Of a stretch of 60,969 nucleotides of DNA, positions 1 to 60,969 are shown piece after piece. The stretch spans positions 1 through 60,969 of the forward strand of contig JBFHFF010000008.1 of assembly GCA_041583775.1 (NCBI GenBank), written 5' to 3'. Position 1 is the stretch's first letter. The number at the start of each line of letters is the position of its first letter. The position numbers were made by a program, and so were the translations under genes. The notes beneath the pieces are model-generated. The model saw only the letters and a list, made by a program, of their open reading frames with translations, did no database searches and had not been told where the DNA came from. The stretch is from Candidatus Moraniibacteriota bacterium (lineage in GTDB: Bacteria > Patescibacteriota > Minisyncoccia > Moranbacterales > DUUL01).

Positions 1-1655
1 TCTGATATTTTTCCATATGTGCCCTCCATCAACAAAGAAGTGAAGCCTTTGATAGAAGTTAGAGGTGTTCGTAATTGATGAGATGCGATTGATAGAAATT
101 CTGACTTTGCGCGATCTAGTTTGTGGAGTTTTTCGTAGGCACGAACAAGTTTTAGATTTGCTTCAACTAAATCATTATTTGAATTTTCAAATTCTTCCAC
201 CGCAGCTTTGATTTCAACTTTCAAGTGTCTATTGAAAAGCTTAATTTCATTATACAATTTTGCATTCTCAATTGAAATTGCGACTTGTGAAGCAATAATT
301 TCGATAATTTCAACATCATCCTTGGTGTATGGCTCTTGAGTTGCTTTAGAGCTGAGAAATAAAAACCCAACAGCTTTACGGCGGACTTCTAGTGGAACAA
401 TGATTTCAATATCATATTTTGAGATTTTTTTTACAACATCATTACTAACTTTTTTTTCATTAAGAAGCTCTTCTTTTGTTATTATATTTGATGATTTTAT
501 ATATGAACTGAGTATTTCTCCATCTTTAGATAAGACTCTTTCTTTGATAAAATTCACTCTACCCCTATTTTCATTCAAGAGAATTACATTCATCTGTTTT
601 TTTGATTGATAGGTATCCTTAATTGCAATATAAACATTTTCAGTGCCCAGAAGTTTTTTCAATTCTCCATTTAAAGTTGTAGTTAGTTGGCGCAAATCAA
701 TGACACCACCAATTTTAATACTCAAATCTTTGATTAATTGTCTTGGGTTTTGACCTTGAAAAAACAAAATATCACTAGACTTTTGGATATAAATCAAAAA
801 CGGCAAAAGTATCATAGCAAACACAGTCGTTGAGGATAAATCGAAAAAGGTCAATTGGAATAATGTTGCATCACCAGATAAAACAAGTATATGGACATAT
901 AGCATATACTGAAAATATATATAAACAAAAACTGCTATAATTAGATAGACATAAATTTTACTAAAAACAAACTTGATTCCCATCAAACCATGCTTGATAA
1001 TTGAGAAAAAAATTGATGCCGCCATAAAAAGCGAGAGTATCTGGCCCAACCAATTAAGCCTAAAATCACCCCACCAAACCATTAAAAGATTTGTAAACAT
1101 TGCAGTTGAATAAGTCAAAAAACATCCTACCAAAACATATGCCAACTGATGCCTAACCCTACCTTTTTCCCTTCTGTGCTTGCCATATAAATTAATAAGT
1201 CCTGCACTAGAAAAACCAATTTGATACAAAACATACAAAAAATAATACTTGCCCCAGATAATGATATTTTCTCCGCCAGAGACAACTTTTACATCAACTA
1301 TTATCAAATCCGGAAGCAAAACCAAAGCAACCATTAGAATGTTTAACAAAAAAATCACAGTTGTGTTCCAAGCGGGAAGCATAATGTCCTTAGGAAAGGA
1401 GTATGAAAAAAATAAAAACATACTTGCAATAAAAGTTGGTCCTAGATATAGAATCTTGCAATACAAAACAGCATTTTCTGGCGTAGAACTTCGATAAAAA
1501 ATCATACTCACAGTCCAGAAAATGATACTAAGGATGACCAACAAATAAAAATATGCATAAGCATTCTTACCTTTTCTTATTATAAGAAAAGCAAAAAGCA
1601 AGTAGACAAAAACTACTGAAATTAAGGCGATATTTATCAAGTCAAAAACAAACAT
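1..1655 (-). CDS. Sensor histidine kinase, 3' end cut by the window edge (N-terminal polytopic 7TM-type region, GAF domain, coiled coil, HisKA H-box)
   Basis: Absent from the ORF track because there is no stop in the window. Minus-strand translation from the ATG at 1655-1653 gives MFVFDLINIALISVVFVYLL..., then about 7 hydrophobic helices, then ...ASQVAISIENAKLYNEI (GAF end), then ...RAKSEFLSIASHQLRTPLTSIKGFTSLLMEGTYGKIS (canonical H-box) running off position 1. Confidence 0.85.
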   Translation of the reverse strand, partial: MFVFDLINIALISVVFVYLLFAFLIIRKGKNAYAYFYLLVILSIIFWTVSMIFYRSSTPENAVLYCKILYLGPTFIASMFLFFSYSFPKDIMLPAWNTTVIFLLNILMVALVLLPDLIIVDVKVVSGGENIIIWGKYYFLYVLYQIGFSSAGLINLYGKHRREKGRVRHQLAYVLVGCFLTYSTAMFTNLLMVWWGDFRLNWLGQILSLFMAASIFFSIIKHGLMGIKFVFSKIYVYLIIAVFVYIYFQYMLYVHILVLSGDATLFQLTFFDLSSTTVFAMILLPFLIYIQKSSDILFFQGQNPRQLIKDLSIKIGGVIDLRQLTTTLNGELKKLLGTENVYIAIKDTYQSKKQMNVILLNENRGRVNFIKERVLSKDGEILSSYIKSSNIITKEELLNEKKVSNDVVKKISKYDIEIIVPLEVRRKAVGFLFLSSKATQEPYTKDDVEIIEIIASQVAISIENAKLYNEIKLFNRHLKVEIKAAVEEFENSNNDLVEANLKLVRAYEKLHKLDRAKSEFLSIASHQLRTPLTSIKGFTSLLMEGTYGKIS

Positions 1656-1666
1656 TAAATTTCTGG

Positions 1667-2656
1667 TTAAATCAATTTTTTAATTAGAATATCATCCTCC
1701 TGACAAGATACAAACGAAGCACAACAAGGAACCCCTTGACGATAAGCGCCAGGAAGAGAAGGATAGACTCTCCCCTTCAAGCCAACAATGTGATAACAGC
1801 TAGCACCCCTTTGTTTTATTTTATTCAACTCATCTATCGAGGGTTCTGGATATACTTCATTTAGAATAATTGTTTTCGAATTAAAAAAATGAATATATTC
1901 ATTTAAGGCCCTTTTTTTCGTTATGTTTAGAAAAACAACAGTTTTGTCTCCGATACTTTTCAAAACCTCGGGAACTTTGTTGAAATTATCAATATCGATA
2001 GAAAAAATATCTCTCTTCAAACTGCTCTTGTTTTCTTGTTTTTCAAAAAAAGACAACAACCCTTTCCCAACAAAACCTTTTCCTCCTAGAACAATAAGAG
2101 GAAAATTGTTTGACAAACCTTCTTTTTTGCCCAAAGCTTCGACTGCTCTGAATACTGCAGTTATGGTTGGGTCATTTTCCCTCACCACTTTAGAAATTCC
2201 TTTTTTAGCTAAAATTCCTGGCAAAATTCCAGCGAAACTTTTCATTTCTGCGCCAAGAATTATGCGCATTTCTTCCAACTTTTTCACCAAAATTTTTAAA
2301 TTAGCAATATTACTATCATCTAAAAGTTCTTTTTCTTCTGCTGAAACAGAAAAAATTATTCCCACCTTTCCTTTTTGAACAAAAAAACCAATCATAAAAG
2401 GAGTCCATTTCATTTTTTTCCCAAACCAATCAAAAGTAAAATCTGTTACATATCTTCGCTTTGCTGGATACACCAGAAAAACACTTTTTATTTTATTGTT
2501 CAAAAAATGCTTATTTACAAAACCGATAAAACTAAAAAATAAACGATGATTAAATAAAAAATCGACTATCACGATTAAACTTCTTTTTATATTTTTTTGT
2601 AGATCCCTCTTGTTCATTTTTAGTATTTTATTTTTAAACCAATTCGTCTCCCCCAT
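1667..2656 (-). CDS. NAD(P)-binding Rossmann-fold oxidoreductase with COG5322 / acyl-ACP-reductase-like layout (function uncertain)
   Basis: 329-aa ORF with dinucleotide loop LIVLGGKGFVGKGL. The motif order (FAGILPGI, TITAVFRAVEA, GGKGFVG, ILNEVYPEP, C-terminal CCASF cysteine) parallels cyanobacterial acyl-ACP reductase as I remember it. No search run. Confidence 0.4.
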   Translation of the reverse strand: MGETNWFKNKILKMNKRDLQKNIKRSLIVIVDFLFNHRLFFSFIGFVNKHFLNNKIKSVFLVYPAKRRYVTDFTFDWFGKKMKWTPFMIGFFVQKGKVGIIFSVSAEEKELLDDSNIANLKILVKKLEEMRIILGAEMKSFAGILPGILAKKGISKVVRENDPTITAVFRAVEALGKKEGLSNNFPLIVLGGKGFVGKGLLSFFEKQENKSSLKRDIFSIDIDNFNKVPEVLKSIGDKTVVFLNITKKRALNEYIHFFNSKTIILNEVYPEPSIDELNKIKQRGASCYHIVGLKGRVYPSLPGAYRQGVPCCASFVSCQEDDILIKKLI

Positions 2657-2729
2657 TAATCATTCAAGTCAAAAAAATGTCTCGGGAAATAGAGTTTTTC
2701 ATTTTGCGCATCTTTTGTCTTTTTCTTTT

Positions 2730-3443
2730 TTAATTTCTCTTTTCTCCAAATCTCACTGATAAATGCTTTTCCAGATCATAAACATATGACATCACAGCCT
2801 TGTGCCTTGTGTCAGCAGGATATTTTTCAACAAAATATTCAGACTTAAAGATATCTCCAATAACAGCCCTGGCCTTACCCAACCTAACACCTGTTTTATT
2901 TTTATTTCTATTCTTATATTCCAAAAAAATTGGCAGAATATAGACATCTTTATTTTCTAGAAGACATGAAATTCCCTTTTTTGGCTCAGCCCCCTCATTA
3001 TGCATCACTCTTTTTGCCTCTGGAAAGAAAATTATATTATCACCCACATCTATAATATCAAAAGTGGTCTCCATACTCTTAAGCAAGTCTCCTTTTCTCT
3101 CAATTAAATACACTCCAATAAATTTAAAAAAGGCTCTATAATACCAAGTCTTAAATTGATTAGACGAAGCAGGAAGTCTCCACGCTAAATGATTAAAAAA
3201 GAATTCTTTTTTAATGATTGAAAAAATTAGAAATGGATCCCAAGCAGAAATATGATTTGCAATTACAACGAGCGGTCTATCAAGCTTTTCTCTGTGAGGC
3301 TTTACATGAAGAACATCTGTATCAAAAAAATGTCGCACCCACTTAAGGAAAACATAATAAAAAAAATGTTGATTTTTAGGAAGAAATATACTATGCGCAC
3401 CCTTTTTGCCCTTCATAATTCCCTCCGTCATAATAAAATCCAT
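2730..3443 (-). CDS. Lysophospholipid (1-acyl-sn-glycerol-3-phosphate type) acyltransferase, PlsC family
   Basis: HX4D motif in VVIANHISAWDPFLIF and second block IIFFPEAKRV. 237 aa. Confidence 0.8.
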   Translation of the reverse strand: MDFIMTEGIMKGKKGAHSIFLPKNQHFFYYVFLKWVRHFFDTDVLHVKPHREKLDRPLVVIANHISAWDPFLIFSIIKKEFFFNHLAWRLPASSNQFKTWYYRAFFKFIGVYLIERKGDLLKSMETTFDIIDVGDNIIFFPEAKRVMHNEGAEPKKGISCLLENKDVYILPIFLEYKNRNKNKTGVRLGKARAVIGDIFKSEYFVEKYPADTRHKAVMSYVYDLEKHLSVRFGEKRN

Positions 3444-3580
3444 ATTATCGAAATCGTTTTTTTATAAATACATTATAGCAGAAAAAACATTAATTGCTAA
3501 ATTACACTTTGGTAATTTTTATAAATACAAAAACCTCGCAATCAACGAGGTTTTTGTATTATACGATATAAAGTCACTAG

Positions 3581-4993
3581 CTATTCTTGCAAACTTTTCT
3601 TTAGGTACTCTACTAATTCCAAAACAGCTATTCTGGTTTGTTTCATTGTGTCACGATCACGCACAGTAACCTTTCCATCTTCAAGAGAGTCAAAGTCAAC
3701 TGTCACGCAATATGGTGTTCCAATTTCGTCTTGGCGACGATATCTCTTCCCCACATTACCGTTATCATCAAACTCGCACATAAATTGCGTTTTGAGTTCA
3801 TCATATATCTCACGCGCCTTTGCAACAAGTTCCGGTTTGTTTTTTAAAAGAGGAAAAATTGCTACTTTTATCGGCGCAAGTTTCTTTGGCAACTTAAGCA
3901 CTGTACGCTCATTACCATCACCCAAATCTTCTTCTACATATGAATCAGTCAATACAGCAAAAAAAGTTCTGTCTACGCCCACAGAAGTTTCAACAACATG
4001 TGGCACAAAAACTTCTCCAGTAACGGGGTTGCGATATTCCAATTTTTGTCCAGAAAATTTTGCATGCTGTGTTAAATCATAATCACCTCTTGCATGAACA
4101 CCTTCAAGCTCTTTAAAACCAAATGGAAATTTATACTCAATATCCCAAGCAGCTTTTGCGTAGAAAACCAAATTCTCATGTTGATGCCATTTTAAATTCT
4201 CCTCTTTTAAGCCTAAATCTATATAATATTGCCATCTTCGCTCTCGCCAATCTTCATATGTCTTCATTGCGTCATCTGGATGGACAAACATTTGCATTTC
4301 CATCTGCTCAAATTCACGCTTTCTGAAAATAAACTGTCTTGCAGTAATTTCGTTTCGAAAAGCCTTACCAATTTGTGCTATTCCAAAGGGAACTTTCACT
4401 CGAGTCGAATCAAGTACATTTTTATAGTTTACATAAATTCCCTGACAAGTTTCGCCTCGCAAATAAGTTGGTTCTTTCTCCCAATTACCTGTAAAATTTC
4501 CCAGATTAGACTGCACAAGTAGATTAAAATTCTTTGCTGGAGCAAAGTCGTTACTTCCACATTTAGGACATCGCAATTTTTCTTTTGCATCAACCAAAAG
4601 AATGTTGATCTCTTCTTCTGACATTTTTTCGTCAGCAAATACTCCAGCTTCCTCCAAAAGATGATCCACTCTCACGCGTGCATGACACTTTTTGCACTCT
4701 GAGAGTGGGTCACTAAAGCCACCTACATGTCCAGACGCCTCCCAAATTCTAGGATGCATAAAAATACTGCTATCAAGTCCTACTATATTTTCATTTTCTT
4801 GCACCATTGCCTTCCACCAAGCTTCACGAATATTTTTTGCGAGTTCCGCACCATAAGGACCAAAATCATAAACAGCCGAAAAACCACCATAAATCTCACT
4901 TGAAGCAAACACAAAACCTCGCCTTTTAGCAAAGCTTGTGATTTTCTCCATTGTTACATTTGTTGCAACTTCCTTCTTCTCCTCTTCTGACAT
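3581..4993 (-). CDS. glyQS: Glycine--tRNA ligase, dimeric class II type
   Basis: 470 aa. N-terminus ...KRRGFVFASSEIYGGFSAVYDFGPYGAELAKNIREAWW and the rest are typical GlyQS. Preceded by a T-box leader. Confidence 0.95.
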   Translation of the reverse strand: MSEEEKKEVATNVTMEKITSFAKRRGFVFASSEIYGGFSAVYDFGPYGAELAKNIREAWWKAMVQENENIVGLDSSIFMHPRIWEASGHVGGFSDPLSECKKCHARVRVDHLLEEAGVFADEKMSEEEINILLVDAKEKLRCPKCGSNDFAPAKNFNLLVQSNLGNFTGNWEKEPTYLRGETCQGIYVNYKNVLDSTRVKVPFGIAQIGKAFRNEITARQFIFRKREFEQMEMQMFVHPDDAMKTYEDWRERRWQYYIDLGLKEENLKWHQHENLVFYAKAAWDIEYKFPFGFKELEGVHARGDYDLTQHAKFSGQKLEYRNPVTGEVFVPHVVETSVGVDRTFFAVLTDSYVEEDLGDGNERTVLKLPKKLAPIKVAIFPLLKNKPELVAKAREIYDELKTQFMCEFDDNGNVGKRYRRQDEIGTPYCVTVDFDSLEDGKVTVRDRDTMKQTRIAVLELVEYLKKSLQE

Positions 4994-5027
4994 AATCTTA
5001 TTTTAAAATTATTAAAAAAACTTCTTT

Positions 5028-5238
5028 AAAAAAATAAAAAACTCGTCCCAACAATTCCATTTAAAAAAATGAAATTATCAGGACGAGTCATTAAAACATC
5101 ATTGCTCAATTGAGCTATAGATCTTGATACCCGCGGTTCCACCTGTTTTTTTCGCTCAAAAATACTCTTGTGCGAAACTGCTCTTTTATTGCTTTTCAAC
5201 TCCAGGGATCCAATCCCCCTTCAATGTTGAAGTGAACT
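5028..5238 (-). promoter_or_regulatory. T-box leader (tRNA-sensing transcription attenuator) of glyQS
   Basis: The minus-strand leader has the T-box core AACAGGUGGAACCGCGGG (rc of ~5130-5147) and a stem III-like hairpin UUUCGC-N16-GCGAAA. It ends in an intrinsic terminator ACUCGUCC-N32-GGACGAGU plus a U-run (5028-5088), ~35 nt before the ATG. The UGGA bulge sequence fits a U73 discriminator, as in tRNA-Gly. Confidence 0.65.
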
Positions 5239-5244
5239 GAATAA

Positions 5245-5273
5245 ATAATATAACATTAAAATATTTATGTCAA
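5245..5273 (-). promoter_or_regulatory. Sigma-70-type promoter for the glyQS leader
   Basis: Minus strand reads TTGACA (rc of 5268-5273), a 17-nt spacer, then TATTAT (rc of 5245-5250). Confidence 0.5.
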
Positions 5274-5348
5274 ATCGCTGAATTGGCACTCTATCTTTAA
5301 CAGTGATATAATTATTAAATCAATCATTCTAATCTAAAATTTATATTT

Positions 5349-6464
5349 ATGGCCTTTTTTCCGTTTACTTGCAGGATAGCTTTTACACTTTTTCCAATTG
5401 CAATAATATCAATACCTTTTTTAAGAAAAATCTATTTCCTTGAAGATAAGCTCCTTGCAATAAAAGGAAAGCCCCCAGTTTCATCTGCTCAAAAAAGGGA
5501 TTTGTTTTTTGATGTAATAAAAGGCATATCAATTCTGGCAGTTATATTGATTCACACTCAATATCTTTATATGCATAACTTCTCAGAAAACCTCTCTGAA
5601 AAAGAAAGTTTTCTTTTCATCTTCATAAGTAATCTAGGAAGATTTACAATACCAATCTTTCTGGTGTCATCGGGGGCACTTTTGAGTTATGGAAAAAATG
5701 AAACATTTTTAAACTTTTTTCGCAAAAGAACTTTGAAAATAATAATTCCATTCCTGGCTGTATCTGCATTGCTTCTAATTATTCAAAAAGTACCCCTCTC
5801 TGATTGGTTTTTTAAGATTATTACTGGCGAAGTTTCTTTGCCATTCTATTTCGCCATTGTCTTGATTCAGTTATATCTTTTGTATCCTTTTATCTTGAAA
5901 ATGATGCGCTATAAATGGTTTCTTTATGCCTCCTTTCTCTTTTCTTTTCTGACCTATGCAACAGTTTTCTTATTTAACCTCGACATCTTTGGTATGGGAA
6001 GTTTTGCACCTTGTTTTTTCGGCAGATTTCTCTTTTTCTTTGTTTTTGGAATATATGCAAAAGAATATTATCTAAGCAATTCTCAAAAATTCTCTGTTGG
6101 GGAGATAATATTTTGGTCCTTAATGGTTTTTATTTTCATTATGGAAGCTCTTCTACTACAAGAAGTTTTATATAACGCCAGATTCCTCTATGGATTGGGA
6201 GTGTTAAATCTATTTTTTATGCTAAAAAATAAACTCTTTGGCAAAATAAACCCCCTAACAAAAATTCTTTCTAGATTTGGAAAATTAAGCCTTTGGATCT
6301 TCCTGTTACACTTTCAATTAGAAGAATTTATTTTAAATATAATCGTCAATTTCTCAAATAATGTCTATTTAAACTTTTTATTTGTATTTTTTGTAACAAC
6401 TATTGCAACCTTTGTTTTGGCCAGTATTTGTGACTTCTTTTATAAAAAAATAACTCAAGAATAA
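5349..6464 (+). CDS. Membrane O-acyltransferase, acyltransferase-3 (OatA-like) family
   Basis: 371 aa with ~10 predicted TM helices. The N-terminal block DVIKGISILAVILIHT is typical of the acyltransferase-3 family. Confidence 0.7.
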   Translation: MAFFPFTCRIAFTLFPIAIISIPFLRKIYFLEDKLLAIKGKPPVSSAQKRDLFFDVIKGISILAVILIHTQYLYMHNFSENLSEKESFLFIFISNLGRFTIPIFLVSSGALLSYGKNETFLNFFRKRTLKIIIPFLAVSALLLIIQKVPLSDWFFKIITGEVSLPFYFAIVLIQLYLLYPFILKMMRYKWFLYASFLFSFLTYATVFLFNLDIFGMGSFAPCFFGRFLFFFVFGIYAKEYYLSNSQKFSVGEIIFWSLMVFIFIMEALLLQEVLYNARFLYGLGVLNLFFMLKNKLFGKINPLTKILSRFGKLSLWIFLLHFQLEEFILNIIVNFSNNVYLNFLFVFFVTTIATFVLASICDFFYKKITQE

Positions 6465-6490
6465 CTCTTAGCTTAATTTATGCAACCAAT

Positions 6491-6525
6491 AAAAATAGAC
6501 CTTCATTAATGAAGGTCTATTTTTT
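6491..6525. terminator. Bidirectional intrinsic terminator between convergent genes
   Basis: Perfect palindrome AAAAATAGACCTTCAT-TA-ATGAAGGTCTATTTTT flanked by A- and T-runs. Confidence 0.75.
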
Positions 6526-6544
6526 CACTTTTATCCAACAGTCT

Positions 6545-9500
6545 TTACTTCTGAAAAACGGTTCCAAAGAATAAATCTGTAGTAAGTTTTGTTTTTATTT
6601 CCAATGCATTCTCTTTTCCTTCAATGCCTTGAGGATATGTCCAAATTGGATTGATTCCAGCCTCATATTCAACCTTCGAAGAAAATTCTGAACCAAAAGA
6701 TCCTGCTTGTTTTTGGACTAGAAGAGAGTAAGTATCAGCCGCTTCCTCATTTTTAGTCATATCCAATTTAAAAGGTAATTCATAGGAATATTCTATTTCT
6801 ACTGTTTCTTTTGGAGAAACATACACCCAATTTGCAAAAACTGTTTTACCCTCTTCTTCATAGATTCTTGTCCCAGTTTCTTCATCAATTTCAATGCCCT
6901 CCTCCTCACTGACAACATCCGCATCTCTTTTGAAGCCAAGTTTTTCATAATCAAGTATAGGCTCGTTAATCTCCCTTGTTTGACCCTTAACACTCAAAAA
7001 CTTACTTCCTTTAGGAACATACACACGCATATAATCACAGTTAACTTTATTCCACCATTCATAATCTGTGTCACCACCATTATGAACTCGCTTGATCTTT
7101 ACAGTGTCAACAATTGTTCCATCTTCAGCAATCTTAGCATTATGAGTTATCGTTTCATCAACAACCCCATCAGTTTTAAACCCATTGATATTGGAGTTTA
7201 TAACCATCAAATAGTCTTTCTCTGTTTGCAAAATTTCACCTGACCAACCTCTTTTAGAAATAGCTGCCTGAACCTCTTTGTTGGAAGAATTAATCATTAT
7301 ATTTCGCTCTTTTAACATATCTGAAAATATTTCTAAGATCTTAGAAGCATCCTCCGGGCCCCTCGCATCAAACAATTCTGTGATAATTTTTGGAGCTAAA
7401 TCAGCCAAAAATTGTTTTGGTTTATTCTCTGTTTTATCATAATCAACCTCAACTTCATATTGAGTTGCTTCAACAAAATTTTCCTCATTAACCGTTGTGT
7501 CATATTCCTCCATTTCAATTGGTCCTGTAATAGCCAACATTCTTTGCAAGACTGTTGGAGTGATGGTAATGATTCCATCAACCGTTGGTCCTCCTGTGTA
7601 TTCATAGAACATAGCAATTTTTTCAGCTGTTTTTGGAAAATGAGGAAACCAGTTTGCGTCATGCGTTGACCAACCAGCGGAAATCTTCTGAATTGGTAAT
7701 GGAGGAACAACATTATACCTCAATTGACCATCGGGATTGTAAATTCCTTCAATTAAAAATTTCTTGATTTTGCCATTAGAAATATGCATCACGCCATAAC
7801 TTCCAATAAAACCTCCTGTCGCTCTCATTTCTTGATTGTTTTGAAAAAGCAAAAGATATTTTCTTGGACCATTGTGACCCAAGAGTTCAAGAAAAATTTC
7901 TGAATTTTGCTCAAAAACATCAATCATTGACAAAATCATCGGTAAAGTTTCTTGGATTTTCTGAAATTTAGTTTGGTACTCTTGTGGTAAATCTGAGGTT
8001 TTTACCAAAGCAAGACTTTTTTCTGCCTGCACCAATGATTCATCCGCAATCTTCAATTTCTCCTGCATAACTAAAAGCGCTTCTAACATTGACTTTTGTG
8101 GTTCTTCGGCTTCACCTTCTTCGGAAACAAAGGGGTTCTCCAATTCAGAAAGCACCTCAATTACTCCTGACAACTCTTTAGCAGCTTTCGTCAATTCATT
8201 CCCAGCATCAACAACATTCTTTCCGCTACTGATTTTCGATAAGATAGGAAATGTGGAAAAAATATCCAACATATCACCGCCAATTAGATCCAGCTCTTTT
8301 TGTGCATCTTCAAATTCTTTCACTGCACTGGCGAAACTTGTTTTTGCGGATAGAAAATCCTGACCTTGAAGTTGATTTTTTGCATCATCAAGATATCCCA
8401 ATGCTTGCTCTCCCCTCACTTTAACATTTTCTTGAATCTGAAAGCCATATGAAATAAAAACAATTGAACCAATTGCTAGAAAAGCCAAAAAAGAAACTGC
8501 CATAAAAGATAACATCGGTTTCGCAACAAATGCAGGCCAATGGAAAGCTTCACCTTTTTTTCGATAATTCAAAGAAAAAAATTTTCTCTTTTTTTTTGCT
8601 TTCACCTTAGGTTTTGCAATTCGCCCTGTGAATTTGATTTCTTTTTTGTTTGTTTTTAACTTTTCTTGCTCTTTACATTCAAAATTTTCTTCTGATTTTT
8701 CTTTAATAAAAGACTTTTCTGTACCTTCGGGACTAGATTTTGTTGGCTCCACAACGCCACAGTCAAACCAAGCATTGAGTTTATTGTCAATTGCCGATTC
8801 GTCAAATTTAGTATTTTTTCGCACAATTTGTTCAAAATCTTCGACTTCCCCTGTTTCCGTTTCAGATTCTCTCTCCAAAATATCAATTTTCTTCTCCTGC
8901 TCTGCAACTATATTTTCTTGCTCCTGATTGATTGTTTCTGGTTCCTTGCCTATCTTTTTTGTTTCTTGAATTTCATTAGCTCCGTTTTCTTGTTCATCAA
9001 TATAAGGGTCCTGCACTTCCAATAATTCTCTGGTTAAAATACGCCCCTTGTCAACTTCCTTCCTAAATGCATCACTTTCAGTAAACTCTTCTATTGCAGC
9101 AATCTTCTTTGACTGAGTAACGGATCTTTCATCCTCAACGACAAGTTCCTCCAAATCTGGCATTTCTATTTTAATAAAATGCATTTCAAGTGCTTCATCG
9201 GGAGAAAGCAATTGATTAGCATGAATAACAGAATATCCACTCACTTCATATTCTTCTTCTGGTATAGCTTCCCTATCCTCTTCTCTTGATTGTATTTTCT
9301 CTGCTTCTGCTTTTTCTTGTTTTTGGATTTCTTGCTCTTGTTCTTGAGTTTGTCCTTCCTGTATCTCTTTTAGTTTTTCGTCTTCTCGTTCCTTTTCTGA
9401 TTCGCTTGAATCAGCAATTTCAGTTTCTATTTTCTTTTCCTCGAAAGTTTTTCTAAATTTTTCCAAAACTGCTTCTGGTGTTTCATATTCTTCAACAGCC

Positions 9501-9817
9501 TCCCCTGATCCATCAACTCTCTCAAACCCAGGATGCTCGTTTTTTTCAACGCTAGCGTTTCTGAATATTTCTTGTTTTTTGAAATTTACGGAAGCATTAT
9601 TAGTTCCAATATCAAAAATAAGTTTTTCTTTTAGGGTTTTTTCACGATGACTCTCAAAGCGTGCTAACATCTGAGCTGCCTTCTCCTCTCTTTTTGTGTT
9701 TTTAAGTTTAACCAAAACCTCCCTTTTTGCAATTCTTTCAACATCAAGATCACCTCTCTTGTCGACAGGTTTAATATCATAAGTTTTGCTAGTTCTATGG
9801 TCTAGAGCTTTAGGCAT
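6545..9817 (-). CDS. DUF4012 domain protein with a long acidic N-terminal region and a single TM
   Basis: 1090 aa. LLGHNGPRKYLLLFQNNQEMRATGGFIGSYGVMHISNGKI matches the DUF4012 signature. TM is MLSFMAVSFLAFLAIGSIVFISY near aa 430. The preceding ~420 aa are E/K/Q-rich. Confidence 0.85.
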   Translation of the reverse strand: MPKALDHRTSKTYDIKPVDKRGDLDVERIAKREVLVKLKNTKREEKAAQMLARFESHREKTLKEKLIFDIGTNNASVNFKKQEIFRNASVEKNEHPGFERVDGSGEAVEEYETPEAVLEKFRKTFEEKKIETEIADSSESEKEREDEKLKEIQEGQTQEQEQEIQKQEKAEAEKIQSREEDREAIPEEEYEVSGYSVIHANQLLSPDEALEMHFIKIEMPDLEELVVEDERSVTQSKKIAAIEEFTESDAFRKEVDKGRILTRELLEVQDPYIDEQENGANEIQETKKIGKEPETINQEQENIVAEQEKKIDILERESETETGEVEDFEQIVRKNTKFDESAIDNKLNAWFDCGVVEPTKSSPEGTEKSFIKEKSEENFECKEQEKLKTNKKEIKFTGRIAKPKVKAKKKRKFFSLNYRKKGEAFHWPAFVAKPMLSFMAVSFLAFLAIGSIVFISYGFQIQENVKVRGEQALGYLDDAKNQLQGQDFLSAKTSFASAVKEFEDAQKELDLIGGDMLDIFSTFPILSKISSGKNVVDAGNELTKAAKELSGVIEVLSELENPFVSEEGEAEEPQKSMLEALLVMQEKLKIADESLVQAEKSLALVKTSDLPQEYQTKFQKIQETLPMILSMIDVFEQNSEIFLELLGHNGPRKYLLLFQNNQEMRATGGFIGSYGVMHISNGKIKKFLIEGIYNPDGQLRYNVVPPLPIQKISAGWSTHDANWFPHFPKTAEKIAMFYEYTGGPTVDGIITITPTVLQRMLAITGPIEMEEYDTTVNEENFVEATQYEVEVDYDKTENKPKQFLADLAPKIITELFDARGPEDASKILEIFSDMLKERNIMINSSNKEVQAAISKRGWSGEILQTEKDYLMVINSNINGFKTDGVVDETITHNAKIAEDGTIVDTVKIKRVHNGGDTDYEWWNKVNCDYMRVYVPKGSKFLSVKGQTREINEPILDYEKLGFKRDADVVSEEEGIEIDEETGTRIYEEEGKTVFANWVYVSPKETVEIEYSYELPFKLDMTKNEEAADTYSLLVQKQAGSFGSEFSSKVEYEAGINPIWTYPQGIEGKENALEIKTKLTTDLFFGTVFQK

Positions 9818-9834
9818 TTTTATTTTAAATTTTT

Positions 9835-10971
9835 CTATTTCAAAACTTTTTTATATATTTGCAATGTTTCTTTTGACATTCTTTCCCAGGAAAATTTCTT
9901 TAATTGATTAACAATTTCTTTTGAAATATGTTTTTCATCTTTGCGGTTTTCAAGCGCTTTATTAATCGCATTCTCCATTGAATCTAGGTCTTCTGGCTCA
10001 AAATAACTAACAACATCTCCCAAAATCTCTGGCATTGAAGTTTTGTTAGAAGAAACAACCATCGTATTTTTTGCCAAAGCCTCGAGTGGTGGTAGTCCAA
10101 AACCTTCATACAAAGAAGGGAAAACATAGAGCTCTGCATCCTTATATAAAACATCCAACTCAATGTCTGGAACATATCCAGGAAAAATAACTTCCGCAAA
10201 ATTCCCGTCTTTCACGAAATCTTCCAACCTTTTATAGAAAAAATCCTTTCCTCCGACTAAAACTAGTTGAAGATTGTTATTTTTATTTCTGATTCTGCTA
10301 AACACCTCTATCAATCTTTCAAGATTCTTGTGAGGATAAGCATTCCCTACATAAAGTAGATATGGTTTCATTATACCATATTTTTTCAAAATCTCATCAT
10401 CACCATTTTTATTATGAAAACACCACTGTTCACAACCTTCGTATGTAATCTCCACTTGCTCCTCTGGCACCCCAAGATTGGCAACAATATCATCTTTTGT
10501 AAACTTTGAAACAGCGATGATTTTTTTTGCTCTTTTTGCCGCACCTCGAATTGCAATTTGATATGCAAATAATTTGAAGAAGTAGAAATATTTATTCAGC
10601 GTTGTATTTTTCACAGTTGGATAGTGAAATAATATCAAATCGTGAATAGTGACAATGAATTGCTTGCAATACAAAAGCGGAACATTGAAATGGCAAAAAT
10701 GTACTAAATCTAACTTCTGAGAATATAAAAAAACAGGGAACAGAAATTGTTCTCCAAAAGAATACCAGCGAAAATCTGCCAATTTCTTGCTGAAATTGTT
10801 ATGTTTTGGTTGATATAAATCGAAATTATTTTTCCTTAAAAAAACTACATATTGTCGCTTTTTATTTCCTCCATCGACTTTTTCCAAATATTCAACTAAT
10901 TTTTGCGCATATCTACCGAGACCCTTGCCCCCCGGTCCATAGAAACGCGCATCAATTCCAATTTTTTTCAT
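9835..10971 (-). CDS. Glycosyltransferase family 4 (GT-B)
   Basis: C-terminal EGFGLPPLEALA motif. The track ORF begins at a TTG (11001). ATG 10971 gives MKKIGIDARFYG, matching the neighbouring paralog start MKIGIDIR. Confidence 0.85.
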   Translation of the reverse strand: MKKIGIDARFYGPGGKGLGRYAQKLVEYLEKVDGGNKKRQYVVFLRKNNFDLYQPKHNNFSKKLADFRWYSFGEQFLFPVFLYSQKLDLVHFCHFNVPLLYCKQFIVTIHDLILFHYPTVKNTTLNKYFYFFKLFAYQIAIRGAAKRAKKIIAVSKFTKDDIVANLGVPEEQVEITYEGCEQWCFHNKNGDDEILKKYGIMKPYLLYVGNAYPHKNLERLIEVFSRIRNKNNNLQLVLVGGKDFFYKRLEDFVKDGNFAEVIFPGYVPDIELDVLYKDAELYVFPSLYEGFGLPPLEALAKNTMVVSSNKTSMPEILGDVVSYFEPEDLDSMENAINKALENRKDEKHISKEIVNQLKKFSWERMSKETLQIYKKVLK

Positions 10972-11008
10972 TTTTGATTTTCTTTGTGATTTTTCCAACA
11001 ACTATTTA

Positions 11009-12163
11009 CTAGAATTTCAAATAGGGAAGCATTTTTTCTCTTGAATATCTCCTCTTAATTTTCTCACTGTGTTTCTTTCCCTTTTGGATAAAGTCATTAT
11101 ACAATACTTTGTCTTCCAGAAAAAGGCTCATTGCCATTGAAATTTCCGCTGGGCGATATGGGTCGATCAAAATTGCTGCATCTTGGACAACTTCGGGAAG
11201 AGATGAACAATTTGAAGTGATGACTGGAACACCGCTTGCCATAGCTTCTATTGGGGGGAATCCAAACCCTTCAAAAAATGAGGGATAAACAAAAATCTTT
11301 GCTAATTTATAGACAATAACCTTGTCTTCACAGCTCACAAAACCTGTAAGTAAAATGTCTTCTTTGTTTGGGCTAGAGTCAACTGCTTGAATGATTTTTT
11401 CATATGACCAACCCATACTTCCTGCAATTACCAACTTCAAATTTTCATATGTCCTTCCATTTCCGCTTCTTTTTAAATGCTCAAAGGCTTTAATAAGGGA
11501 GATAATGTTCTTTCGTGGCTCAATTGTGCCTAGAAATAGAACAAATTCGTCTGGCAAATTATATTTTCTAATCATTTTCAAAGTATTGACGCTGGAAACA
11601 TTTGGCTCGCTAAAGCTTTTGATGTCCAATCGTGGATGCAAAATCTCGATTTTGTTTTTCTGAATACCATAGAGCATCACCAGATCTTCTTTTGTTGATT
11701 TTGAAACAGCAAGAATTCTATCAGCCCTCTTGCAAAGTTCTCTTGAATTCACAATAAAGTGCCACAACCTTCTTTTGCGAGAAAAATATTCTGGAAATCT
11801 TTCAAATGAAAGATCGTGAATAGTCAAGACGAATTTACATTTTTTTGAAAGTGCCAAAAAAGAAATGTTCGGGGCAAAAAAAACATCGACACCACCAAGT
11901 AGGATATCAATCTTTGGCCAACGAAAAAACCAAATCAAAAAATTTAAAAGTTTATTTGGGAAACCAAAGTCTCTAACTTCAACATTTGGATATTTTTCCA
12001 ACCAAGAAAGGTCTTCTTTTACTTTTTTAAAAGAGTTAATAAAAAGCAGATATTCATTCTCTGAATCTTGCTTGAAAAGTCGTTTCAAAAAACCGATTGT
12101 ATATTCTTCAACACCAGTCCTATTCCCCCCTGCTAAACATCTAATATCAATTCCGATTTTCAT
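11009..12163 (-). CDS. Glycosyltransferase family 4 (GT-B)
   Basis: EGFGFPPIEAMASGVPVI motif. 384 aa. Confidence 0.85.
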   Translation of the reverse strand: MKIGIDIRCLAGGNRTGVEEYTIGFLKRLFKQDSENEYLLFINSFKKVKEDLSWLEKYPNVEVRDFGFPNKLLNFLIWFFRWPKIDILLGGVDVFFAPNISFLALSKKCKFVLTIHDLSFERFPEYFSRKRRLWHFIVNSRELCKRADRILAVSKSTKEDLVMLYGIQKNKIEILHPRLDIKSFSEPNVSSVNTLKMIRKYNLPDEFVLFLGTIEPRKNIISLIKAFEHLKRSGNGRTYENLKLVIAGSMGWSYEKIIQAVDSSPNKEDILLTGFVSCEDKVIVYKLAKIFVYPSFFEGFGFPPIEAMASGVPVITSNCSSLPEVVQDAAILIDPYRPAEISMAMSLFLEDKVLYNDFIQKGKKHSEKIKRRYSREKMLPYLKF

Positions 12164-12170
12164 AAAATAT

Positions 12171-12779
12171 TCATTCTAAATATCTTCTCAGCATCACGCC
12201 GAAAGAGGCAATAAAAAAACCACTACCGATCAAAATGATCAATAATGGAACTATGGAAATCTTGGTATCTGCGATGGTTGGGCCATTAAAAACAAGCTTA
12301 AATCTATTTTGTTTATTAAACCCTCCGTTAAACTCCGCCACTTTTTCAGCAAGAACTTTTTTTGTTGCTGAAAAAATTGGTGCAACTTCTTTCCTGTCTG
12401 ATACCAAAAAACTAACTTTCAAATAGCTATTTGCCAATTTTTCTGCTCTAAAATCCGTTTTGAAATCATAATTTTTGAAATCATCATTTTCTTTTTGCGC
12501 CACAAGCTCAATCTGATTCACAATTGCCCTATCCCCAAACCATTGTACAATTGTTTTTCCAAAACGGTCATCTGCTTCCAAACGATAGAATTGATCATAG
12601 TCATATTCTTGAACTCCTTCTGCTTGAACATCTCTGGTGATGTCAATTGAAAATGTTGCTTTGTGTTTTTGTGAAAATAAAGAAGCTACCAAAAGACCAA
12701 TCAAAATCACACTCCCCCAAACAATAATAAATGTTGTTCGATATTTTGATAAAACTTTTAGATATTCTTTTAGTTCCAT
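12171..12779 (-). CDS. Wzz-like polysaccharide chain-length determinant / co-polymerase (short form)
   Basis: N-terminus MELKEYLKVLSKYRTTFIIVWGSVILIGLLVA followed by a TM, a periplasmic-type middle and a C-terminal TM (IVPLLIILIGSGFFIASFGVML). This is the typical Wzz topology. Confidence 0.6.
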   Translation of the reverse strand: MELKEYLKVLSKYRTTFIIVWGSVILIGLLVASLFSQKHKATFSIDITRDVQAEGVQEYDYDQFYRLEADDRFGKTIVQWFGDRAIVNQIELVAQKENDDFKNYDFKTDFRAEKLANSYLKVSFLVSDRKEVAPIFSATKKVLAEKVAEFNGGFNKQNRFKLVFNGPTIADTKISIVPLLIILIGSGFFIASFGVMLRRYLE

Positions 12780-12905
12780 AATTTTGCGTTTTTGAAAATC
12801 ACAATAAGAATTTATTTCAACAGAATAAATCAGTCTCTTTTACTTGCAAGATAATATTCCTTTCTAACATATTCGAACCAAAAGGTCAACAAAAATCAAA
12901 GAAAA

Positions 12906-12935
12906 AAGGCACCCGCAACTTAGCACGAGTGCCTT
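12906..12935. terminator. Intrinsic terminator downstream of the 12956-13999 gene
   Basis: AAGGCAC-N16-GTGCCTT hairpin flanked by A-run and T-run. Confidence 0.6.
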
Positions 12936-12955
12936 CATTTTTTCAGAAAACTCAC

Positions 12956-13999
12956 TTAGACCTTACTGGCCCTCCTTTTTGCAATTGAAGTTACAGCTCT
13001 TTGGAGAACAACCCTCACAGTTTCTTCTGTGAAAGGATATTCCAAGAAACTGGAAACTCTCTTGGAAATCTTCCATAAACTGAGCGGGAGAACTATGTCC
13101 ATAAAGACTATTTCCATTGATGGTTTAATGGTATTGATTGAAATGACCTCGTGCAATCTACGGAAATCAACATCAACCAATTTTTCCACTGACTTTTGAT
13201 ACCTATACAAGAAGTCGGACTTGCTTTCTATTCCTTGTCTTCTTTTCACTTTTTTTCTGGTACTTCTTTTTCTTCTTGATGAAACAACTTTTTCTGGTTC
13301 TGAAAATACCTCCTGAACTCCCAAAAAAACAATATCCGCAGCACGAACAGCTTTTGTATCTATGTTCTCCAAGACAAGCACGGAAGATTCTGTTCCAAGG
13401 TGCTTTTCGAGAATGTCTTTAAGTCTAACGGCCTCCAGACTTCTTTTTTCAAGCCAATTTGGTAAACAGATATGAACACAAAGAGGGGGTGTTGTTATTA
13501 TTTTCTTTTTCCTAGCCCTTCTTTCCATATTCGGTCTCATTACAAGCGGCCTTGAAAGAAACTGTTTGCCAGAGTTGAATAAATCGACCATTGCCTTAAC
13601 TAGCTTGTTTAAGCTTACTATGTTAGAAAAAATTTGCCTTCTTCTTTCTGGAGATCTTGGGAGAAAAAAAGCCTTCTTTTTTCTATTACAAGAACTTAAA
13701 AGTTCTTTACGTACTTGCATACAAAGTCGTTTATCTTTCCCTCCGGAAACGACCATCCCATCGAGCACGATATAATCTCCTTTCTCAAGAAGCGTGTGGA
13801 CATCGACTGATTCATCTAAAAAAAAGAATTGGCACTTACAAAAATCTTCATCCCCAGCAATCGCCTTAAACGAATCAAGGAAATTACTTCTATGAACACT
13901 CTCCTTGAAAGTAGAAGATAAAAGAATAATTCTTTTTTTTGATATTTTTTGGTAATTCAATGGATTTATTGTTTTTTTCTTCCCAGTCTCTTTCAACAT
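12956..13999 (-). CDS. Hypothetical protein, very basic, no recognised domain
   Basis: 347-aa ORF with a G-rich RBS (GGGGAGAA) abutting the ATG. Lys/Arg-rich linkers (RRARKKK, RRKRSTRKKVKRRQ) lie between beta-alpha-like hydrophobic runs. Confidence 0.6.
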   Translation of the reverse strand: MLKETGKKKTINPLNYQKISKKRIILLSSTFKESVHRSNFLDSFKAIAGDEDFCKCQFFFLDESVDVHTLLEKGDYIVLDGMVVSGGKDKRLCMQVRKELLSSCNRKKKAFFLPRSPERRRQIFSNIVSLNKLVKAMVDLFNSGKQFLSRPLVMRPNMERRARKKKIITTPPLCVHICLPNWLEKRSLEAVRLKDILEKHLGTESSVLVLENIDTKAVRAADIVFLGVQEVFSEPEKVVSSRRKRSTRKKVKRRQGIESKSDFLYRYQKSVEKLVDVDFRRLHEVISINTIKPSMEIVFMDIVLPLSLWKISKRVSSFLEYPFTEETVRVVLQRAVTSIAKRRASKV

Positions 14000-14053
14000 T
14001 TCTCCCCGTCGCTCCCTTTTGGTTAAATATTTTGCCCAAAGCTTCAGGTGAAA

Positions 14054-14482
14054 TCAAACTCCTTTGATTTCAGAAGCAATCCGGCAAATTTCCAGCGCAA
14101 CACCCTCAAATGATACCGAAAAATGATTAGCGATATCAAAAAAATTTTTATTACCAATTCTTCCTTTGTGATTGCCGACGACAATCACTCGGTAAAGTCC
14201 AATTATGCGCTTTTTTAGGCGAAAGACTCTTTTTGCATTCGGGCCTCCGTTCAGAATCACAATAATTCTGACTGCAGTCCTCCTGGGATTGCAAGGTATG
14301 ATGTTCTTATATGTCCTACGGAATTTCAATCCCTTACCAGCAGAAAGCTGATTTATTTTTACCTGACAATGAGCCATCGCCTGAGTCAACTCACTGCTTT
14401 CCCTGGTATCAACCACCAGGACTTCAGTCACTCTCATCATGCTTTTTTGACGATTTTTTACATCTGCACTCTTCTTTGTCAT
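14054..14482 (-). CDS. Hypothetical protein
   Basis: 142-aa ORF. AGGAGG lies 8 nt upstream of the ATG (rc of 14491-14496). It sits immediately upstream of 12956-13999 on the same strand, so a likely two-gene operon. Confidence 0.6.
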   Translation of the reverse strand: MTKKSADVKNRQKSMMRVTEVLVVDTRESSELTQAMAHCQVKINQLSAGKGLKFRRTYKNIIPCNPRRTAVRIIVILNGGPNAKRVFRLKKRIIGLYRVIVVGNHKGRIGNKNFFDIANHFSVSFEGVALEICRIASEIKGV

Positions 14483-14724
14483 CTTCTTATCCTCCTGAAA
14501 GTTTTGATGTTTCCTTGAAAAAATTTGATAGGAACTAAATAACTTATCCTCAAGTTATTTGAATAATAATACCCATCATTTCAATGTTTGTCAATGATAA
14601 TCCTTTACAATTGTTCAAAAATGTGCTATTACTTTATGTTAGGTGGAAAACTGCCTACCGAAGTTTATTGACAATCACAGTGTCACAAAAAGTGACATCA
14701 AAAGAAAAAAAACGGGAGAGAGAA

Positions 14725-15222
14725 ATGGAAAATAATACTGCGAAAAGCCAACAGATGGAAACAGCAATAGTTCAATTATTAACGATTGATGAGACAATCG
14801 AGAAAATAGAAAAACTCAAAACCTACCCTGGTAATATTGCCAATCTGCTCTTTGGGGCAGATGACCCGGAAGATGCCTTATTCTTTCAATACATAGCGAA
14901 AGTTTCGGGCCCTGGCAGATGGGAAGTCGACACAATGTTCCTAAACAAAGTCGCAAGGTCGGCCGTAGTAACAACTTTTGAGGAACAAGCTGGGCGTAAA
15001 AAAGTCCTTTCCTACAGGATTTTCACTGCAATAAAATATTGCGGAATCGCAGCGACTGAGGACATTGAGTGCCCCGAAAGGCCTCAGATGTATGACCTTG
15101 CTTTCAAGGCACAGATTAAAAAAACGGGTGACAACACCCTCACTCTCCATCTTTCGGCAAAAGATATCTCCTATGAGACATCCTATGAAAAGACGCTTAG
15201 GTTTATTTTCATATGGAAATAG
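14725..15222 (+). CDS. Hypothetical protein
   Basis: The track ORF starts at 14584, but ATG 14725 (MENNTAKSQQ...) is preceded by GGGAGAGAG at 14714-14722. Followed by a terminator. Confidence 0.6.
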   Translation: MENNTAKSQQMETAIVQLLTIDETIEKIEKLKTYPGNIANLLFGADDPEDALFFQYIAKVSGPGRWEVDTMFLNKVARSAVVTTFEEQAGRKKVLSYRIFTAIKYCGIAATEDIECPERPQMYDLAFKAQIKKTGDNTLTLHLSAKDISYETSYEKTLRFIFIWK

Positions 15223-15251
15223 CACGAAAAACTCGGGCTAATAAAAAAACG

Positions 15252-15290
15252 AAAACCACCACATCAGAACACTGATGGAGGTGGTTTTTT
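15252..15290 (+). terminator. Intrinsic terminator
   Basis: AAACCACCACATCAG...CTGATGGAGGTGGTTTTTTT hairpin plus T-run. Confidence 0.65.
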
Positions 15291-15408
15291 TATTTTATTT
15301 AATTGATATTTTAAATAGGAATATTCAGATAATGAAGGTCTTGCGGTGTTTACCAATATATGATACAATTTATTCATATGAATTTGTAATTATTAGTCTC
15401 AAATTTAA

Positions 15409-15969
15409 ATGAATGTACTAACTAAAAAATCCATCGGAACATTTGTTGTTTTGTTGATGCTTGCAAGTGGAATTGCTTATTCCACCACTTCAGCCGAAGC
15501 AAAGAAAGAAGTGATGGATAAAATCACCGCTAAGACTTATTCTGGTATTGTACAGGATTTTTCTCGCAATAAACTGACCATCAAAACTCATGACGGGAAA
15601 ACTGTTCACCTAAAAACTGACAAAAATACAAAATTCAATGATGATATCAGTGAAGATGATGACATTGATATAGTTACCAGTGGAGATGGTAAGAAAGCCA
15701 AGAATTGTAAAAAGCACGACAAGCCCCGTTATGGACATGACAACCGAGACAATGACCACAACAATCGCGACCATGACAAAGACAAGGGAAAGAAAAATGG
15801 ATATGATGATGGATACAAAGACGGACGCGACAACAAGGGTGACCACCAAGACAATGACGACTACAAAAATGGTCACAGCAATGATTACAAAGATGGATAC
15901 AAAAAAGGTTACGAAGATGGATATAAGAAAGGTCAAGAAGATTACCAAAAAGAACACGGCAACAACTAA
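15409..15969 (+). CDS. Secreted low-complexity protein (signal peptide, then a D/N/K/G/H/Y-rich repetitive tail)
   Basis: MNVLTKKSIGTFVVLLMLASGIAYSTTSAEA signal peptide. The C-terminal 90 aa are DNRDNDHNNRDHDKDKGKKNGYDDGYKDGRDNKGDHQDNDDYKNGHSNDYKDGYKKGYEDGYKKG. Confidence 0.65.
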   Translation: MNVLTKKSIGTFVVLLMLASGIAYSTTSAEAKKEVMDKITAKTYSGIVQDFSRNKLTIKTHDGKTVHLKTDKNTKFNDDISEDDDIDIVTSGDGKKAKNCKKHDKPRYGHDNRDNDHNNRDHDKDKGKKNGYDDGYKDGRDNKGDHQDNDDYKNGHSNDYKDGYKKGYEDGYKKGQEDYQKEHGNN

Positions 15970-15994
15970 AACCAAAAAGAAGCTTTAGTAATTA

Positions 15995-16024
15995 AAAAAG
16001 TCCCCACTTGGGGGACTTTTTTTG
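15995..16024. terminator. Bidirectional intrinsic terminator
   Basis: AAAAAAGTCCCC-ACTT-GGGGGACTTTTTTT. Confidence 0.75.
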
Positions 16025-16061
16025 TGACCGATTTAATTTTAATTTTCCCAAAAAACAATAG

Positions 16062-17723
16062 CTATTTCTTGATCTTGAATAGTGCAATTGAATCGGAGTC
16101 GAAGATATTTTCAAAATAATGAGAGTTCCAAAGACCGGAGAATTGCTCCCAGTCGTCTGTCTTGGCGATTGCGATATCAGTCACCCCTTTGCTTATCCAA
16201 AAGGCACGCTCATCTGGAATCGTCTCAAGTGTCAGCTCTGCGACATGCTCATCATAGACATTCTTTTGAGATGAAAGCATTAAAAGATTATCAAAATCTA
16301 GCCCAGTGATCATCTCTTTGGAGAAAAAGGCTGTGGCGGGATTGCCCACAATCTCTCCCCCAGCGAAGTTCAACCTGATATACATATGCCAAGGCAAAAA
16401 CAAAACTTTTTGCGTTTCGCTGTCGGCACTCAACACTTCTTCGGCCTCGTACCATCCGTTTGGATAGGAATATGGCGCAACTTGTCCATATGCTCCAAAG
16501 AGCATGGTACCAGACCACAGAAACGGGATCAGTGCAACCAAGCTTGGTGCCAGCCAGCGCCAACTTTTCTCTTTTTTGGCGGACGCTTTTTTGCCAAGAT
16601 ATAGCAGCGTGCTTGAGACTCCGAGTGGTGTGAAAAAAGCATAGGCAAAAGCAATCAAACCAGAAATTTTCTCGGTGTCACGCAACCCACGAAAAAATGG
16701 AACAAATTTGAAAAGAAAATCAATAACAGGTTCCGTGAATGAACTACCATAACCAACCGAAAGGAAAAGTGCCGGGATAAAGATAATAGCAATTGCCAAG
16801 GCCAATGTGTTGCCACGACGAATTTGCAGATATGCTCCAAAAATAGAAAACATCATCACAACAAGCGCAATCACCCACCACCATGAGAAGAAATCTTTGA
16901 ACTGCAAAAAACTGCTACTCCAAAAACCATAGAGCGAAAGAACATTGAACCAAATGCCAAATTCTGGATCGCCAATGGTGGAGAAAGCACGAAAATCATT
17001 TAGCGTGATAGCGGAAAAGGTTTTGCCAGCATCAAAAAATCCAATCAACCAAAAACTATTTATCACAAAAAACATCACTAAAAACACCAAAAACTTTTTA
17101 AAGAATTCTCTCAAATCTATAAGCTCTCTAACTTGATGAACTTTATAAGTCTTGATCTCCAAAATACCATAAACAAACAAAAATCCCGAAGCGATATACA
17201 CCCAGTGCAAACTGATGATTGGATAGAGTGAGAAAGCCAAAGCAAAAACAAGAAAATTTCGCCAAGTTCGAGTCTCAAAATAGTGATTCAAAAGCAAAAC
17301 GCTGATTGGAAAAAATCCATATCCCAGCAAAACAATCCAATGCCCAATTATAAAACGGTCATAGACATATGGATTCAACGCATAGAGCATCCCTGCTCCC
17401 ACAGCCAATGACTGAGGCATATAGCGCAAGGCTAAGCGATACATTGCCACTCCTGGCAAAAATAAAACCCCTGTCAAAACAATTTTTTGCAAAACTTCCA
17501 CAGAGAAAAGGAAGCTGAAGAAATAAAGTACCATCCGAACTGGAAAACTCGATCCGATTCCATCTCGGATGATGTCAGAAAAGTCAGTCCCTGGTCCCCA
17601 AACCATATCAACCAAAAAAACAAACCCTGATTTATACAAAGGTGCCATGATTAACATCGCCAAGAGCAAAAAGATTGCGATTGGATAGTGTTTTTTTGAA
17701 AGTATTTTCAGATGATTGTGCAT
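16062..17723 (-). CDS. Polytopic membrane protein, GT-C-like glycosyltransferase candidate
   Basis: 553 aa with ~12-14 TM helices followed by a ~130-aa soluble C-terminal domain. Sits in the glycan locus. Its ATG overlaps the upstream stop (TAATG at 17721-17725). The family call is by architecture only. Confidence 0.45.
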   Translation of the reverse strand: MHNHLKILSKKHYPIAIFLLLAMLIMAPLYKSGFVFLVDMVWGPGTDFSDIIRDGIGSSFPVRMVLYFFSFLFSVEVLQKIVLTGVLFLPGVAMYRLALRYMPQSLAVGAGMLYALNPYVYDRFIIGHWIVLLGYGFFPISVLLLNHYFETRTWRNFLVFALAFSLYPIISLHWVYIASGFLFVYGILEIKTYKVHQVRELIDLREFFKKFLVFLVMFFVINSFWLIGFFDAGKTFSAITLNDFRAFSTIGDPEFGIWFNVLSLYGFWSSSFLQFKDFFSWWWVIALVVMMFSIFGAYLQIRRGNTLALAIAIIFIPALFLSVGYGSSFTEPVIDFLFKFVPFFRGLRDTEKISGLIAFAYAFFTPLGVSSTLLYLGKKASAKKEKSWRWLAPSLVALIPFLWSGTMLFGAYGQVAPYSYPNGWYEAEEVLSADSETQKVLFLPWHMYIRLNFAGGEIVGNPATAFFSKEMITGLDFDNLLMLSSQKNVYDEHVAELTLETIPDERAFWISKGVTDIAIAKTDDWEQFSGLWNSHYFENIFDSDSIALFKIKK

Positions 17724-18235
17724 TATTTTTCGAATTTTATCGATTTCATCGACTCCTCAACTTCTTTCACGCCTCTTCTCTTTCTTCTTCCGACTTCTTT
17801 CGACTTTATAGATACCAAGGTCTTCGACGGGGTAAACTTTCGGCTTTCCATCTTAAATTCAATCATCTGCTTTGCCACTCCAATCACCAAAAAGAAATAG
17901 ACCCAGACTGCAACTTTTTCATCCCATCCGACAACAAAGCTTGTGCCCCGATTGGACATTGCGTTTAGAATTGCAACTATTATTAGTCCTACTAGAGCTG
18001 CTCCGATAGAAATTCGTGAGTCCAAGTTCCAAAAAACCAACACAAAGAAAAACAACCAAAAGAAAACTCCTTCAAAGGTGAAGTTTGCAAAGTGAAAAAG
18101 TCCAAAAGCAATGACAACAAAAAGCACTCCCCCAACCACGTCTCGCTTGGTGGATTTTTTGACAACAAAAAACAACTTGCGGAAGAGTTTCCACGCGTCT
18201 TTTGGCGTAAAAATGTAGTCTTTTAGTTTGAACAT
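17723..18235 (-). CDS. Small membrane protein (about 4 TM) with a basic C-terminal tail
   Basis: 170-aa ORF, translationally coupled to 16062-17723. Confidence 0.55.
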   Translation of the reverse strand: MFKLKDYIFTPKDAWKLFRKLFFVVKKSTKRDVVGGVLFVVIAFGLFHFANFTFEGVFFWLFFFVLVFWNLDSRISIGAALVGLIIVAILNAMSNRGTSFVVGWDEKVAVWVYFFLVIGVAKQMIEFKMESRKFTPSKTLVSIKSKEVGRRKRRGVKEVEESMKSIKFEK

Positions 18236-18274
18236 GAGTTTGGTCTGTGGAATTAAATACTATGTAATTAGAAA

Positions 18275-21200
18275 CTATTTCTGCGTAATTATCTCTGTAG
18301 TTTCTATTTTGCGATTCTTTCGACGTTTTATGAAGTCATACCCCAGATATCCGAGGCATCCGGCGAGGGTTGTGCCTGAGATGAGGAGGCCTAGGTAGAA
18401 CCAGCGTTGTGGGAAGAATTCGATGGTCATTTCCATATCATAACTTCCGTCAGGGTTTAGCGTACAAGCGGAATTTTCATTTGAGCAAAGTTCCGCTGGC
18501 TCCACAAACCAGCCATTTAAAAATCCATTTAATTCGAAATGCTTGTCATCAGCAATCCGATCAGGTTTCACCCATGGTACCCAACCAGCAAGCTTGCCGT
18601 TTATTTTGTCGTTGTTCATTTGTGCTTGCCATTGTGGATGATAACTTTCACTCATTGCCAAATAGAACGGTGTTGTTGCACCTTTGATGTGGACTAATTT
18701 TTTTGTTGGATTTAATAAATCAAATTCGATTGAATTTGGATCAACAAAGTTGGTCTGTGGATCGGAAACAACATAATAACGATTCTCTAAATCAGGTAAT
18801 TGCACAAAATGGAAATTGTCATAACGAGTGATGATATTAGTTTTCCCATCTACCGAATAGGAATATACCGCTAGCGAAACTGATGACGCGCCCTGAGGAA
18901 TTTTAATCTGTTTATTGAAAGTGTGCCATTCTTTATCATTAATTGACAAACGCTCACTAATAACAGTGTGGTTTGGATCATTGAAACCCAGATAATATCC
19001 AGCATTCTTTCCATTTGGTGATTGATAATCAAATGAGAAAAAATATGTCTTATCTTCAACTGCTGGTAAAACCCCTGGTCCAGTGCAAGCAATGTGCCTA
19101 GTGGCTTGCAGTTCCAGAGATTTGCTACCATCCAAAGCCACATCCGAAAGTGCAATTCCCACTTCTCCGTTATTATCATATGCGTTACAATCTCCAACCG
19201 TATCGCTCCATAGCCCATTCTCGAATGATGAATCATAAATCAGATTGGGAAAGTCATGATTCAAATCTCTATAGGTGAAATTATAAAAATCTTGCTTAGG
19301 CAATTCAATTTTTTGAAAATTTTGTTTATATTGCGGATCTATAGTAGCTACTTTTGTCAAGGGAATCATAGCAAAATTGCGATATCGAGTTACAATACTC
19401 GTCTTGTTGTCCAGCGAATATGAATATACCACTAGCTTGAATGAAGTCGCATCTTCTGGCACATCAACAGCTTTTTGAAAGTGTTGCCAACCGCTATTAG
19501 CTACGGATAACTTTTCATTTAATACGGTACCCTTATCATTATTAAAGGACATATAATACCCGGCTTGCTTGCCGTTAGGTGATTGATAGTCAAAAGAAAA
19601 AAAATATTTTTTACCACCATCGATCTTTTGTGCTCCTGGGCCAGTGCAGGCAATGTGACTAGTAGCTCTCAATTCCAATGCATTTCCCCCCTCATTTCCA
19701 TCCTGCACCACGGTCATACCCAGAAGTCCTTGATCATCATAAGCATTGCAATCCCCCACTTTGTCCTGCCAAGCTCCTTGAGAAAAAGAGCCATCGGGAA
19801 TCAAATTAATTGACTGATTAGAGGAAAGCAGATTAAAGGGTTTGGTTAAAACATCCAGTAATTTTTTTTTGCTCGACGACTCAAGCGAGACAAGACGTGA
19901 GCCAATACCGGCAAAATATTTTTCCTCTTGGTTAAATGAAACTGAAGCTATCTGACGCGAATCGGAAGATTTTTCAATCAAATTAGAATCTGCGAAAAGA
20001 TTTTTTTGAGAATCAGAAAAGAAAGTAATTTTATTTTTTTGAGTAGTATATTCAATTACTCTTTTTCCAACATCAATATAGACACTGGAATCTTTTCCGT
20101 CTGATTGCACTCTTTGTGAAACACTGTCATTATCAAAACTTTTCACTTCCAGATTCTCAAACATAAGGTGCGTGTCTAATGTTGGAATGTTTTTCACATC
20201 TTTTTCGTTCGGCACAATAAAATCAAAACTTTGGCTAGAAGTGTTCAAGGAGAAAAGATATTTAGGATCGAGGTTTTGAAATGAATCGTATTGAAGAAGT
20301 GATGACATCGAATGAAAATGTGGTAAATAGTTTTGATTTTCATAAATCACCAAATCTTTTGTGCCTATTTCAATTCTTTTCAGAAATGGCAATTCATCAA
20401 GCTGGTCAATATACCATTGACGTACATTCGGATTATTTTTTTCACCAAAGTATTTATAGAAGTCTATATTGAAATTTTTCGAATCTATTATAGGGACTAT
20501 AACATACCTTATTGAAGTACTATCTATTACTGCATCAGAGATGTCCAATGATAAAGACTGCATAATACCTTCAGCTCTGCCATCTGGATCAGAACTCCAT
20601 GTTGTTGCATTGAGAACCTTCCGATAATATCTATCATTCATTGAAGCTATGCTCACTCTCGGCATTGTTTCATTGTATAAAGCCCATCTCTCAAAAACAG
20701 GAACCCAATATGTTCTGTAGTACCCAACTGCTTTATCATTTTTTAAATAATTATTATAAACAACATAATCATCAGGAATTGAACTTGAAACAAATGTTGT
20801 TTTAATTTTTTGACTTAGAAAAGGCGATAAATTTAAAAACGCAACTACAATTAATAACATAACCACAAATAAATATTTCCATTTTTTTTTCAACTGGGTC
20901 ATATTATACTCTAAAAAAAATGCGATTAGGAATAAATATCCTAACGATGTTATTAAATAAAACTTCGAAGCCTCTCTAAAAATATTAAATGAAGGAAAAT
21001 TTTTATACATCCAAATATAAAATCCTGTGAATGGGACTGATGACTGTTTTGTTAAAAAAACTCCCAGAAGTGTAAAAAAAATAAAAGTTATAAATGTGCT
21101 TGCATATTCTTTTTTTCTGATAATTCTACGAAAATATAACAGTGAAGAGAATGCAAAAAGTGGAATTACCCACAAATAGTTAAGGACGGGCATTCGTGTA

Positions 21201-22033
21201 AATGTCCAATCGGGAACGCCTCCTGTCCAGTTCCATTTCATAACGGTAAAAGCATTTATCAAGGAAAATAAATTATCACCAAATAAACCACGATCTGTGA
21301 GTGTTGAAATCTCGTTCATTAAACCTTTCAGCATAGGAAAAGCCCAGTATGAACTACCAGCTAGATATATTCCAACAATCAAAAAAGAATAGACTATATT
21401 TTTCAATGTAGGCATTGTTTCTCTAAAAATAAAATGGAAGAAAAATTGAAAAATCAATAGTGAACCTATTATTATTATTATTCTCAAATCATATGCACTG
21501 GAAAATAAAAGCAATAGAACCAAATAAAACCAATAACGGGGTTTACTTGTAACTAAATATTCATGATTAAAATAAAAAAATAAAGGCGCTATTGAATAAA
21601 TAAAAGCAATGGGAAAATGACCAGTTTGAAGAATTAAAAAATATGGGCAGGAACCATAAATCAAAGCAGAGACAAATGAAGAAATTCTACCAAAACCAAA
21701 CCTTAATAACACAAAGTATGGTACTAAAAAGCCACAAATTGCAATGGGAATTAGCAATGTAACTTTAGTTGCAATATCATATGTTAATCCCATTCTAACT
21801 ACGATTGACCACAAAATGCCTCTTAAAGGATAACCAAAAACAATTGGATTTGGACTTCCGAAATCCTCAAACCCAATCCATGTCGACCACGATGTTAATC
21901 CTTGAATAGCATGCTCATCAGGACGATATTGCCAATCCCCGAACTGTATAATACTGTTAGGATTGAACCATGCGAGATGTGAAGATATAACAACTAATAC
22001 CAGCCCTATTACAAACAAATATTTTCTTAACAT
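18275..22033 (-). CDS. Large GT-C-like polytopic membrane protein (AftD / arabinofuranosyltransferase-like architecture) with two tandem CBM-like domains and a C-terminal TM anchor
   Basis: 1252 aa. The first ~400 aa hold ~12 TM helices. Then come extracytoplasmic domains including a duplicated ~148-aa module. A TM at aa ~1211-1233 is followed by a basic tail. Confidence 0.55.
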   Translation of the reverse strand: MLRKYLFVIGLVLVVISSHLAWFNPNSIIQFGDWQYRPDEHAIQGLTSWSTWIGFEDFGSPNPIVFGYPLRGILWSIVVRMGLTYDIATKVTLLIPIAICGFLVPYFVLLRFGFGRISSFVSALIYGSCPYFLILQTGHFPIAFIYSIAPLFFYFNHEYLVTSKPRYWFYLVLLLLFSSAYDLRIIIIIGSLLIFQFFFHFIFRETMPTLKNIVYSFLIVGIYLAGSSYWAFPMLKGLMNEISTLTDRGLFGDNLFSLINAFTVMKWNWTGGVPDWTFTRMPVLNYLWVIPLFAFSSLLYFRRIIRKKEYASTFITFIFFTLLGVFLTKQSSVPFTGFYIWMYKNFPSFNIFREASKFYLITSLGYLFLIAFFLEYNMTQLKKKWKYLFVVMLLIVVAFLNLSPFLSQKIKTTFVSSSIPDDYVVYNNYLKNDKAVGYYRTYWVPVFERWALYNETMPRVSIASMNDRYYRKVLNATTWSSDPDGRAEGIMQSLSLDISDAVIDSTSIRYVIVPIIDSKNFNIDFYKYFGEKNNPNVRQWYIDQLDELPFLKRIEIGTKDLVIYENQNYLPHFHSMSSLLQYDSFQNLDPKYLFSLNTSSQSFDFIVPNEKDVKNIPTLDTHLMFENLEVKSFDNDSVSQRVQSDGKDSSVYIDVGKRVIEYTTQKNKITFFSDSQKNLFADSNLIEKSSDSRQIASVSFNQEEKYFAGIGSRLVSLESSSKKKLLDVLTKPFNLLSSNQSINLIPDGSFSQGAWQDKVGDCNAYDDQGLLGMTVVQDGNEGGNALELRATSHIACTGPGAQKIDGGKKYFFSFDYQSPNGKQAGYYMSFNNDKGTVLNEKLSVANSGWQHFQKAVDVPEDATSFKLVVYSYSLDNKTSIVTRYRNFAMIPLTKVATIDPQYKQNFQKIELPKQDFYNFTYRDLNHDFPNLIYDSSFENGLWSDTVGDCNAYDNNGEVGIALSDVALDGSKSLELQATRHIACTGPGVLPAVEDKTYFFSFDYQSPNGKNAGYYLGFNDPNHTVISERLSINDKEWHTFNKQIKIPQGASSVSLAVYSYSVDGKTNIITRYDNFHFVQLPDLENRYYVVSDPQTNFVDPNSIEFDLLNPTKKLVHIKGATTPFYLAMSESYHPQWQAQMNNDKINGKLAGWVPWVKPDRIADDKHFELNGFLNGWFVEPAELCSNENSACTLNPDGSYDMEMTIEFFPQRWFYLGLLISGTTLAGCLGYLGYDFIKRRKNRKIETTEIITQK
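18797..19801 (-). repeat. Tandem duplication of a ~148-aa carbohydrate-binding-module-like domain inside the 18275-22033 CDS
   Basis: aa 745-892 (nt 19358-19801) and aa 931-1079 (nt 18797-19243) share GDCNAYD...LEL.AT.HIACTGPG...YFFSFDYQSPNGK.AGYY..FN....V..E.LS......W..F.K....P..A.S..L.VYSYS.D.KT.I.TRY.NF. Confidence 0.8.
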
Positions 22034-22052
22034 AATTTAAAGTGGGAATGCG

Positions 22053-22775
22053 TTATTTTTTGCTGTTTAATTTTTTTCTGATTCTGTAAAAAGTATTCAC
22101 ACAAACAATAAACAAGAAAAACACCAAAAAAATTAGCATTGCGGGGATTATCTTGAAATATATAGAGGTAGCATATAATACAACGGTAAAGCCACCATCC
22201 CATTTTAAATATTTCATAAACCTGTCTAGATAATTTAGTTTATTAATGTTATTCTTTATACCATTAATTGTAGAATTCAACCCTAGAATATAACTAGTTT
22301 TATCTAGATACGCATGCGCCATAAGCAATGAAGAAAATAGGGAAATTAGAAATATAAAATAATATCTACCATCATTAGTGTATGAAAAAAAATAAGCAAA
22401 CCCGACTAAAAGTGGCAAAAGTAAATCCAAAATGCGATCGAGGAAAGGGTCGAGGAAAGCACCAAATTCAGATTTTTTATTAGTCAATCTTGCCACCTCA
22501 CCATCGGACATATCCAAAATGTGACCGCAAGCTATTAACAAAATACTATATGACATAAAAAAATCATAGTTTACTATAAGAAGTATTCCGCCAAAAACAT
22601 TTAATAAAAATGCCATTAATGATATAACATTCGGATTAAAACCAAGAGTTGCTAATATATAAGAAAAGATTATTGATATCTTTCTAAATATAAAAGTATT
22701 TAGTAATCCTTCATTGCTTCCTTCTTTAATTATTGATTCTTTATGAACACTCACCAGCCTTGAAAAGGTTATCAT
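22053..22775 (-). CDS. CDP-alcohol phosphatidyltransferase family membrane enzyme
   Basis: Complete signature D-x2-DG-x2-AR-x8-G-x3-D-x3-D in DMSDGEVARLTNKKSEFGAFLDPFLDRILD. Confidence 0.85.
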   Translation of the reverse strand: MITFSRLVSVHKESIIKEGSNEGLLNTFIFRKISIIFSYILATLGFNPNVISLMAFLLNVFGGILLIVNYDFFMSYSILLIACGHILDMSDGEVARLTNKKSEFGAFLDPFLDRILDLLLPLLVGFAYFFSYTNDGRYYFIFLISLFSSLLMAHAYLDKTSYILGLNSTINGIKNNINKLNYLDRFMKYLKWDGGFTVVLYATSIYFKIIPAMLIFLVFFLFIVCVNTFYRIRKKLNSKK

Positions 22776-22814
22776 ATTTTTATTCTTACAAATTTAGTTG
22801 AAACATCAATTATA

Positions 22815-23762
22815 TTACTTGGCAAAGTTTTTATAAATAAACCTAGTCATTGTGCTAGGCAAAATCCTAAAATAAATATAATTTAAAATAAGCTTAAGTA
22901 AACTACTGACTTTGAATATTGGTGCATATCCTTTAAATAAAGTTTTTTTAAGATATTTATAGTACAACTCCTTGTTCGGAGAAATACTTTCGTACGACCA
23001 TGGCTTTGAAAATCTACTTGAAAAATGAATGATACTAGGATTGTTTTTTGATTCAAAAAATTCTTTTTTTAAATATGTCGTATTTTTAAAATTTTTTTCG
23101 ATGCTCACTCCGGCAAGTTGATTCCATACTGGACTTATCATACCCCATTTATCAAAAAGAATTTTATTTAAAGCACCTTGATCATGTGAATGCGGTGGCA
23201 ATTCCTGATTCTTTAAACTATGCTCGATCTTACTTGATATATTATTGTTCCTAAATTTTTCTAAATTAATCAACAAAACACCAGCATTAAAATAACCGTT
23301 CTTAAAACTTACATATTTACGATATTGTTGTTCCATTTCGATGCTAGAGTCTTTAACGGCCAATAAATAGTTTTTACCAAAATTCATATCAAAAAGAGGA
23401 GAAATGTCCTTAACGATAATCAAATCACAATCTAAATATAAAATCTTTTTAATATCGGGAAACAATTCTGGAATTTTTATTCTATAATAAGTGGCTTTTG
23501 TAATTTGTTTTGATTCCTTGAAAGAAGAAAAATCTAATTTATTTATAGAATAGAATTCAATACTATTTTTTTTATTATCAAAAGTTTTTACTGTTTTAAT
23601 AATTTTTTCTCTATTTTCAGTTGATATACCACCGTCCAATACAATAATTCTAATATGCCTTTCCGGAGATAGGCTGTCAAGCAAGCTATAAATACTAACA
23701 CAAAGATGCTGTGCAAAATTATTGTCTGATGAAAAGGCAACATTTATAAGTGTTCTATCCAT
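22815..23762 (-). CDS. Glycosyltransferase family 8 (LgtC / LPS glycosyltransferase-like)
   Basis: NVAFSSDNNFAQHLCVSIYSLL, YLDCDLIIV (DxD) and HDQGALN blocks. Confidence 0.8.
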   Translation of the reverse strand: MDRTLINVAFSSDNNFAQHLCVSIYSLLDSLSPERHIRIIVLDGGISTENREKIIKTVKTFDNKKNSIEFYSINKLDFSSFKESKQITKATYYRIKIPELFPDIKKILYLDCDLIIVKDISPLFDMNFGKNYLLAVKDSSIEMEQQYRKYVSFKNGYFNAGVLLINLEKFRNNNISSKIEHSLKNQELPPHSHDQGALNKILFDKWGMISPVWNQLAGVSIEKNFKNTTYLKKEFFESKNNPSIIHFSSRFSKPWSYESISPNKELYYKYLKKTLFKGYAPIFKVSSLLKLILNYIYFRILPSTMTRFIYKNFAK

Positions 23763-23794
23763 GATTTAATTTATAATTTATAATTTCTTTCTAT

Positions 23795-24196
23795 TTATTT
23801 TTTGGTTATTTTATCTTGGATGTTATCTTTCAAGGAAGTGGTGGATATTAAAGGCGTTCTAGGTAAATAAATAACTTTGCAACATCCTTTTAACTCATCA
23901 AACTTTCCCTCCCAGTCATTTCCCATTACGAAAATATCTATCTGATGCTTCTCAATGTCTATGCTTTTTTGTGCCCAATCTTCTTCTGCAATAACCTCGT
24001 CCACATATCTTATTGATTCTAAGACGATTTTCCTTTGTTCGAATGGCAAAAAAGATTCTTTGTGCTTCATAGCATTAAATTCATCCGTCGACAGAGCAAC
24101 TACTAGATAATCACCTAATTCTTTTGCCCTTTTCAATAAATTTATATGTCCCTCATGAAGAAGGTCATAAGTTCCATAAGTTATAACTTTTTTCAT
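23795..24196 (-). CDS. tagD: Glycerol-3-phosphate cytidylyltransferase
   Basis: 133 aa. MKKVITYGTYDLLHEGHINLLKRAKELGDYLVVALSTDEFN carries the HxGH motif. Overlaps the upstream GT2 by 4 nt. Confidence 0.9.
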   Translation of the reverse strand: MKKVITYGTYDLLHEGHINLLKRAKELGDYLVVALSTDEFNAMKHKESFLPFEQRKIVLESIRYVDEVIAEEDWAQKSIDIEKHQIDIFVMGNDWEGKFDELKGCCKVIYLPRTPLISTTSLKDNIQDKITKK

Positions 24197-25026
24197 ATTC
24201 TTGTTACTTTAATTAAATATCCCACTCCCCCAAATCCAAACTCACAAGTCTTCATAAAAAGCATGCCTGGTCCTATGAACGGATGGCGGAAGAGTTTTTT
24301 AGGTTTACTTAAAAATAATTTATACCTGGAAATAAACCCTGTTTGATGACCTACGCTCTCTCTGTGCTTAGAATTTTTAGTATACTTTGCAAACTCCCCC
24401 GCATAGTAATATTTCTTCTTCACTGTCTTCCACAAATTAATCCGCCCCTCATTGTGATCCAAAAATTCTTTGGTTCTGCCAATCTTTCCTAAGTTTCCAA
24501 TTCTTTGTGACAAATCCCAATCCTCCCCACTCAAAAGCTCTATATCATATCCACCAACTGACAAAAAATCTTCTCGTCTGAAAAAACGTGCCGCTTCCAT
24601 CCAATCAACTCCCACATAAAAACTCTTCTCCAATGCCTTACATTTTGCCCAAAAACCTTCTCCAATCGAACGCTCTGGAACAATCACTGCTTTTATCCCA
24701 TTATCAGATTCCATTTTTTCAACACAACTTTCAATAACTTTTGGCGTCAGCTCCATATCAGAATCAATAATAAGAACATATTTACCAGAAGATTTTTTGA
24801 CTCCCAGATTCCTCTGTGCACATCGATGATCTCCTTTCTTATCAAAAACAAAAACTTTGTCTGTATACTCTTTGGAAATTTCTACATCATTTAATTTGCT
24901 ATTTCCATCAACAACAACAATCTCAATGTTCGGATAGGTTTGATTCTTTAAACAATCCAAACAGCGTCTCAAAAGTTCTGAGCGGTCTCTAGTTGGAATA
25001 ATAATAGAAACTAAATTTTTCTCCAT
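24193..25026 (-). CDS. Glycosyltransferase family 2
   Basis: VSIIIPTRDR start and IIDSDMEL (DxD) motif. Confidence 0.8.
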   Translation of the reverse strand: MEKNLVSIIIPTRDRSELLRRCLDCLKNQTYPNIEIVVVDGNSKLNDVEISKEYTDKVFVFDKKGDHRCAQRNLGVKKSSGKYVLIIDSDMELTPKVIESCVEKMESDNGIKAVIVPERSIGEGFWAKCKALEKSFYVGVDWMEAARFFRREDFLSVGGYDIELLSGEDWDLSQRIGNLGKIGRTKEFLDHNEGRINLWKTVKKKYYYAGEFAKYTKNSKHRESVGHQTGFISRYKLFLSKPKKLFRHPFIGPGMLFMKTCEFGFGGVGYLIKVTRI

Positions 25027-25058
25027 TTTTCTTATCTACAGAGTCAACTCTGTATTTA

Positions 25059-25253
25059 TTACTTATTATCTTTCTCCCAGTCCTTGATAATCAACCTTTT
25101 TCTCGCCTTATCAACCTCAACAACAAGCTTTTGCTTTTCTTTCCATCCAAATTCACGAATCGCGTCAATTGGAAGCGTGATTGCATATGTCGCACCACCA
25201 CCAACTTTTGCCAATTTGCGAACATTCTTGTTTTCGATTTTTTGAATTCCCAT
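25059..25253 (-). CDS. Small AbrB/SpoVT-like DNA-binding domain protein
   Basis: MGIQKIENKNVRKLAKVGGGATYAITLPIDAIREFGWKEKQKLVVEVDKARKRLIIKDWE resembles a swapped-hairpin AbrB/MazE fold. The track ORF extends to 25310, but that extension looks non-native. Confidence 0.5.
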   Translation of the reverse strand: MGIQKIENKNVRKLAKVGGGATYAITLPIDAIREFGWKEKQKLVVEVDKARKRLIIKDWEKDNK

Positions 25254-25314
25254 ATAAATTAATTTGTAAAGTAAAAAGTTTATCAGGTTTATAAAGTTAT
25301 CGAACGACAAGTCG

Positions 25315-26451
25315 TCAATCCAAGATTTTTGTTACACTTTTGAAGTCTTGGTAGCTTCGGTCGAAGTTGATTTCTTTACTCCATTCCCACGCAACATTTC
25401 TCATCTTCTCATACTTCTCATCATTTTTCAACAAATCTTCAATATTCCCTGCCAAACATTCTGGGGTATTTTTTTTACAAACCAACCCTGTTTCACCATT
25501 TCGCACACTATCTCGCAAACCATCTACATCATATACTACCGCTGGCGTTCCTTGTGAGTTTGCTTCTGTTACAACCAACCCCCAACCCTCTTTGATCGAT
25601 GTCACTGCTAAAATATGTGCCTTTTGCATCAACTCCAACTTCTTTTCATCTGAAACTTTTCCCAAAACCTCAATTGAATCTTTGTGGGGTGAATTTTCAA
25701 TCATTTTTAAAATCTTTCTTCCAAATCTATCACTTGCATCTCCAGCAATGACAAGTCGGAGATCTGTAAAGTCGAAAGCAGAAAGTCCATTTTTTCCAGA
25801 CTTTATCAGCTCAAAAGCTTTGATGATTTGATCTGTTCTCTTCATTCCCCTAACCGCTCCTAGCGACAGTATTGTTGGAACTTTATACTTTATAGACTTT
25901 ACGGACTTTATGGACTTTAGACTATCCAGCTCTATCCCTTCACTAATAATATCGATATTCTTTTCCTTGAATCCGAATCTCATTAAATCTTTTTTTGAAC
26001 TTTCTGAGACTGTGATAACTTCGCTTTTATTAAGCAGATGCAAATAGAAAATTTCTAATATATATCCAACGACATTCAACGGAAAAAACATTTGATAGAA
26101 CCAAATCTCTCTACAAAGTTGATGGACAAACATAATTTTTCGCTCCTTTGCATAAAATTTTGTGAAAAATGGAATGGTGTTCATCTCATCAATCACCACA
26201 TCTGCCCAACCTCTCAAATTTTTTCTATAATAACAGTAAGCATGCCAATAGACTGACCACCTTGTTCCAACTCTCACAATCTTGCATCCGTTAATAACTT
26301 CTTCTTCCTTAGCGCCCTTAAAACCACCCACCACAAATACCACTTCGTGCCCATCGAAAGCAAGCCTTTTCCCTAATTCATTAGCAACAACTTCTGCCCC
26401 ACCAGCCAAAGGATTTTTTTTATCTTTCCATGTGAACCACAAAACTTTCAT
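25315..26451 (-). CDS. Glycosyltransferase family 4 (GT-B)
   Basis: EGWGLVVTEANSQGTPAVV motif. 378 aa. Confidence 0.85.
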   Translation of the reverse strand: MKVLWFTWKDKKNPLAGGAEVVANELGKRLAFDGHEVVFVVGGFKGAKEEEVINGCKIVRVGTRWSVYWHAYCYYRKNLRGWADVVIDEMNTIPFFTKFYAKERKIMFVHQLCREIWFYQMFFPLNVVGYILEIFYLHLLNKSEVITVSESSKKDLMRFGFKEKNIDIISEGIELDSLKSIKSVKSIKYKVPTILSLGAVRGMKRTDQIIKAFELIKSGKNGLSAFDFTDLRLVIAGDASDRFGRKILKMIENSPHKDSIEVLGKVSDEKKLELMQKAHILAVTSIKEGWGLVVTEANSQGTPAVVYDVDGLRDSVRNGETGLVCKKNTPECLAGNIEDLLKNDEKYEKMRNVAWEWSKEINFDRSYQDFKSVTKILD

Positions 26452-26468
26452 ATCTTGAGACTTTTAAC

Positions 26469-27437
26469 TTATTTCAAATTAGACTTTTCTTCTTTGTCGC
26501 TTCTATCCCTCAAAACATAGAGCGGGCGATTTATCACCTCTGAATGAATCCCAGCGATATACAAAGCAATCAAACCCAAAGAAGCAAGCACAATTCCCAC
26601 CAGAAACAAAGTGATCACCGCCAAAATTGCTGGGCCAGAGAAAGAATACCCCAAAGAATCTTGCAAAATATATCTTTCAACAAAGATAAACAAACCCAAA
26701 GGTCCTGAAATTAGAATAATTATCACCCCGATATACCCTGCCAGCTTCAAAGGCAAAAGACTCAATGAAACCATACTATTAACTGCCAACCTTACCAACT
26801 GCCAAAAACCATAACTGGCTTCTCCGTTGGCCCGTTCATCAGCTACAAAATAGACATATTCCCTTCGAAATCCAAGCCAGTCAATTAGAGCTCTGGTCAT
26901 TCTATTTCTTTCCGTCAAGAAATTCAGTTCTCTTACCACATTACAATCCAGTAAACGAAAATCTGTGGCGCTTGGAGTGACTTTTGTCTCTGAAATTGAA
27001 TTTATCAAATGATAATAGACCCGCGAACACATTCTCTTGAAAAAACCAACACTTTTGTTGCTTTTGCGAATTCCAACCACCACCTCCGCTCCTTTTTCCC
27101 ATTTCCGAATGAATTTTGGAATCAAAGCTGGCGGATGTTGCAAATCAGCATCTAACATAATCACCATATCCCCTTTTGCATTTCGCAAACCGGCACTTGT
27201 CGCTGCCTCCTTGCCAAAATTTCTGGAGAATTCCAAAAAACGAACCCTTCTATCTGCAAAATTCAGCTTCTTGATTTCTCGAACAGAATTATCCTTACTC
27301 CCATCATCAATAAAAACAATTTCAAAATCATAATCTTTCTCCCCAATCAAAGCTTTTTTCACAGCTTGGTACACTAAAGGAATGTTTTTTTCCTCGTTGT
27401 GCGTTGGAATGATGATTGAAATGATTTTCTTGGACAT
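26469..27437 (-). CDS. Polyprenyl-phosphate glycosyltransferase (GT2, GtrB/ArnC/DPM1-like) with two C-terminal TM helices
   Basis: ISIIIPTHNEEKNI, FIDDGSKDNS, MLDADLQHPP and two C-terminal TM helices. Confidence 0.85.
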   Translation of the reverse strand: MSKKIISIIIPTHNEEKNIPLVYQAVKKALIGEKDYDFEIVFIDDGSKDNSVREIKKLNFADRRVRFLEFSRNFGKEAATSAGLRNAKGDMVIMLDADLQHPPALIPKFIRKWEKGAEVVVGIRKSNKSVGFFKRMCSRVYYHLINSISETKVTPSATDFRLLDCNVVRELNFLTERNRMTRALIDWLGFRREYVYFVADERANGEASYGFWQLVRLAVNSMVSLSLLPLKLAGYIGVIIILISGPLGLFIFVERYILQDSLGYSFSGPAILAVITLFLVGIVLASLGLIALYIAGIHSEVINRPLYVLRDRSDKEEKSNLK

Positions 27438-27454
27438 ATATTTAACTGTATGAA

Positions 27455-28699
27455 TTATTTTTTTCGATAGATGCCGAAAAACAACACCACCAAAACCACC
27501 ACACTTCCAAAGATGAAGTTGTGAATGATTTGCAAAAGACTCTCATGACGGAAAAACGACAACAAAACAATCACAATTGGACCTGCCAATGAAGCGGCAA
27601 AAATGATTGTTCTTCGCAAGGCCAGAAAATAGAAAAACAAAAGATTGATTACTGAGACCAAGAGCAAAAGAAAACTCAATTCTCCTAAGAGCGATGAGGA
27701 TTCAATATAGCGTACACCAATCAATGTTGTGATAACCAATTTTGAAAACAAAGAGAAAACCAAAAATCCCCCACAAGAAATTAGTAAAGTCATTGCCAAA
27801 CCCTTTTTCAAAATCTTCCGGTTTTCCTCCCCCGTGTTTTTGATTCTAACAGCTGAAACAAGTACCGCCGAAACAGAACCAGAAGCAAAAATAATAATTC
27901 TCGCAATCGTGGCGATTCCACTATATAGCCCCGCCTCTTCTGGAGAAAACCAATGCTTGACCATCAAAACATCTGCAGTGTAGAGGAAAGTGACAGCTGA
28001 AGTTGCCAACAATATCAATAGAGCATATTTATATTCTTTTTTGATTAGATCCTTGACTCTATTTTTCACAAAAATACTTAAATTCAACCTCTTTTTGGTC
28101 TTATAATAAACATAGGCCATTGCCAAACCTTGCGCCACCACTAAACCGCTGATGGCACCCAAAGACCTGAAACCAAAATAAACAAAGATGACCGCAAAGA
28201 GAAGTTTGCCAGCCGCTTGAATGATACTCACCCATGATGTCGCCTTGAAATCACTAATACCTTGCAAGAAAGCCTTGCGAAAAATAATCGAAACACCCGT
28301 TAGTAATAAAATCCCCAAACTGATAAAAGGATATGGCGAAGAAAACTGAAAAAAATCCTCCAGCATCGTACTCATCAGCACAATCACCACAAACATAGTG
28401 CCGTTGATATATAGAAATATTTTTTTGAGAGTCGAAATCACCAAATCTCTTTCCTCTCTGTCCTCATAGTTCGCCACCACATTGATTGCAATCATACTAA
28501 AAACACCACCAAAGACACCAAGTTGCATCGACAAAGAAATGAGCGACTGTACCTCCCCGAAATCCTCCACACTCAACATTCTCCCCAAAATTGGATGGTA
28601 AAGATAGTTCAAAACAGCCACAATCATTGAGCCTGCAAAGAAAACTATATTATTTTTGATAAATTCATCTTTCGATAAACTCTTAATTTTTGCAATCAT
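27455..28699 (-). CDS. Wzx-like polysaccharide/oligosaccharide flippase (MOP superfamily)
   Basis: 414 aa with ~12 TM helices. First gene of the long minus-strand glycan operon. Confidence 0.7.
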   Translation of the reverse strand: MIAKIKSLSKDEFIKNNIVFFAGSMIVAVLNYLYHPILGRMLSVEDFGEVQSLISLSMQLGVFGGVFSMIAINVVANYEDREERDLVISTLKKIFLYINGTMFVVIVLMSTMLEDFFQFSSPYPFISLGILLLTGVSIIFRKAFLQGISDFKATSWVSIIQAAGKLLFAVIFVYFGFRSLGAISGLVVAQGLAMAYVYYKTKKRLNLSIFVKNRVKDLIKKEYKYALLILLATSAVTFLYTADVLMVKHWFSPEEAGLYSGIATIARIIIFASGSVSAVLVSAVRIKNTGEENRKILKKGLAMTLLISCGGFLVFSLFSKLVITTLIGVRYIESSSLLGELSFLLLLVSVINLLFFYFLALRRTIIFAASLAGPIVIVLLSFFRHESLLQIIHNFIFGSVVVLVVLFFGIYRKK

Positions 28700-28865
28700 A
28701 AAAAAATAAACGGTATCATTTTATTGATAACCCGCCCTTTATTTTTGTTATTATCAAAACGCAAACTCAGTATAAACAAAATATTATATTTCTGCAAATA
28801 GACCCTTTTCTTTTCAACTAAGCATTGGATCTCATTTTCAGTTCCTCTAAAAATAAATCGCCCCC

Positions 28866-28893
28866 TTGACAATATCCCCCACTATGCTATATT
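28866..28893 (+). promoter_or_regulatory. Promoter with the same TTGACAATAT...TATGCTAT architecture as the three sRNA-unit promoters
   Basis: TTGACA (28866-28871), a 16-nt spacer ending in TGC, then TATATT (28888-28893). Confidence 0.45.
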
Positions 28894-28899
28894 AAATGT

Positions 28900-29014
28900 A
28901 ATATTAAAAATATTAGTACTTTTACACGCTTAACAAAGCCTCCTACCCCTGACTATTTTCGCCGCATAATTCTCTCCCAAGAATAAAAAACCGAATTTAG
29001 TCAGGGTTTTTTTT
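28900..29014 (+). ncRNA. Candidate ~115-nt small RNA with C/U-rich (anti-SD-like) motifs
   Basis: Bounded by the promoter above and a long-range hairpin CCCTGACTA (28947-28955) / TAGTCAGGG (28998-29006) followed by T8. Contains CCUCCU and an inner 5-bp hairpin presenting CUCCCA. No ORF inside. Confidence 0.35.
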
Positions 29015-29074
29015 GTTTATTTTTGCTATTTCACTGCTTATTATTCTCTTTTTTAGTTCAAGAAAAGGCCAGGG

Positions 29075-29272
29075 TGGATTTATACATTCATATTTTCCCA
29101 TTGAGCTTCAAAAAACGCTACTCTCTCCCATCTTTCTATCAAACTATGTGGGGGGACAAAAAATATAATAATATATAAAAAAATCAAGTTGAAGTCAAAC
29201 TGGTTTAGTTTGTGCTAAAAATTGCTATGGGAAGTCTAATGGATCCCCGCATCCGCGAGGATGACAGATTAG
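29075..29272 (+). pseudogene. Possible heavily decayed GIY-YIG (UPF0213-type) nuclease remnant
   Basis: One frame reads WIYTFIFSH*ASKNATLS...IKLKSNWFSLC*KLLWEV*WIPASARMTD*. The start and the palindromic WIPASARMTD tail resemble GIY-YIG family ends. Confidence 0.3.
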
Positions 29273-29273
29273 A
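29235..29273 (+). repeat. Palindromic REP-like element, copy 1
   Basis: TCTAATGGATCCCCGCATCCGCGAGGATGACAGATTAGA. It aligns with the reverse complement of 46829-46867. Confidence 0.7.
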
Positions 29274-29426
29274 ACATTCACATATTCAAAACTAAACTTG
29301 TTTAAAAATTGATTCGAAATTCAAATTTGTTTCATTCAAACTCTTGGCTTTTTCATTCCAAGGGTATATCCTTAAACTAGGTTTGTTATTCTCATTTGGT
29401 CTAAGTTACAAAAAAAGGAGTTGGCG

Positions 29427-29570
29427 ATGGAACGAGAAACATTTCAAGCAATACAAAGGGTTTTAGATGCAGACCCCGAACTTGCAAAAAAGGTGTTTGC
29501 GATCGAGAATATATCTGATCACACACCACAACCCGAAGAAGAAACTTCGACTCAAAAAGAGTCAAAATAA
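29427..29570 (+). CDS. Small acidic protein, 47 aa (below the ORF-track cutoff)
   Basis: AAAGGAG lies 7 nt upstream of the ATG. Sequence is MERETFQAIQRVLDADPELAKKVFAIENISDHTPQPEEETSTQKESK, with TAA at 29568-29570 and an intrinsic terminator right after. Confidence 0.5.
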   Translation: MERETFQAIQRVLDADPELAKKVFAIENISDHTPQPEEETSTQKESK

Positions 29571-29578
29571 CCAATTCT

Positions 29579-29616
29579 GCTGGCTATCACATCCGATGGC
29601 CAGCAATCTTTTTTTA
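29579..29616 (+). terminator. Intrinsic terminator of the small ORF
   Basis: GCTGGC-N14-GCCAGC followed by AATCTTTTTTT. Confidence 0.65.
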
Positions 29617-29654
29617 TTTCAAGCCATTTCAAAAACACTTTGTCTTATTTTTCA

Positions 29655-29711
29655 ATAAATAAAAAAGCACGGGAGATTTTCAAAAGTTTCTTTGAAAATC
29701 GCACCGTGCTG
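29655..29711 (-). terminator. Long-hairpin terminator of cassette gene A (conserved with 33815-33865)
   Basis: rc: AGCACGGTGCGATTTTCAAA-GAAACT-TTTGAAAATCTCCCGTGCT followed by TTTTTT. Confidence 0.7.
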
Positions 29712-29725
29712 TCAAATCCGAAACT

Positions 29726-30154
29726 TCACTCAAGCTCTTCTTCGCTTAGAATCTTGTCCATATTCCTTGCTCGCAAGATGATTATAGAAGCTTGTCTTGA
29801 AGCTTCTTTTTCGGCCAATTTGTAGCACTTGAGATATTTTGATTCCCTCTCAAGGTCAATCACTTGGGAAAAAACCTCTGCTTGAGCCATATAGCTAGCA
29901 ACAACTATAGCTACAATAGAATCAGCGTCAAGTCCCGTCTCTTTCATCCTAAGGATATCTCCTTCAGAAAACCCAAAGACTAAATCCGGGCAAACGAGAT
30001 TCTCCCCAGCAACAGACTGGGCACGCTTGGAATCAGGAGAGTTTTTTGCTTCTATTGAAGCTTGCCCTTGTGAATAACAAGGAACGGCAAAAAACAACAA
30101 GAAACCAAAAAACACTAACCAGAAACATTTTTTCCCTGCCCTGTCTTTCTTCAT
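29726..30154 (-). CDS. Small N-terminally anchored/secreted protein, cassette paralog A
   Basis: The track ORF runs to 30262, but GAGGAGG lies 6 nt upstream of ATG 30154, giving MKKDRAGKKCFWLVFFGFLLFFAVPCYSQGQ... (142 aa). A TTGACC-17-GATTAT promoter lies inside the longer ORF. Confidence 0.65.
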   Translation of the reverse strand: MKKDRAGKKCFWLVFFGFLLFFAVPCYSQGQASIEAKNSPDSKRAQSVAGENLVCPDLVFGFSEGDILRMKETGLDADSIVAIVVASYMAQAEVFSQVIDLERESKYLKCYKLAEKEASRQASIIILRARNMDKILSEEELE

Positions 30155-30361
30155 CACTTTCCTCCTCAAAAAAGTACTTGGGTTCACACAATGTGAACTT
30201 ATATTTAATCGCAAAAAATTATTACGATTTGAAATAATCTCATATTTATGAAATTTGGTCAATGCCTTTGTATACTGCGGTTTGATATCATTAAAAAACT
30301 TGCCTCATCGCTCACAAACAAAGGGGCTTGACAATATTTTTGAGTATGCTATTGTATAAGT

Positions 30362-30427
30362 AATCTCAAAAGAGATCACAATAATAAAAGCTGATAAATC
30401 ATTGATTTATCAGCTTTTCTCTTTTTT
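30362..30427 (+). ncRNA. Candidate ~60-nt sRNA, copy A
   Basis: TTGACA (30328-30333), 16 nt, TGC-TATTGT (30350-30355). The transcript is AAUCUCAAAAGAGAUCACAAUAAUAAAAGCUGAUAAAUCAUUGAUUUAUCAGCUUUUCUCUUUUUU. No ORF. Confidence 0.45.
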
Positions 30428-30470
30428 ATTTTATCAAACTCTTTTAAAAACAAAACAATTCTTTTATAAC

Positions 30471-30502
30471 AAAAACCTCGGTACTTTCATACTGAGGTTT
30501 TT
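30471..30502. terminator. Bidirectional terminator downstream of the transporter gene
   Basis: AAAAACCTCGGTA-CTTTCA-TACTGAGGTTTTT. Confidence 0.65.
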
Positions 30503-30531
30503 GATTTATCCACAAAGAAATTTATTCCAGT

Positions 30532-31902
30532 TTATTTATGTGCTGGCGCTTTTTCCATTGTATGCTCCACTGCTTGCTTTGGTGCACTTTTTTGTTCTTC
30601 AGTTGGTGCTCCCAAGAAACCATGGAACAATATAATTGCAATCGTTCCCACGATACAAGTCACAATCATCGAAGAAGTTCCCGATTTAAACCAACTCTTG
30701 AAAGTGATAGGATTATCTGTTTGTTCTGATTTTGAAACCACAATCACATTCGCAGTTGATCCAATTGGTGAACCGTTTCCACCAAATCCAACTCCGAACA
30801 CAAGAGCCCACCACAAAAGATTTACCTCCAATCCCTGTGCTTGCAAATGCGCAATCATTGGAATCATCGCTATCGTAAATGGAATATTATCAACCAAAGC
30901 AGACATCACTGCACTTGCCCACAACACAATAACTGCAGTCATAACGATATTTTCTGTCCCCCCACTTACTAGAAATTTAGCTAGATACTCCAAAACTCCT
31001 GCATGCTCCAAGCCTCCCACAATCACAAAAAGTGCTGCAAAGAAACCTAGTACTGAAAGTTCCAATTTTGCAAAAATTTTCTGAGGATCTTTCTTTGGCG
31101 AAACAAACAAAAGCGTCAATGCTGCTCCGATAAGAGCCACGGTAGAAGGTGCAATATGCAAACTACTGTGCAAGAAAAACAATGCAACTACAAAACAAAG
31201 AATTGAAACTATAATCTTCAGTGTTTTCAGATCAGTAATGGCCTCTCTCTCATCCATCTTCATCAACTCTTCAATGTTTTGAGGTTTTTGCTTAAGCTCT
31301 TTGTTGAAAACAACTTTCAAAACAAGTAGCGTAGCAAGCCAAGCAAAGATAACTACTGGCATTGAATGCGTCAAAAATGTATTGAATCCAATATTAGCAG
31401 CTGACCCAATCATAATATTTGGTGGATCTCCAACAAGTGTTGCCACACCTCCTGTATCAGAAAGCAAAGCCTCTGCCATCAAAATTGGCATTGGATTGAT
31501 TTTCAAAATCTTTGTCACGATGATTGTAACAGGCACAATCAGGATGATTGTTGTTACATTGTCTAAGATCAAAGAAAGAAGTGTTGTCAAAGTTCCTAGT
31601 GCTATTACTAGCAACCAAGGGTTTCCTTTGGTTTTTTTAGCAGTATAGATTCCCAGATATTGGAAAGCTCCTGTTTCCTCTAAAACAGCAATGATTACCA
31701 TCATTCCCATCAACAACCCAATAGTGTTGAAGTCTATCGCACCCAAAGCTTGTTCTGGTGTATAGAAATCACCAAGCATTCCTGCAACAAGCATCACCAT
31801 TGCACCTGCAATTCCAATCACAGTACGATGGACTTTTTCGGAAATTATCAATCCGAAGGTTATCACGAAGATAGCCAAACTAATATAAAATGGATAATCC
31901 AT
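30532..31902 (-). CDS. ArsB/NhaD-superfamily ion transporter
   Basis: 456 aa with ~12 TM helices. The N-terminus MDYPFYISLAIFVITFGLIISEKVHRTVIGIAGAMVMLVAG is typical of this permease family. Confidence 0.7.
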   Translation of the reverse strand: MDYPFYISLAIFVITFGLIISEKVHRTVIGIAGAMVMLVAGMLGDFYTPEQALGAIDFNTIGLLMGMMVIIAVLEETGAFQYLGIYTAKKTKGNPWLLVIALGTLTTLLSLILDNVTTIILIVPVTIIVTKILKINPMPILMAEALLSDTGGVATLVGDPPNIMIGSAANIGFNTFLTHSMPVVIFAWLATLLVLKVVFNKELKQKPQNIEELMKMDEREAITDLKTLKIIVSILCFVVALFFLHSSLHIAPSTVALIGAALTLLFVSPKKDPQKIFAKLELSVLGFFAALFVIVGGLEHAGVLEYLAKFLVSGGTENIVMTAVIVLWASAVMSALVDNIPFTIAMIPMIAHLQAQGLEVNLLWWALVFGVGFGGNGSPIGSTANVIVVSKSEQTDNPITFKSWFKSGTSSMIVTCIVGTIAIILFHGFLGAPTEEQKSAPKQAVEHTMEKAPAHK

Positions 31903-31983
31903 AATATTTAATTAATTATTTATAAATTAAAAACTAAAAAAACAGACATCCGTTTTAAAGGAGAACTGTTTTTTAGCAAACAA

Positions 31984-32487
31984 CTACTCGCAAAAACAAC
32001 CTTCGATTCCCAAAAACACACCAATAACCTGTTTAAGTTCTGTTCTTGTCAACATTCCAATTGGTTTTGATTCTTCATCCAAAACAGGAATTCTGATTTG
32101 ATTTCCTGAAGCCACAATTATGGCTGCTTTTATCAAACTTTCATTCTCTTTGATAGTTTGAACATCTTCGTCCATAATTTTGCTTATTGGTTCATTTGCA
32201 ATCTTCGCAACCTCTTCTCTGAAAATCTCTTCATTTGCAAAATGTGCAGCCGTAGCATCATCTCCTAAATAACTTGGAATCGTTCTGTGAATCAAAGTTC
32301 TAGCATTTACTACGCCAGCAAATTTTCCCTCATCGTTAACTATTACTAGAGAATTTGTTCTTTCGCAAATCATTTTTGTCAAAGCCTCTTTGAATGTGGC
32401 TTTGTCGCTAACTGTTTGCACATCTCTCATAACATCCTTAACGACCATGTTTTTACCATTTAACACCATACATTTTTTTCTTTGCAA
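31984..32487 (-). CDS. CBS-domain pair protein
   Basis: Two CBS repeats (VKDVMRDVQTVSD...; ISKIMDEDVQTIKE...IPVLDEESKPIGMLTRTEL). The track start is a TTG; the true start may be ATG 32469 or 32448. Confidence 0.8.
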   Translation of the reverse strand: MQRKKCMVLNGKNMVVKDVMRDVQTVSDKATFKEALTKMICERTNSLVIVNDEGKFAGVVNARTLIHRTIPSYLGDDATAAHFANEEIFREEVAKIANEPISKIMDEDVQTIKENESLIKAAIIVASGNQIRIPVLDEESKPIGMLTRTELKQVIGVFLGIEGCFCE

Positions 32488-32864
32488 TTCTAATAAAAAA
32501 ATTCACAAAGGTTGATTATAATTTATTATCTTTTAATTAAACCTCTCTCTTAACAATGAACTTCATCACGAATTTGGCAGCCATTAACCAAAGCCGTCTT
32601 TTACAATTTTCATTTCAATTGAAAAGTTTTGGCTCATTCAAAGATTGAGATATTTTAAAAACTCATTTCATTATAATTACACAAATAAAAAAAATTTTCA
32701 AGAGGCAAAAAATAAACATTTATCCCCCATACCTAAAGCAGATTTAAAGACAAATTGATTACACTAATCACCCCTTTTTTCTTTGACAAAATAAAAATAA
32801 TGTGCCACGATGTAACATTATGAGAGTGTTTCTCATAATAAAATCAACAAAAAAGGAGGATGTG

Positions 32865-33461
32865 ATGAGTGAAAAAAGAGTGGTTATTAAACCTTCTAGG
32901 AGAAAAATAATGGTGGATGCAATTTCAACATTCATCATTACGATCGGAGTATACCTGGTGATTTATTTTTTCATATTGCCAGCGTTTCAAGTGAGCCTGA
33001 GAGAGTTCTTGGGCACAAACAGCAATTTTTTCGTAAAAGTTTTTGACATAACACAGTTTGTGTCAAGAAACTTTGTGGCAACGGGGATTTTTCTTGGGGG
33101 ATTTTTCGCCTTCATCAGAGTCCAGCTGGGGATAAGAACCAGCTATATAGTGGAAGAGGAAAGGCTTATAATCCGCACTCCCTTCAAAGACGAGGAGATT
33201 CTTTTTTCGGAACTAGAAAACGCCTTTCTCTCTCACTCCAGAGCTGGGAGTATCCTACGATACTCCACCATAAGGCTGATGCCTAAAGGGCTTTATAAAA
33301 AAGAATTCTTTTTGGTTGGGGTAGAACAATATTTTTCCCTTCTATTAAAAATCGGGGGCAGAATGAAAAGGGCAGAAATTAGAAAAAAACTAGAGGGGGA
33401 AAAAATTCCAACTCCTTCAACTCCCTGCGAAAAAATAATCGGGAACTTGGCAAAAAAATAA
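32865..33461 (+). CDS. Membrane protein with a bacterial PH (YdbS/YdbT-like) domain
   Basis: AAGGAGG at 32853-32859 precedes ATG 32865 (MSEKRVVIKPSRRK...). Two TM helices are followed by ...EEERLIIRTPFKDEEILFSELENAFL. Confidence 0.5.
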   Translation: MSEKRVVIKPSRRKIMVDAISTFIITIGVYLVIYFFILPAFQVSLREFLGTNSNFFVKVFDITQFVSRNFVATGIFLGGFFAFIRVQLGIRTSYIVEEERLIIRTPFKDEEILFSELENAFLSHSRAGSILRYSTIRLMPKGLYKKEFFLVGVEQYFSLLLKIGGRMKRAEIRKKLEGEKIPTPSTPCEKIIGNLAKK

Positions 33462-33506
33462 CCTACCGAAACGGAAAATCTGCTTCGGTAGGTTTTCTGT
33501 TTTTTA
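33461..33506 (+). terminator. Intrinsic terminator
   Basis: ACCTACCGAA-N13-TTCGGTAGGT followed by TTTCTGTTTTTT. Confidence 0.7.
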
Positions 33507-33657
33507 GATCATAAATTAAAAAACCGTATCATCAATAGTTGTTCACTGCCACCTTTATGTTGTGAAAACTCCCCTTGTAAAAAACTCGTCTTGTCATTCA
33601 TAAGCACTCACAAACAACAAGGCTTGACAATATTTTTGAGTATGCTATTGTATAAGT

Positions 33658-33722
33658 AATCTCAAAAGAGACCACAATAATAAAACCCCGTAAATCATCT
33701 GATTTATCGGGTTTTTTCTTTG
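33658..33722 (+). ncRNA. Candidate ~60-nt sRNA, copy B
   Basis: TTGACA at 33624-33629 and TGC-TATTGT at 33646-33651. The transcript is AAUCUCAAAAGAGACCACAAUAAUAAAACCCCGUAAAUCAUCUGAUUUAUCGGGUUUUUUCUUU. Identical to copy C. Confidence 0.45.
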
Positions 33723-33814
33723 TGCTAAAATTTCCAAAAAGCATTTTTTTAAAAAACCATCTATACACAAAAATTTTCTATTTTTCTATAATGCATCACT
33801 TCTTTTTTGATAAA

Positions 33815-33865
33815 TAAAAAAAGCACGGGGATTTTCAGAAATTTCTCTGAAAATCTCACCGTGCT
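33815..33865 (-). terminator. Long-hairpin terminator of cassette gene B
   Basis: rc: AGCACGGTGAGATTTTCAGA-GAAAT-TTCTGAAAATCCCCGTGCT followed by a T-run. Confidence 0.7.
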
Positions 33866-33873
33866 GTTGGAAA

Positions 33874-34263
33874 TTATTTTATCCCCCCTTCTTTGATCTT
33901 TGCGGCGAATTCGTTCGCCATTTCTAAAATCTTCATGGCTGAGTCCAGAAAAAGAAGCATACTTTCTGCGTCCTCAGCTTCTTTCGCAATTTCCATATTC
34001 CTATGGAAATCTCGAATGTACCCCTTCCAGATAATTTTCTGGATCCTTTCTTCGGTATATCCGAGGTCCTCCAATCGAAGGACTTGGAAATCGACTAACT
34101 TCTGTTGCGGACACTCCGGTTGAAGTGTGACCACTACGGTCCTTCCAAAATCCTGCCCCGTCTCTGAACTTCCGCCTTTCTGGAACACAAAATAGTAAAG
34201 TCCCATTAGAAAAAAGACGCTCATAAAAAAACATAGAAAAAAACTCCGACTTTCCTTACGCAT
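33874..34263 (-). CDS. Small N-terminally anchored protein, cassette paralog B
   Basis: 129 aa, MRKESRSFFLCFFMSVFFLMGLYYFVF.... RBS GGGAGAGG lies 5 nt upstream of the ATG. Upstream promoter is TTGATA-17-TATGAT. Confidence 0.65.
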   Translation of the reverse strand: MRKESRSFFLCFFMSVFFLMGLYYFVFQKGGSSETGQDFGRTVVVTLQPECPQQKLVDFQVLRLEDLGYTEERIQKIIWKGYIRDFHRNMEIAKEAEDAESMLLFLDSAMKILEMANEFAAKIKEGGIK

Positions 34264-34447
34264 AATTCCTCTCCCGTGAGGTAATTTTTCAAACCTACAC
34301 CATGCAGGCTCATATTTTATCGCAAAAAATATTACGATTTTAAATCATATCATATGTTTATGCTTTTATCAACGCCACAAAAATACTTTGTAGTTCAATA
34401 TCCTCCAAAATACTTGACAATATTTTTGAGTATGCTATTGTATAAGT

Positions 34448-34512
34448 AATCTCAAAAGAGACCACAATAATAAAACCCCGTAAATCATCTGATTTATCGG
34501 GTTTTTTCTTTG
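34448..34512 (+). ncRNA. Candidate ~60-nt sRNA, copy C
   Basis: TTGACA at 34414-34419 and TGC-TATTGT at 34436-34441. Same sequence as copy B through the terminator and TTTGTGCTAAAATTT. Confidence 0.45.
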
Positions 34513-34836
34513 TGCTAAAATTTTATTCGCTAAGTCCAGAGATTTATCGGAACTTTTCTATCTAAAAAATAAAAGGATGCCTCCCTTGTTCCATAAAACC
34601 CGCTTCCAATGAGCGGGTTTTATGGTTTTGTGCTGCTTCCATTCAATCAGGAACCAATCACATCTCTTTTTTTGTTTGTGTTTTCTTTAAACACTTACTG
34701 AAATATTATACACCAAAAAATTGCTTTTGTTAATAGATCTTCTCTATGCTAATTTTAAATTAGCATCTGATAAAGAAGTGAAAGAGGACAACCATAGTAT
34801 ATGATTGCCCTCTTTTTTGACCTTTTTCTAAAGGTC

Positions 34837-35817
34837 TTATATTTTTTCGATTGACACTTCTCCCGTTTCTGTGTCATAGACAAGAATTCCGCCGCCGATC
34901 CCAAATGCACCATCTGGCGCTGGGATTGTTATTGGGTTGAAAATTTTAGCCAGTCTTAATATTGGTTTTCTTGAAACATAATATTTTCGAATCTTCTCAA
35001 AAAGCATGAAATCTCCATGGAACAAATAGCCACCCAGCATAGCAAAAGGGATGGTCACCAGGAAAATCGGCATAAGCCAAAGACTGCAAAACATTTTGAT
35101 TAGATTCTGATCAACAACAAATTGCCATCTTGCATGATTGTGACCACAAAAGATTTTTTCGATCTTTCCAGTTCTCAAAAAAGATCTGATCGGCATCTCT
35201 AGGCGATGATTCCGCAGGGAATCAAAATCGTGAGCAATAATAATCACCTGTTCCTGAGAATTCTCAATCACCTTGCGAAATTGCTCAGCAAATTCATTCT
35301 CAAGATTTTTCAACCAATCTTTTTTATCCTTTTCGACAAATAAATACGGAACAAGAATAAACCTCTTGCCCCCAAATAAAAAGGAGTGGAAGAGTTTGTC
35401 TCGCTCGGCAACTTTCAAAAAATTCTGAACAGATTTTTCTGATATTCCACCAAGTGGATCAGAGGTCAAAGGCAAATGTCCATATCCCAATTCATGATTT
35501 CCAGCGGTCATCTCGACTCTTGCCTGAGAACCACTTTTCAATGTGGCAATTGATTCTTGTAACGCTGAAACATCCTCTTCTGAAGTCAATCCTCGCTCAT
35601 TAAAAGTGTTCTCTTGCATGTCACCGCACAGAATCACTCTATTTATCTTGTTTCTCATAAGAAAAAAAGATATACGTATCACATCGCTTCTCTTCTTGCC
35701 AAAGAATTTAGCAAGAAACACAAGAAACAGTTCGAAAAAACTCCGCCTTTGGCTTTCGAATTTCTTCTTTGAAAAAGGCATTCCGTGTAGATCACCAGAA
35801 ATCGCTATTTTTGCCAT
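34837..35817 (-). CDS. Calcineurin-like metallophosphoesterase with C-terminal membrane segments
   Basis: Motifs ISGDLHG, CGDMQEN, GNHE and CGHNH. GGGGGAG lies 4 nt upstream of ATG 35817. The track start 35835 is a TTG. Confidence 0.85.
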   Translation of the reverse strand: MAKIAISGDLHGMPFSKKKFESQRRSFFELFLVFLAKFFGKKRSDVIRISFFLMRNKINRVILCGDMQENTFNERGLTSEEDVSALQESIATLKSGSQARVEMTAGNHELGYGHLPLTSDPLGGISEKSVQNFLKVAERDKLFHSFLFGGKRFILVPYLFVEKDKKDWLKNLENEFAEQFRKVIENSQEQVIIIAHDFDSLRNHRLEMPIRSFLRTGKIEKIFCGHNHARWQFVVDQNLIKMFCSLWLMPIFLVTIPFAMLGGYLFHGDFMLFEKIRKYYVSRKPILRLAKIFNPITIPAPDGAFGIGGGILVYDTETGEVSIEKI

Positions 35818-35944
35818 TGTGCTCCCCCTTTGCAACCCTCGTTGCGGTTAAAAATATCCAACAAAAAAACAGCTCATATCTATCAAGGTACTTTGAAAGA
35901 TTATGGGCTGTTTTTTAAATTTTGTCAAGACTTCAAATCTCTTT

Positions 35945-36394
35945 CTATTTATTTGAAATGTTCATATTACCCATTCCTCTAGGTCGATATTTCTTTGCCA
36001 CCCTAATTCGTGCTAATTGTTTTTCAATATTTGAAACCACACTTGCAAATTGCTCTTCATCTTCACGCATTCTCAAGTCTTGTTTCATCTCTTCAGCTCT
36101 TCTCCTTGCCTCCTCAGCACGCTCCAAATCAATCTCATCTGCTCTCTCTGCGGTATCGGCTAAAATTGTGAGTTCGTTATCATGAAATTCCAAAAAACCT
36201 CCTGAGGTCGCTAAATAGATTACCTCTTTCTTTTGTCTTATCATAATCGCTCCAGATCTAACAACACTGAGAAATGGAATGTGATCTGGCAAAATTGTAA
36301 CCTCCCCTGCTGCAGTTGGAATTGTGACTTGATCCACTTCTTTTTCCACCACAACGCGTTCTGGTGTGATAACTTTGAATTTGAGAATTTTCAT
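35945..36394 (-). CDS. atpC: F1 ATP synthase epsilon subunit
   Basis: MKILKFKVITPERVVVEKEVDQVTIPTAAGEVTILPDHIP. Last gene of the atp operon. Confidence 0.9.
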   Translation of the reverse strand: MKILKFKVITPERVVVEKEVDQVTIPTAAGEVTILPDHIPFLSVVRSGAIMIRQKKEVIYLATSGGFLEFHDNELTILADTAERADEIDLERAEEARRRAEEMKQDLRMREDEEQFASVVSNIEKQLARIRVAKKYRPRGMGNMNISNK

Positions 36395-36420
36395 TATTTA
36401 CGCTTTTAATAATTCCAGAT

Positions 36421-37845
<1,425 letters not shown>

Positions 37846-37856
37846 TTATGACAATC

Positions 37857-38822
37857 CTATTCCAATGCAGCTCGCCCCGAAGTAATCTCTGCAATTTCTT
37901 GCGTGATTCCCGTCTGACGAATCTGGTTATATGAATATTGTAATTCTGCCATCATATCAGATGCAGCATCAGAAGCATTTTTCATAGCCAGCATTCTTGC
38001 TGATTCTTTTGAGGCATTTGACTCCAATACGGCATGAAACAACTGAACTTCTACCAACCTTGGTAATAGTTGTTGTAGAACTTCAATTGGCTTTGGTTCA
38101 ATCTTGTATTCAATAATTTCTTCTTCGTCTTTTAAGTCTTTCACATCATCATCTTGATTCATCTCTTCAATTTGCTTCTCAAGATCAATTTTTGAAATTG
38201 GCAAAATTTGTCTTAGTTTTGGCTCTTGAATGGCTGTATTTTTGAAATCAGTATATGCAACCAAAACTTTGTCATATTTTCCTTCTATATAATCATCAAT
38301 CACGATTCTTGCTAAAGCCCTGACATTTTCAACTGACGGAGCGTAGTTCAAGTCATCAAAATTTGCAATAATATTTTTATCTCGATTTGCTAAATAGGTA
38401 AAACCCTTCTTCCCCACTGTAATATAATCGAAGACCAAATCTTCATCTTTCACAGAAGAAACAATTTTTTCATTCTTAATTCTGTTTATTTTTAAAAGCT
38501 TTGGATTCTTAACTTGTTCGGAAATTTTCTTGATTACCTGAGCGTTATAAGCACCACATAATCCTCTGTTCGAAGTAATTAAAACGATTAAAACTTTTCT
38601 AACTTCTCTCACTTCCAAAAGTCCATGTTGCAAATTCCCGAAAGCCTTGGAAAGATTCGTCAAAACTCCCCAAGAAGCGTGAGCATACTCCCTAACTTTC
38701 AATACTTTATCAATCTCTTTTTTCATCTTTGCCGCAGAAACCATTTCCATGGCTCGAGTGATTTTTCGAGTATTTCCAATTGACTTTATTCTTCGTTGTA
38801 TTTCTTTTGAATTGCCTGCCAT
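37857..38822 (-). CDS. atpG: F1 ATP synthase gamma subunit
   Basis: N-terminus IQRRIKSIGNTRKITRAMEMVSAAKM and C-terminus ITQEIAEITSGRAALE. Confidence 0.93.
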   Translation of the reverse strand: MAGNSKEIQRRIKSIGNTRKITRAMEMVSAAKMKKEIDKVLKVREYAHASWGVLTNLSKAFGNLQHGLLEVREVRKVLIVLITSNRGLCGAYNAQVIKKISEQVKNPKLLKINRIKNEKIVSSVKDEDLVFDYITVGKKGFTYLANRDKNIIANFDDLNYAPSVENVRALARIVIDDYIEGKYDKVLVAYTDFKNTAIQEPKLRQILPISKIDLEKQIEEMNQDDDVKDLKDEEEIIEYKIEPKPIEVLQQLLPRLVEVQLFHAVLESNASKESARMLAMKNASDAASDMMAELQYSYNQIRQTGITQEIAEITSGRAALE

Positions 38823-38852
38823 ATTATTGGTGGAAATTAAATTATGCTGTTA

Positions 38853-40463
38853 TTATTCCTCGTTTTTTTTCTCTGCTTCCTCTGAGACCTTCTCCTCTAC
38901 ATCTTTTTCTTCTTCTTTTTCCTCTGTTTCGTTGTCCGAAGGAGCTATTGTGTCCTTCCACTCTGCATTGAAGTCCTTTACTAGAGTTGTTAGTTTCTCC
39001 TCAGTTTCTTCTGAAATATCCTTCTCCTCCTTAATTGTAACGAGAACATCTTTTCCAATCTTTTTCATATAGTCATTAAAACTTGTTTCCCATTCTTTGA
39101 CTCTCTCCACCTCAATTTCATCAATATGTCCTTTGATTAAAGCCCACATAACAGCAACTTGCTCTGCCATTGGCATTGAAGCGTATTGTGTTTGTTTTAA
39201 AATTTCGATTGTTCTATATCCTCTATCGATTTTTTGCTTTGTTCTTTCATCAAGTTCTGAACCAAATTTCGTAAAAGCCTCTAATTCTCTAAACTGTGCT
39301 AATTCCAATTTGATTTTTCCAGCGACCTTCTTCATTGCCTTGGTTTGAGCAGCAGAACCTACACGAGAAACTGAAAGTCCAACATTAATTGCGGGTCGGA
39401 TACCTTGATAGAATAAATCTGATTCCAAGAAAATTTGACCATCAGTAATTGAAATCACATTTGTTGGAATAAACGCTGAAATATCTCCAGCCTGAGTTTC
39501 AATTATTGGAAGTGCTGTCATTGATCCACCACCATTTTCTTTGTTCAATTTTGCGCTTCTTTCCAAAAGTCTTGAGTGTAAGTAAAAAACATCTCCAGGA
39601 TAAGCTTCTCTACCCGGTGGACGCTTTAATAACAATGAAATTTGTCGATATGCCCATGCGTGCTTTGAGAGGTCATCAAAAACAATCAAAACATCTTTAC
39701 CTTGATCCATAAAATACTCACCAATCGCACATCCAGAGTAAGGAGCGATAAATGAAAATGCTGCAGGATCAGAAGAACCAGCAATAACGACAATTGTATG
39801 GTCCATTGCGCCACTCTCTTCCAGCTTTCCAACGATTTGAGCAATCTTAGATTTTTTTTGCCCGATTGCAACATAAATACAAATGACATCCTCTCCTTTT
39901 TGATTGATAATTGCATCAATTGCGATAGCAGTTTTTCCAGTTTGTCGATCACCAATAATCAACTCTCGTTGTCCTTTCCCAATCGGAATCATTGCATCAA
40001 TAGATTTTAAACCAGTTTGTAGCGGTTGATTCACTCCAGCTCGAGTCATTACTCCAGGAGCAATTTTTTCAATTGGATAGTAATTGTCAGATTTAATTTG
40101 TTCTCCTCCATCAATCGTCTTTCCAATTGGATCAACAACTCGCCCAATCATCTCATCTGAAACTGGAATTGAAAGAATCTTTCCAGTAGCTGAAACTTTA
40201 GTCCCCTCTTTTACTCTGAAAACCTCTCCAATAACAATAACTCCGATGCTTCCGTCTTCAAGGTTCAATGCTACCCCAAAAAGATCATCCCCTTCTTCTG
40301 TTTCAAATTTTACCATCTCAGACATCATCAAGTCATCCAATCCAGCAACCTTTGCTACACCATCTCCAACTTCCAAAACTTTTCCGACTTTTTTCAAATC
40401 AGAAGATGTGTCAATTCCTGCAATTTGCTTTTTGAGCTCATCAATTATGTGATCTTTATTCAT
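38853..40463 (-). CDS. atpA: F1 ATP synthase alpha subunit with an extra acidic C-terminal tail
   Basis: Walker [10 protein letters not shown]. 536 aa, with a tail ...[28 protein letters not shown]. Confidence 0.97.
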
Positions 40464-40489
40464 CTCTTTAAAAATATTTATAAGTTATT

Positions 40490-40897
40490 TTATGATAAGG
40501 CATTTGCCAACTTGTCTAATTTAGATTTCAAACTTCCTATGATAATTTGATTGTCTATTTGAATGTCTATTCCGCCAACTAAAGAAGAATCAACTTTTTT
40601 CTCCAACTCGATTAAATCCTCTTTAACCTCCATTTTCTTAACCACCATTGCAATAACTGCTTGTTCTTCTGAAGCTGAGAGTTCTTTAGAGCTACTTATT
40701 TTCACATTCACAACCCCCTTGGCCTTTTTTATTAGCAATTCAAACTGCTCTACTATTGCATCAAATTTGACTTGATCATTGTTTTGCACAATCAGTTTTG
40801 CCAAATTAACAATCTCTTTTTGTTGCTGTGCCTCATCCTTTTCTCCTTCGAGAATGAATTGTGCTAATTGAGCGTATTGTATTGGTTGAATTTTCAT
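40490..40897 (-). CDS. atpH: F1 ATP synthase delta (OSCP) subunit, short form
   Basis: Sits between atpF and atpA. C-terminus ...LVGGIDIQIDNQIIIGSLKSKLDKL is typical. Only 135 aa. Confidence 0.8.
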   Translation of the reverse strand: MKIQPIQYAQLAQFILEGEKDEAQQQKEIVNLAKLIVQNNDQVKFDAIVEQFELLIKKAKGVVNVKISSSKELSASEEQAVIAMVVKKMEVKEDLIELEKKVDSSLVGGIDIQIDNQIIIGSLKSKLDKLANALS

Positions 40898-40915
40898 TAA
40901 TTTTTTTCTTTCGAA

Positions 40916-41416
40916 TTAATTTCCCGCTTCCTGAATCGTCTTTGCAATCAATTTTGCATTTTTATCTTCGTCGATCTCTTCACCAATGATTTTTGTTGTC
41001 GCTGCAATCACAAGCGTTCCAATTTCTTTTTTAACTTCAACAATCATCTTTTCTTTCTCATTTTTAATCTGCTCTTTTGCTTGCTCCACAACTTTCTCTG
41101 ACTCAACCCTTGCTTGATCAACTATCTCCCCTTTGCTTTTCTCAGCTTGCAATTGAGCATCTTCAATAATTTGTCTTGCTTCTTTTTTTGCTTGCAAAAT
41201 TTTATCTTCTCTTTCTTTCGCAGCCGCTGCTAATTTTTCTCCAGCACTTTTTGCGTCCTCTAAACCTTTCTCGATAAGTTTACTTCGTGCGTCCATATGT
41301 TTTACCATTGGACCATAGGCAAATTTATAAAGCACTCCCAAAATAATAGCAAAGTTAACCGCCTGAGCTATTAGCATTTTGTAATCAACATGAAATGTTT
41401 CGATGATCTCGTTCAT
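40916..41416 (-). CDS. atpF: Fo ATP synthase b subunit
   Basis: Single N-terminal TM, then a long charged helix. Operon position agrees. Confidence 0.85.
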   Translation of the reverse strand: MNEIIETFHVDYKMLIAQAVNFAIILGVLYKFAYGPMVKHMDARSKLIEKGLEDAKSAGEKLAAAAKEREDKILQAKKEARQIIEDAQLQAEKSKGEIVDQARVESEKVVEQAKEQIKNEKEKMIVEVKKEIGTLVIAATTKIIGEEIDEDKNAKLIAKTIQEAGN

Positions 41417-41499
41417 AAATTATAGTTCTTTTAGTTTAATAATCCAAACATGAAAGTATTTATTAGAAGACCTCCGAAGAGGTCCAAAATAAACGCTTT

Positions 41500-41760
<261 letters not shown>

Positions 41761-41904
41761 CTATTTAGAAGATTGTGTGTTCATAAATTAACAACAAATC
41801 TCTTAAATAAACTTTGATTTAAAAATAATTATTTAATTAAATTCGGCCTTTTTAAAGACTTCAGATGAAAGCTCCTTTGCTCTTATCTCAAGCCTCTAAA
41901 GTTT

Positions 41905-42744
41905 CTAATGCTCATGACTTGCAGTTGACATTGACACAAAAACCAAAACCAAAATCGCAAACACTAGAGCCTGAATAAAACCAACGAAAATCTCCATAAA
42001 AATGAATGGCAATGGCAAAAAGAAGGCAGCGATTGCCATCATAGATGCCAACAATACTTCTCCTGCAAAAACATTTCCAAATAATCGAAAAGAAAGCGAA
42101 GCTATTTTTGCAAACTCTGCAACAATTTCCAAAAATCCCACCATTACCTGAATTGGGTTAATAAATAACACCGTTGGATCTTTCTTGAATTTCTTTGGAA
42201 TTTCCATTAATGCTTTGAAGTTGATGAATCTGTTGAGATAGGTCCAAAAACCAACAGAAATGACTCCCAAGATATGTGAAACCACCACAGAAATAAGTGC
42301 TAAAGCCAATGTTAAGTTTAAATCAGCAGTTCCACCACGAAAAAAGGGAACGAACATTTTGCTTCCCTCGTGCCCCTCAATAAAACCAATTGTACCAACG
42401 CCTGGAATCAATCCTAGCCAGTTATTGATTAGGATAAAAAGGAAAAGAGCTAAAACTAAAGGCAAAAATTTACTAGACTTCTTTCGATCACCAGTAATTG
42501 AATCAGCCAATTTCAAAGACTCTTCTAAGATAATCTCAAAAATATTTTGAAATCCTTTTGGGACTTGCTTCATTTTTCTGCCAACAACAACAAAAAAAAC
42601 GACAAGGATTATCAATGTCGCAGTACTATTCAATAGAGCATTTGTCACAGAAAAACCAGCTATTTCAAAAACTGGCTCAGCGTATAAAGTATTTTCGTGT
42701 TGGATTTCTTCTGTTGTGCTTTCCAAGTTACTTCCGTTGTTCAT
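41905..42744 (-). CDS. atpB: Fo ATP synthase a subunit
   Basis: Conserved Arg block SLSFRLFGNVFAGE. Confidence 0.93.
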   Translation of the reverse strand: MNNGSNLESTTEEIQHENTLYAEPVFEIAGFSVTNALLNSTATLIILVVFFVVVGRKMKQVPKGFQNIFEIILEESLKLADSITGDRKKSSKFLPLVLALFLFILINNWLGLIPGVGTIGFIEGHEGSKMFVPFFRGGTADLNLTLALALISVVVSHILGVISVGFWTYLNRFINFKALMEIPKKFKKDPTVLFINPIQVMVGFLEIVAEFAKIASLSFRLFGNVFAGEVLLASMMAIAAFFLPLPFIFMEIFVGFIQALVFAILVLVFVSMSTASHEH

Positions 42745-42827
42745 CTTTATATTTTGACTAACAAACTGAATTAAGTATCATCCTTTCGCTCAATCTACTT
42801 CACTTTTATTTGTAAACTATTTCTTAC

Positions 42828-43136
42828 TTACCTTTTTTCTTCTTTTTCAACTTTATTATTTTCGACTTCCGATTTCTTCTCTTTTCCTATTTTATCCATT
42901 TCTTTAATAGCCCTTTTACTCTCGACTATCAATCCTATCATCGAAAAAACAAAAGCAATTCCAATTAGAATTACTGTGAACTTAGATTCCGTTCCTATCT
43001 TTTTATCCAGCCATTTGCCAAAGAATATTGAAGCCAAAACTGGCGCTACAATCCAGATGTTTAATTTAAAAAATAAACCTAAACCCATATCAGTCAGCAC
43101 TGAATTTCCTTCTTTTTTCTGCTGCGATTTATTCAT
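42828..43136 (-). CDS. AtpZ/AtpI-like small membrane protein
   Basis: First gene of the atp operon. 102 aa with two TM helices; GLGLFFKLNIWIVAPVLASIFFGKWLD is AtpZ-like. Confidence 0.6.
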   Translation of the reverse strand: MNKSQQKKEGNSVLTDMGLGLFFKLNIWIVAPVLASIFFGKWLDKKIGTESKFTVILIGIAFVFSMIGLIVESKRAIKEMDKIGKEKKSEVENNKVEKEEKR

Positions 43137-43180
43137 ATATACAGGTTGATAGAACGCTAAATTTCTCCTTTCACAAAGAT

Positions 43181-43208
43181 ATTATATATCAGATTGTATA
43201 GATGTCAA
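43181..43208 (-). promoter_or_regulatory. Consensus sigma-70 promoter of the atp operon
   Basis: Minus strand reads TTGACA (rc of 43203-43208), 16 nt, then TATAAT (rc of 43181-43186). Confidence 0.6.
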
Positions 43209-43241
43209 TAGTTTACGACAAAAAAATTTATTTTATGCATC

Positions 43242-43290
43242 AAAAAATATAAAAGAAGCCCATTGAACAATAATTATTGTCCAATGGGCG
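43242..43290 (-). terminator. Intrinsic terminator of the Cys-rich gene
   Basis: rc: GCCCATTGGACAATAATTATTGTTCAATGGGC followed by TTCTTTTATATTTTTT. Confidence 0.75.
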
Positions 43291-43309
43291 CTAATTCTCA
43301 ATCGTCATT

Positions 43310-43549
43310 TTAGTGATAGGCCTCGTATTGAGACCTCCTAGACTTTTTTGATTGAAATGCTTTTTTTAACTGACAAGAAATACAGCTAATTTCACCTTTT
43401 TCGCGCAGAACTATGGTATTTGGTTTTTTGCACCTCTCGTCGCAATTGTGGGAAGAGCAAAAAAGACTGCTTCCAGAATTAAAATCCCAGCAACATTGGA
43501 TTTCACCACAAACCTTACAGCCAAAAACCGTTATAATTTCATCTTTCAT
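43310..43549 (-). CDS. Small cysteine-rich (zinc-ribbon-like) protein
   Basis: 79 aa with 10 Cys (CKVCGEIQCC...CSSHNCDERC...CISC). AGGAG lies 6 nt upstream of the ATG. It has its own TTGACA-17-TATAAA promoter and terminator. Confidence 0.6.
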   Translation of the reverse strand: MKDEIITVFGCKVCGEIQCCWDFNSGSSLFCSSHNCDERCKKPNTIVLREKGEISCISCQLKKAFQSKKSRRSQYEAYH

Positions 43550-43708
43550 CAGCTTCTCCTGTTTGTTCTAGAACAAAAAAGAACCTTTACCTTAATTTTT
43601 TTATATAATAAAAATAAAAAAATGTCAATTATTTCCATTTAAAAAACAGGGATCCTGACACCCAGAAAAATTCCCTGTTTAAAAAATAACAACCCTTTTA
43701 AAATCTGA

Positions 43709-44851
43709 TTATTCCCCAATTTCAGCCGTTGATTTTTGCCCCAAAATAAGAAGTTCTTCGGCAATTCTCTCGGTAGCATCTGGAAAATAGAATTTTTTAA
43801 TATTTTCTTGCATTTTTCTTTTTATCTCTTGATCATTGATAATCTGATCAATATTATGCAAAAGAATATGTTCTTGGAAGTTCGATTCTTCAATTGCCAC
43901 GGCACCGCCAGCCTTAGAAACTTCATAAGCGTTTATTCGCTGATGATTGTTGGCACTTCTTGTGATGGGCACCAAAATACTTGGCTTTCCATTGGCTGCA
44001 ATTTCAGAAATTGCAGTTCCTCCAGCGCGAGATACTACAACCTCAGAAAGTGCAAAAATATCCTTTAATTCTTTGCCAATAAATGCAATTGGATAATAAT
44101 CTGAATGTCCAATTTTATAACCCTGTTTCTGAGCCCAAGCAGCAATAAATTCATAATGAGATTTCCCTGTTTGATGTACTACTTGATATTTTTTCAACAA
44201 TTCTGGCAGAATCAACATCACTCGCTCGTTAATAACTTGAGCCCCTAAAGAACCTCCCATAAAGAAAATTATTGGTTTGACTTCTTTGTGTAGATTCAAA
44301 AATTCTCTACCCTTTGCAGCATCACCGCCAATCGCATCAGGCTTCACGGGAATTCCAACTAATACTGTTTTTGAAGAAGGGAAATACATCCTTGATCTTT
44401 CAAATGTAATCATCACTCGGTTGGCGATTGAGCCCAGAAATTTATTTGCCAAACCAGGAATTGCATCAGATTCATGAATTAGCACTGGTATGTTATATAG
44501 CCTTGCTGCAATCACAACTGGAACAGAAGCAAATCCACCCTTAGCAAAAACAACATCTGGTGTATACCAAAATAAAATCCACAATGATTGCAAAACACCT
44601 ATTGGCATTTTAAAAATATCCAGAAAATACTTTGCAGTTAGGTAGCGATGTAATTTTCCAGTCAAAATTGTTTTCTGTGGAATTTCACTATCACTCATTG
44701 CTGTTTTTTCCATCTTCCCTTTTGGTCCGATATATAAAAATTCAGCACCACCTCTTATCATCAACTTCTCCTCCATATACTTTGCAACCGTAATCAAAGG
44801 AAAAAGATGACCACCAGTTCCACCTCCTGCTAATACTACTCTTAAAGACAT
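43709..44851 (-). CDS. murG: UDP-GlcNAc:undecaprenyl-PP-MurNAc-pentapeptide GlcNAc transferase
   Basis: VVLAGGGTGGHLFPLITVA N-terminal G-loop. 380 aa, GT28 layout. Confidence 0.92.
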   Translation of the reverse strand: MSLRVVLAGGGTGGHLFPLITVAKYMEEKLMIRGGAEFLYIGPKGKMEKTAMSDSEIPQKTILTGKLHRYLTAKYFLDIFKMPIGVLQSLWILFWYTPDVVFAKGGFASVPVVIAARLYNIPVLIHESDAIPGLANKFLGSIANRVMITFERSRMYFPSSKTVLVGIPVKPDAIGGDAAKGREFLNLHKEVKPIIFFMGGSLGAQVINERVMLILPELLKKYQVVHQTGKSHYEFIAAWAQKQGYKIGHSDYYPIAFIGKELKDIFALSEVVVSRAGGTAISEIAANGKPSILVPITRSANNHQRINAYEVSKAGGAVAIEESNFQEHILLHNIDQIINDQEIKRKMQENIKKFYFPDATERIAEELLILGQKSTAEIGE

Positions 44852-45014
44852 TGTGATATTTTTATTTGTTTATATTTTTCAAAACCTCAAAAAGATTTTT
44901 TTAGTTAGTTTGATTATAACAAATCCAAAGAAAATAAAAAAGTATAGAACGGAATCAGAGAAACCATATCAAACTTATTGATAATCAGAGTATTAGCATT
45001 ATCTTTTTATGAAT

Positions 45015-45734
45015 TTAAAAAAATCTATTTACACCAACTTCCCAAACCAACCTAACTCCTCTTGAAAAAACCACCGAACTAATATTGAGAAAAATTACTA
45101 GATATAAAAGCTTGCTACTAATTGAAGAAAATATATATCTTTGCCTTACGGCAATAAATAAAAGAGCTAGTGCAATTGGCAACATAGCGTCTGTATCAAA
45201 AACCAAAAAAGGAAATCTCAAAAGATCTGGCAGAAGGTTGAATGCATCGAAATGGACAAGTATTTGAACTGCTAAAATAAATGCAGAATATATCAGAGTT
45301 TTGCTTACAATATTGAAGTCTGCCTGAAATCGCAACTGATCGGATAACTCTTTAAATGCACTCTTTTTTCCTTTTATGTGTTGGAAAAATTCAACAATCC
45401 CCACTAAAAATGTTAATGGCAAAAGAATAATCGAAAATGTCAGCACATACAATAGCCTCCAACCCACACAAAAATTCTCCATTATTGATGGAATTTTGAC
45501 GCTACAAACAGAAATACTAGTTTCTCCAAAAGCAATATAACAAAACAAAAGAACAATTAGAGATGATGTGAGCAAGAAAGAAGTCCAAGCCGGAAATTGC
45601 CAATTTCCAAGACTAATTTTGGTCCCAGTAATGTTGAAATCAATTTTTTCAATGTCTTTTTCCATACCCTTAAGCTGTTGTATTCTAGCTTTTCTGAGCT
45701 CCAACTCCTCCCCTCTTAGTTCATTAAGTCTCAT
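45015..45734 (-). CDS. Hypothetical membrane protein (N-terminal coiled segment, then ~5 TM)
   Basis: 239-aa ORF with no recognised motif. Confidence 0.5.
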   Translation of the reverse strand: MRLNELRGEELELRKARIQQLKGMEKDIEKIDFNITGTKISLGNWQFPAWTSFLLTSSLIVLLFCYIAFGETSISVCSVKIPSIMENFCVGWRLLYVLTFSIILLPLTFLVGIVEFFQHIKGKKSAFKELSDQLRFQADFNIVSKTLIYSAFILAVQILVHFDAFNLLPDLLRFPFLVFDTDAMLPIALALLFIAVRQRYIFSSISSKLLYLVIFLNISSVVFSRGVRLVWEVGVNRFF

Positions 45735-45937
45735 AATTTTATGTTTTTATTATATGATATTGCTCAAATTTCTTTAAGTATAGCACAATCGAATTTAGTC
45801 TGAAAATTTTTAACCCTAAACAGCTATTTACAAAATGTAAAAAATAATGTATAAAAATAAGTTAAAGTACATTTTACAAACACGCGAATTAAGAAGCATA
45901 ATCTTATTTGTTATCAAGAACTGCCGAGGAGGCTCTG

Positions 45938-46417
45938 ATGAAAAAAAATGATGATGCCGAAAGAAGTTCTCTCAAATCAAGTTTATTAGAAATCTTAAAG
46001 AATGTTCTAGAAATAGAGTCCATTCGGACAGAGAGGGAGGAATTTGTCGTATCGAGCAACAAGGAAAAACCTGATTACAGAGGGATGATTGAGAGAATCT
46101 CTCTGATAATTGAAAGGACAATTGAAATAGGGAATGGCTTAGCGGAGTCATTGCCAGAAGAAGTTTTAAACAAATATGCAAGATGTCAAAGGCTCGCCCT
46201 TGGCAAACTCCTAAGTGCCGTTCTCACCATCTTAGATTTTTTGAAAGAAAATCTAAGAATCAACAACCCAGGAAAAGAAGAAGAATATAACTTCTATAAC
46301 AAAAAATTCTTAGATATTGGAGCCTTTGTTATGATAATTTTAAAATTCTTGAATGCATTATTTGAAATTCAAGAAAAAATTTCAAATGAGCAGAAAGAAG
46401 GGGAAAGAAAAAACTGA
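45938..46417 (+). CDS. Hypothetical helical protein
   Basis: GAGGAGG lies upstream of MKKNDDAERSS.... The track start 45908 is a TTG. Confidence 0.5.
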   Translation: MKKNDDAERSSLKSSLLEILKNVLEIESIRTEREEFVVSSNKEKPDYRGMIERISLIIERTIEIGNGLAESLPEEVLNKYARCQRLALGKLLSAVLTILDFLKENLRINNPGKEEEYNFYNKKFLDIGAFVMIILKFLNALFEIQEKISNEQKEGERKN

Positions 46418-46492
46418 AAATTATTATAACACTTAAAAAAGGGGGAGTCCAAAAACTGGACACCCCTTTAAAAATGATTTTTTCTTTTTTTA

Positions 46493-46795
46493 CTATCCCA
46501 CAAACCCCATTGAGGACCTTTCCTCGCCTTTCACTTCTTTAATTTTTCCAAATTTATCTTCATATTTCTTCAAATTATCTTTCATAGCACCGATCATTCG
46601 CTTGAAATGCGAAGGTGAAATAATCACCCTCGAATTAAGCGTACCTGTTGGGGGGAAAATATTCAAAAAATCCAAAACAAATTCTTCTTTTGTGTGCATA
46701 ATTTGAGCATTGTTGGAATATTTTCCTTTTAAATCTTCGTCACTGGCTTTAATTTGGATTTGTTGTGATTGGTTTTGTTGTTGTTGATTGTTCAT
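46493..46795 (-). CDS. DUF3467 domain protein
   Basis: Q-rich N-terminus, then YSNNAQIMHTKEEFVLDFLNIFPPTGTLNSRVIISPSHFKRM, typical of DUF3467. Confidence 0.7.
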   Translation of the reverse strand: MNNQQQQNQSQQIQIKASDEDLKGKYSNNAQIMHTKEEFVLDFLNIFPPTGTLNSRVIISPSHFKRMIGAMKDNLKKYEDKFGKIKEVKGEERSSMGFVG

Positions 46796-46821
46796 TTTTT
46801 TGTGGTTGTTTGTTATTAAAA

Positions 46822-47172
46822 GGCATCCTCCAATGTGTCATCCTCGCGAAGACAGGGATCCCATTAGGCTCCATTTAGTAATCTTTGATATAAATCATCC
46901 TAGCTTGGATTCAATTCTTAAATTAAATTAATTTTCAATTGCCTATTCCATTTCTTAAGTTATTTCTCTCTTCTGATTGCAGTATTAATATCACAGCTCT
47001 CATTATAATATACCAATTTATCCAACCCGTATTCACTCGTAAAGCCCTTAACTTTTCTTTCTTTATGTATGTTCGAAAAATCTTCTTAACGAATCATTGG
47101 TGACGCCAACATACAAAATGCCATACATCTGCTCGCTAACTCTTATTATGTAACATACTATATAACAACCAT
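46822..47172 (-). pseudogene. Decayed GIY-YIG (UPF0213-type) nuclease gene
   Basis: Minus strand reads ...YIVCYIIRVSEQMYGILYVGVTNDSLRRFFEH. After a +1 frameshift it continues KERKVKGFTSEYGLDKLVYYNESCDINTAIRREK*LKKWNRQLKINLI*ELNPS*DDLYQRLL. There are at least 3 in-frame stops and no clean start. Confidence 0.7.
46829..46867 (-). repeat. Palindromic REP-like element, copy 2 (3' tail of the GIY-YIG pseudogene)
   Basis: rc: CTAATGGGATCCCTGTCTTCGCGAGGATGACACATTGGA. Aligns with 29235-29273. Confidence 0.7.
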
Positions 47173-47186
47173 TTAACTTAAGGTGC

Positions 47187-47238
47187 CCAACTATTATATT
47201 TTTTAACAGTCTGAAAATTTAAAAAATATAATAGTTGG
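47187..47238. repeat. Perfect 18-bp inverted repeat with a 16-nt loop
   Basis: CCAACTATTATATTTTTT (47187-47204), loop AACAGTCTGAAAATTT, then AAAAAATATAATAGTTGG (47221-47238). Confidence 0.85.
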
Positions 47239-47272
47239 ATACGCCTTCATACTAAATACAAATCCATCACAA

Positions 47273-47294
47273 ACGGGGACATTTCTGCCCCCGT
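47273..47294 (-). terminator. Probable dnaK terminator hairpin
   Basis: ACGGGG-N10-CCCCGT located 16 nt after the dnaK stop. The U-tract is weak. Confidence 0.45.
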
Positions 47295-47309
47295 CTAGAT
47301 AAACTCGAA

Positions 47310-49214
47310 CTATTTCTTTTCTTCTTCTTTCTTGTCTTCAGCTTCTGCTTCTTTCACATTATCACCCTCCTTTTTCTCTCCTCCTGGTTTCGCCTCAGCT
47401 TGTGCTTGTTGAGCTGCTTTATACATCTCTTCACCAATCTTCTGCGCTTCAGTTGAAAGTTCTTCAGAAGCTTTTTTGATAGCTTCTACATCATCTCCAT
47501 CCTTTACTTTTTTCAACGCTTCAATTTTCTCATCGACTGTTTTTTTCTTCTCAGTATCAACCTTATCACCAGCCTCTTTCAGCATTTTTTCTGTTGAATG
47601 AACCAGCGAATCTGCTGCATTTTTCACTTCAATTGTTTCTGCTCTCTTTTTGTCTTCTTCAGCATGCAACTCAGCATCTTTCTTCATTTTCTCAATTTCT
47701 TCATCACTCATCCCACTGGAAGCTTCAATTCTGATTGATTGCTCTTTATTAGTAGCCTTATCAACCGCTTTAACATTCAAAATTCCGTTTGCATCAATAT
47801 CAAAAGATACTTCAATTTGAGGAACACCTCTTGGTGCTGGTGGAATTCCATCTAGCATAAATCTTCCAAGTGGTTTATTGTCAGCGGCCATTTTTCTTTC
47901 ACCTTGCAAAACATGAATCTCGACTCCTGGCTGATTATCAGCTGCAGTTGAAAATATTTGAGATTTTGTTGTTGGAATGGTTGTGTTTCTCTCAATTAAT
48001 GGGGTTAGAATTCCTCCCATTGTTTCAATTCCAAGCGTTAAAGGTGTGACATCAAGCAAAAGTACATCTTTTACATCTCCTTGCAAAACTCCCCCTTGAA
48101 TTGCAGCACCCATAGCCACAACTTCATCAGGATTTACACTTGTTGATGGTTTTTTTCCAAAAAATTCTTCCACCTTCTTTAGAACCAACGGCATTCTTGT
48201 CATTCCCCCAACCATCACAACTTCATTGATGTCTGATGTTTTCAACCCTGCATCTTCCAAAGCTTTCTTTACTGGCTCCAAAGTTCTGTCTACAAGATCT
48301 CCAACCAACTCTTCGAGTTTCGCTCGAGAAATTTTCATCACAAGATGTTTTGGACCTTCTGCTCCCGAAGTAATAAAAGGTTGATTGATTTCAGTTTCTT
48401 GTGCCGTTGAAAGTTCAATTTTTGCTTTCTCAGCAGATTCCTTGATTCTTTGTAACGCAAGAGGATCTTTTGATAAATCAACTCCTTCTTGTTTTTTAAA
48501 CTCATCTAGAATCCAAGAGATTACTTTCTCATCGAAATCATCACCCCCAAGATATGTATCACCATTTGTAGATTTTACCTCAACAGTATCTTCTGCAACT
48601 TCCAAAATCGAGATATCAAAAGTTCCACCTCCAAGATCATATACAGCTATTTTCTCATCTTTCTTTTTATTAAAACCATACGCAAGCGCAGCAGCTGTTG
48701 GTTCATTAATGATCCTTCTAACCTTCAAACCAGCAATTTCTCCAGCATCTTTAGTTGCTTTTCGTTGTGCATCATCAAAATAAGCAGGAACTGTAATCAC
48801 AGCTTCTTCAATTTTTTCTCCGAGCTTTTCCTCAGCGTCAGCTTTCAATTTTTGCAAAATCATTGCAGAAATCTCAGCTGGTCGATAAGTTTTTCCACTC
48901 ATTGTGATATTAACAGCTCCGTTTTTACCTTCTGTAATCTTGAAAGGTAGCTTAGTTGCAGTTTCCTTCACCTCACTGTCAGAAAAACTTCTCCCAATTA
49001 AACGCTTTGCCGAGTAAATAGTGTTTTCTGGATTTGTTACTGCTTGTCTCTTAGCTAAAAGACCAGCCAATCTTTCACCGTTTTTGTTAATTGCAACAAT
49101 AGAAGGTGTTGTTCTATTTCCCTCTTTGTTTTCAACAATCGTTGGGGATCCTCCTTCTACAATAGCCATTGCAGAATTTGTCGTTCCCAAATCGATTCCT
49201 AGGATTTTTCCCAT
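47310..49214 (-). CDS. dnaK: Chaperone DnaK (Hsp70)
   Basis: [17 protein letters not shown]... and [10 protein letters not shown]. 634 aa. Confidence 0.98.
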
Positions 49215-49343
49215 AATATTAATTTAGTTTAATTTATTAAATTGAATTTTCGGAGATTATTTCAAAACATATTCTGGAATAATCTCTTTTCAAATCCACA
49301 TCCTTAGCGACGCTAAGCATCGCCAAGGTGTGAACTCAAACAC

Positions 49344-49793
49344 TTATTTGATCTTAACTTCGATTTTTCTTGGTTTAACATCCTCGGCCTTTGGCAAAGT
49401 AACTGTTAAAACCCCTTTTTCGAATTTAGCCTCTGCTTTATCACCTTTCACTTTGGTTGGCAATGTTACGCTTCGACTAAAAGATCCGTAACTCATTTCT
49501 TTTCGATAATAGTCTGCTCTTTCGACTTCTTTTTTGCTCTCACGGTGTCCACTAACCGTTAGAACATTATTTTCCACTGAAACTTCCACTTTATCAGTGG
49601 CAATTCCTGGGACTTCCATTTCCACAATCACATCATCTTTCTTTTGATAGATGTCAACTGCTGGCATAAAGTCTCCGCCAAAAGTTTCCTGATCGAGTCC
49701 ACGAACCAAGTCATGGAATGGATCCCACGCGACTAAATGTCTTCCTCTCATCGATTTGTGTCTTCCTGTTGCTGTGCAAAAGCTCAACAACAT
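49344..49793 (-). CDS. Small heat-shock protein, Hsp20/alpha-crystallin family
   Basis: Alpha-crystallin core PAVDIYQKKDDVIVEMEVPGI...GVLTVTLPK. The likely true start is the internal ATG at 49751 (MRGRHLVAWDPF). Confidence 0.9.
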   Translation of the reverse strand: MLLSFCTATGRHKSMRGRHLVAWDPFHDLVRGLDQETFGGDFMPAVDIYQKKDDVIVEMEVPGIATDKVEVSVENNVLTVSGHRESKKEVERADYYRKEMSYGSFSRSVTLPTKVKGDKAEAKFEKGVLTVTLPKAEDVKPRKIEVKIK

Positions 49794-49859
49794 TCAGAAA
49801 TTAATTTATTATCTATTTGAGATACCCTTATTTTTATAAAATACTCTCCGCTTTCCCTC

Positions 49860-50858
49860 CTAGCCAATTTCAACCGTTGCTGGACGAATAACTTTTTCTC
49901 CTAATTGATATCCTTTCTTAAGAATCTTCTTTATTTTTTGTTCTCCATCAGCATTTTTCTCTTCAGATTTCAATACATCATGAATCAGTTCATTTACACT
50001 ATCACCCTCTCTTGTTGGAATTTCCGTAACTCCATTACTTTCTAAAACCCCAAGTAACTGATTCTTGATATGCATCACTCCGATCACCCATCCTTCATCC
50101 TTCTGTTCCTCTGGAATATGCTCTGTTGCCATTTCAAAATTATCAATTACTGGCAAAATTTCTAAAATGAAATTTTCTAAACAGAATTTACGAAACTCAT
50201 CATTTGCCCTTTCAGTTCTTTTTTTGAAATTATCGAAATCAGCTAATGTTCTGTGCCAACCAACAAGAGATCTTTCCAATTCCATACGATTTTTAGCTTC
50301 TTTGATGGTTTCTTTTTTTTCTGCTTCAAATCCCTTGTCTTCAAGTAATTCAATCGCTTCATTAAAAGAAAGCCATTTAAATTCAGTGTGTTCATTGTCT
50401 CTCAATTCAACCTCTGTATCTTTTGTAAATGCTATATATCTAAGCCCTCTTTTTTCCGATTTAAATGCTTTATGTTCTTTCGAAAACTCCACCACATTAA
50501 TAATCGGCCCAATCTCTACATTTAAACCCGTCTCTTCCAACACTTCTCTCTCAATTGCCTCTTGAATTGTTTCACCCTTATCAATATGTCCGCCTGGCAA
50601 ATCCCATTTTTCAGGGTTTAGAGAGTTTTTAGTCCTTTTTAAAAGAAGAATTTTATGTTCAGAGTTAAGCACCACAATTTTCACGGTAATCGCCATTGGT
50701 CTTATAGCATCGTCTTCAAGCTGATGTTTTTTTAACTCTTTTTCATCCTTAATGCTTGTCCTTTTTTTAACCTTATCCATAAATTTCATCTTAAATTTTT
50801 TATTTCTTATTATTATCCTAGTTATTAAGCACTTTAGTGGTTTTTGCAATCTAATCAA
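49860..50858 (-). CDS. grpE: Nudix hydrolase - GrpE fusion protein
   Basis: The N-terminal half has a complete Nudix box GGHIDKGETIQEAIEREVLEETGL. The C-terminal half is GrpE (LADFDNFKKRTERANDEF, ILPVIDNFEMA, GYQLGEKVIRPATVEIG). The track start is a TTG overlapping the hrcA stop; ATG alternatives are at 50789 and 50780. Confidence 0.8.
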   Translation of the reverse strand: MIRLQKPLKCLITRIIIRNKKFKMKFMDKVKKRTSIKDEKELKKHQLEDDAIRPMAITVKIVVLNSEHKILLLKRTKNSLNPEKWDLPGGHIDKGETIQEAIEREVLEETGLNVEIGPIINVVEFSKEHKAFKSEKRGLRYIAFTKDTEVELRDNEHTEFKWLSFNEAIELLEDKGFEAEKKETIKEAKNRMELERSLVGWHRTLADFDNFKKRTERANDEFRKFCLENFILEILPVIDNFEMATEHIPEEQKDEGWVIGVMHIKNQLLGVLESNGVTEIPTREGDSVNELIHDVLKSEEKNADGEQKIKKILKKGYQLGEKVIRPATVEIG

Positions 50859-51628
50859 ATCAGATTAATCACGCTATGAGTTCCAGCTGCTGCAATAAAT
50901 ATAATTTTAGTCCCTTTATTATTAAAGAATCCTTTCACAAAATCAATTAGGTTCTTATTTTTATCATATTCCATTCTTTTAGGACCAATAATTGCCAACA
51001 CCCCCCTTTCACCACTTTCTAGTCGATATGGAGAAATAATCATTGAACAGTTTCTAATCTCCTCAATTGGGTTCTCTTCTCCTATAAAAATCTTCGTCTC
51101 ACCATCTTCTAATTGTTCTAGAATCTTTTCCATTTTTTCATCAATAACATCGAGGGATGCAGAAATTCTAGAAACCTCATCAAGCTTATTAAATTCAGGA
51201 TCATTCATTAGGGTATACATTCCAAAATCGTAATAATCTTTTTTCTCAATCATTCCAGAAAAAGCCAAGCATTTTGATGACATTGAAAGTGTTCTTGCCA
51301 AGGTTCTTGAAAGTCTAGTGTTTTGAGCTTTCATTTTTAACATTTCAACTTGCAAATTTCTTTGATCTTCTTGATTTAGCTCACGCTTTTTCAAAAGGTG
51401 ATCTATAAAATAACGATAACCAAAATCGGATGGAATTCTTCCAGCAGACACATGTGGTTTTAATAGAAAACCTATCCTTTCAAGCTCCAACATTTCATTG
51501 CGAATTGTTGCTGAAGATATATTATCTTTAAAGTTCTTTGTAATGGAGGAACTGCTGACTGGAATAGCCGTTTTTGTGTATTCTTGAACTATTAAACTTA
51601 AGATTTTTCCTTGTCTATCTGTAAGCAT
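50855..51628 (-). CDS. hrcA: Heat-inducible transcription repressor HrcA (compact, 257 aa)
   Basis: MLTDRQGKILSLIVQEYTKTAIPVSSSSI...ISSATIRNEMLELERIGFLLKPHVSAGRIPSDFGYRYFIDHLL. A CIRCE operator lies upstream. Confidence 0.88.
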   Translation of the reverse strand: MLTDRQGKILSLIVQEYTKTAIPVSSSSITKNFKDNISSATIRNEMLELERIGFLLKPHVSAGRIPSDFGYRYFIDHLLKKRELNQEDQRNLQVEMLKMKAQNTRLSRTLARTLSMSSKCLAFSGMIEKKDYYDFGMYTLMNDPEFNKLDEVSRISASLDVIDEKMEKILEQLEDGETKIFIGEENPIEEIRNCSMIISPYRLESGERGVLAIIGPKRMEYDKNKNLIDFVKGFFNNKGTKIIFIAAAGTHSVINLI

Positions 51629-51649
51629 TCCTTTTGGTTAATTTCTTAT

Positions 51650-51676
51650 TAGCAGTCTGTATACCTGACTGCTAAT
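51650..51676. promoter_or_regulatory. CIRCE-type operator (HrcA binding site)
   Basis: TTAGCAGTC-N9-GACTGCTAA, a perfect inverted repeat with a 9-nt spacer. The consensus is TTAGCACTC-N9-GAGTGCTAA. Lies just downstream of the hrcA promoter -10. Confidence 0.8.
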
Positions 51677-51680
51677 TTAA

Positions 51681-51709
51681 TTGTATGATACTCTGAAATA
51701 TTTGTCAAA
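51681..51709 (-). promoter_or_regulatory. Sigma-70 promoter of the hrcA operon
   Basis: Minus strand reads TTGACA (rc of 51704-51709), 17 nt, then TACAAT (rc of 51681-51686). Confidence 0.6.
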
Positions 51710-51859
51710 TATCCAGGAATCTGCTCAGAAATATTCATTTTTTACTATAATTTCAGGAATATTAAATAGTGCTGCTTTGCACAAAAAAAGTAGTTGCTTT
51801 ATAATGAACTGGAGGGATTTATCGTAGGAACTATTCGTATTCCTTTGGAATGTTTAGAT

Positions 51860-54517
51860 ATGAAAGATAACAAAGAAAAAAGTATCAAAATCGAACTTGA
51901 TTCCTTCTTGGTGAGCGTATGCAAAGATAAGAATTTACAACCTTTCTCTAACACATTTCGCTTTGAAGGTGAAAATCCCGCGCAAAACAAGCTTGGGGAA
52001 ATTTTTGGTGTAATCAGCTCCAAAGATCATTCCGAAGAATCGGCCTATCTCCCAAATCTTCTTTCGCAGGTTGCCAAAAGAGAATTTTTCTTAAAGCCAA
52101 ATCGTGGTACAGAAGAGAGTTTCGAAGCAGCTCTCAATAAAGTTAACTTGGCCCTAGCTGATCTTGCAGAACACGATGTCACCAATTGGATTAACAATTT
52201 AGATGCCGTTATCGGAGTCATCAATGAAAATGATTTCCACTTTACAAAACTTGGCGATGGACAAATTCTTCTTTCTAAAAATAAAAAAGTTGTCAATATT
52301 TCAGATGGGCTAAATGAAGATAAGAATGTACACCCAGTAAAAACCTTTTCTGATATTTCCTCTGGGACACTCTCCATTGACGATAAAATAATATTCTCAA
52401 CAAAAGAACTTTTTAAATCACTTTCTCAAGAAGAAATAAATCGTCACACAAAAACATTCACATCAAATGAATTCGACAATATCCTCAAGTCAACAGTGGA
52501 TCTTGAGGGCGAAGATGTTGGTGTTGTTATAGTCAATATCAAAAAGAAAAGTGTAATGCCAATCAAAGAGGAGAAGGATATAAAAAATTTAAATTTCTTT
52601 GGCGAAAGTGAGCTGTTTTCGGCAAGAAGTTCTCTTGGGAAAAGATGTCATTCGCTCAAAAACAAAGAAGTTGAAGATGAAAAAGTTGAAATAGAAATAA
52701 CGGAAAATAAACCAATAATTGCTCCTATTTCTTCGTTAATTCCCAAAAAAACACAAGGCGGAGAAATATATTTATCAAAAAAGGAACCGGGAGAAAAAGT
52801 AATAAAAAAACCAGTTGAATCCTTTCCAATCTCTCCTTTCGAAGAGAGTCGAGAACTTTTTATCAAAGAAACTGATAAAGATGAGTATAAACCTCAGATA
52901 GAGAAGGTTGACAATGAAACAGAAAAAAAATTTAATTCAGTTCTTGATAAAGTCAAACAAACACTCGATGAATTAAAGAAAAATAGTCCCATTTCTCCAA
53001 ATTCAATTCCACTGATTTCAAAGTTTAAAACAGATAAAACCGACGAAAACATTAGAGGCATGTCTTTCGCTAACGGCGTTTCTTATTTAACAGAACCATC
53101 AGAAGAAGCCTATAAGAAGGAAGAATTAGAAAATGAAAAACAAAGAATCCGCAAAGAAAAAAGTGATCTACGCTTAAAAAATGAAATCATAAGAGAAAAA
53201 GAAGAGCAAAACTTTAAAAGAATACAAAAAAATCTCGAGTCTTCAGCAAACAAACTAAAGCTAATTTTAAATTCTGTTAATTTTCCTGAAAAATTCAAAC
53301 GAGCCAAGCGACTGCTCTTTAAAACTATAATAAAAATAAAAGATTTTTACATAATAATCTACGAAAAAACCAACCAATTTTTTTCAAACAATAAAAGAAA
53401 ATTAACTTTTTCAAGCAAAAACAAATTTTCACCAGCGGTAAGCAAAGCCTCTTTAAAAAATGAGGGAATTGAATCAAATAAAAATCCTTTAAAGTACTTC
53501 ACTAAATTTTTAGGACACTCTTTTATAAAAAAGTTTGGAGGTGCTTTGCAATTTAAAAAAATTTTAAAATTACAAAAACTAATTTTAAAATTTACAAAGG
53601 AAAACAAAAAGGTTGTACTCATCGGCATAATTTCATTTTTAATTGTCATTTCTTTTTTTTCATTTCTCTTTAGAGAAAGAGTCCCTGAGGAAATTGTAAA
53701 TACTAACAAACAAGAAACTGAGGTACAACGAGCAACTCTTGGCAATCAACTAGAAACAACAACAATCGCAAACCTTGAATCAGAAATCCAGTCGATAACG
53801 GGCGACAAAGATGAACTATTTATATATACAACTTCTGAAAAATTCTTCAAATTAAACATTACAAACAATGAATTAACCGAAATTGCTCTTGGAGAAGATG
53901 TAAGAGGAATAAAATATCTTGTTTCTATGCCAACCTTAAGATTAATTTTCTTGATTTCAGAAGAAAATGTTTTTTCATATAGTCCAGTCGTGGACCGTTT
54001 AACAAGTGTTGATATAAAACTTCCGACGAATCTTGAAATTGGTGGTGTTGGGGTTTATCTTCAATATCTATATCTTCTAGACAAAAATTCAAACAACATT
54101 TATCAATTTCCACGAAAACCTGGCGGATTTAATAACTATAGAATTCGCATAGCCGATCAACAATCTTTCTCGACATCAATTGATTTAGCTGTTGGCGACT
54201 CCATTTTAGTTGCTTTAGAAAACGGAGAGGTTCAACAATATTTTGAAGGGAAATTGAAAAACACTTTCTCAACTAAGCCAGAAAAGGCTAAGGATATTAA
54301 GATCGTAGATATTGAAACGGTTGCAGACCCAGACAATGTTTATGCACTTGATTCAGAAAATGGTATCATTTCAAGGATTTCACAAGAAAATCCAACTGAA
54401 ACTGAAAGATTCTTCAACCAAAACTTCACAGAAGCTGAGCATCTTTGGATAAATGAAAAACAAGACAGAATTTTTGTTGTCACAAAAAATGGTGATGTTC
54501 TTAGGGCTTCTTTTTAA
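51860..54517 (+). CDS. Large membrane protein: degenerate PP2C-like N-terminal domain, K/E-rich linker, single TM, C-terminal beta-rich domain
   Basis: The track ORF begins at TTG 51794; the first ATG is 51860 (MKDNKEKSIK). The PP2C-like pattern is GEIFGVISS...FEAALNKVNLALADL...LDAVIGVINENDFHFTKLGDGQILL. TM is VVLIGIISFLIVISFFSFLF. Confidence 0.55.
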   Translation: MKDNKEKSIKIELDSFLVSVCKDKNLQPFSNTFRFEGENPAQNKLGEIFGVISSKDHSEESAYLPNLLSQVAKREFFLKPNRGTEESFEAALNKVNLALADLAEHDVTNWINNLDAVIGVINENDFHFTKLGDGQILLSKNKKVVNISDGLNEDKNVHPVKTFSDISSGTLSIDDKIIFSTKELFKSLSQEEINRHTKTFTSNEFDNILKSTVDLEGEDVGVVIVNIKKKSVMPIKEEKDIKNLNFFGESELFSARSSLGKRCHSLKNKEVEDEKVEIEITENKPIIAPISSLIPKKTQGGEIYLSKKEPGEKVIKKPVESFPISPFEESRELFIKETDKDEYKPQIEKVDNETEKKFNSVLDKVKQTLDELKKNSPISPNSIPLISKFKTDKTDENIRGMSFANGVSYLTEPSEEAYKKEELENEKQRIRKEKSDLRLKNEIIREKEEQNFKRIQKNLESSANKLKLILNSVNFPEKFKRAKRLLFKTIIKIKDFYIIIYEKTNQFFSNNKRKLTFSSKNKFSPAVSKASLKNEGIESNKNPLKYFTKFLGHSFIKKFGGALQFKKILKLQKLILKFTKENKKVVLIGIISFLIVISFFSFLFRERVPEEIVNTNKQETEVQRATLGNQLETTTIANLESEIQSITGDKDELFIYTTSEKFFKLNITNNELTEIALGEDVRGIKYLVSMPTLRLIFLISEENVFSYSPVVDRLTSVDIKLPTNLEIGGVGVYLQYLYLLDKNSNNIYQFPRKPGGFNNYRIRIADQQSFSTSIDLAVGDSILVALENGEVQQYFEGKLKNTFSTKPEKAKDIKIVDIETVADPDNVYALDSENGIISRISQENPTETERFFNQNFTEAEHLWINEKQDRIFVVTKNGDVLRASF

Positions 54518-54530
54518 TACTTAGAGCAAT

Positions 54531-54566
54531 AAAAAAGCTGGATGATCTAAATCATCCAGCTTTTTT
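54531..54566. terminator. Bidirectional intrinsic terminator
   Basis: AAAAAAGCTGGATGAT-CTAA-ATCATCCAGCTTTTTT. Confidence 0.8.
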
Positions 54567-54583
54567 ATAAAAATGAAATATGT

Positions 54584-55723
54584 TTAAGTTTCTATCTTTG
54601 GGAAATCAACATCTTCTCCCTCTAAGTCTAATTTGCCCTCTATGTCGGTAACTTTCATAATGTCTTTATCAATCTTTTTAAACTCCTTACTAGAGTTATT
54701 AAAATGATTAACTGTTGTTTTTAAAGTATTTCCAAGCTTATCATGATATACAGCATATTGATTTAGATGTTTCGCAAGTTTTTCAACATTTTTTTGAATT
54801 TCTTTTGCCGATTCTTCAATCTCTAAGGCTCGCAATCCTTGTAAAACTGTTTGTAAATAGGCCAAAAATGATGTGGGAGAAACAATAATTACATGCTTGT
54901 CTTTAAAGGCATATTCAATTAAATCCCTTGAGGAAACTTGAGCAGAACCAACCTTGTTAACTAATAAGTCATAATATATCGCTTCTGAAGGGATAAACAT
55001 AAAAGCAAAATCGACAGTTCCCTCGCTTGGTTTCACATATTTAGCAGTTTCATCAATTCTGTTTTTCAAATCTTGTTTAAATTGCTTTTCCAAAACCACT
55101 CTCTGATCAGATTCTGTACAATTAAGAAGTTTCTCATAGGTTTCCAAAGAAAATTTAGAATCAATTGGAATAACTTTTTCTTTGATAAAAACAACTGCAT
55201 CAACAATTGTTCCATCTTTAAAAGCATACTGCATTTGATAGCTATTTGGTGGCAATACATTTTTTAAGGTCTCTTCTAAAAAATATTCCCCCAACACGCC
55301 TCTTTGTTTTGGATTTTTTAAAATATCTTGTAGATTTTTTAATTGCGAAGAAAAATCCATTACTTGACGATTCGTTTCATCAAGTTTTGTCATTTTTTCT
55401 GTCACTCCAAGTAATTGCTTGTTAATTCTTGCTAAATAATCTTGGCTTTCTCGTGAAATATCTTGAATTACACGAATATTTTCGCTTGATTGACTCTTAG
55501 AAATCATATTGGATTCAGAAAGTTTTCGATCCAATTCTTGTTTATTTTCGGTTAACCTGTGATCTAGCGTTTGAATAACTTGACCCATTTGTTGTTGCAA
55601 CATCAAAAGCTCTTTCCCTTCATCCTCAGTCTGAATACTAGAAAATTTTTGATTAAGAAAAAAAACCAAACCAACAAAACAAACAATAATTACAACGCCA
55701 ATAATAACAATTTCAGTCCCCAT
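54584..55723 (-). CDS. rmuC: DNA recombination protein RmuC
   Basis: N-terminal TM, coiled coil, then the RmuC nuclease-like core (...VDFAFMFIPSEAIYYDLL...VIIVSPTSFLAYLQTV). Confidence 0.85.
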   Translation of the reverse strand: MGTEIVIIGVVIIVCFVGLVFFLNQKFSSIQTEDEGKELLMLQQQMGQVIQTLDHRLTENKQELDRKLSESNMISKSQSSENIRVIQDISRESQDYLARINKQLLGVTEKMTKLDETNRQVMDFSSQLKNLQDILKNPKQRGVLGEYFLEETLKNVLPPNSYQMQYAFKDGTIVDAVVFIKEKVIPIDSKFSLETYEKLLNCTESDQRVVLEKQFKQDLKNRIDETAKYVKPSEGTVDFAFMFIPSEAIYYDLLVNKVGSAQVSSRDLIEYAFKDKHVIIVSPTSFLAYLQTVLQGLRALEIEESAKEIQKNVEKLAKHLNQYAVYHDKLGNTLKTTVNHFNNSSKEFKKIDKDIMKVTDIEGKLDLEGEDVDFPKIET

Positions 55724-55749
55724 ATTTATTTTTTAATATTCAAATTCAA

Positions 55750-56670
55750 CTAGCTCCATCTATGAGCATCAGCAGTTGATTTCACTCTTGCAAAAGCACT
55801 ATCAACCTCTTTTTGTATCTTTCTAAGCAAGATATCTTTATCATCTCTTTTAAAAAGATGCTTGAATCTTCCCTGTGTTTTATAAAACTCTTCAATTGAT
55901 TTTCGCTCTTTTGGTTCATAGGAAAGTTTATAATGACCATTTTCAATTTCGTATAATGGCCAAAAATTTGTTTCCGTACCAAGCTTTGCAATCTCAAATG
56001 TTTTTGATGAAGGATATTGCCAAAGCGCAACACAAGGAGAAAAAACAAGAATAAATTTTGGACCCTTAATACTAAAAGCTTTTTTCACCTTTGCTTTAAA
56101 ATCTTCCAAAAAACCAATGTTAGCGGTTGCAGCATATGGGATATGGTGTCCAGCTACAATGGCCATAATATCCTTTCTTTTATTTTCTTTTCCAAAAGAT
56201 TCTTTTCCAACTGGAGTTGTTTGCGTTCCAGCACCCAAAGGAGTAGCTCCGCTTCTTTGATTTCCAGTATTCATATATGCTCCATTATCATAGCAAACAT
56301 AGAGAAAATCATGCCCTCTTTCAAGCGCACCTGAAAGAGCTTGGAATCCTATATCATAAGTTCCTCCATCACCACCAAAGGCAACTACTTTAACTTTATC
56401 GCTAACTTTTTTTTGCTTACTCAAAGACTTAACTGCCGCCTCAATTCCCGAAGCAGTCGCTCCTGCATTCCCAAAAACACTGTGGATATAAGGGACCTTC
56501 CAAGATGTGTTGGGATATATAGTAGATGTAACTTCCATACATCCAGTCGCATTTGTAACCACAATTGGATCATCTGTGGCATTTAGGACTGTTCTTGCAA
56601 CGACACCAATTGGGCAACCAGCACAAGTTGTTGCCGCAGTAAATTTTTGTCCTTTGTATTTATTATTCAT
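55750..56670 (-). CDS. porB: 2-oxoacid (pyruvate):ferredoxin oxidoreductase beta subunit (TPP-binding)
   Basis: CAGCPIG cluster cysteines and TPP motif GGDGGTYDIGFQALSGALERGHDFLYVCYDNGAYMNTGNQ. Confidence 0.9.
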   Translation of the reverse strand: MNNKYKGQKFTAATTCAGCPIGVVARTVLNATDDPIVVTNATGCMEVTSTIYPNTSWKVPYIHSVFGNAGATASGIEAAVKSLSKQKKVSDKVKVVAFGGDGGTYDIGFQALSGALERGHDFLYVCYDNGAYMNTGNQRSGATPLGAGTQTTPVGKESFGKENKRKDIMAIVAGHHIPYAATANIGFLEDFKAKVKKAFSIKGPKFILVFSPCVALWQYPSSKTFEIAKLGTETNFWPLYEIENGHYKLSYEPKERKSIEEFYKTQGRFKHLFKRDDKDILLRKIQKEVDSAFARVKSTADAHRWS

Positions 56671-56713
56671 ATTTTAGTTTCAAATCTAAAGCTTATTTAA
56701 ATTTCTCTTAATT

Positions 56714-57841
56714 CTACATTAAATATTTTGGCGCTTTTTCTTTTAAAAACAATTCCTCTATTTGCTTTTCAAAAACATCTCGCCCTCCCAACCCATAAAC
56801 CACGCTTTCAACTTTCCTGCCAACTGCTTGTTCTATTTCACCAGCTAATATTTGCTTGGTTCCAAATGCAAGATTTCTATCCATAACAACAATGTCTTGA
56901 ACACCTCTCAATGCTTTCTTAACACTTTTGTATGGAAAAGGCCTAAAGAGTCTAATTTTTAATAGTCCTACATGTTCGCCTTCATCCCTCAGACGATCAA
57001 CGACTTCCTTAATTGTCCCACAAACGCTTCCAATTGCCACAATCACTTTCTTTGCATCCTTTGTTTTATATTCTTCTATACAATCATACTTTCTATTAGA
57101 AATTTTCTCAAAATCACCTGTGATCTCATCGAACATTTCTGGCACCGCCTCCATTGCATCTTGAACTTGTTTTCTAAATTCAAAATATGAATCCTGTAAG
57201 GCAATTGGCCCAAATGTTTTTGGGTTATCAAAATCAAACAAGCTTTGTTTTGGTTTATATTTACCAACAAAACTTTCGACTTGCTTATCATCTAGTAAAC
57301 TCACATTTTCAACACTATGTGAAACGAAAAATCCATCCATATTTGTTGCAAGCGGCAAGAGAGCTTTTTCGGCTAATCGAATCCCAATTATCATATTGTC
57401 ATATGCCTCCTGCGCGGTTTCAGCAAAAAGTTGAATCCAACCCATATCTCTCATAACCATTGCATCGGAATGGTCACCATGAATATTAATTGGTCCAGAG
57501 ATTGCACGGTTTGAGACAGCCATCACAATTGGCAATCTCATTGAAGATGCAATTGGCAAAACTTCAAACATATACATAATTCCTTGAGAACTTGATGCGG
57601 TCATTGTTCGCGCCCCACAAGCAGAAGCGCCTATGCAAGCACTCATAGCACTATGTTCTGATTCAACAGTCACACTCTCTGTCTTTACCTTCCCATTTGC
57701 TTTTTGTTTTGCAAAATATTCAATTATGGGAGTTTGTGGTGTAATTGGATACATTGCAACAACATCTGGGTTTATTTGTCGCATCGCTTCTCCAACAACA
57801 TAACCACCAGTGAGTGCAATGTTTTTATTTTGTTTATTCAT
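56714..57841 (-). CDS. porA: 2-oxoacid (pyruvate):ferredoxin oxidoreductase alpha subunit
   Basis: MNKQNKNIALTGGYVVGEAMRQINPDVVAMYPITPQT.... The track ORF extends upstream to 57940. Confidence 0.9.
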   Translation of the reverse strand: MNKQNKNIALTGGYVVGEAMRQINPDVVAMYPITPQTPIIEYFAKQKANGKVKTESVTVESEHSAMSACIGASACGARTMTASSSQGIMYMFEVLPIASSMRLPIVMAVSNRAISGPINIHGDHSDAMVMRDMGWIQLFAETAQEAYDNMIIGIRLAEKALLPLATNMDGFFVSHSVENVSLLDDKQVESFVGKYKPKQSLFDFDNPKTFGPIALQDSYFEFRKQVQDAMEAVPEMFDEITGDFEKISNRKYDCIEEYKTKDAKKVIVAIGSVCGTIKEVVDRLRDEGEHVGLLKIRLFRPFPYKSVKKALRGVQDIVVMDRNLAFGTKQILAGEIEQAVGRKVESVVYGLGGRDVFEKQIEELFLKEKAPKYLM

Positions 57842-58026
57842 TTTTTGTATTCTCAATAAGTCAATTAGAGTTTCTACAGAACTTGTTTTCCGCCATTCAA
57901 TCAATCTAAATACCAAAATATTCTCAATCACAAGTTTCAAAGCTTCTTTTATATTAACAAAATCTCAACTTATTAGCAATTGAAATAATCTTCAAATTCA
58001 AATTTTACATCGACTACTGCATTGAA

Positions 58027-58059
58027 ACAAAAAACAACCATTTTCGTGGTTGTTTTTTA
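58027..58059. terminator. Intrinsic terminator after the rubrerythrin-like gene
   Basis: AAAAAACAACCA-TTTTCG-TGGTTGTTTTTT. Confidence 0.75.
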
Positions 58060-58084
58060 CAAATAAATAATAAAAGATTTTAAA

Positions 58085-58606
58085 TTATTTTATATATTCT
58101 TTTATTAAATCAAGGTGCTCTCTTTCTACCAAAGTCAATGCTCCAAAAAATTTCTTAATTGGTGCTTCTATGGCCTCTGAAGCAAATTGAATATAAAGCT
58201 TTGAAGCATTATCCTCAAGCACAATTGTTTCTTTAAAATTTTCTTCTTCATTGTCCAAACAGGTTATAGCTGAAACTTCTGGCCTTTCTATTTTCAAAAG
58301 TTTAGTCACTATTGTGGCATGCTCTAACTCTATTTTTGCCAATCTCTTGTACATCGCCCTAATTTCATAAGTTGTTGCTTTGGTTGCCATACATTGATAA
58401 ATCTCAGTAGCATGAATTTCCAATTCTAATGTTTTCATTAAATTATCACGGCTCTTTTCTCCTATCTCGATAGATTCATTGACGATTGGCTTTGCTGTTT
58501 CACCATCTTTGATAAACTCTCTTTTTGCTCCACAAAAAGGACATTGGGTTGGTTTTTCTTCTCCTACATAAGCATCTCCACAAATCTCGCAAATATATGT
58601 TTTCAT
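58085..58606 (-). CDS. Rubrerythrin-like protein with an N-terminal rubredoxin-type zinc ribbon (reverse-rubrerythrin order)
   Basis: CEICGDAY...CPFCGA, followed by a ferritin-like four-helix region with ExxH pairs (IELEHATIV, LVEREHLDLI). Confidence 0.75.
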   Translation of the reverse strand: MKTYICEICGDAYVGEEKPTQCPFCGAKREFIKDGETAKPIVNESIEIGEKSRDNLMKTLELEIHATEIYQCMATKATTYEIRAMYKRLAKIELEHATIVTKLLKIERPEVSAITCLDNEEENFKETIVLEDNASKLYIQFASEAIEAPIKKFFGALTLVEREHLDLIKEYIK

Positions 58607-58738
58607 ATTTCTTTTATCTTAAAAATTAACTTATCTATAGTTTAGCATATTAGAAAAATAAATTAAATCTATCTTCATTTTTTGATTTTAGAAATTTATA
58701 AACAAGCCCCCAGCAGATATTCCACCAGGGGTTTCAAA

Positions 58739-59818
58739 TTACTCTTCAAAAACTTCTAGGTCACCCGACTGACATTCTTCGACCCAATAATAATTTCCGG
58801 GACCTTGAACATCAACTATTTTTCCACGGCGACCTCTTTTCCATATTACCTTTATTTTCCTCCCCCTACTATCTACACCTTCCAACTCATCGCCGTAGTA
58901 ATTGCATGGCGAGGAACTTTCCAGAGATATCTTTGTGATAACCCTTTTAAAGGGTATCTCACTGTCTTCTATGGAATAGTTTCTTGTAGACAATATTCCA
59001 TAGACTCCTCGCCCATAATTTTTTGGACGAACCAATTCAGACAAAACTTTTTTTGATCCAATTGCGAATTGAAACCTCCTATCTCCGCAAGCGACGAAGT
59101 TGCTATTTTTATTAAGCCACTTTATTCCCTTCTCCTTTTCAAGAGTGGCCTCAACATACTCCCGTTGAGGCGCCGGCAAGATTTTCAATCTATCGTCACT
59201 GGAAAGATGATTGAACCATCTTGCGACTACACTTTGCCATTCCCACCTCGAAGATTCTGATTTTTTTGATTTTAGTACAATCCCTTTTGTATAAGGAACT
59301 TGCACTATCTCAAATTCCTCACCAGAAACCTTCAAGGTCCATGCCTCAAGACCTTGAGTTATTTGAGGAATCATCCATTCCTCAATTTTTCCAGCTTCTT
59401 CATAAAGAAGCATTCCAAATGTAGCACCAACACCTCTTATGTGTTGGCAAACAGCTCTTTCTATCTTTTTGAAATCCACGCCCGGAAATATGTGGATTTC
59501 CTTTATTTCTTTGAAGATTCTGCCGCTACTATCGGCACTTTCTCCAAGAACTACGGCATATCCTACTCCGGATTTGCCAGAAATTTCTATTTCCCAGCCA
59601 TATTCCCAATAATGGCCGCTCCTTTTGAAAGGAGATTTTTCCTCATCCTTTTCGGCATCTGTTATAAGCCAAAAAGCAGTTCCTCCCGGAACATGACAGT
59701 CCAGGTTGGAATTTCTCCCTGAGATTTGGACGATTTCATTTTTTTTGTGGAAATACAAAATTTCCGAAGGAAATCCCAATAATTCCACCATCTTTCTTAT
59801 CTTACTATTTTCAGTCAT
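58739..59818 (-). CDS. Hypothetical protein (no recognised domain)
   Basis: GGAGGAG lies upstream of ATG 59818 (MTENSKIRKM...). The track ORF extends to 59896. Hand-counted lines are visibly more G+C-rich than the neighbours. Adjacent to the IS element. Confidence 0.55.
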   Translation of the reverse strand: MTENSKIRKMVELLGFPSEILYFHKKNEIVQISGRNSNLDCHVPGGTAFWLITDAEKDEEKSPFKRSGHYWEYGWEIEISGKSGVGYAVVLGESADSSGRIFKEIKEIHIFPGVDFKKIERAVCQHIRGVGATFGMLLYEEAGKIEEWMIPQITQGLEAWTLKVSGEEFEIVQVPYTKGIVLKSKKSESSRWEWQSVVARWFNHLSSDDRLKILPAPQREYVEATLEKEKGIKWLNKNSNFVACGDRRFQFAIGSKKVLSELVRPKNYGRGVYGILSTRNYSIEDSEIPFKRVITKISLESSSPCNYYGDELEGVDSRGRKIKVIWKRGRRGKIVDVQGPGNYYWVEECQSGDLEVFEE

Positions 59819-59944
59819 TTCTTCTCCTCCTTTATTAGATGTAATGATCTCATTTTTCGTCAAGAGACAATCCCTTGTTTCCGGTAATGGCAACATGTTG
59901 TATTTTTAAAGTACATTTTTAATTTATAGCATATTTTAATCATC

Positions 59945-60969
59945 TTGTCAATAGTTATAGCATTGCAGCGTCAAGTTTACACTTTTCAATTCATTTAGTT
60001 TTTCAAAAGGTGTCATCCCATCCATCCCTAGACCACGGTGTTTTTTCTGGTAATTGTAGTAATGTAAGAATAAATTAAGCTTATATTGCATTTCATCCAA
60101 AGAATCATCAGGATAAAATCTCCATCGTAGAGCTTTTTGGTTAAGTGTTTTATGAAATCTTTCTATTTTTCCGTTTTCTTCTGGACAATAAGGAGTGTTT
60201 TGTCTGTAACGGATGTTGTTTATTTTGAGGTATTCTTTGACGGTATTAGCAGTAAATTCTGTGCCCTGATCTGTTCTAATTTTCTGGATATTAAAAGGAG
60301 ACCTTTTTAAAACTTTTTCTAAAAAATCTAAAGTGTTTTTTGCATTAGCCGTGTTATAACTCCAAACAAAAACCCATCTAGAAGCGTCATCAATAATAGT
60401 ATAGATAACTTTGCCTGTTTTGTATCCAAAAGGGTATTTAGTGTCCATTTGAAGCTCTTTGCCTGGTATTTTATGAGCGTATAACTGCTTTTTCCAGCAC
60501 TTTTTAGTGTGGGGTTGATACTTTGTGTATCTTATTCCATTCCTTTTTAAAATCCTGTAAATAGTAGTTGGATGTAAAGTGGTGTTATTTTCGCATTGTA
60601 ATCTATCTGCGAGTGTTTCCACTCCATCGAAAATATAATCTTCTGCTAAATTAATAACGAGTTGTTCTAATTCTTCCCCAGTACGATTATGTGCCTTTTT
60701 GGCATAACTTCTCTTTCTTGCGATTAAACCATCTATCCCAAATCTTTTGTAACGGTTTAACCATTTATGAATAGTTTGACGAGTTACATTAAATTCTCTA
60801 GCAATAGCAGTTACTTTTGCTTGCTTTTTAATAATCTGTTTTAGCTTCTTTTCTTGTAGCATAAGGTATTTTACATCATATTTATTCATAGAATTAGAAA
60901 GTTTTTAGTTAACTTTTAATTCTATTTTATTTTATGAAAGTGTAAACTCTTTTGCTGCAATGTTAACAA
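59945..60969 (-). mobile_element. IS481-like insertion sequence reaching the window edge
   Basis: Terminal inverted repeats: left TTGTCAA...CATTGCAGCGTCAAGTTTACACTTT (59945-59987) against the rc of the right end TTGTTAACATTGCAGCAAAAGAGTTTACACTTTC (60937-60969). Both begin with TGT. Confidence 0.75.
59948..60889 (-). CDS. DDE transposase, IS481-family type (HTH + rve integrase core)
   Basis: N-terminal HTH (VTAIAREFNVTRQTIHKWLNRYKRFG). DDE triad context is MDTKY, IRTDQGTEF, CPEENGKIERFHKTL. The stop codon lies inside the terminal inverted repeat. Confidence 0.85.
   Translation of the reverse strand: MNKYDVKYLMLQEKKLKQIIKKQAKVTAIAREFNVTRQTIHKWLNRYKRFGIDGLIARKRSYAKKAHNRTGEELEQLVINLAEDYIFDGVETLADRLQCENNTTLHPTTIYRILKRNGIRYTKYQPHTKKCWKKQLYAHKIPGKELQMDTKYPFGYKTGKVIYTIIDDASRWVFVWSYNTANAKNTLDFLEKVLKRSPFNIQKIRTDQGTEFTANTVKEYLKINNIRYRQNTPYCPEENGKIERFHKTLNQKALRWRFYPDDSLDEMQYKLNLFLHYYNYQKKHRGLGMDGMTPFEKLNELKSVNLTLQCYNY

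Follow-up and report, generated by a model that had tools for sequence, protein, structure and literature searches.

A putative duplicated transcription module with conserved RNA hairpins and a small RNA gene in a Moraniibacteriota genome

Results

Two colinear cassettes carry an anchored-protein gene and a putative sRNA gene

We analyzed a stretch of 60,969 nt, referred to as the window, in which a 0.8-kb unit is present twice. Each of these cassettes consists of a gene for a small anchored protein that lies back to back with a gene for a putative small RNA (sRNA) (Table 1). The opposed -35 boxes are 66 bp apart in cassette 1 and 42 bp apart in cassette 2. Four conserved islands share order, orientation and spacing, i.e., the cassettes are colinear. 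A sequence-only reading had described positions 29655-30427 as laid out like 33815-34523, and all features described there were found in place. The third sRNA copy (copy B) and the leader hairpin hp2 with its three compensatory pairs had not been part of that description.

Table 1. Coordinates of the cassettes and their features in the window.
Feature	Position	Strand	Description
Cassette 1	29655-30437		
Gene1 terminator	29655-29712	-	bipartite 18-bp hairpin, then U6; conserved block reaches 29644
Gene1	29726-30154	-	ORF, SD AGGAGG; 142 aa
Gene1 5' leader	30155-30230	-	hp1, hp2, then SD
Gene1 hp2	30182-30198	-	GUUCACA-UUG-UGUGAAC
Gene1 hp1	30208-30229	-	5'-proximal hairpin, AAUCGUAA/UUGCGAUU
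Gene1 promoter, predicted	30234-30262	-	TTGACC-17-TG-GATTAT; aligns with gene2 promoter; promoter scan
sRNA copy A unit	30327-30437	+	promoter TTGACA-16-TATTGT at 30328-30355
sRNA copy B unit	33623-33733	+	stands alone, just before gene2 terminator, downstream of a 219-aa plus-strand gene
Cassette 2	33812-34523		
Gene2 terminator	33812-33867	-	homologous to gene1 terminator; conserved block reaches 33799
Gene2	33874-34263	-	ORF; 129 aa
Gene2 5' leader	34264-34341	-	hp1, hp2, SD GGAGAGGA
Gene2 hp2	34293-34309	-	extendable to 34291-34311
Gene2 hp1	34319-34339	-	
Gene2 promoter, predicted	34344-34372	-	TTGATA-17-TG-TATGAT; promoter scan
sRNA copy C unit	34413-34523	+	divergent from gene2

Conservation is confined to islands

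Both cassettes were aligned segment by segment and scored against shuffled sequences. Identity was 84% for the gene terminator with its tail (z 23; gene1 block aligned with 33799-33870), 77% for the promoter with the leader hairpins (z 12) and 73% for the sRNA terminator of copies A and C (z 6), and the sRNA promoter with the 5' part of the sRNA matched at 61/62 positions between the same copies (z 25). The best 50-column window of the leader reached 86% identity (30198-30247 vs 34309-34357). Nucleotide similarity of the coding sequences was not significant (z 2.5), nor was similarity outside the two cassette ends (z 0.9 and 2.4), and the same applied to the SD-proximal UTR (z -0.7) and the spacer between the promoters (z 0.8). 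This pairwise check bears out the earlier claims that the flanks are conserved far better than the coding sequence (z 6-25 for the islands vs 2.5) and that the promoter and 5' UTR blocks align.

In a protein-guided alignment of gene1 and gene2, identity was 42% and 51% at first and second codon positions, respectively, and 26% at third positions, where 25.6% are expected. Third positions are hence at random identity and dS is saturated. Together with the inter-promoter spacer and the SD-proximal UTR they presumably represent neutral stretches; since these neutral-like stretches inside the unit are saturated, the contrast between flanks and coding sequence is not an artefact of a recent duplication. 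Judged from these alignments, the duplication is old enough to have erased synonymous sites, with RNA and expression signals kept. The longest runs of perfect identity in terminator and leader are ≤13 bp, and sRNA copies A and C share a perfect run of 49 bp. GC3 of the cassette genes is atypical (0.39 and 0.48 vs 0.23-0.34 in backbone genes).

Leader and terminator hairpins co-vary

The hairpins fold far better than shuffled sequence. The gene1 terminator combines an outer stem, AGCACGG/CCGUGCU, with an 11-bp inner stem (-23.1 kcal/mol, z -6.2); the gene2 terminator folds with -25.3 kcal/mol (z -7.7). The similarity of both terminators noted in the earlier reading was found again, but its count of five substitutions and two single-nucleotide indels has to be corrected to four substitutions and one indel within the hairpin, plus one difference in T-run length.

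That paired changes keep the stems of both the gene and the sRNA terminator intact had also been proposed, and this holds. One A-U pair of the gene terminator is replaced by G-C and the remaining 17 pairs are the same. The sRNA terminator shows two compensatory changes between copies A and C (G-C to C-G and U-A to C-G), alongside one wobble change and one C.C mismatch. Moreover, 3/7 pairs of hp2 are doubly changed between the cassettes with pairing kept, and hp1 has one compensatory pair when the window is compared with the nearest relative, the Moraniibacteriota MAG L002. This amounts to seven compensatory stem pairs, besides three wobble-compatible single changes and 2/48 broken pairs; as these counts rest on two to three sequences per element, their statistics are weak.

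The hp1 motif occurs at two sites in the window, one in each cassette, vs 0.02 expected, and a fuzzy search over all loci matched only the window cassettes and L002. The hp1 loop differs by 1 nt between the window copies, which fits an RNA stem-loop better than a DNA operator of fixed spacing. Leader and terminators matched no Rfam family at gathering or permissive thresholds. The leader pattern (-10 box plus hp1) had no match in IMG/VR; two matches in JGI metagenomes correspond to a single coding sequence of an unrelated organism and were attributed to chance. A third, weak similarity to the leader promoter is seen before the POR gene (57967-57991); it lacks the hairpin and was judged to reflect a generic likeness of -10 regions. 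MFE folds also suggested a third hairpin that hides the SD; we found no support for it, the SD pairing probabilities (0.27 and 0.38) not being above those of other genes.

The candidate sRNA is present in three copies

The predicted transcript of copy A spans about 30362-30424 (about 63 nt; ~63-66 nt across the copies) and has three parts: a hairpin of 4 bp (UCUC-AAAA-GAGA), the A-rich linker (U)CACAAUAAUAAAA and a 15-bp terminator with a U-tract. In silico, the sRNA has a TTGACA-16-TGc-TATTGT promoter and an intrinsic terminator with a 15-bp stem; the sRNA units of cassettes 1 and 2 fold with z-scores of -6.7 and -6.4. The interval contains neither an ATG nor an ORF, and the downstream genes are convergent. 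An exact 48-mer is common to all three copies (0 expected). Copies B and C are 100% identical over 111 nt and thus bracket gene2 as 111-bp perfect direct repeats. In the 20 nt upstream of its -35 box, copy B is like copy A and unlike copy C. Given this 111-bp repeat and the 49-bp run between A and C, gene conversion is at least as likely as selection as an explanation for the sRNA 5' block. Neither the leader nor the protein gene is found beside copy B. A promoter at 28866 also resembles the sRNA promoter.

The sRNA belongs to no Rfam family at gathering or permissive thresholds, and neither JGI metagenomes nor IMG/VR contained its exact or IUPAC pattern (0 matches). A search of related Patescibacteria loci (~380 kb) yielded no homologue either, and a covariance model run over 438 kb (the window plus 29 loci) retrieved generic terminators only, at 15-32 bits. 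The best of these matches (L030, 32 bits) has no promoter and was rejected as a homologue.

Duplexes between the sRNA seed and the neighboring mRNAs reached -15.4 kcal/mol (mRNA1) and -12.2 kcal/mol (mRNA2), which is within background, i.e., random 550-nt windows (mean -12.4, sd 4.3) reach these values in 10% and 42% of cases, respectively. A comparison with all gene starts and tiles in the window gave nothing specific; the best duplexes in the 61 kb searched (-19 kcal/mol) lie inside the coding sequences of a phosphoesterase and a transporter and were unconvincing.

P1 and P2 are orphan proteins of similar architecture

The proteins P1 (142 aa) and P2 (129 aa) each have a single N-terminal hydrophobic segment (KD19 maxima 2.0 at residue 10 in P1 and 2.2 at residue 8 in P2), which is followed by an acidic helical domain of ~100 aa (pI 4.8-4.9). 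In P1, a basic N-terminus precedes the hydrophobic segment (~10-28), and a low-confidence Cys-Pro linker of ~30 aa leads to the acidic helical C-terminal domain. P2 has the same architecture, with the TM segment at ~8-28, Cys-Pro at residue 51 and a C-terminal helical hairpin. Cys-Pro is thus at equivalent positions, and the predicted order of elements is the same, i.e., TM helix, ~30-aa Cys-Pro linker, short helix and two long helices. The AF2 models are of low confidence (pLDDT 64 for P1, all-helical, and 68 for P2).

As read previously from the sequence, protein similarity is weak: identity is 23-24%, the BLASTP E-value 0.009, and a shuffle test gave p 0.03 with the full-length proteins and p 0.08 when the soluble part was taken alone. 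Homology of P1 and P2 is hence not statistically secure. Neither protein matched Pfam, and homologue searches returned self-matches only, in 5.8 billion clusters (word-indexed) and in 1.84 billion representatives (exhaustive HMM). P1 and P2 are ORFans across about 15 billion proteins. One additional match, P0003, a eukaryotic LRR repeat protein, was spurious. Foldseek searches of the PDB gave nothing below E 0.3.

The cassettes lie in an indel-prone region

Both cassettes and the sRNA are absent from the syntenic sites in L002. From this synteny, the cassettes are indels relative to L002 and their region hence is a hot spot. L002 carries promoter, hp1 and hp2, spaced as in the window, before a gene for an N-anchored protein of 156 aa, which has no relationship to P1 and P2 (E 0.7 and 1.7, respectively). 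This leader gene is accompanied neither by the sRNA nor by the cassette terminator; with copy B also standing alone, the idea that the sRNA is always linked to the gene is not supported. The 156-aa protein has 24 homologues; from ten loci examined, three distinct upstream regions were recovered, all without this leader type. As its presence before an unrelated coding sequence in L002 demonstrates, the regulatory part can occur independently of the P1/P2 family.

An independently assembled Logan contig (L001), on which P1 is also encoded, matches cassette 1 exactly from 28.7 to 30.35 kb, and synteny with L002 on both flanks supports the assembly order. A Pfam scan of nine neighboring proteins found no integrase, and no regulator gene is adjacent. 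Neither a recombinase nor a TIR was found, and no target-site duplication was convincing; the repeat at the junctions, GTTTTTG, is of low complexity, and an end-to-end inverted match, in cassette 1 only, comprises 18 nt of the AT-rich terminator tail.

Discussion

We favor, with a probability of about 0.55, the explanation that the cassettes are paralogous copies of an anciently duplicated transcription module of ~0.8 kb in an indel-prone stretch of a Moraniibacteriota genome. One part of the module would be a monocistronic mRNA that encodes a small protein, exported or anchored in the membrane, and is transcribed from a sigma-70-type promoter, with hp1 close to its 5' end, followed by hp2, and with an unusually long bipartite intrinsic terminator; the other part would be the back-to-back sRNA of ~63-66 nt with its own strong promoter and terminator. 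Purifying selection probably maintains the islands for their role in setting transcription and mRNA life-time, and the 5'-terminal hairpin and the strong 3' hairpin may protect from 5'- and 3'-end-dependent decay. Selection that acts on RNA structure and on expression signals predicts just such a coincidence of the islands with promoters and co-varying hairpins, and this earlier proposal is in line with the saturation of the neutral stretches. Judged by sequence, patchy gene conversion might have formed the islands instead of selection; the 49-bp and 111-bp perfect runs mean that conversion or duplication is active at the cassette region, and the sRNA copies may have been further homogenised by gene conversion or by recent duplication. 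The sRNA would act in trans, with unlinked targets or a protein as its partner instead of its neighbor, comparable to multi-copy 'sibling' sRNAs. P1 and P2 would then be rapidly evolving paralogues of a helical protein that is specific to the lineage and faces the surface or the periplasm, with its sequence under weak or diversifying constraint. In favor of divergence in place are the predicted architecture common to P1 and P2, their similarity, borderline as it is, and the matching succession of secondary-structure elements.

A possible, if tentative, alternative is a portable regulatory frame, in which promoter plus leader, terminator and sRNA are separable modules that recombine among unrelated small ORFs. 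Gene1 and gene2 would then be different cargos and not paralogues, a notion to which we give the same tentative standing, and they would be gained and lost with the sRNA repeats as homology arms. The L002 leader on an unrelated anchored protein fits this, as do the three upstream regions of that protein's homologues that lack it, the indel character of both cassettes, the perfect direct repeats around gene2, the atypical GC3 and the lack of significant similarity between the soluble domains. Putative mobile promoters have been defined by an identity of 80% or more across 50 nt or more in front of non-paralogous coding sequences in one genome, in a screen that excluded paralogues (Nijveen, Matus-Garcia & van Passel 2012, PMC3575422). 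The leader reaches this identity (86% over 50 nt), and the coding sequences that follow it show no nucleotide similarity; the protein similarity is borderline for P1 and P2, with the L002 cargo clearly unrelated. Mobile promoters and the leader have in common that similar upstream regions, here with an embedded RNA structure, precede dissimilar coding sequences, and a sister species has the same leader type before an unrelated gene. In contrast to mobile promoters, the 3' terminator and the neighboring sRNA gene are conserved in the window too, P1 and P2 may be paralogues that have diverged very far, and there is no visible mobility mechanism, i.e., neither a recombinase, TIR nor convincing target-site duplication, only the low-complexity junction repeat. 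A portable frame is also at odds with the likeness of P1 and P2 in length, topology, Cys-Pro position and predicted helix order. Moreover, terminator and sRNA do not accompany the leader in L002, so that no complete frame has been seen to move, the perfect runs in terminator and leader are too short for efficient homologous exchange, and a shared regulator or shared selection could have produced convergent leaders. We regard as unlikely the more far-reaching proposal of an integrase-free gene-cassette system, in which this frame takes up and loses unrelated or de novo surface ORFs with the sRNA repeats as recombination anchor. An integron gene cassette (attC) was rejected: both ORFs come with a promoter and leader of their own, the 3' hairpin with its U-tract is a terminator, and the nine neighbors include no integrase.

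The palindrome ATCGnAA-N6/7-TTnCGAT next to the -10 box could be read as a dimeric-repressor site that co-regulates small exported proteins. It lies just downstream of the -10 box, a position typical for repressors, it occurs in 82 kb from both genomes at exactly the three leader-bearing genes, and the L002 half-sites form a perfect palindrome that differs symmetrically from the window. We nevertheless find a shared operator rather improbable because the half-site spacing differs between the two window copies (6 vs 7 nt), the asymmetry of the window half-sites corresponds to U.G on the sense RNA and to C.A on the other strand, hp2 co-varies as RNA though it is not conserved as DNA sequence, and no adjacent gene encodes a regulator. 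Type I toxin–antitoxin pairs with a divergent antitoxin sRNA, such as tisB/istR-1, shoB/ohsC and zorO/orzO, occur also as duplicated loci; their toxins are small hydrophobic peptides, usually under 60 aa, and the antitoxin RNA base-pairs with the toxin mRNA. The cassettes share with them a divergent sRNA adjoining the gene for a protein with one hydrophobic helix (in cassettes 1 and 2), a structured 5' UTR, duplication and, from the comparison with L002, accessory distribution. A membrane toxin repressed at its mRNA by the sRNA is, however, already disfavoured and very improbable in our view: the proteins are two to three times too long, with a soluble domain instead of a hydrophobic peptide of ≤60 aa, the transcripts do not overlap, sRNA–mRNA complementarity is not above the random-window background, and copy B has no partner gene. 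Hardly credible, finally, is a merely coincidental similarity of generic terminators and promoters, REP-like repeats or a mis-assembly without any meaningful cassette. The genome is AT-rich with many similar terminators, of which the covariance model picked generic ones, the promoter at 28866 is like the sRNA promoter, and a k-mer assembler broke contig L001 inside the repeat. Against this stand island z-scores of 6-25 for four colinear islands, the threefold 48-mer, the two hp1 sites, and the agreement of the assembly with L001 and L002. REP- or MITE-like repeats, raised earlier as an explanation for the flanks, were dismissed for the window: it contains two to three copies, all colinear and within 4.9 kb, and its TIR and target-site matches are of low complexity.

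CPR/Patescibacteria have tiny genomes and are mostly uncultured, and to our knowledge almost nothing is known about their RNA-level regulation. The multi-copy sRNA and the structured leader and terminator are therefore testable candidates for post-transcriptional control in this group. Orphan exported or anchored proteins at an indel hot spot are the kind of genes expected at the host-cell interface. If the frame is portable, it would illustrate how CPR genomes can equip new surface genes with strong expression signals in the absence of classical mobile-element machinery, and an integrase-free cassette system, if true, would let an episymbiotic CPR bacterium turn over its cell-surface proteins rapidly.

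The sRNA and leader are a new family of a known kind. Trans-acting sibling sRNAs such as Qrr1-5, PrrF1/2 and OmrA/B are likewise paralogous copies in one genome, each with a promoter and a Rho-independent terminator. The candidate sRNA, known here from its sequence, resembles them in having three paralogous copies with their own promoter and intrinsic terminator in silico and a near-invariant 5', seed-like part (61/62), whereas the terminator stems diverge yet still pair. It differs in the physical coupling of 2/3 copies with a paralogous protein gene, in back-to-back arrangement. For the mRNAs, a counterpart is found in the stabilizing stem-loops and strong 3' hairpins of long-lived transcripts, e.g., the 5' UTR of ompA in Escherichia coli and the aprE and ermC leaders in Bacillus subtilis. 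As in these, a hairpin lies a few nucleotides from the predicted 5' end and a very stable hairpin at the 3' end of a monocistronic exported-protein mRNA, but the hp1 sequence family is specific to the Moranbacteria lineage.

Mosaic conservation of the two cassettes

Both cassettes, each a gene with its leader and terminator back to back with an sRNA unit, were present with the common layout proposed in the sequence-only reading. We compared them by segment-wise alignment with shuffled sequences as controls. High conservation was found for the terminator and its tail (84% identity, z 23), for the block of the leader hairpins hp2 and hp1 with the promoter (77%, z 12; best 50 nt 86%), for the sRNA promoter and 5' domain (61/62 identical, z 25) and for the sRNA terminator (73%, z 6). 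No conservation was seen in the 30 nt ahead of the gene start (z -0.7), between the two divergent promoters (z 0.8) or beyond either cassette end (z 0.9 and 2.4). The coding sequence was likewise not conserved in nucleotide alignment (z 2.5 versus z 6-25 for the islands), i.e., the flanks are better conserved than the genes, as had been claimed. In a protein-guided codon alignment of the two genes, gene1 and gene2, 42% of first and 51% of second positions were identical. Third positions agreed in 26% of cases, where chance alone would give 25.6%. Synonymous sites have thus reached saturation, which precludes a dN/dS estimate.

Coordinates of the cassette features in the window
Feature	Position	Strand	Remark
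Cassette 1 terminator hairpin	29655-29712		
gene1	29726..30154	minus	142 aa, SD AGGAGG
Cassette 1 leader and promoter	30155-30262		
Cassette 1 sRNA unit (copy A)	30327-30437	plus	
Cassette 2 terminator	33812-33867		
gene2	33874..34263	minus	129 aa
Cassette 2 leader and promoter	34264-34372		
Cassette 2 sRNA unit (copy C)	34413-34523		

The Shine-Dalgarno sequence of gene1 is perfect; 9 of 50 longest-ORF starts (uncurated) in the window reach a match of at least 4/6 to AGGAGG upstream. This suggests at most that the ribosome-binding sites of the cassette genes are unusually strong.

Hairpins and compensatory changes

The compensatory changes described earlier for both terminators proved correct when stem pairs were checked. 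Between the cassettes, the gene terminator shows one A-U to G-C switch in 18 pairs; of the 15 pairs of the sRNA terminator, two have switched on both sides, one shows a wobble change and one is mismatched. Moreover, the leaders of gene1 and gene2 contain two homologous hairpins absent from the sequence-only reading, the 5'-proximal hp1 (AAUCGUAA...UUGCGAUU) and hp2. As hp1 starts a few nt past the aligned promoters TTGACC/TTGATA-17-(TG)GATTAT/TATGAT, it would sit at the predicted mRNA 5' end. hp2 reads GUUCACA-UUG-UGUGAAC in cassette 1 versus GCCUGCA-UGG-UGUAGGU in cassette 2, with pairing kept in 7/7 and five pairs changed, three of them on both sides. All four hairpins together (48 pairs) contain seven double compensatory changes, three wobble-compatible single changes and two broken pairs. 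Being palindromic, hp1 could alternatively be a repressor operator at the DNA level; its unequal half-site spacing (6 versus 7 nt) and its U.G asymmetry favour an RNA stem-loop. A hairpin masking the Shine-Dalgarno sequence was also suspected in the leader, and was unsupported when tested.

The sRNA unit

The sRNA unit occurs in three copies. The third, copy B (33623-33733), was not part of the earlier description and matches copy C without a difference over 111 nt; the perfect identity tract of A and C spans 49 bp. gene2 is flanked on both sides by these perfect 111-bp direct repeats (33623-34523, 790 bp apart), and homologous recombination between B and C could delete or re-insert it. About 20 nt 5' of the -35 box of copy B resemble copy A (CTCACAAACAA..GGC) and all downstream sequence equals copy C, a mosaic suggesting that the copies have exchanged sequence by gene conversion or been duplicated recently.

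A promoter scan found a consensus -35 box separated by 16 nt from an extended -10 element. In the predicted transcript (~63-66 nt), a 4-bp 5' hairpin is joined to a strong terminator by an A-rich single strand. The interval lacks a start codon and the downstream genes are all convergent; in its predicted layout the unit resembles a stand-alone sRNA gene. Rfam gave no match, nor did exact or IUPAC patterns in JGI metagenomes and IMG/VR, and a covariance model detected only generic terminators in 438 kb (window and related loci). Pairing of the 28-nt 5' domain with the two neighbouring mRNAs was unremarkable (-15.4 and -12.2 kcal/mol; background mean -12.4, sd 4.3), and gene starts across the window showed no outstanding complementarity to it. 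A type I toxin-antitoxin system was considered and fails because toxin size and sRNA-mRNA complementarity do not fit.

Proteins P1 and P2

The gene products P1 (gene1) and P2 (gene2) contain no Pfam domains. No homologues were found in a search of 5.8 billion clusters, and none that was credible when 1.84 billion representatives were searched exhaustively with profiles; the sole extra match, a eukaryotic LRR repeat protein, was judged spurious (one 24-residue stretch matched eight times). P1 and P2 share 23-24% identity (BLASTP E 0.009 for this single comparison). AF2 single-sequence models of low confidence (pLDDT 64 and 68) have a common element order, in which an N-terminal membrane helix and an unstructured linker of ~30 residues, carrying Cys-Pro at residue 55 (P1) or 51 (P2), precede one short and two long helices; a PDB fold search with them gave no match. 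In shuffle tests their similarity was borderline (p 0.03 at full length, 0.08 without the hydrophobic N-terminus). Paralogy of P1 and P2 is probable but falls short of proof; they would be very diverged members of a lineage-specific family of helical proteins that are exported or anchored.

Possible leader reuse and genomic context

The window (34.8% GC) encodes a CitMHS-family transporter (30532..31902, minus) with 94% protein identity to that of the 'Candidatus Moraniibacteriota' MAG L002 (JBFHIG010000003) and 82-85% to those of two further Patescibacteria MAGs; these identities assign the contig, on sequence grounds, to a CPR bacterium of the Moranbacteria type. A contig assembled independently in Logan (SRR29257450, L001) matches the window exactly over 28.7-30.35 kb and breaks off within the sRNA promoter, which is repeated.

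L002 carries a 156-aa N-anchored protein between a 47-aa gene and a conserved sRNA candidate. Upstream of its gene we found TTGACA-17-TATAGC, an equally spaced hp1 (AAAUCGAAA...UUUCGAUUU; relative to the window, one U.G pair has become A-U through a double change) and an hp2-like hairpin. The motif AATCGNAA-N3-10-TTNCGAT has two sites in the window, both in cassette leaders (0.02 expected), and one in ~580 kb of comparison loci (excluding L001, a duplicate of part of the window), namely this leader. The 156-aa protein is unrelated to P1 and P2, absent from the window and has 24 homologues (43-61% identity); at ten of their loci, the upstream sequences form three distinct regions lacking the leader. 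The leader is hence not bound to a single protein family, which keeps the cassette-swap reading alive. Its occurrence with unrelated proteins fits the published notion of promoter reuse or 'putative mobile promoters' (PMC3575422). Gene and sRNA are separable, since copy B has no partner gene and the L002 leader-gene has no copy of this sRNA; they are not always linked.

Related genomes (L003, L006, L008) share an atpD-atpC-CBS-CitMHS backbone, with a metallophosphoesterase inserted 3' of atpC in the window and L002. Relative to L002, cassette 1 forms an ~845-bp indel that falls exactly between the transporter terminator and that of the conserved 47-aa gene. In place of window positions 32715-34582 (219-aa membrane protein, copy B, cassette 2), L002 has ~600 nt of non-coding DNA rich in repeats, and 21 kb of L002 contain neither an sRNA copy nor a P1/P2 homologue. 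As the cassette genes also have a higher GC3 (0.39 and 0.48) than backbone genes (0.23-0.34), we conclude that the modules are accessory and lie in an indel hot spot. Genes inserted into the backbone (29726-30154, 32862-33461, 33874-34263, 34837-35817) have GC3 of 0.37-0.48, which hints at foreign or young origin.

Proposed role of the module

The duplicated module has kept promoters, hairpins and the sRNA 5' domain with compensatory substitutions, and its intervening and synonymous sites are randomised. The islands would be under purifying selection because they set transcription and mRNA stability, the latter via the stem-loop at the 5' terminus and the long hairpin at the 3' end of a monocistronic mRNA. 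In known stabiliser leaders, a 5'-terminal stem-loop protects the mRNA, and hp1 and the 3' hairpin may act similarly. The sRNA copies would evolve in concert and may act in trans, as sibling sRNAs do. P1 and P2 may evolve fast, as orphan proteins exposed on the surface of a host-dependent bacterium. A portable expression frame that serves fast-turnover surface proteins and needs no integrase is an unlikely reading, to which we assign a probability of about 12%. The cassette finding, which draws on one genome and one sister-species leader, is real and has more structure than the first description gave it. The sRNA, leader and terminator make up a new family restricted to this lineage; its kinds are familiar (sibling sRNAs, reused promoters, paralogous modules whose UTRs are conserved), and it does not form a new category.

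Further elements of the region

The 47-aa ORF (MERETFQAIQRVLDADPELAKKV..., 29427-29570, plus) has its own Shine-Dalgarno sequence and terminator and shares the DPELAKKV motif and upstream region with its L002 counterpart (~11480-11630, minus); it is likely a genuine small protein. A second, unrelated sRNA candidate (28866-29017, plus) has a strong promoter (TTGACA-16-TATATT) like that of the cassette sRNA. It combines a 5' hairpin with unpaired C-rich sequence (AGCCUCCUACCCC) and a long terminator whose inner loop contains CUCUCCC. Its syntenic homologue in L002 (12765-12914, minus) has the same layout at 66% identity; Rfam has no entry for it, and its C-rich motifs look anti-Shine-Dalgarno-like. 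REP-like GC-rich palindromes in AT-rich intergenic DNA (window 29240-29266, L002 8383-8416; GGATCCCCGCATCCGCGAGGATGACA / TGTCATCCC...GGGGATGACA) adjoin short tandem motifs of the AATTCGAAATTC and TTAACGGA types, and L002 has several in the same hot-spot regions. A 15-bp hairpin (CCATAAAACCCGC...GCGGGTTTTATGG; window 34591-34625, L002 8556-8590) lies in the non-coding stretch that separates the phosphoesterase gene from the variable segment. Together with ~150 nt around it, this hairpin is 82% conserved with L002, and it could represent a bidirectional terminator or some other structured RNA.

Follow-up and report, generated by a model that had tools for sequence, protein, structure and literature searches.

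What is encoded by a 111-nt intergenic unit that occurs three times on one contig of an ultra-small, Moranbacteria-like CPR (Patescibacteria) bacterium, with two of the copies bracketing an orphan gene? An earlier note, made from the sequence alone, had proposed that these units are autonomous RNA genes of an undescribed family. We analyzed the whole contig (60,969 nt; hereafter the window) together with related assemblies. In the best reading, the units probably constitute a family of stand-alone genes for an uncatalogued regulatory RNA of ~60 nt, the expression of which is predicted from sequence. The earlier proposal was supported in part: its core is strengthened by an orthologue, a covarying terminator and the lack of Rfam matches and terminal inverted repeats, but its statements about a targeting seed, the absence of an ATG, paralogous neighbours and a total of three copies did not hold. 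The units and their immediate neighbours are as follows.

30327 to 30437, plus strand: unit copy 1, divergent from the 142-aa cassette gene, with compensatory changes in the terminator stem
33623 to 33733, plus strand: unit copy 2, 111 nt, convergent with the 129-aa gene, scoring 133.5 bits with CM R1
34413 to 34523, plus strand: unit copy 3, 111 nt, divergent from the 129-aa gene and convergent with sRNA-X, in the ancestral position
33874 to 34263, minus strand: orphan gene for a protein of 129 aa (116 aa as annotated in the public collection) that comprises a membrane helix at the N terminus, a disordered linker and a helical hairpin
34585 to 34733, minus strand: sRNA-X, a conserved element with a TTAACA-17-TATAAT promoter, three hairpins and a terminator at 34625-34591

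A repeat search of the window returned one 111-nt family with three members. Over this length copies 2 and 3 do not differ (100% identity), and they are oriented toward and away from the 129-aa gene, both as originally described. The third copy, previously placed at 30328-30427, was recovered with the slightly larger extent listed above; it is 76% identical to copies 2 and 3 over the full 111 nt and matches them at 63 of the first 64 nt, which make up the promoter and 5' part. Seven differences between copies 1 and 2 fall in the terminator, and their flanks are ~75-87% identical. A 30-mer and a 34-mer from the unit had no occurrences in 100 dinucleotide shuffles. The copies are scattered, at intervals of 3296 and 790 nt, and every one carries a promoter and a terminator of its own. 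Identity between copies 2 and 3 is lost directly outside 33623/33733 and 34413/34523. Among the four unit contexts compared (three in the window and one in the related lineage L071), homology starts at CTTGACA; upstream of it, a similar stretch of ~45 nt is common to copies 1 and 2 only.

Independent support for the repeat boundary comes from the ends of other assemblies. The neighbouring phosphoesterase is encoded in four Logan assemblies from other runs (SRR29257450, SRR29257458, SRR29257459 and SRR29257461), as an identical product of 326 aa in three and as a 332-aa product of the same cluster in the fourth. Three of the four assemblies (L067, L068 and L070) stop 343 nt past the phosphoesterase stop codon, which is 30 nt inside the right edge of the unit at 34523, a distance one less than the presumed assembly word length of 31 bases. 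Such termination at the unit edge is the behaviour expected of a true repeat.

Each unit opens with a promoter of the sigma-70 type, and the arrangement read by the earlier note (TTGACA, 16 nt, extended TGc-TATTGT) was found in all three copies.

33624 to 33651, plus strand: promoter of copy 2, with -35 TTGACA at 33624-33629, TG at 33643-33644 and -10 TATTGT at 33646-33651
30328 to 30355, plus strand: the same elements in copy 1
790 nt beyond those of copy 2, plus strand: the same elements in copy 3

The layout, CTTGACAATAT with a spacer of 16 nt and an extended -10 of the TRTG type (TATGcTATTGT), is that of a near-consensus housekeeping promoter. In a promoter scan, TTGACA-16 nt-TG-TATTGT was located at 30328, 33624 and 34414 with a score of 10/12 including the TG. 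Only five sites in the 61-kb window combine TTGACA with TGnTAnnnT, and four of these belong to the three short units and a longer relative. The fifth site drives the T-box-like leader of a tRNA-synthetase gene; since it precedes such a leader, the combination appears to mark real transcription starts here. A match to the promoter pattern in L042 was considered as a further family member and rejected, being simply the promoter upstream of a protein gene. The spacer of the unit promoter is conserved as strongly as the hexamers, more than an ordinary promoter would need; in the neighbouring sRNA-X promoter, conservation is limited to the hexamers. The assertion that no unit contains an ATG was incorrect: ATG CTA TTG TAT AAG TAA is found at 33642-33659, within the promoter spacer and -10 and upstream of the predicted start. 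As in a stand-alone sRNA gene, the conserved block has the unit's own promoter at its 5' edge.

Judging by the positions of promoter and terminator, the RNA would start near 33658 (34448 and 30362 in the other copies) and end in the U-tract.

33658 to 33718, plus strand: predicted ~60-nt transcript of copy 2 (about 34448-34508 in copy 3 and about 30362-30425 in copy 1)
33660 to 33671, plus strand: 5' mini-hairpin UCUC-AAAA-GAGA, predicted by folding, in the conserved block UAAUCUCAAA(A)GAGACCA
33682 to 33717, plus strand: intrinsic terminator, potentially bidirectional, consisting of an A-tract, an 11-bp stem and a U-tract

The mini-hairpin and Rho-independent terminator noticed earlier were thus recovered in the units. 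A conserved 5' sequence of ~25 nt, with the short stem-loop UAAUCUC-AAAA-GAGACCA, is followed by a variable A-rich linker. All four pairs of the mini-hairpin are invariant in the window copies and L071; on the plus strand this hairpin is weak, its 4 bp being flanked by A-C mismatches. The predicted fold has a free energy of -17.7 kcal/mol (z = -5.0) in copies 2 and 3 and of -22.8 kcal/mol (z = -6.4) in copy 1. In the terminator helix, compensatory double changes were seen at four pairs among three distinct sequences, and 94.6% of cells were paired, versus 32-48% in slid-partner controls. The intrinsic terminator has therefore been kept by compensatory changes, as in a stand-alone sRNA gene. 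A terminator is indeed present in every copy, but a simple scan flags copy 1 only; copies 2 and 3 carry a C-C mismatch in the stem. The unpaired CCACAAUAAUAAAA stretch once suggested as a targeting seed is not conserved, its counterpart in L071 being CCAAAACC; the 5' hairpin region is conserved instead.

The unit is conserved beyond one genome. In the L071/L072/L073 lineage, for which identity to the window is 65% for AtpC, 50% for the phosphoesterase and ~74% for coding DNA, a homologous unit holds the same position with respect to sRNA-X (nhmmer E = 1.5e-13; CM 113.9 bits). The L071 unit agrees with the window unit at 25 of 25 positions in the promoter block and at 47 of 52 in positions 1-52, and is 84-87% identical overall, a higher conservation than that of the neighbouring coding DNA. 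It is single, carries no attached cassette and has the -10 variant TAAAGT. The conserved word of the family is CTTGACAATATTTTTGAGTATGCTA. The short unit was absent from both syntenic sites of the sister species L001 (AtpC 83%), and none was found in the downstream regions examined in L115, L117, L118, L119 and L121; in the regions compared, the short-unit family was found in two lineages only. Exact-word scans of genome, metagenome and viral contigs with 26- and 30-mers of the transcript, words that span the non-conserved linker, gave no match, nor did the conserved 25-mer against viral contigs. The near-identity of the window copies could reflect gene conversion, not selection.

No known RNA class accounted for the units. 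A search of the whole window against Rfam 15 at gathering thresholds gave no matches. In E-value mode the unit reached at most 24.5 bits (threshold 51.5), with a plastid 3'UTR hairpin that matched the terminator only. The earlier note, which did not recognize the RNA as any known family, agrees with Rfam in this. In all four unit contexts the downstream neighbour is on the opposite strand, and no credible plus-strand gene was found downstream of any copy, as first reported. Since no same-strand gene adjoins downstream in these contexts, the unit is not a leader, and the preference for stand-alone RNA genes over leaders was upheld by these neighbours and by the orthologue with its covarying terminator. 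A riboswitch or attenuator was likewise rejected, as only ~25 nt of the predicted RNA precede the terminator and there is no same-strand gene to control. A CRISPR or TIGR guide-RNA array was rejected because the copies are dispersed and no defence family was found among the neighbouring proteins. The unit had no match in phage, plasmid and viral collections, and the locus has no phage, plasmid or defence-island context. Since the Rfam, phage and plasmid searches were negative, terminal inverted repeats and target-site duplications are absent, and nothing follows on the same strand, a stand-alone sRNA gene family is the best reading.

Each unit would accordingly be a self-contained gene for a small non-coding RNA of ~60 nt that may act in trans. 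Function presumably resides in the conserved region of the 5' stem-loop, which would serve either as a seed for base pairing or as a protein-binding site, rather than in the A/U-rich linker. Target prediction, which had been recommended, yielded no target above background within the 61-kb window. Duplex energies of the unit RNA with neighbouring mRNAs were no better than those of shuffles (p = 0.25-0.46); for neighbouring mRNAs, all 51 start regions in the window and sRNA-X, p was 0.24-0.89 against shuffles, and duplexes of the conserved 5' block across the window were likewise no better than shuffles (p = 0.24).

The three copies would be "sibling" genes, with copy 3 at the ancestral site beside the conserved sRNA-X; the orthologous L071 unit adjoins sRNA-X too. 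Sibling trans-acting sRNAs such as OmrA/OmrB, Qrr1-5, PrrF1/2 and LhrC1-5 are 50-110 nt long, have their own promoter and intrinsic terminator, and occur several to a genome, some of them adjacent. As in these, the copies hardly vary in one segment, whereas the rest of the sequence and the terminator stem diverge with compensatory changes. The units differ from them in that no relationship in sequence or in Rfam and no target complementarity were found, in that the conserved segment lies partly in a small hairpin, and in that the RNA is a predicted one. We know of no sRNA chaperone or sRNA target in a CPR host.

The family is larger than the three members first counted, since a longer related unit in the window has an orthologue in the sister species (L001 18745-18590).

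28865 to 29015, plus strand: longer related unit, with a CTTGACAATAT...TATGCTAT promoter as in the short units, a 5' hairpin (loop AAAA), the C-rich sequence CCUCCUACCCC and a large terminator; predicted RNA of ~115 nt

CM R1 matched the longer units with E = 4e-3 (window) and 8e-4 (L001), and the z-scores of their folds are -6.1 and -7.6. In both, C-rich stretches of the CCUCC and UCUCUCCC types are predicted to be exposed in the linker and loop. Consensus folding of the two was based on an alignment too poor to be informative, and the longer unit has no Rfam match. The short units may be short relatives of this C-rich sRNA candidate. A likeness to the RsaE/RoxS-type C-rich sRNAs of Firmicutes concerns the longer unit only, as anti-Shine-Dalgarno sRNAs expose such stretches; the short units lack any C-rich motif.

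Two of the units are associated with small protein genes in similar cassettes.

29644 to 30326, minus strand: cassette A, with a D2 terminator at 29644-29712, a gene for a 142-aa membrane-anchored protein at 29726-30154 and a promoter at 30234-30262
33799 to 33867, minus strand: terminator of the 129-aa gene (repeat D2), 81-87% identical to 29644-29712
34344 to 34372, minus strand: 129-aa gene promoter (TTGATA, 17 nt, TG-TATGAT), arranged back to back with the copy 3 promoter and 85% identical to the cassette A promoter region

The two genes had been called paralogous, but their proteins have no significant similarity (BLASTP E = 36), and homology between the loci is limited to the terminators (81-87%) and the promoter/5'UTR regions (85%). 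A homologue search with the 129-aa protein returned only itself, exhaustive HMMER searching gave marginal matches only, and no Pfam or PADLOC family was matched; its AlphaFold2 model has a pLDDT of 68. Copy 1 may have arisen with a duplicated cassette of ~0.8 kb (terminator, membrane-protein gene, promoter and unit), and copies 2 and 3 may have been made identical by recent duplication or gene conversion, leaving direct repeats around the 129-aa gene. An RNA gene arranged divergently next to the gene for a small protein with a membrane helix recalls the antitoxin sRNAs of type I loci (IstR-1/tisB, OhsC/shoB and OrzO/zorO), as do duplication of the locus within the genome and its patchy occurrence between close relatives. 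However, type I toxins are hydrophobic peptides of <60 aa and the neighbours of the units have 116-142 aa with a soluble helical domain; complementarity between the unit RNA and the mRNAs did not exceed that of shuffles; and no gene of this sort accompanies copy 2 or the L071 orthologue. The antitoxin assignment was rejected on the size and helical parts of the 129- and 142-aa neighbours and on the duplex energies.

The alternative that survives best, though we regard it as unlikely, is that the unit is a cis-acting punctuation element whose RNA has no function of its own. A bidirectional terminator could shield the cassette promoters from read-through from a transporter gene, the 129-aa gene or sRNA-X, and a strong outward promoter could affect the back-to-back cassette promoter, for example by local supercoiling or polymerase competition. 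A and T runs do flank the hairpin, and copy 1 is flagged as a terminator on both strands. Read on the minus strand, every copy comes after the terminator of another gene, and copies 1 and 3 precede a cassette promoter 42-66 bp away. The non-conserved linker and the lack of a detected trans target also fit this proposal. Yet no divergent gene lies beside copy 2 or the L071 orthologue, the neighbouring genes already have strong terminators of their own, and the promoter and 5' hairpin, conserved at 47 of 52 positions across lineages, would be needless in a pure terminator.

It is distinctly unlikely that the short units are decaying or neutral truncated paralogues of the longer sRNA gene, copied with cassettes, gene-converted and lacking a function of their own. 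Short and longer units have CTTGACAATAT, TATGCTAT, GTAAT and the AAAA loop in common, CM R1 matches the long units weakly, the 100% identity of copies 2 and 3 is expected after recent conversion, and the sister species has no short units. Against this, the short form has been kept at the orthologous site in a lineage with ~74% coding identity, where compensatory terminator changes and an intact promoter form a pattern unexpected of a pseudogene.

A mobile or recombinogenic origin seems very unlikely. Here the unit would be a cassette end or an attachment or recombination site, and the unit-gene-unit arrangement would record an insertion or excision of ~790 bp. This idea draws on the identical 111-bp direct repeats that bracket a gene, on two cassettes with homologous non-coding flanks and proteins that are not detectably similar, and on the branching of assembly graphs at the unit edge. 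Both cassettes are also missing from the syntenic sites in L001, where cassette A and unit copy 1 are wholly absent; since these sites hold a different repeat family, the cassette sites appear to be insertion hot spots. In being ~100 bp long, intergenic, repeated and provided with a hairpin, and in lying in regions that differ between sister species, the units resemble Correia elements, REP/BIME and MITEs. They differ in having no terminal inverted repeats or target-site duplications, only three copies in 61 kb, homology that begins at the -35 box, and a single orthologue with a covarying stem in another lineage. A MITE or IS terminus with target-site duplications, which the earlier note had named beforehand as evidence against an RNA gene, was looked for and rejected, as the inverted-repeat search returned only the internal terminator and matches between low-complexity A/T runs. 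Inspection of the neighbouring genes, with a minority of the window's proteins screened, revealed no recombinase, no copies occur in phage, plasmid and viral collections, and the L071 unit is single and not attached to such a cassette.

The same direct repeats, flanks without similar proteins, and absence from sister-species hot spots are the basis for a more speculative version, to which we attach a very slight probability. The unit would be the conserved end of an integrase-less gene cassette of ~0.8 kb and would also supply an sRNA, and recombination between units would insert, excise or swap membrane-protein modules. Each module would carry a rapidly diversifying gene for a membrane-anchored protein between conserved non-coding flanks, and such shuffling, if true, would give an episymbiotic CPR lineage a private way to vary its surface proteins.

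A product other than a plus-strand RNA is highly improbable: a structured minus-strand RNA containing the conserved 25-nt block could be proposed from its stronger fold (-24.0 versus -17.7 kcal/mol) and from the G-U pairs that lengthen the small hairpin to 6-8 bp in all sequences, and a five-codon mini-ORF (MLLYK in the window, MLKYS in L071) from its frame and stop, which are kept in L071, with the fully conserved promoter spacer (25/25) favouring either, but the scan finds no minus-strand promoter, no terminator follows the block, each copy sits behind another terminator, the TTGACA, 16 nt, TGnTAnnnT arrangement in all copies including the L071 TAAAGT variant would be a large coincidence, and the mini-ORF, which the long unit of L001 lacks, precedes the predicted start and has no Shine-Dalgarno sequence at a workable spacing.

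In Patescibacteria (CPR), regulatory RNAs have hardly been explored; none of the papers searched in full text was devoted to them, and Rfam has no match on this 61-kb contig. Taken alone, a candidate sRNA that lacks a target is an ordinary kind of finding. This locus provides three candidates, all with clean promoters and terminators: the multicopy ~60-nt RNA that we favour for the short units, its longer C-rich relative, and sRNA-X. They may serve as entry points to post-transcriptional control in tiny genomes with few transcription factors, and they help to describe CPR promoters and terminators. For sRNA-X, identification as SRP RNA or another known RNA was rejected, as the GGAAGCAGC motif is not conserved, and the element is not in Rfam. 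It was found in five other lineages by nhmmer and in two more by eye, so that it is conserved in at least eight lineages, and five of its pairs covary.

A repeat search of the window returned one family of three 111-nt copies on the forward strand. Copies 2 (33623-33733) and 3 (34413-34523) are exactly identical and copy 1 (30327-30437) is 76% identical to them across its full length, which agrees with the two identical copies of about 111 nt and the third at 30328-30427 reported in the earlier note. Over the first 64 nt, from the promoter to the A-rich stretch, copy 1 differs from the others at a single base. Words from the unit had zero occurrences in shuffled sequence. Every copy begins with a promoter of the form TTGACA, 16 nt, TG-c-TATTGT, which scores 10 of 12 with the TG extension, followed in order by a UCUC-AAAA-GAGA hairpin, an A-rich linker and a terminator (A-tract, stem, U-tract). 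The predicted folds are far better than those of shuffles (z = -5.0 and -6.4). This anatomy agrees with the parse into promoter, hairpin and terminator given in the earlier note. Three occurrences of the hexamer ACAATA/TATTGT lie within the window unit: one at -35, one at -10 and one in the transcript. Although the unit had been described as containing no ATG, one is present in a short reading frame within the promoter:

33642-33659, forward strand (also +790 and 30346-30363): mini-ORF of 5 codons, ATG CTA TTG TAT AAG TAA

Its frame and stop are kept in the orthologue described below (L071, about 13635-13652; ATG CTA AAG TAT AGC TAA). The mini-ORF lacks a usable Shine-Dalgarno sequence and is therefore probably a coincidence. 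The neighboring phosphoesterase is encoded in four independent Logan assemblies; three of these have the identical protein of 326 aa, and the fourth has one of 332 aa from the same cluster. The contigs L067, L068 and L070 from these assemblies end 343 nt past the phosphoesterase stop, 30 nt inside the right edge of the unit, as expected where an assembly graph built on (presumed) 31-base words meets a true repeat.

The window spans a whole contig from a CPR/Patescibacteria bacterium (about 35% GC). Nearly all its genes lie on the minus strand; among them are an operon for ATP synthase and genes for glycosyltransferases and a transporter. Among species representatives, the closest is L001, a Candidatus Moraniibacteriota MAG (AtpG 93% identical as protein, DNA about 82%); other genomes show at most 45% identity. 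Related contigs were retrieved by protein-guided search and scanned with nhmmer and a covariance model of the unit. One clear homologue was found, in three assemblies of a single lineage (L071, L072 and L073; nhmmer E = 1.5e-13, 113.9 bits with the covariance model). It occupies the orthologous position and is convergent with a second, conserved intergenic element, sRNA-X:

34585-34733, minus strand: sRNA-X, in which a TTAACA-17-TATAAT promoter is combined with three hairpins and a terminator (34625-34591)

The unit was not found in the fetched downstream regions of L001, L115, L117, L118, L119 and L121; sRNA-X is kept where those regions have it. The L071 lineage is distant from the window (AtpC 65%, phosphoesterase 50% and coding DNA about 74% identical), but the unit is 84-87% identical and so exceeds the coding background. 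The promoter block is identical at 25 of 25 positions including the spacer, the -10 element changes from TATTGT to TAAAGT with the TA...T positions kept, and 47 of the first 52 positions, which include the 5' hairpin block, are identical. The linker differs (CCACAAUAAUAAAA in the window, CCAAAACC in the L071 lineage); as the least conserved part of the predicted RNA, this unpaired stretch was dropped as the candidate seed proposed in the earlier note. The terminator is kept by compensation: its apical part is conserved and its base covaries. Across the three distinct sequences, both partners have changed in 4 pairs of the named structure. Of the terminator cells 94.6% are paired, and sliding the partners by 1-3 columns lowers this to 32-48%.

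Window 33623-33651 and L071 13671-13647 have exactly the same promoter spacer, ATATTTTTGAGTATGC, although these lineages are only about 74% identical in coding DNA. In sRNA-X, by contrast, the promoter hexamers alone are conserved. Such unusual conservation of a full spacer hints at an additional constraint such as a regulator site, and the spacer together with the thrice-repeated hexamer could form one. As a whole, sRNA-X is the more conserved of the two elements. It lies directly downstream of atpC or the phosphoesterase gene in at least 8 related lineages, and it matches no Rfam family. Five of its pairs covary, and it keeps a single-stranded CAAACAAAAAAAGAGA stretch.

When the window was scanned with a regular expression for TTGACA and a TG-extended -10, only five sites were found: the three units, 28866, and 5273 on the minus strand. 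The last two belong to the following features:

28865-29015, forward strand: longer promoter-hairpin-terminator unit of about 115 nt, promoter site 28866
about 5036-5273, minus strand: T-box-like leader with a GGTGGAACCGCGG box and terminator, upstream of a class II aminoacyl-tRNA synthetase gene (3581-4993)

The longer unit shares CTTGACAATAT, TATGCTAT, GTAAT and the AAAA-loop hairpin with the short units, and has in addition a C-rich CCUCCUACCCC linker, the C-rich motifs CCUCC/UCUCUCCC and a large terminator. It has an orthologue in L001 (18745-18590, minus strand), and the short-unit covariance model matches both weakly (E = 4e-3 in the window, 8e-4 in L001). The leader scores 22.5 bits against the Rfam T-box model, whose gathering threshold is 93, which makes it a divergent CPR T-box; standard annotation would overlook it. 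Its position behind site 5273 shows that promoters of this type sit at real transcription starts here.

The unit is a real feature, and probably a small-RNA gene of a new family, in a phylum that has received little study. A predicted promoter, hairpins, terminator covariation and cross-lineage conservation are established for it by sequence comparison, and these fit an autonomous small-RNA gene; the architecture is in no way unusual among bacterial sRNAs. In all four genomic contexts the next downstream gene is on the opposite strand, so the unit cannot be a leader, which agrees with the earlier note. Homology among these contexts starts at the -35 box; further upstream only copies 1 and 2 are alike, for about 45 nt. 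The unit belongs to no Rfam family, in line with the earlier failure to recognize it, and has no counterpart in viral, phage or plasmid collections. An RNA of about 60 nt would be transcribed from about 33658 to about 33718, and its conserved 5' block, UAAUCUCAAA(A)GAGACCA, would carry a trans-acting role. Predicted duplexes with neighboring mRNAs, 51 window start regions and sRNA-X did not surpass those formed by shuffled RNAs, a weak negative that covers only 61 kb of the genome.

The surroundings of the units are cassettes. Window segments 29374-30471 and 32535-34583 correspond to 254 and 775 bp in L001, which has a different repeat family there, and synteny holds on both sides. Two modules share a common build, in which terminator D2 (81-87% identical between them) is followed by the coding region of a small protein with a membrane anchor, by the promoter and 5'UTR of that gene (85%), and by an opposite-facing unit (98% over the first 64 nt). 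Their coding parts cannot be aligned, and the two neighboring proteins, previously called paralogous, have no significant similarity (BLASTP E = 36). The direct repeats, the common flanks around unrelated-looking genes and the sister species without cassettes lend some appeal to the idea that the unit may serve cassette movement or recombination. However, inspection of neighboring genes revealed no recombinase (a minority of the window's proteins was screened), and element ends were not found either; nor does the unit have the terminal inverted repeats or target duplications of a MITE or IS terminus, the case raised against it at the outset. A purely cis-acting role, with the unit as bidirectional terminator plus divergent promoter, could hold for copies 1 and 3 but is at odds with copy 2 and with the L071-lineage orthologue. 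A minus-strand RNA is an unlikely product: the small hairpin is stronger on that strand because of G-U pairs, but such an RNA would have neither promoter nor terminator, and its likeness to a perfect promoter would have to be accidental. As small-RNA genes, the three copies are best seen as siblings. Copy 3 would be ancestral, copy 1 would have moved with a duplicated cassette, and copies 2 and 3 would have been homogenized recently, which would account for the 129-aa gene (33874-34263, minus strand) lying between identical direct repeats.

The 129-aa protein is an orphan. A word-indexed search returned only the protein itself, exhaustive HMMER against 1.8 billion representatives gave marginal matches only, one of them a secreted helical-repeat protein, and no family matched in Pfam or PADLOC. 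A single-sequence AlphaFold2 model (pLDDT 68) predicts a membrane helix joined by a disordered linker to a helical hairpin. Adjoining the cassette beside copy 1 is a conserved 49-aa ORF (29421-29570, forward strand) with the motif DPELAKKV and its own terminator; it matches no Pfam family and has a counterpart in L001 at about 17460-17330. Short repeats of a different family (aacgagttaacgagtta..., tcgaatttcgaattt...) are found in L001 (14870-14990 and 17580-17700) and in L079 (2460-2495). In these relatives they occupy intergenic spots where the window carries cassettes, and these sites look like hot spots for repeats specific to a lineage. All five Logan contigs L074-L078 stop 333 nt past the phosphoesterase stop, in accatggaacgttccatggtacgttaccat, and this common endpoint suggests yet another repeat downstream of the phosphoesterase gene in that lineage.

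Follow-up and report, generated by a model that had tools for sequence, protein, structure and literature searches.

The Hsp70 cofactor GrpE is considered minimal and non-enzymatic. Among the eukaryotic nucleotide-exchange factors of Hsp70, the BAG family combines a conserved exchange module with variable N-terminal modules that tie Hsp70 to other processes; these modules are interaction domains and not enzymes, they are found in paralogues and not in alleles at one locus, and the BAG fold is unrelated to that of GrpE. Nudix domains joined to a functionally linked partner are known from NadM-Nudix (2QJT) and from proteins of the MutT-ThiE type (PRK08999), in which the partners are enzymes of nucleotide or cofactor metabolism. 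GrpE of E. coli has a disordered N-terminal tail with the hydrophobic SBD-binding motif 17-IIM-19 (PMC12915176), and it was recently shown that the disordered tail drives the release of substrate from DnaK (PMC12915176, PMC10803776). In the full-length structure of the Mtb DnaK-GrpE complex, the N-terminal tip of the stalk contacts the SBD and not the nucleotide cleft (PMC10803776). Here we describe a GrpE from a Candidatus Moraniibacteriota bacterium in which a Nudix domain stands in place of the disordered acidic tail. Like the BAG proteins it is an exchange module with a variable N-terminus, and like NadM-Nudix and the MutT-ThiE type it joins Nudix to a functionally linked partner, but the added module is a predicted enzyme and the partner is a chaperone cofactor.

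The analyzed stretch of 60,969 nucleotides (the window) harbors a single unbroken ORF on the minus strand at 49860-50858, which encodes 332 aa from a TTG overlapping the hrcA stop codon (ORF list and translation). The probable coding sequence is 49860..50789, as gene callers and homologues start at ATG 50789 (309 aa) or ATG 50780 (306 aa, identical to P0001, which is used for numbering below); the homologues begin with MKLMDKVKK or MDKVKK. The original prediction that a Nudix domain and GrpE are joined in one uninterrupted frame was confirmed by Pfam, since both profiles matched above their cut-offs: PF00293 at ORF residues 57-176 (E 2.6e-24, 86 bits vs 21.1) and PF01025 at ORF residues 179-331 (E 5.1e-36, 124 bits vs 25.8, profile positions 14-163 of 165). 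The four peptides that had been quoted were all present in the minus-strand translation. In the AF2 model of whole P0001 (pLDDT 89), a short Lys-rich N-terminal tail of low confidence or disorder (residues 1-27; 50700..50780, minus strand; pLDDT 46-70, mean pairwise identity 0.22) is followed by a Nudix domain of type T1 (residues 28-150; 50331..50699, minus strand; Pfam, AF2, Foldseek). The long helix or stalk of GrpE with the first bundle helix (residues 151-220; 50121..50330, minus strand; AF2 and structure alignment) and the four-helix-bundle helix with the C-terminal beta domain (residues 221-306; 49863..50120, minus strand; Pfam, AF2 and alignment) complete the protein. A test for foreign origin by GC and GC3 gave no anomaly, and the search for flanking repeats around the cassette of the window gave only short AT-rich matches at chance level.

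As in canonical GrpE loci, the gene is CIRCE-controlled and has hrcA on one side and dnaK on the other. It is preceded by hrcA, encoding the heat-shock repressor (50855..51628, minus strand; PF01628 E 2.3e-23), and followed by hsp20, encoding a small heat-shock protein (49344..49793, minus strand; PF00011 E 2.2e-23), and dnaK (47310..49214, minus strand; PF00012 E 1.2e-258). Thus, the proposed assignment to the grpE slot was borne out by the neighbors, whereas the proposed order hrcA-grpE-dnaK was not, as hsp20 separates grpE from dnaK. An hsp20 gene at this position was also found in four related loci (L005, L006, L082 and L087), and the order hrcA-(Nudix)grpE-(hsp20)-dnaK was conserved in the related loci examined. 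The best promoter match in the region is of the sigma-70 type (TTGACA-17 nt-TACAAT, 11/12; 51680..51708, minus strand). Between this promoter and the hrcA ATG lies a CIRCE-type HrcA operator, TTAGCAGTC-N9-GACTGCTAA (51649..51675), a perfect inverted repeat that deviates from the CIRCE consensus at 2 positions; it was the only match, and shuffled controls gave 0/100. With hrcA upstream, dnaK downstream and CIRCE at the promoter, the locus is an HrcA/CIRCE heat-shock operon. Within the window neither a second grpE nor a second Nudix gene was present, an Rfam scan gave no match, and the fusion occupies the sole grpE slot of the operon.

An A8 homopolymer is situated in the junction codons, where a missed stop or a frameshift might have fused two genes artificially. 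The chance of this is negligible. The same architecture was found in more than 100 homologues (37-78% identity, labelled Moranbacteria or Patescibacteria) from independent NCBI, JGI, ENA and Logan assemblies with contigs of up to 1.1 Mb, and among the matches listed 120/120 had both PF01025 and PF00293. The junction itself, at which the C-terminal helix of the Nudix domain passes into the GrpE stalk, is marked by the T1-specific motif GFEAEK (50316..50333, minus strand), and in the more than 100 homologues the corresponding DGFExEK belongs to the best-conserved segments, with G150, F151, E152, E154 and K155 invariant or nearly so. As this motif is conserved across independent assemblies, a sequencing or assembly error was ruled out. 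The motif also occurs in stand-alone T1 relatives (P0122, P0140 and P0171).

The complete catalytic Nudix box that had been claimed was confirmed, as GGHIDKGETIQEAIEREVLEETGL fits GX5EX7REUXEEXGU; the box GHIDKGETIQEAIEREVLEETGL covers residues 64-86 (50523..50591, minus strand). Its catalytic residues were conserved to at least 92% in 109 homologues (G64 in 109, E70 in 107, R78 in 107, E79 in 109, E82 in 100 with D in 5 more, E83 in 109). Mean pairwise identity was 0.51 for the Nudix domain, 0.53 for the stalk and 0.49 for the C-terminal part of GrpE; the same purifying selection acts on the metal-binding and catalytic residues as on GrpE. The domain was modeled by AF2 as an alpha/beta/alpha sandwich, which together with the profile match and the complete box places it in the Nudix superfamily. 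Foldseek against the PDB returned 621 matches at E<=1e-3, of which the top 50 were all Nudix proteins, including 3grn, NUDT15, CT771, the Aquifex Ap4A hydrolase and Ndx1. The best match in both sequence (E 4e-14) and fold (TM 0.76) was 3GRN, a 'MutT-related protein' of Methanosarcina mazei (structural-genomics entry, putative function), which in contrast to the fusion stands alone, without GrpE and without the DGFExEK helix extension.

NTP, Ap4A/Ap6A and GDP-sugar hydrolases were the closest solved relatives at similar scores. Asymmetric Ap4A hydrolases (human NUDT2 3U53, Chlamydia CT771 4MPO, Aquifex 3I7U) and NTP pyrophosphatases of the MutT/NUDT1/NUDT15 type share the small single-domain Nudix fold (E 1e-9 to 1e-5, similar TM-scores; NUDT2 and CT771 at E 1e-9 only), but none of them is joined to a chaperone cofactor. 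The NCBIfam equivalog cut-offs were reached neither for MutT (TIGR00586, 42.3 vs 97.9) nor for NudB (45.9 vs 103) or NudG (42.4 vs 156). The asymmetric Ap4A hydrolase signature, a Tyr about 16-18 residues past the Nudix box, is absent in the fusion and was present in only 3 of the 109 homologues. The Pro about 16 residues past the box that is typical for ADP-ribose pyrophosphatases was found at +15 to +17 in 11/109, the SQPWPFPxS motif of NADH pyrophosphatase (NudC) in 0/109, and the NuCoA motif of CoA pyrophosphatases, LLTxR[SA]x3Rx3Gx3FPGG upstream of the box, in 0/109 in its strict and 6/109 in its relaxed form. The domain is therefore best described from its sequence as a small, MutT-like Nudix domain without a classical subfamily signature, and it is predicted to be an enzyme.

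A complete GrpE, with full-length stalk, bundle and beta domain and conserved DnaK-contact residues, makes up the C-terminal ~155 residues. In the AF2 model (pLDDT about 90 for this part) the C-terminal helix of the Nudix domain continues straight into the stalk as one continuous helix (residues 151-220), followed by a second helix (230-248) and strands (251-305). The GrpE part aligned to 4ani, 3a6m and 1dkg including their stalks, from residue 17 of T. thermophilus GrpE and from about residue 41-56 of E. coli GrpE, and the junction corresponds to about residue 38 of the latter. It had been proposed as an alternative that the Nudix domain replaces the thermosensing N-terminal helix. This was rejected, since the paired helix is whole; it is the acidic tail that is replaced. 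The basic patch R177, K186, K187 and R188 is equivalent to R64 and R73-75 of E. coli GrpE, and F199, G234, G290 and R299 to F86, G122, G177 and R186; most of the DnaK-contact and structural residues were invariant in 81 sequences. Stalk, four-helix bundle, beta domain and the equivalents of R64, A67, N71, R73-75, F86, P97, D100, G122, G177 and R186 are thus shared with the canonical GrpEs of E. coli (1DKG), G. kaustophilus (4ANI), T. thermophilus (3A6M) and M. tuberculosis (8GB3), whereas the fusion has ~120 residues of Nudix before the stalk and lacks the acidic disordered tail of the IIM/DIIE type.

In the window protein the N-terminal tail has no acidic hydrophobic SBD-binding motif; this feature is accessory and not needed for assignment to the GrpE family. 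The acidic-flanked motif [DE][ILVMF]{2,3}[DEQ] was found in 1/160 fused vs 33/67 unfused relatives (shuffles 4.3 and 9.8), a contrast in which the sequences are phylogenetically non-independent. This test with shuffle control superseded a cruder one for three consecutive hydrophobic residues, which did not discriminate (2/109 fused vs 7/64 ordinary GrpEs). The Nudix domain hence stands where unfused sister GrpEs carry a disordered acidic tail with a motif of the DIIE/EIVVE type. Its position, with the tail motif gone, would suit a role without catalysis, as a sensor of nucleotides or as a steric control on substrate release. This is very improbable, as RE-x2-EE is nearly invariant across the family and is kept in every extra Nudix domain of the relatives described below, which is unexpected for a pseudoenzyme.

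The original prediction further proposed that the fusion could couple the chaperone cycle to the removal of ADP-derived or dinucleoside-polyphosphate nucleotides. In such a model the Nudix domain would hydrolyse ADP, or Ap4A at the nucleotide site of DnaK, upon release by GrpE and make exchange directional. We consider this improbable. Nudix enzymes do not typically act on ADP, the Ap4A tyrosine signature is rare in the family, and freely diffusing millimolar ADP would gain nothing from a tethered hydrolase. Furthermore, the helix that carries the Nudix domain is ~70 residues long, with Nudix at its far end near the SBD (AF2; PMC10803776), which makes direct capture of ADP leaving the nucleotide cleft of DnaK geometrically unlikely. 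In favor of it, Ap4A is stated in PMC10148737, citing Johnstone and Farr (1991), to cross-link in E. coli with DnaK, GroEL and ClpB, the Ap4A hydrolases NUDT2, CT771 and that of Aquifex are among the closest solved relatives, and there are fusions of related Nudix domains with alarmone-related enzymes.

On related GrpE cores, the N-terminus was found as a plain tail, as Nudix of three unrelated lineages, either single or in tandem, or as a Pol-beta-type nucleotidyltransferase. All cassettes are joined at the same "GWKR", which in the window protein reads G-W-H-R (50250..50261, minus strand; protein pairs and DNA homology). GrpE pairs were 88-95% identical downstream of this point and unrelated upstream of it. 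Between the syntenic genomes of L087 and L088, the latter with an acidic tail of the DIIE type, DNA homology resumed at GWKR, demonstrating a clean replacement at the DNA level. Seed- and motif-based typing separated the Nudix lineages T1, T2 and T3 and was used instead of single-linkage clustering, which lumped types. The third kind of cassette was identified as a Pol-beta-type NTase by AF2 and Foldseek; a PDB sequence search with it gave no match and a homology search two relatives only. Fused and unfused GrpEs were interleaved, with at least 22 changes of state and up to 95% identity within pairs, and gains of extra Nudix domains occurred on at least three further occasions. The fusion is thus polyphyletic and cassette-like, and the GrpE N-terminus in this phylum is an exchangeable cassette position. 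Because close relatives with cores up to 95% identical have no Nudix domain, the fusion is dispensable for GrpE function. A sample scan of genome contigs gave the key unfused comparator, L006.

That near-identical cores function without Nudix also fits a simpler, 'Rosetta-stone' type of fusion, in which the gene of an ordinary housecleaning Nudix enzyme came to lie in the heat-shock operon, its stop codon was lost, and the enzyme shares promoter and polypeptide with GrpE but does not otherwise interact functionally with DnaK or GrpE. T1 homologues that stand alone, with this C-terminal helix, do exist in unrelated contexts, and CPR genomes are compact. On the other hand, at least three unrelated Nudix lineages and an NTase were fused independently at exactly one point, and this recurrence together with the additional gains of Nudix domains is hard to explain without selection for a physical link. 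Moreover, none of the loci examined showed an hrcA-nudix-grpE intermediate in which the genes are separate, and the SBD-directed tail motif is lost wherever Nudix is present, with the single exception among the 160 fused sequences. We therefore regard mere co-expression as rather unlikely, although it is the strongest of the competitors.

Every cassette other than the tail is a nucleotide-processing enzyme and lies beside the SBD docking site, and the allele-like exchange resembles conflict or regulatory systems. GrpE might accordingly serve as an adaptor that brings nucleotide-modifying enzymes to DnaK or its clients, with Nudix removing a pyrophosphate-containing adduct (e.g. protein ADP-ribose) and the NTase cassette adding a nucleotidyl group. 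There is little probability in this, as a modifying partner or target is not known, the reading is entirely inferential, and the T1 domain resembles small-molecule enzymes of the MutT type. A broader speculation, only slightly less doubtful, is that the GrpE N-terminus in Moranbacteria is a hot-swappable docking site at which nucleotide-processing enzymes beside the DnaK SBD replace the substrate-release tail. GrpE would then link the Hsp70 cycle either to the turnover of nucleotide alarmones or to a modification of DnaK or clients that derives from nucleotides, and diversifying selection (stress niche or phage conflict) might underlie the allele-like exchange.

The reading we favor, at about even odds, is that of a bifunctional heat-shock protein regulated by HrcA/CIRCE, in which GrpE exchange is combined with a predicted active Nudix enzyme that has stress nucleotides as substrates. 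The GrpE core would dimerise and catalyse ADP/ATP exchange on DnaK in the usual way, and the coiled coil of the dimer would bear two Nudix domains at its N-terminal tip, close to the site where the SBD docks. In this placement, by homology to 8GB3/4ANI, the Nudix domain would be about 60-70 Å from the nucleotide cleft, a rough estimate from helix length. The Nudix domain would act as a Mg2+-dependent pyrophosphohydrolase induced along with the chaperones, and its most probable substrates would be nucleoside polyphosphates formed under stress (alarmones of the Np4N type or damaged/non-canonical NTPs) and not the ADP released by DnaK. Tethering would most likely provide co-regulation and obligate dimerisation, and possibly temperature-dependent control via the stalk. 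Tail-mediated substrate release would be removed, and the DnaK cycle is therefore expected to differ from that of tail-bearing relatives.

We found no description of a Nudix-GrpE fusion in the literature, in agreement with the claim that there is no characterized example, and the database names of the homologue clusters give nothing beyond 'molecular chaperone GrpE'. The possibility that the fusion is common and already annotated applies in part: it is common, within one candidate phylum, but annotated solely as 'GrpE'. Hundreds of database entries named just 'GrpE' thus conceal an enzyme domain. The candidate phylum supplies natural variants in which enzymes take the place of the tail, together with near-isogenic tail-bearing relatives. 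Such a series, in which cores about 90% identical carry a tail, a T1, T2 or T3 Nudix domain or an NTase, could show the part played by the N-terminus of GrpE in the Hsp70 cycle. The fusion could also tie chaperones physically to stress nucleotides such as Ap4A, for whose binding to DnaK, GroEL and ClpB an explanation has been lacking since 1991.

The gene in the grpE position is one uninterrupted ORF on the minus strand (49860-50858) of 332 aa, counted from a TTG overlapping the stop codon of hrcA, and all peptides quoted in the original prediction of a Nudix-GrpE fusion lie within its translation. Pfam analysis recovered both predicted domains above their cut-offs, with NUDIX (E 2.6e-24; 86 bits against a cut-off of 21) spanning ORF residues 57-176 and GrpE (E 5.1e-36; 124 bits against a cut-off of 25.8) residues 179-331; the GrpE match takes in profile positions 14-163 of 165. 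The true start is probably ATG 50789 or 50780, since the gene-caller product has 306 aa (P0001) and homologues open with MKLMDKVKK or MDKVKK; this 306-aa form sets the residue numbering used from here on. With family-derived HMMs, no second grpE or Nudix gene was detected in the 61-kb window.

A search of 5.8 billion proteins yielded 358 matches to the fusion protein at E<=1e-5; here as in all homology searches the best 120-150 matches were judged. PF01025 and PF00293 were both present in 120 of the 120 matches listed (the best 120 of 358, 37-78% identity), which derive from NCBI, JGI, ENA and Logan assemblies with contigs of up to 1.1 Mb, are labelled Candidatus Moranbacteria, Moraniibacteriota or Patescibacteria group, and are named only 'GrpE'. 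An A8 run sits in the junction codons of the window's fusion. Despite this run, neither a frameshift nor a missed stop can account for the fusion, since the junction peptide DGFExEK is among the best-conserved segments of the family. As DGFExEK recurs in homologues from many independent assemblies, the fusion is real, and that it is an artefact is scarcely credible.

Both halves of the protein look functional. Among 109 homologues, the Nudix box residues G64, E79 and E83 are kept in 109/109, E70 and R78 in 107/109 and E82 in 100/109 (Asp in 5 more), and where the strict Nudix-box regular expression failed, the mismatch mostly concerned Gly85, which is not catalytic. The Nudix domain and the stalk (the long paired helix of GrpE) average 0.51 and 0.53 pairwise identity, the remaining GrpE 0.49 and the N-terminal tail 0.22, so that the Nudix domain is constrained as strongly as GrpE. 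A Nudix domain serving as a non-catalytic sensor is considered very improbable. The AlphaFold2 model (81-sequence alignment, pLDDT 89.1, pTM 0.66) comprises a Nudix sandwich (30-145) that leads into one continuous helix (151-220), followed by a helix (230-248) and a beta domain (251-305), and its GrpE part aligns to 4ANI, 3A6M and 1DKG. Family-invariant residues map to E. coli GrpE as R177=R64, A180=A67, N184=N71, K186/K187/R188=R73-75, F199=F86, P210=P97, D213=D100, G234=G122, G290=G177 and R299=R186. The E. coli GrpE sequence used for this mapping is consistent in length, G122, IIM 17-19 and the 1DKG alignment.

It had been proposed that the gene belongs to an hrcA-grpE-dnaK operon. The three genes do share the minus strand (hrcA 50855-51628, dnaK 47310-49214), but grpE and dnaK are not directly adjacent, as hsp20 (49344-49793, minus) lies between them. 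dnaJ does not adjoin in the window, and the ORFs downstream encode an unassigned protein and a MurG-type glycosyltransferase. Upstream of hrcA, the region's best promoter match (TTGACA-17-TACAAT, 11/12) precedes a CIRCE-type operator, TTAGCAGTC-N9-GACTGCTAA (51649-51675), for which 100 shuffles gave 0 matches. Because of these neighbours, the promoter and the operator, Nudix-grpE is assigned to a classical HrcA-controlled heat-shock operon. Both operator arms deviate from the Bacillus-type consensus at one position (GCACTC to GCAGTC, GAGTGC to GACTGC), a compensatory change that leaves the palindrome perfect.

Divergent members keep the order hrcA, Nudix-grpE, (hsp20), dnaK, (dnaJ). Between grpE and dnaK, hsp20 is present in the window and at the relatives' loci L005, L006, L082 and L087 and absent in L003, L081, L088 and L089; L082 also carries a 23S-rRNA-IVP-family gene there. 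The labels of L003, L005 and L006 ('Candidatus Fimivivens' / 'uncultured Bdellovibrionales') look unreliable, given that these loci share the Moranbacteria-type operon and that their DnaK and GrpE are very similar. IS200/IS605-type Y1 transposase genes (PF01797) were found between dnaK and dnaJ at the P0119 locus and just upstream of hrcA in L089 (3624-4094), and may be relevant to rearrangements at the heat-shock locus. Two ORFs of the window are without any Pfam match, one of 907 aa divergent from hrcA (51794-54517, plus strand) and one of 239 aa downstream of dnaK (45015-45734). Across the 61-kb window no Rfam family reached its gathering score, and there were no tRNA, rRNA or riboswitch calls.

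Comparison of GrpE cores indicates that the fusion is polyphyletic and cassette-like. When the unfused GrpE of L006 (180 aa, same operon) served as query, fused and unfused proteins interleaved: the 120 nearest cores comprise 70 with an unfused tail, 18 with a Nudix of the window's type (T1), 15 and 12 with two other Nudix lineages (T3 and T2, respectively), four with a non-Nudix domain of ~165 aa and one with another Nudix. On an approximate neighbour-joining tree of 229 related GrpE cores at least 22 changes of Nudix presence/absence are needed, whereas shuffled tips gave a mean of 60.7 (minimum 52). The Nudix types, marked by KWDLPGG...DGFExEK (T1), GPWExxGG (T2) and xFGGHVExGE (T3), all retain a complete Nudix box, and score only 40-60 bits across types versus 100-340 bits within type. 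In the closest fused/unfused pairs (core identity 88-95%), alignments are near identical from 'GWKRCQADFENYKKR' to the C-terminus, with no similarity upstream of it. L087 (T2-GrpE) and L088 (unfused) are syntenic (CysRS, CorA, YidD, hyp, hrcA, grpE, dnaK) and share 81-82% DNA identity through hrcA, the GrpE core and dnaK; no DNA similarity was detectable between L087 4951-5463 and L088 4931-5175, and homology picks up again at the L-x-G-W-K-R codons. That near-identical cores exist without a fusion speaks for an accessory rather than an essential role of the Nudix, and would also suit a fusion that serves co-expression of Nudix and GrpE and nothing else. We consider the latter rather unlikely, since independent fusions recur at one point, which argues that the physical link is under selection.

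The ~165-aa cassette occurs at the same junction in P0285, P0302, P0307 and P0291, whose GrpE cores closely resemble those of Nudix-fused proteins; it contains a G-S...D-x-D motif and matches nucleotidyltransferase Pfam families only below threshold. Since the model of a stand-alone relative, P0390 (pLDDT 90.4, pTM 0.85), matches ANT(2'')-Ia, TM1012, LnuA and MenT1 in Foldseek (probability 1.0, TM 0.54-0.63), a Pol-beta-type nucleotidyltransferase fold is predicted. This cassette is rare, the stand-alone relatives found being two, P0390 and P0391.

Two-Nudix proteins of ~450 aa made up 9 of the 120 listed matches of the first search (P0014, P0060, P0063, P0066, P0074, P0084, P0086, P0088, P0091; L082 6001-7353). 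In seven representatives (type A) an additional N-terminal Nudix, 67-79% identical among them, precedes the T1 domain; in P0014 and P0091 (type B) a second Nudix, with just 32% mutual identity, has been inserted after the T1 domain, ahead of the stalk. Apart from this insert, P0091 (445 aa) is nearly identical to the L003 protein (300 aa). The extra domains retain the RE-x2-EE core and were gained at least three times.

With only the Nudix domain as query, an exhaustive phmmer search identified stand-alone T1 relatives (P0122, P0140, P0171), whose genes are not beside grpE. Because they share the DGFExEK-plus-helix C-terminus, this helix is a feature of the Nudix subfamily, and the fusion therefore joins helix to helix. 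P0171 is set among nucleotide-metabolism-type genes (L084 3103-7460, L085: thymidylate-kinase-like, AAA_18 kinase-like, HAD phosphatase, LOG/lysine-decarboxylase-like). Nudix domains sharing 33-36% identity with that of the window were found among P0136 (1268 aa), P0151 and P0152 (~1160 aa); one such architecture combines, within one protein, three Nudix domains with LeuRS pieces (catalytic and anticodon-binding) and a HAD domain, and another has Nudix in tandem with RelA/SpoT synthetase, SLOG and RyR domains. Tandem Nudix-Nudix proteins of ~280 aa account for many of the other near matches.

On E. coli GrpE the junction (residue ~151) falls near residue 38, where the ordered stalk begins. The thermosensing paired helix is therefore retained whole, and its replacement by the Nudix domain, as had been suggested, is not borne out. 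The E. coli GrpE tail binds the groove of the DnaK substrate-binding domain (SBD) through 17-IIM-19 (PMC12915176). In the closest unfused relatives the tails are acidic (mean charge -4.9, mean length 39 aa), and an acidic-flanked hydrophobic pair or triplet is present in 33 of 67 (DIIE 12 times, EIVVE 5 times), versus 9.8 ± 3.0 when shuffled. Tails of fused proteins are short and Lys-rich (mean 19 aa, charge +1.4) with the motif in 1 of 160, versus 4.3 ± 2.0 in shuffles; all these motif counts come from related sequences, and a cruder first test did not discriminate between fused and unfused GrpEs. With the junction at the stalk start and the motif nearly absent from fused proteins, the Nudix domain thus stands where the SBD-directed release tail would be, at the stalk's SBD end. 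Its distance to the nucleotide cleft is estimated at 60-70 Å from the length of the helix in the model. The proposed interception of ADP leaving the nucleotide-binding domain is disfavoured by this position away from the cleft and because tethering gives no gain on an abundant, freely diffusing metabolite; channelling of ADP or Ap4A from DnaK to the Nudix domain is improbable. A similarly small chance is given to an adaptor role, in which nucleotide chemistry would be directed at proteins or clients.

Among solved structures, the Nudix domain is closest to 3GRN (E 4e-14, TM 0.76), an M. mazei 'MutT-related' protein whose function is not established, followed at similar scores by the NUDT2, CT771 and Aquifex Ap4A hydrolases, Ndx1 (Ap6A), NUDT15, NUDX1, MutT, a putative CTP pyrophosphatase and a GDP-mannose hydrolase. 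No NCBIfam equivalog cut-off was reached. Signature motifs exist for the Ap4A, ADP-ribose, NADH and CoA Nudix classes, and all of these are absent from the domain. This mixed picture points to a small MutT-like Nudix, the substrate of which is probably a nucleoside tri- or polyphosphate. The RelA/SpoT-SLOG-RyR and LeuRS-like contexts, and the reported cross-linking of Ap4A to DnaK, GroEL and ClpB (PMC10148737), are weak, circumstantial hints towards an alarmone substrate.

Taken together, about half of our confidence goes to a bifunctional heat-shock protein, in which the GrpE core would keep its normal exchange role and a predicted-active, stress-co-regulated Nudix pair would take the release tail's place on the coiled-coil tip nearest the SBD. 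The Nudix and GrpE domains are each well known already, and their joint architecture is visible in precomputed Pfam annotations yet named only 'GrpE', except in two JGI entries ('nucleoside triphosphatase'). No description of the fusion was found in the openly accessible full-text literature, where the statement that no characterised example is known thus holds. What would surprise a chaperone specialist is the polyphyletic, cassette-like swap of the GrpE tail for nucleotide enzymes.
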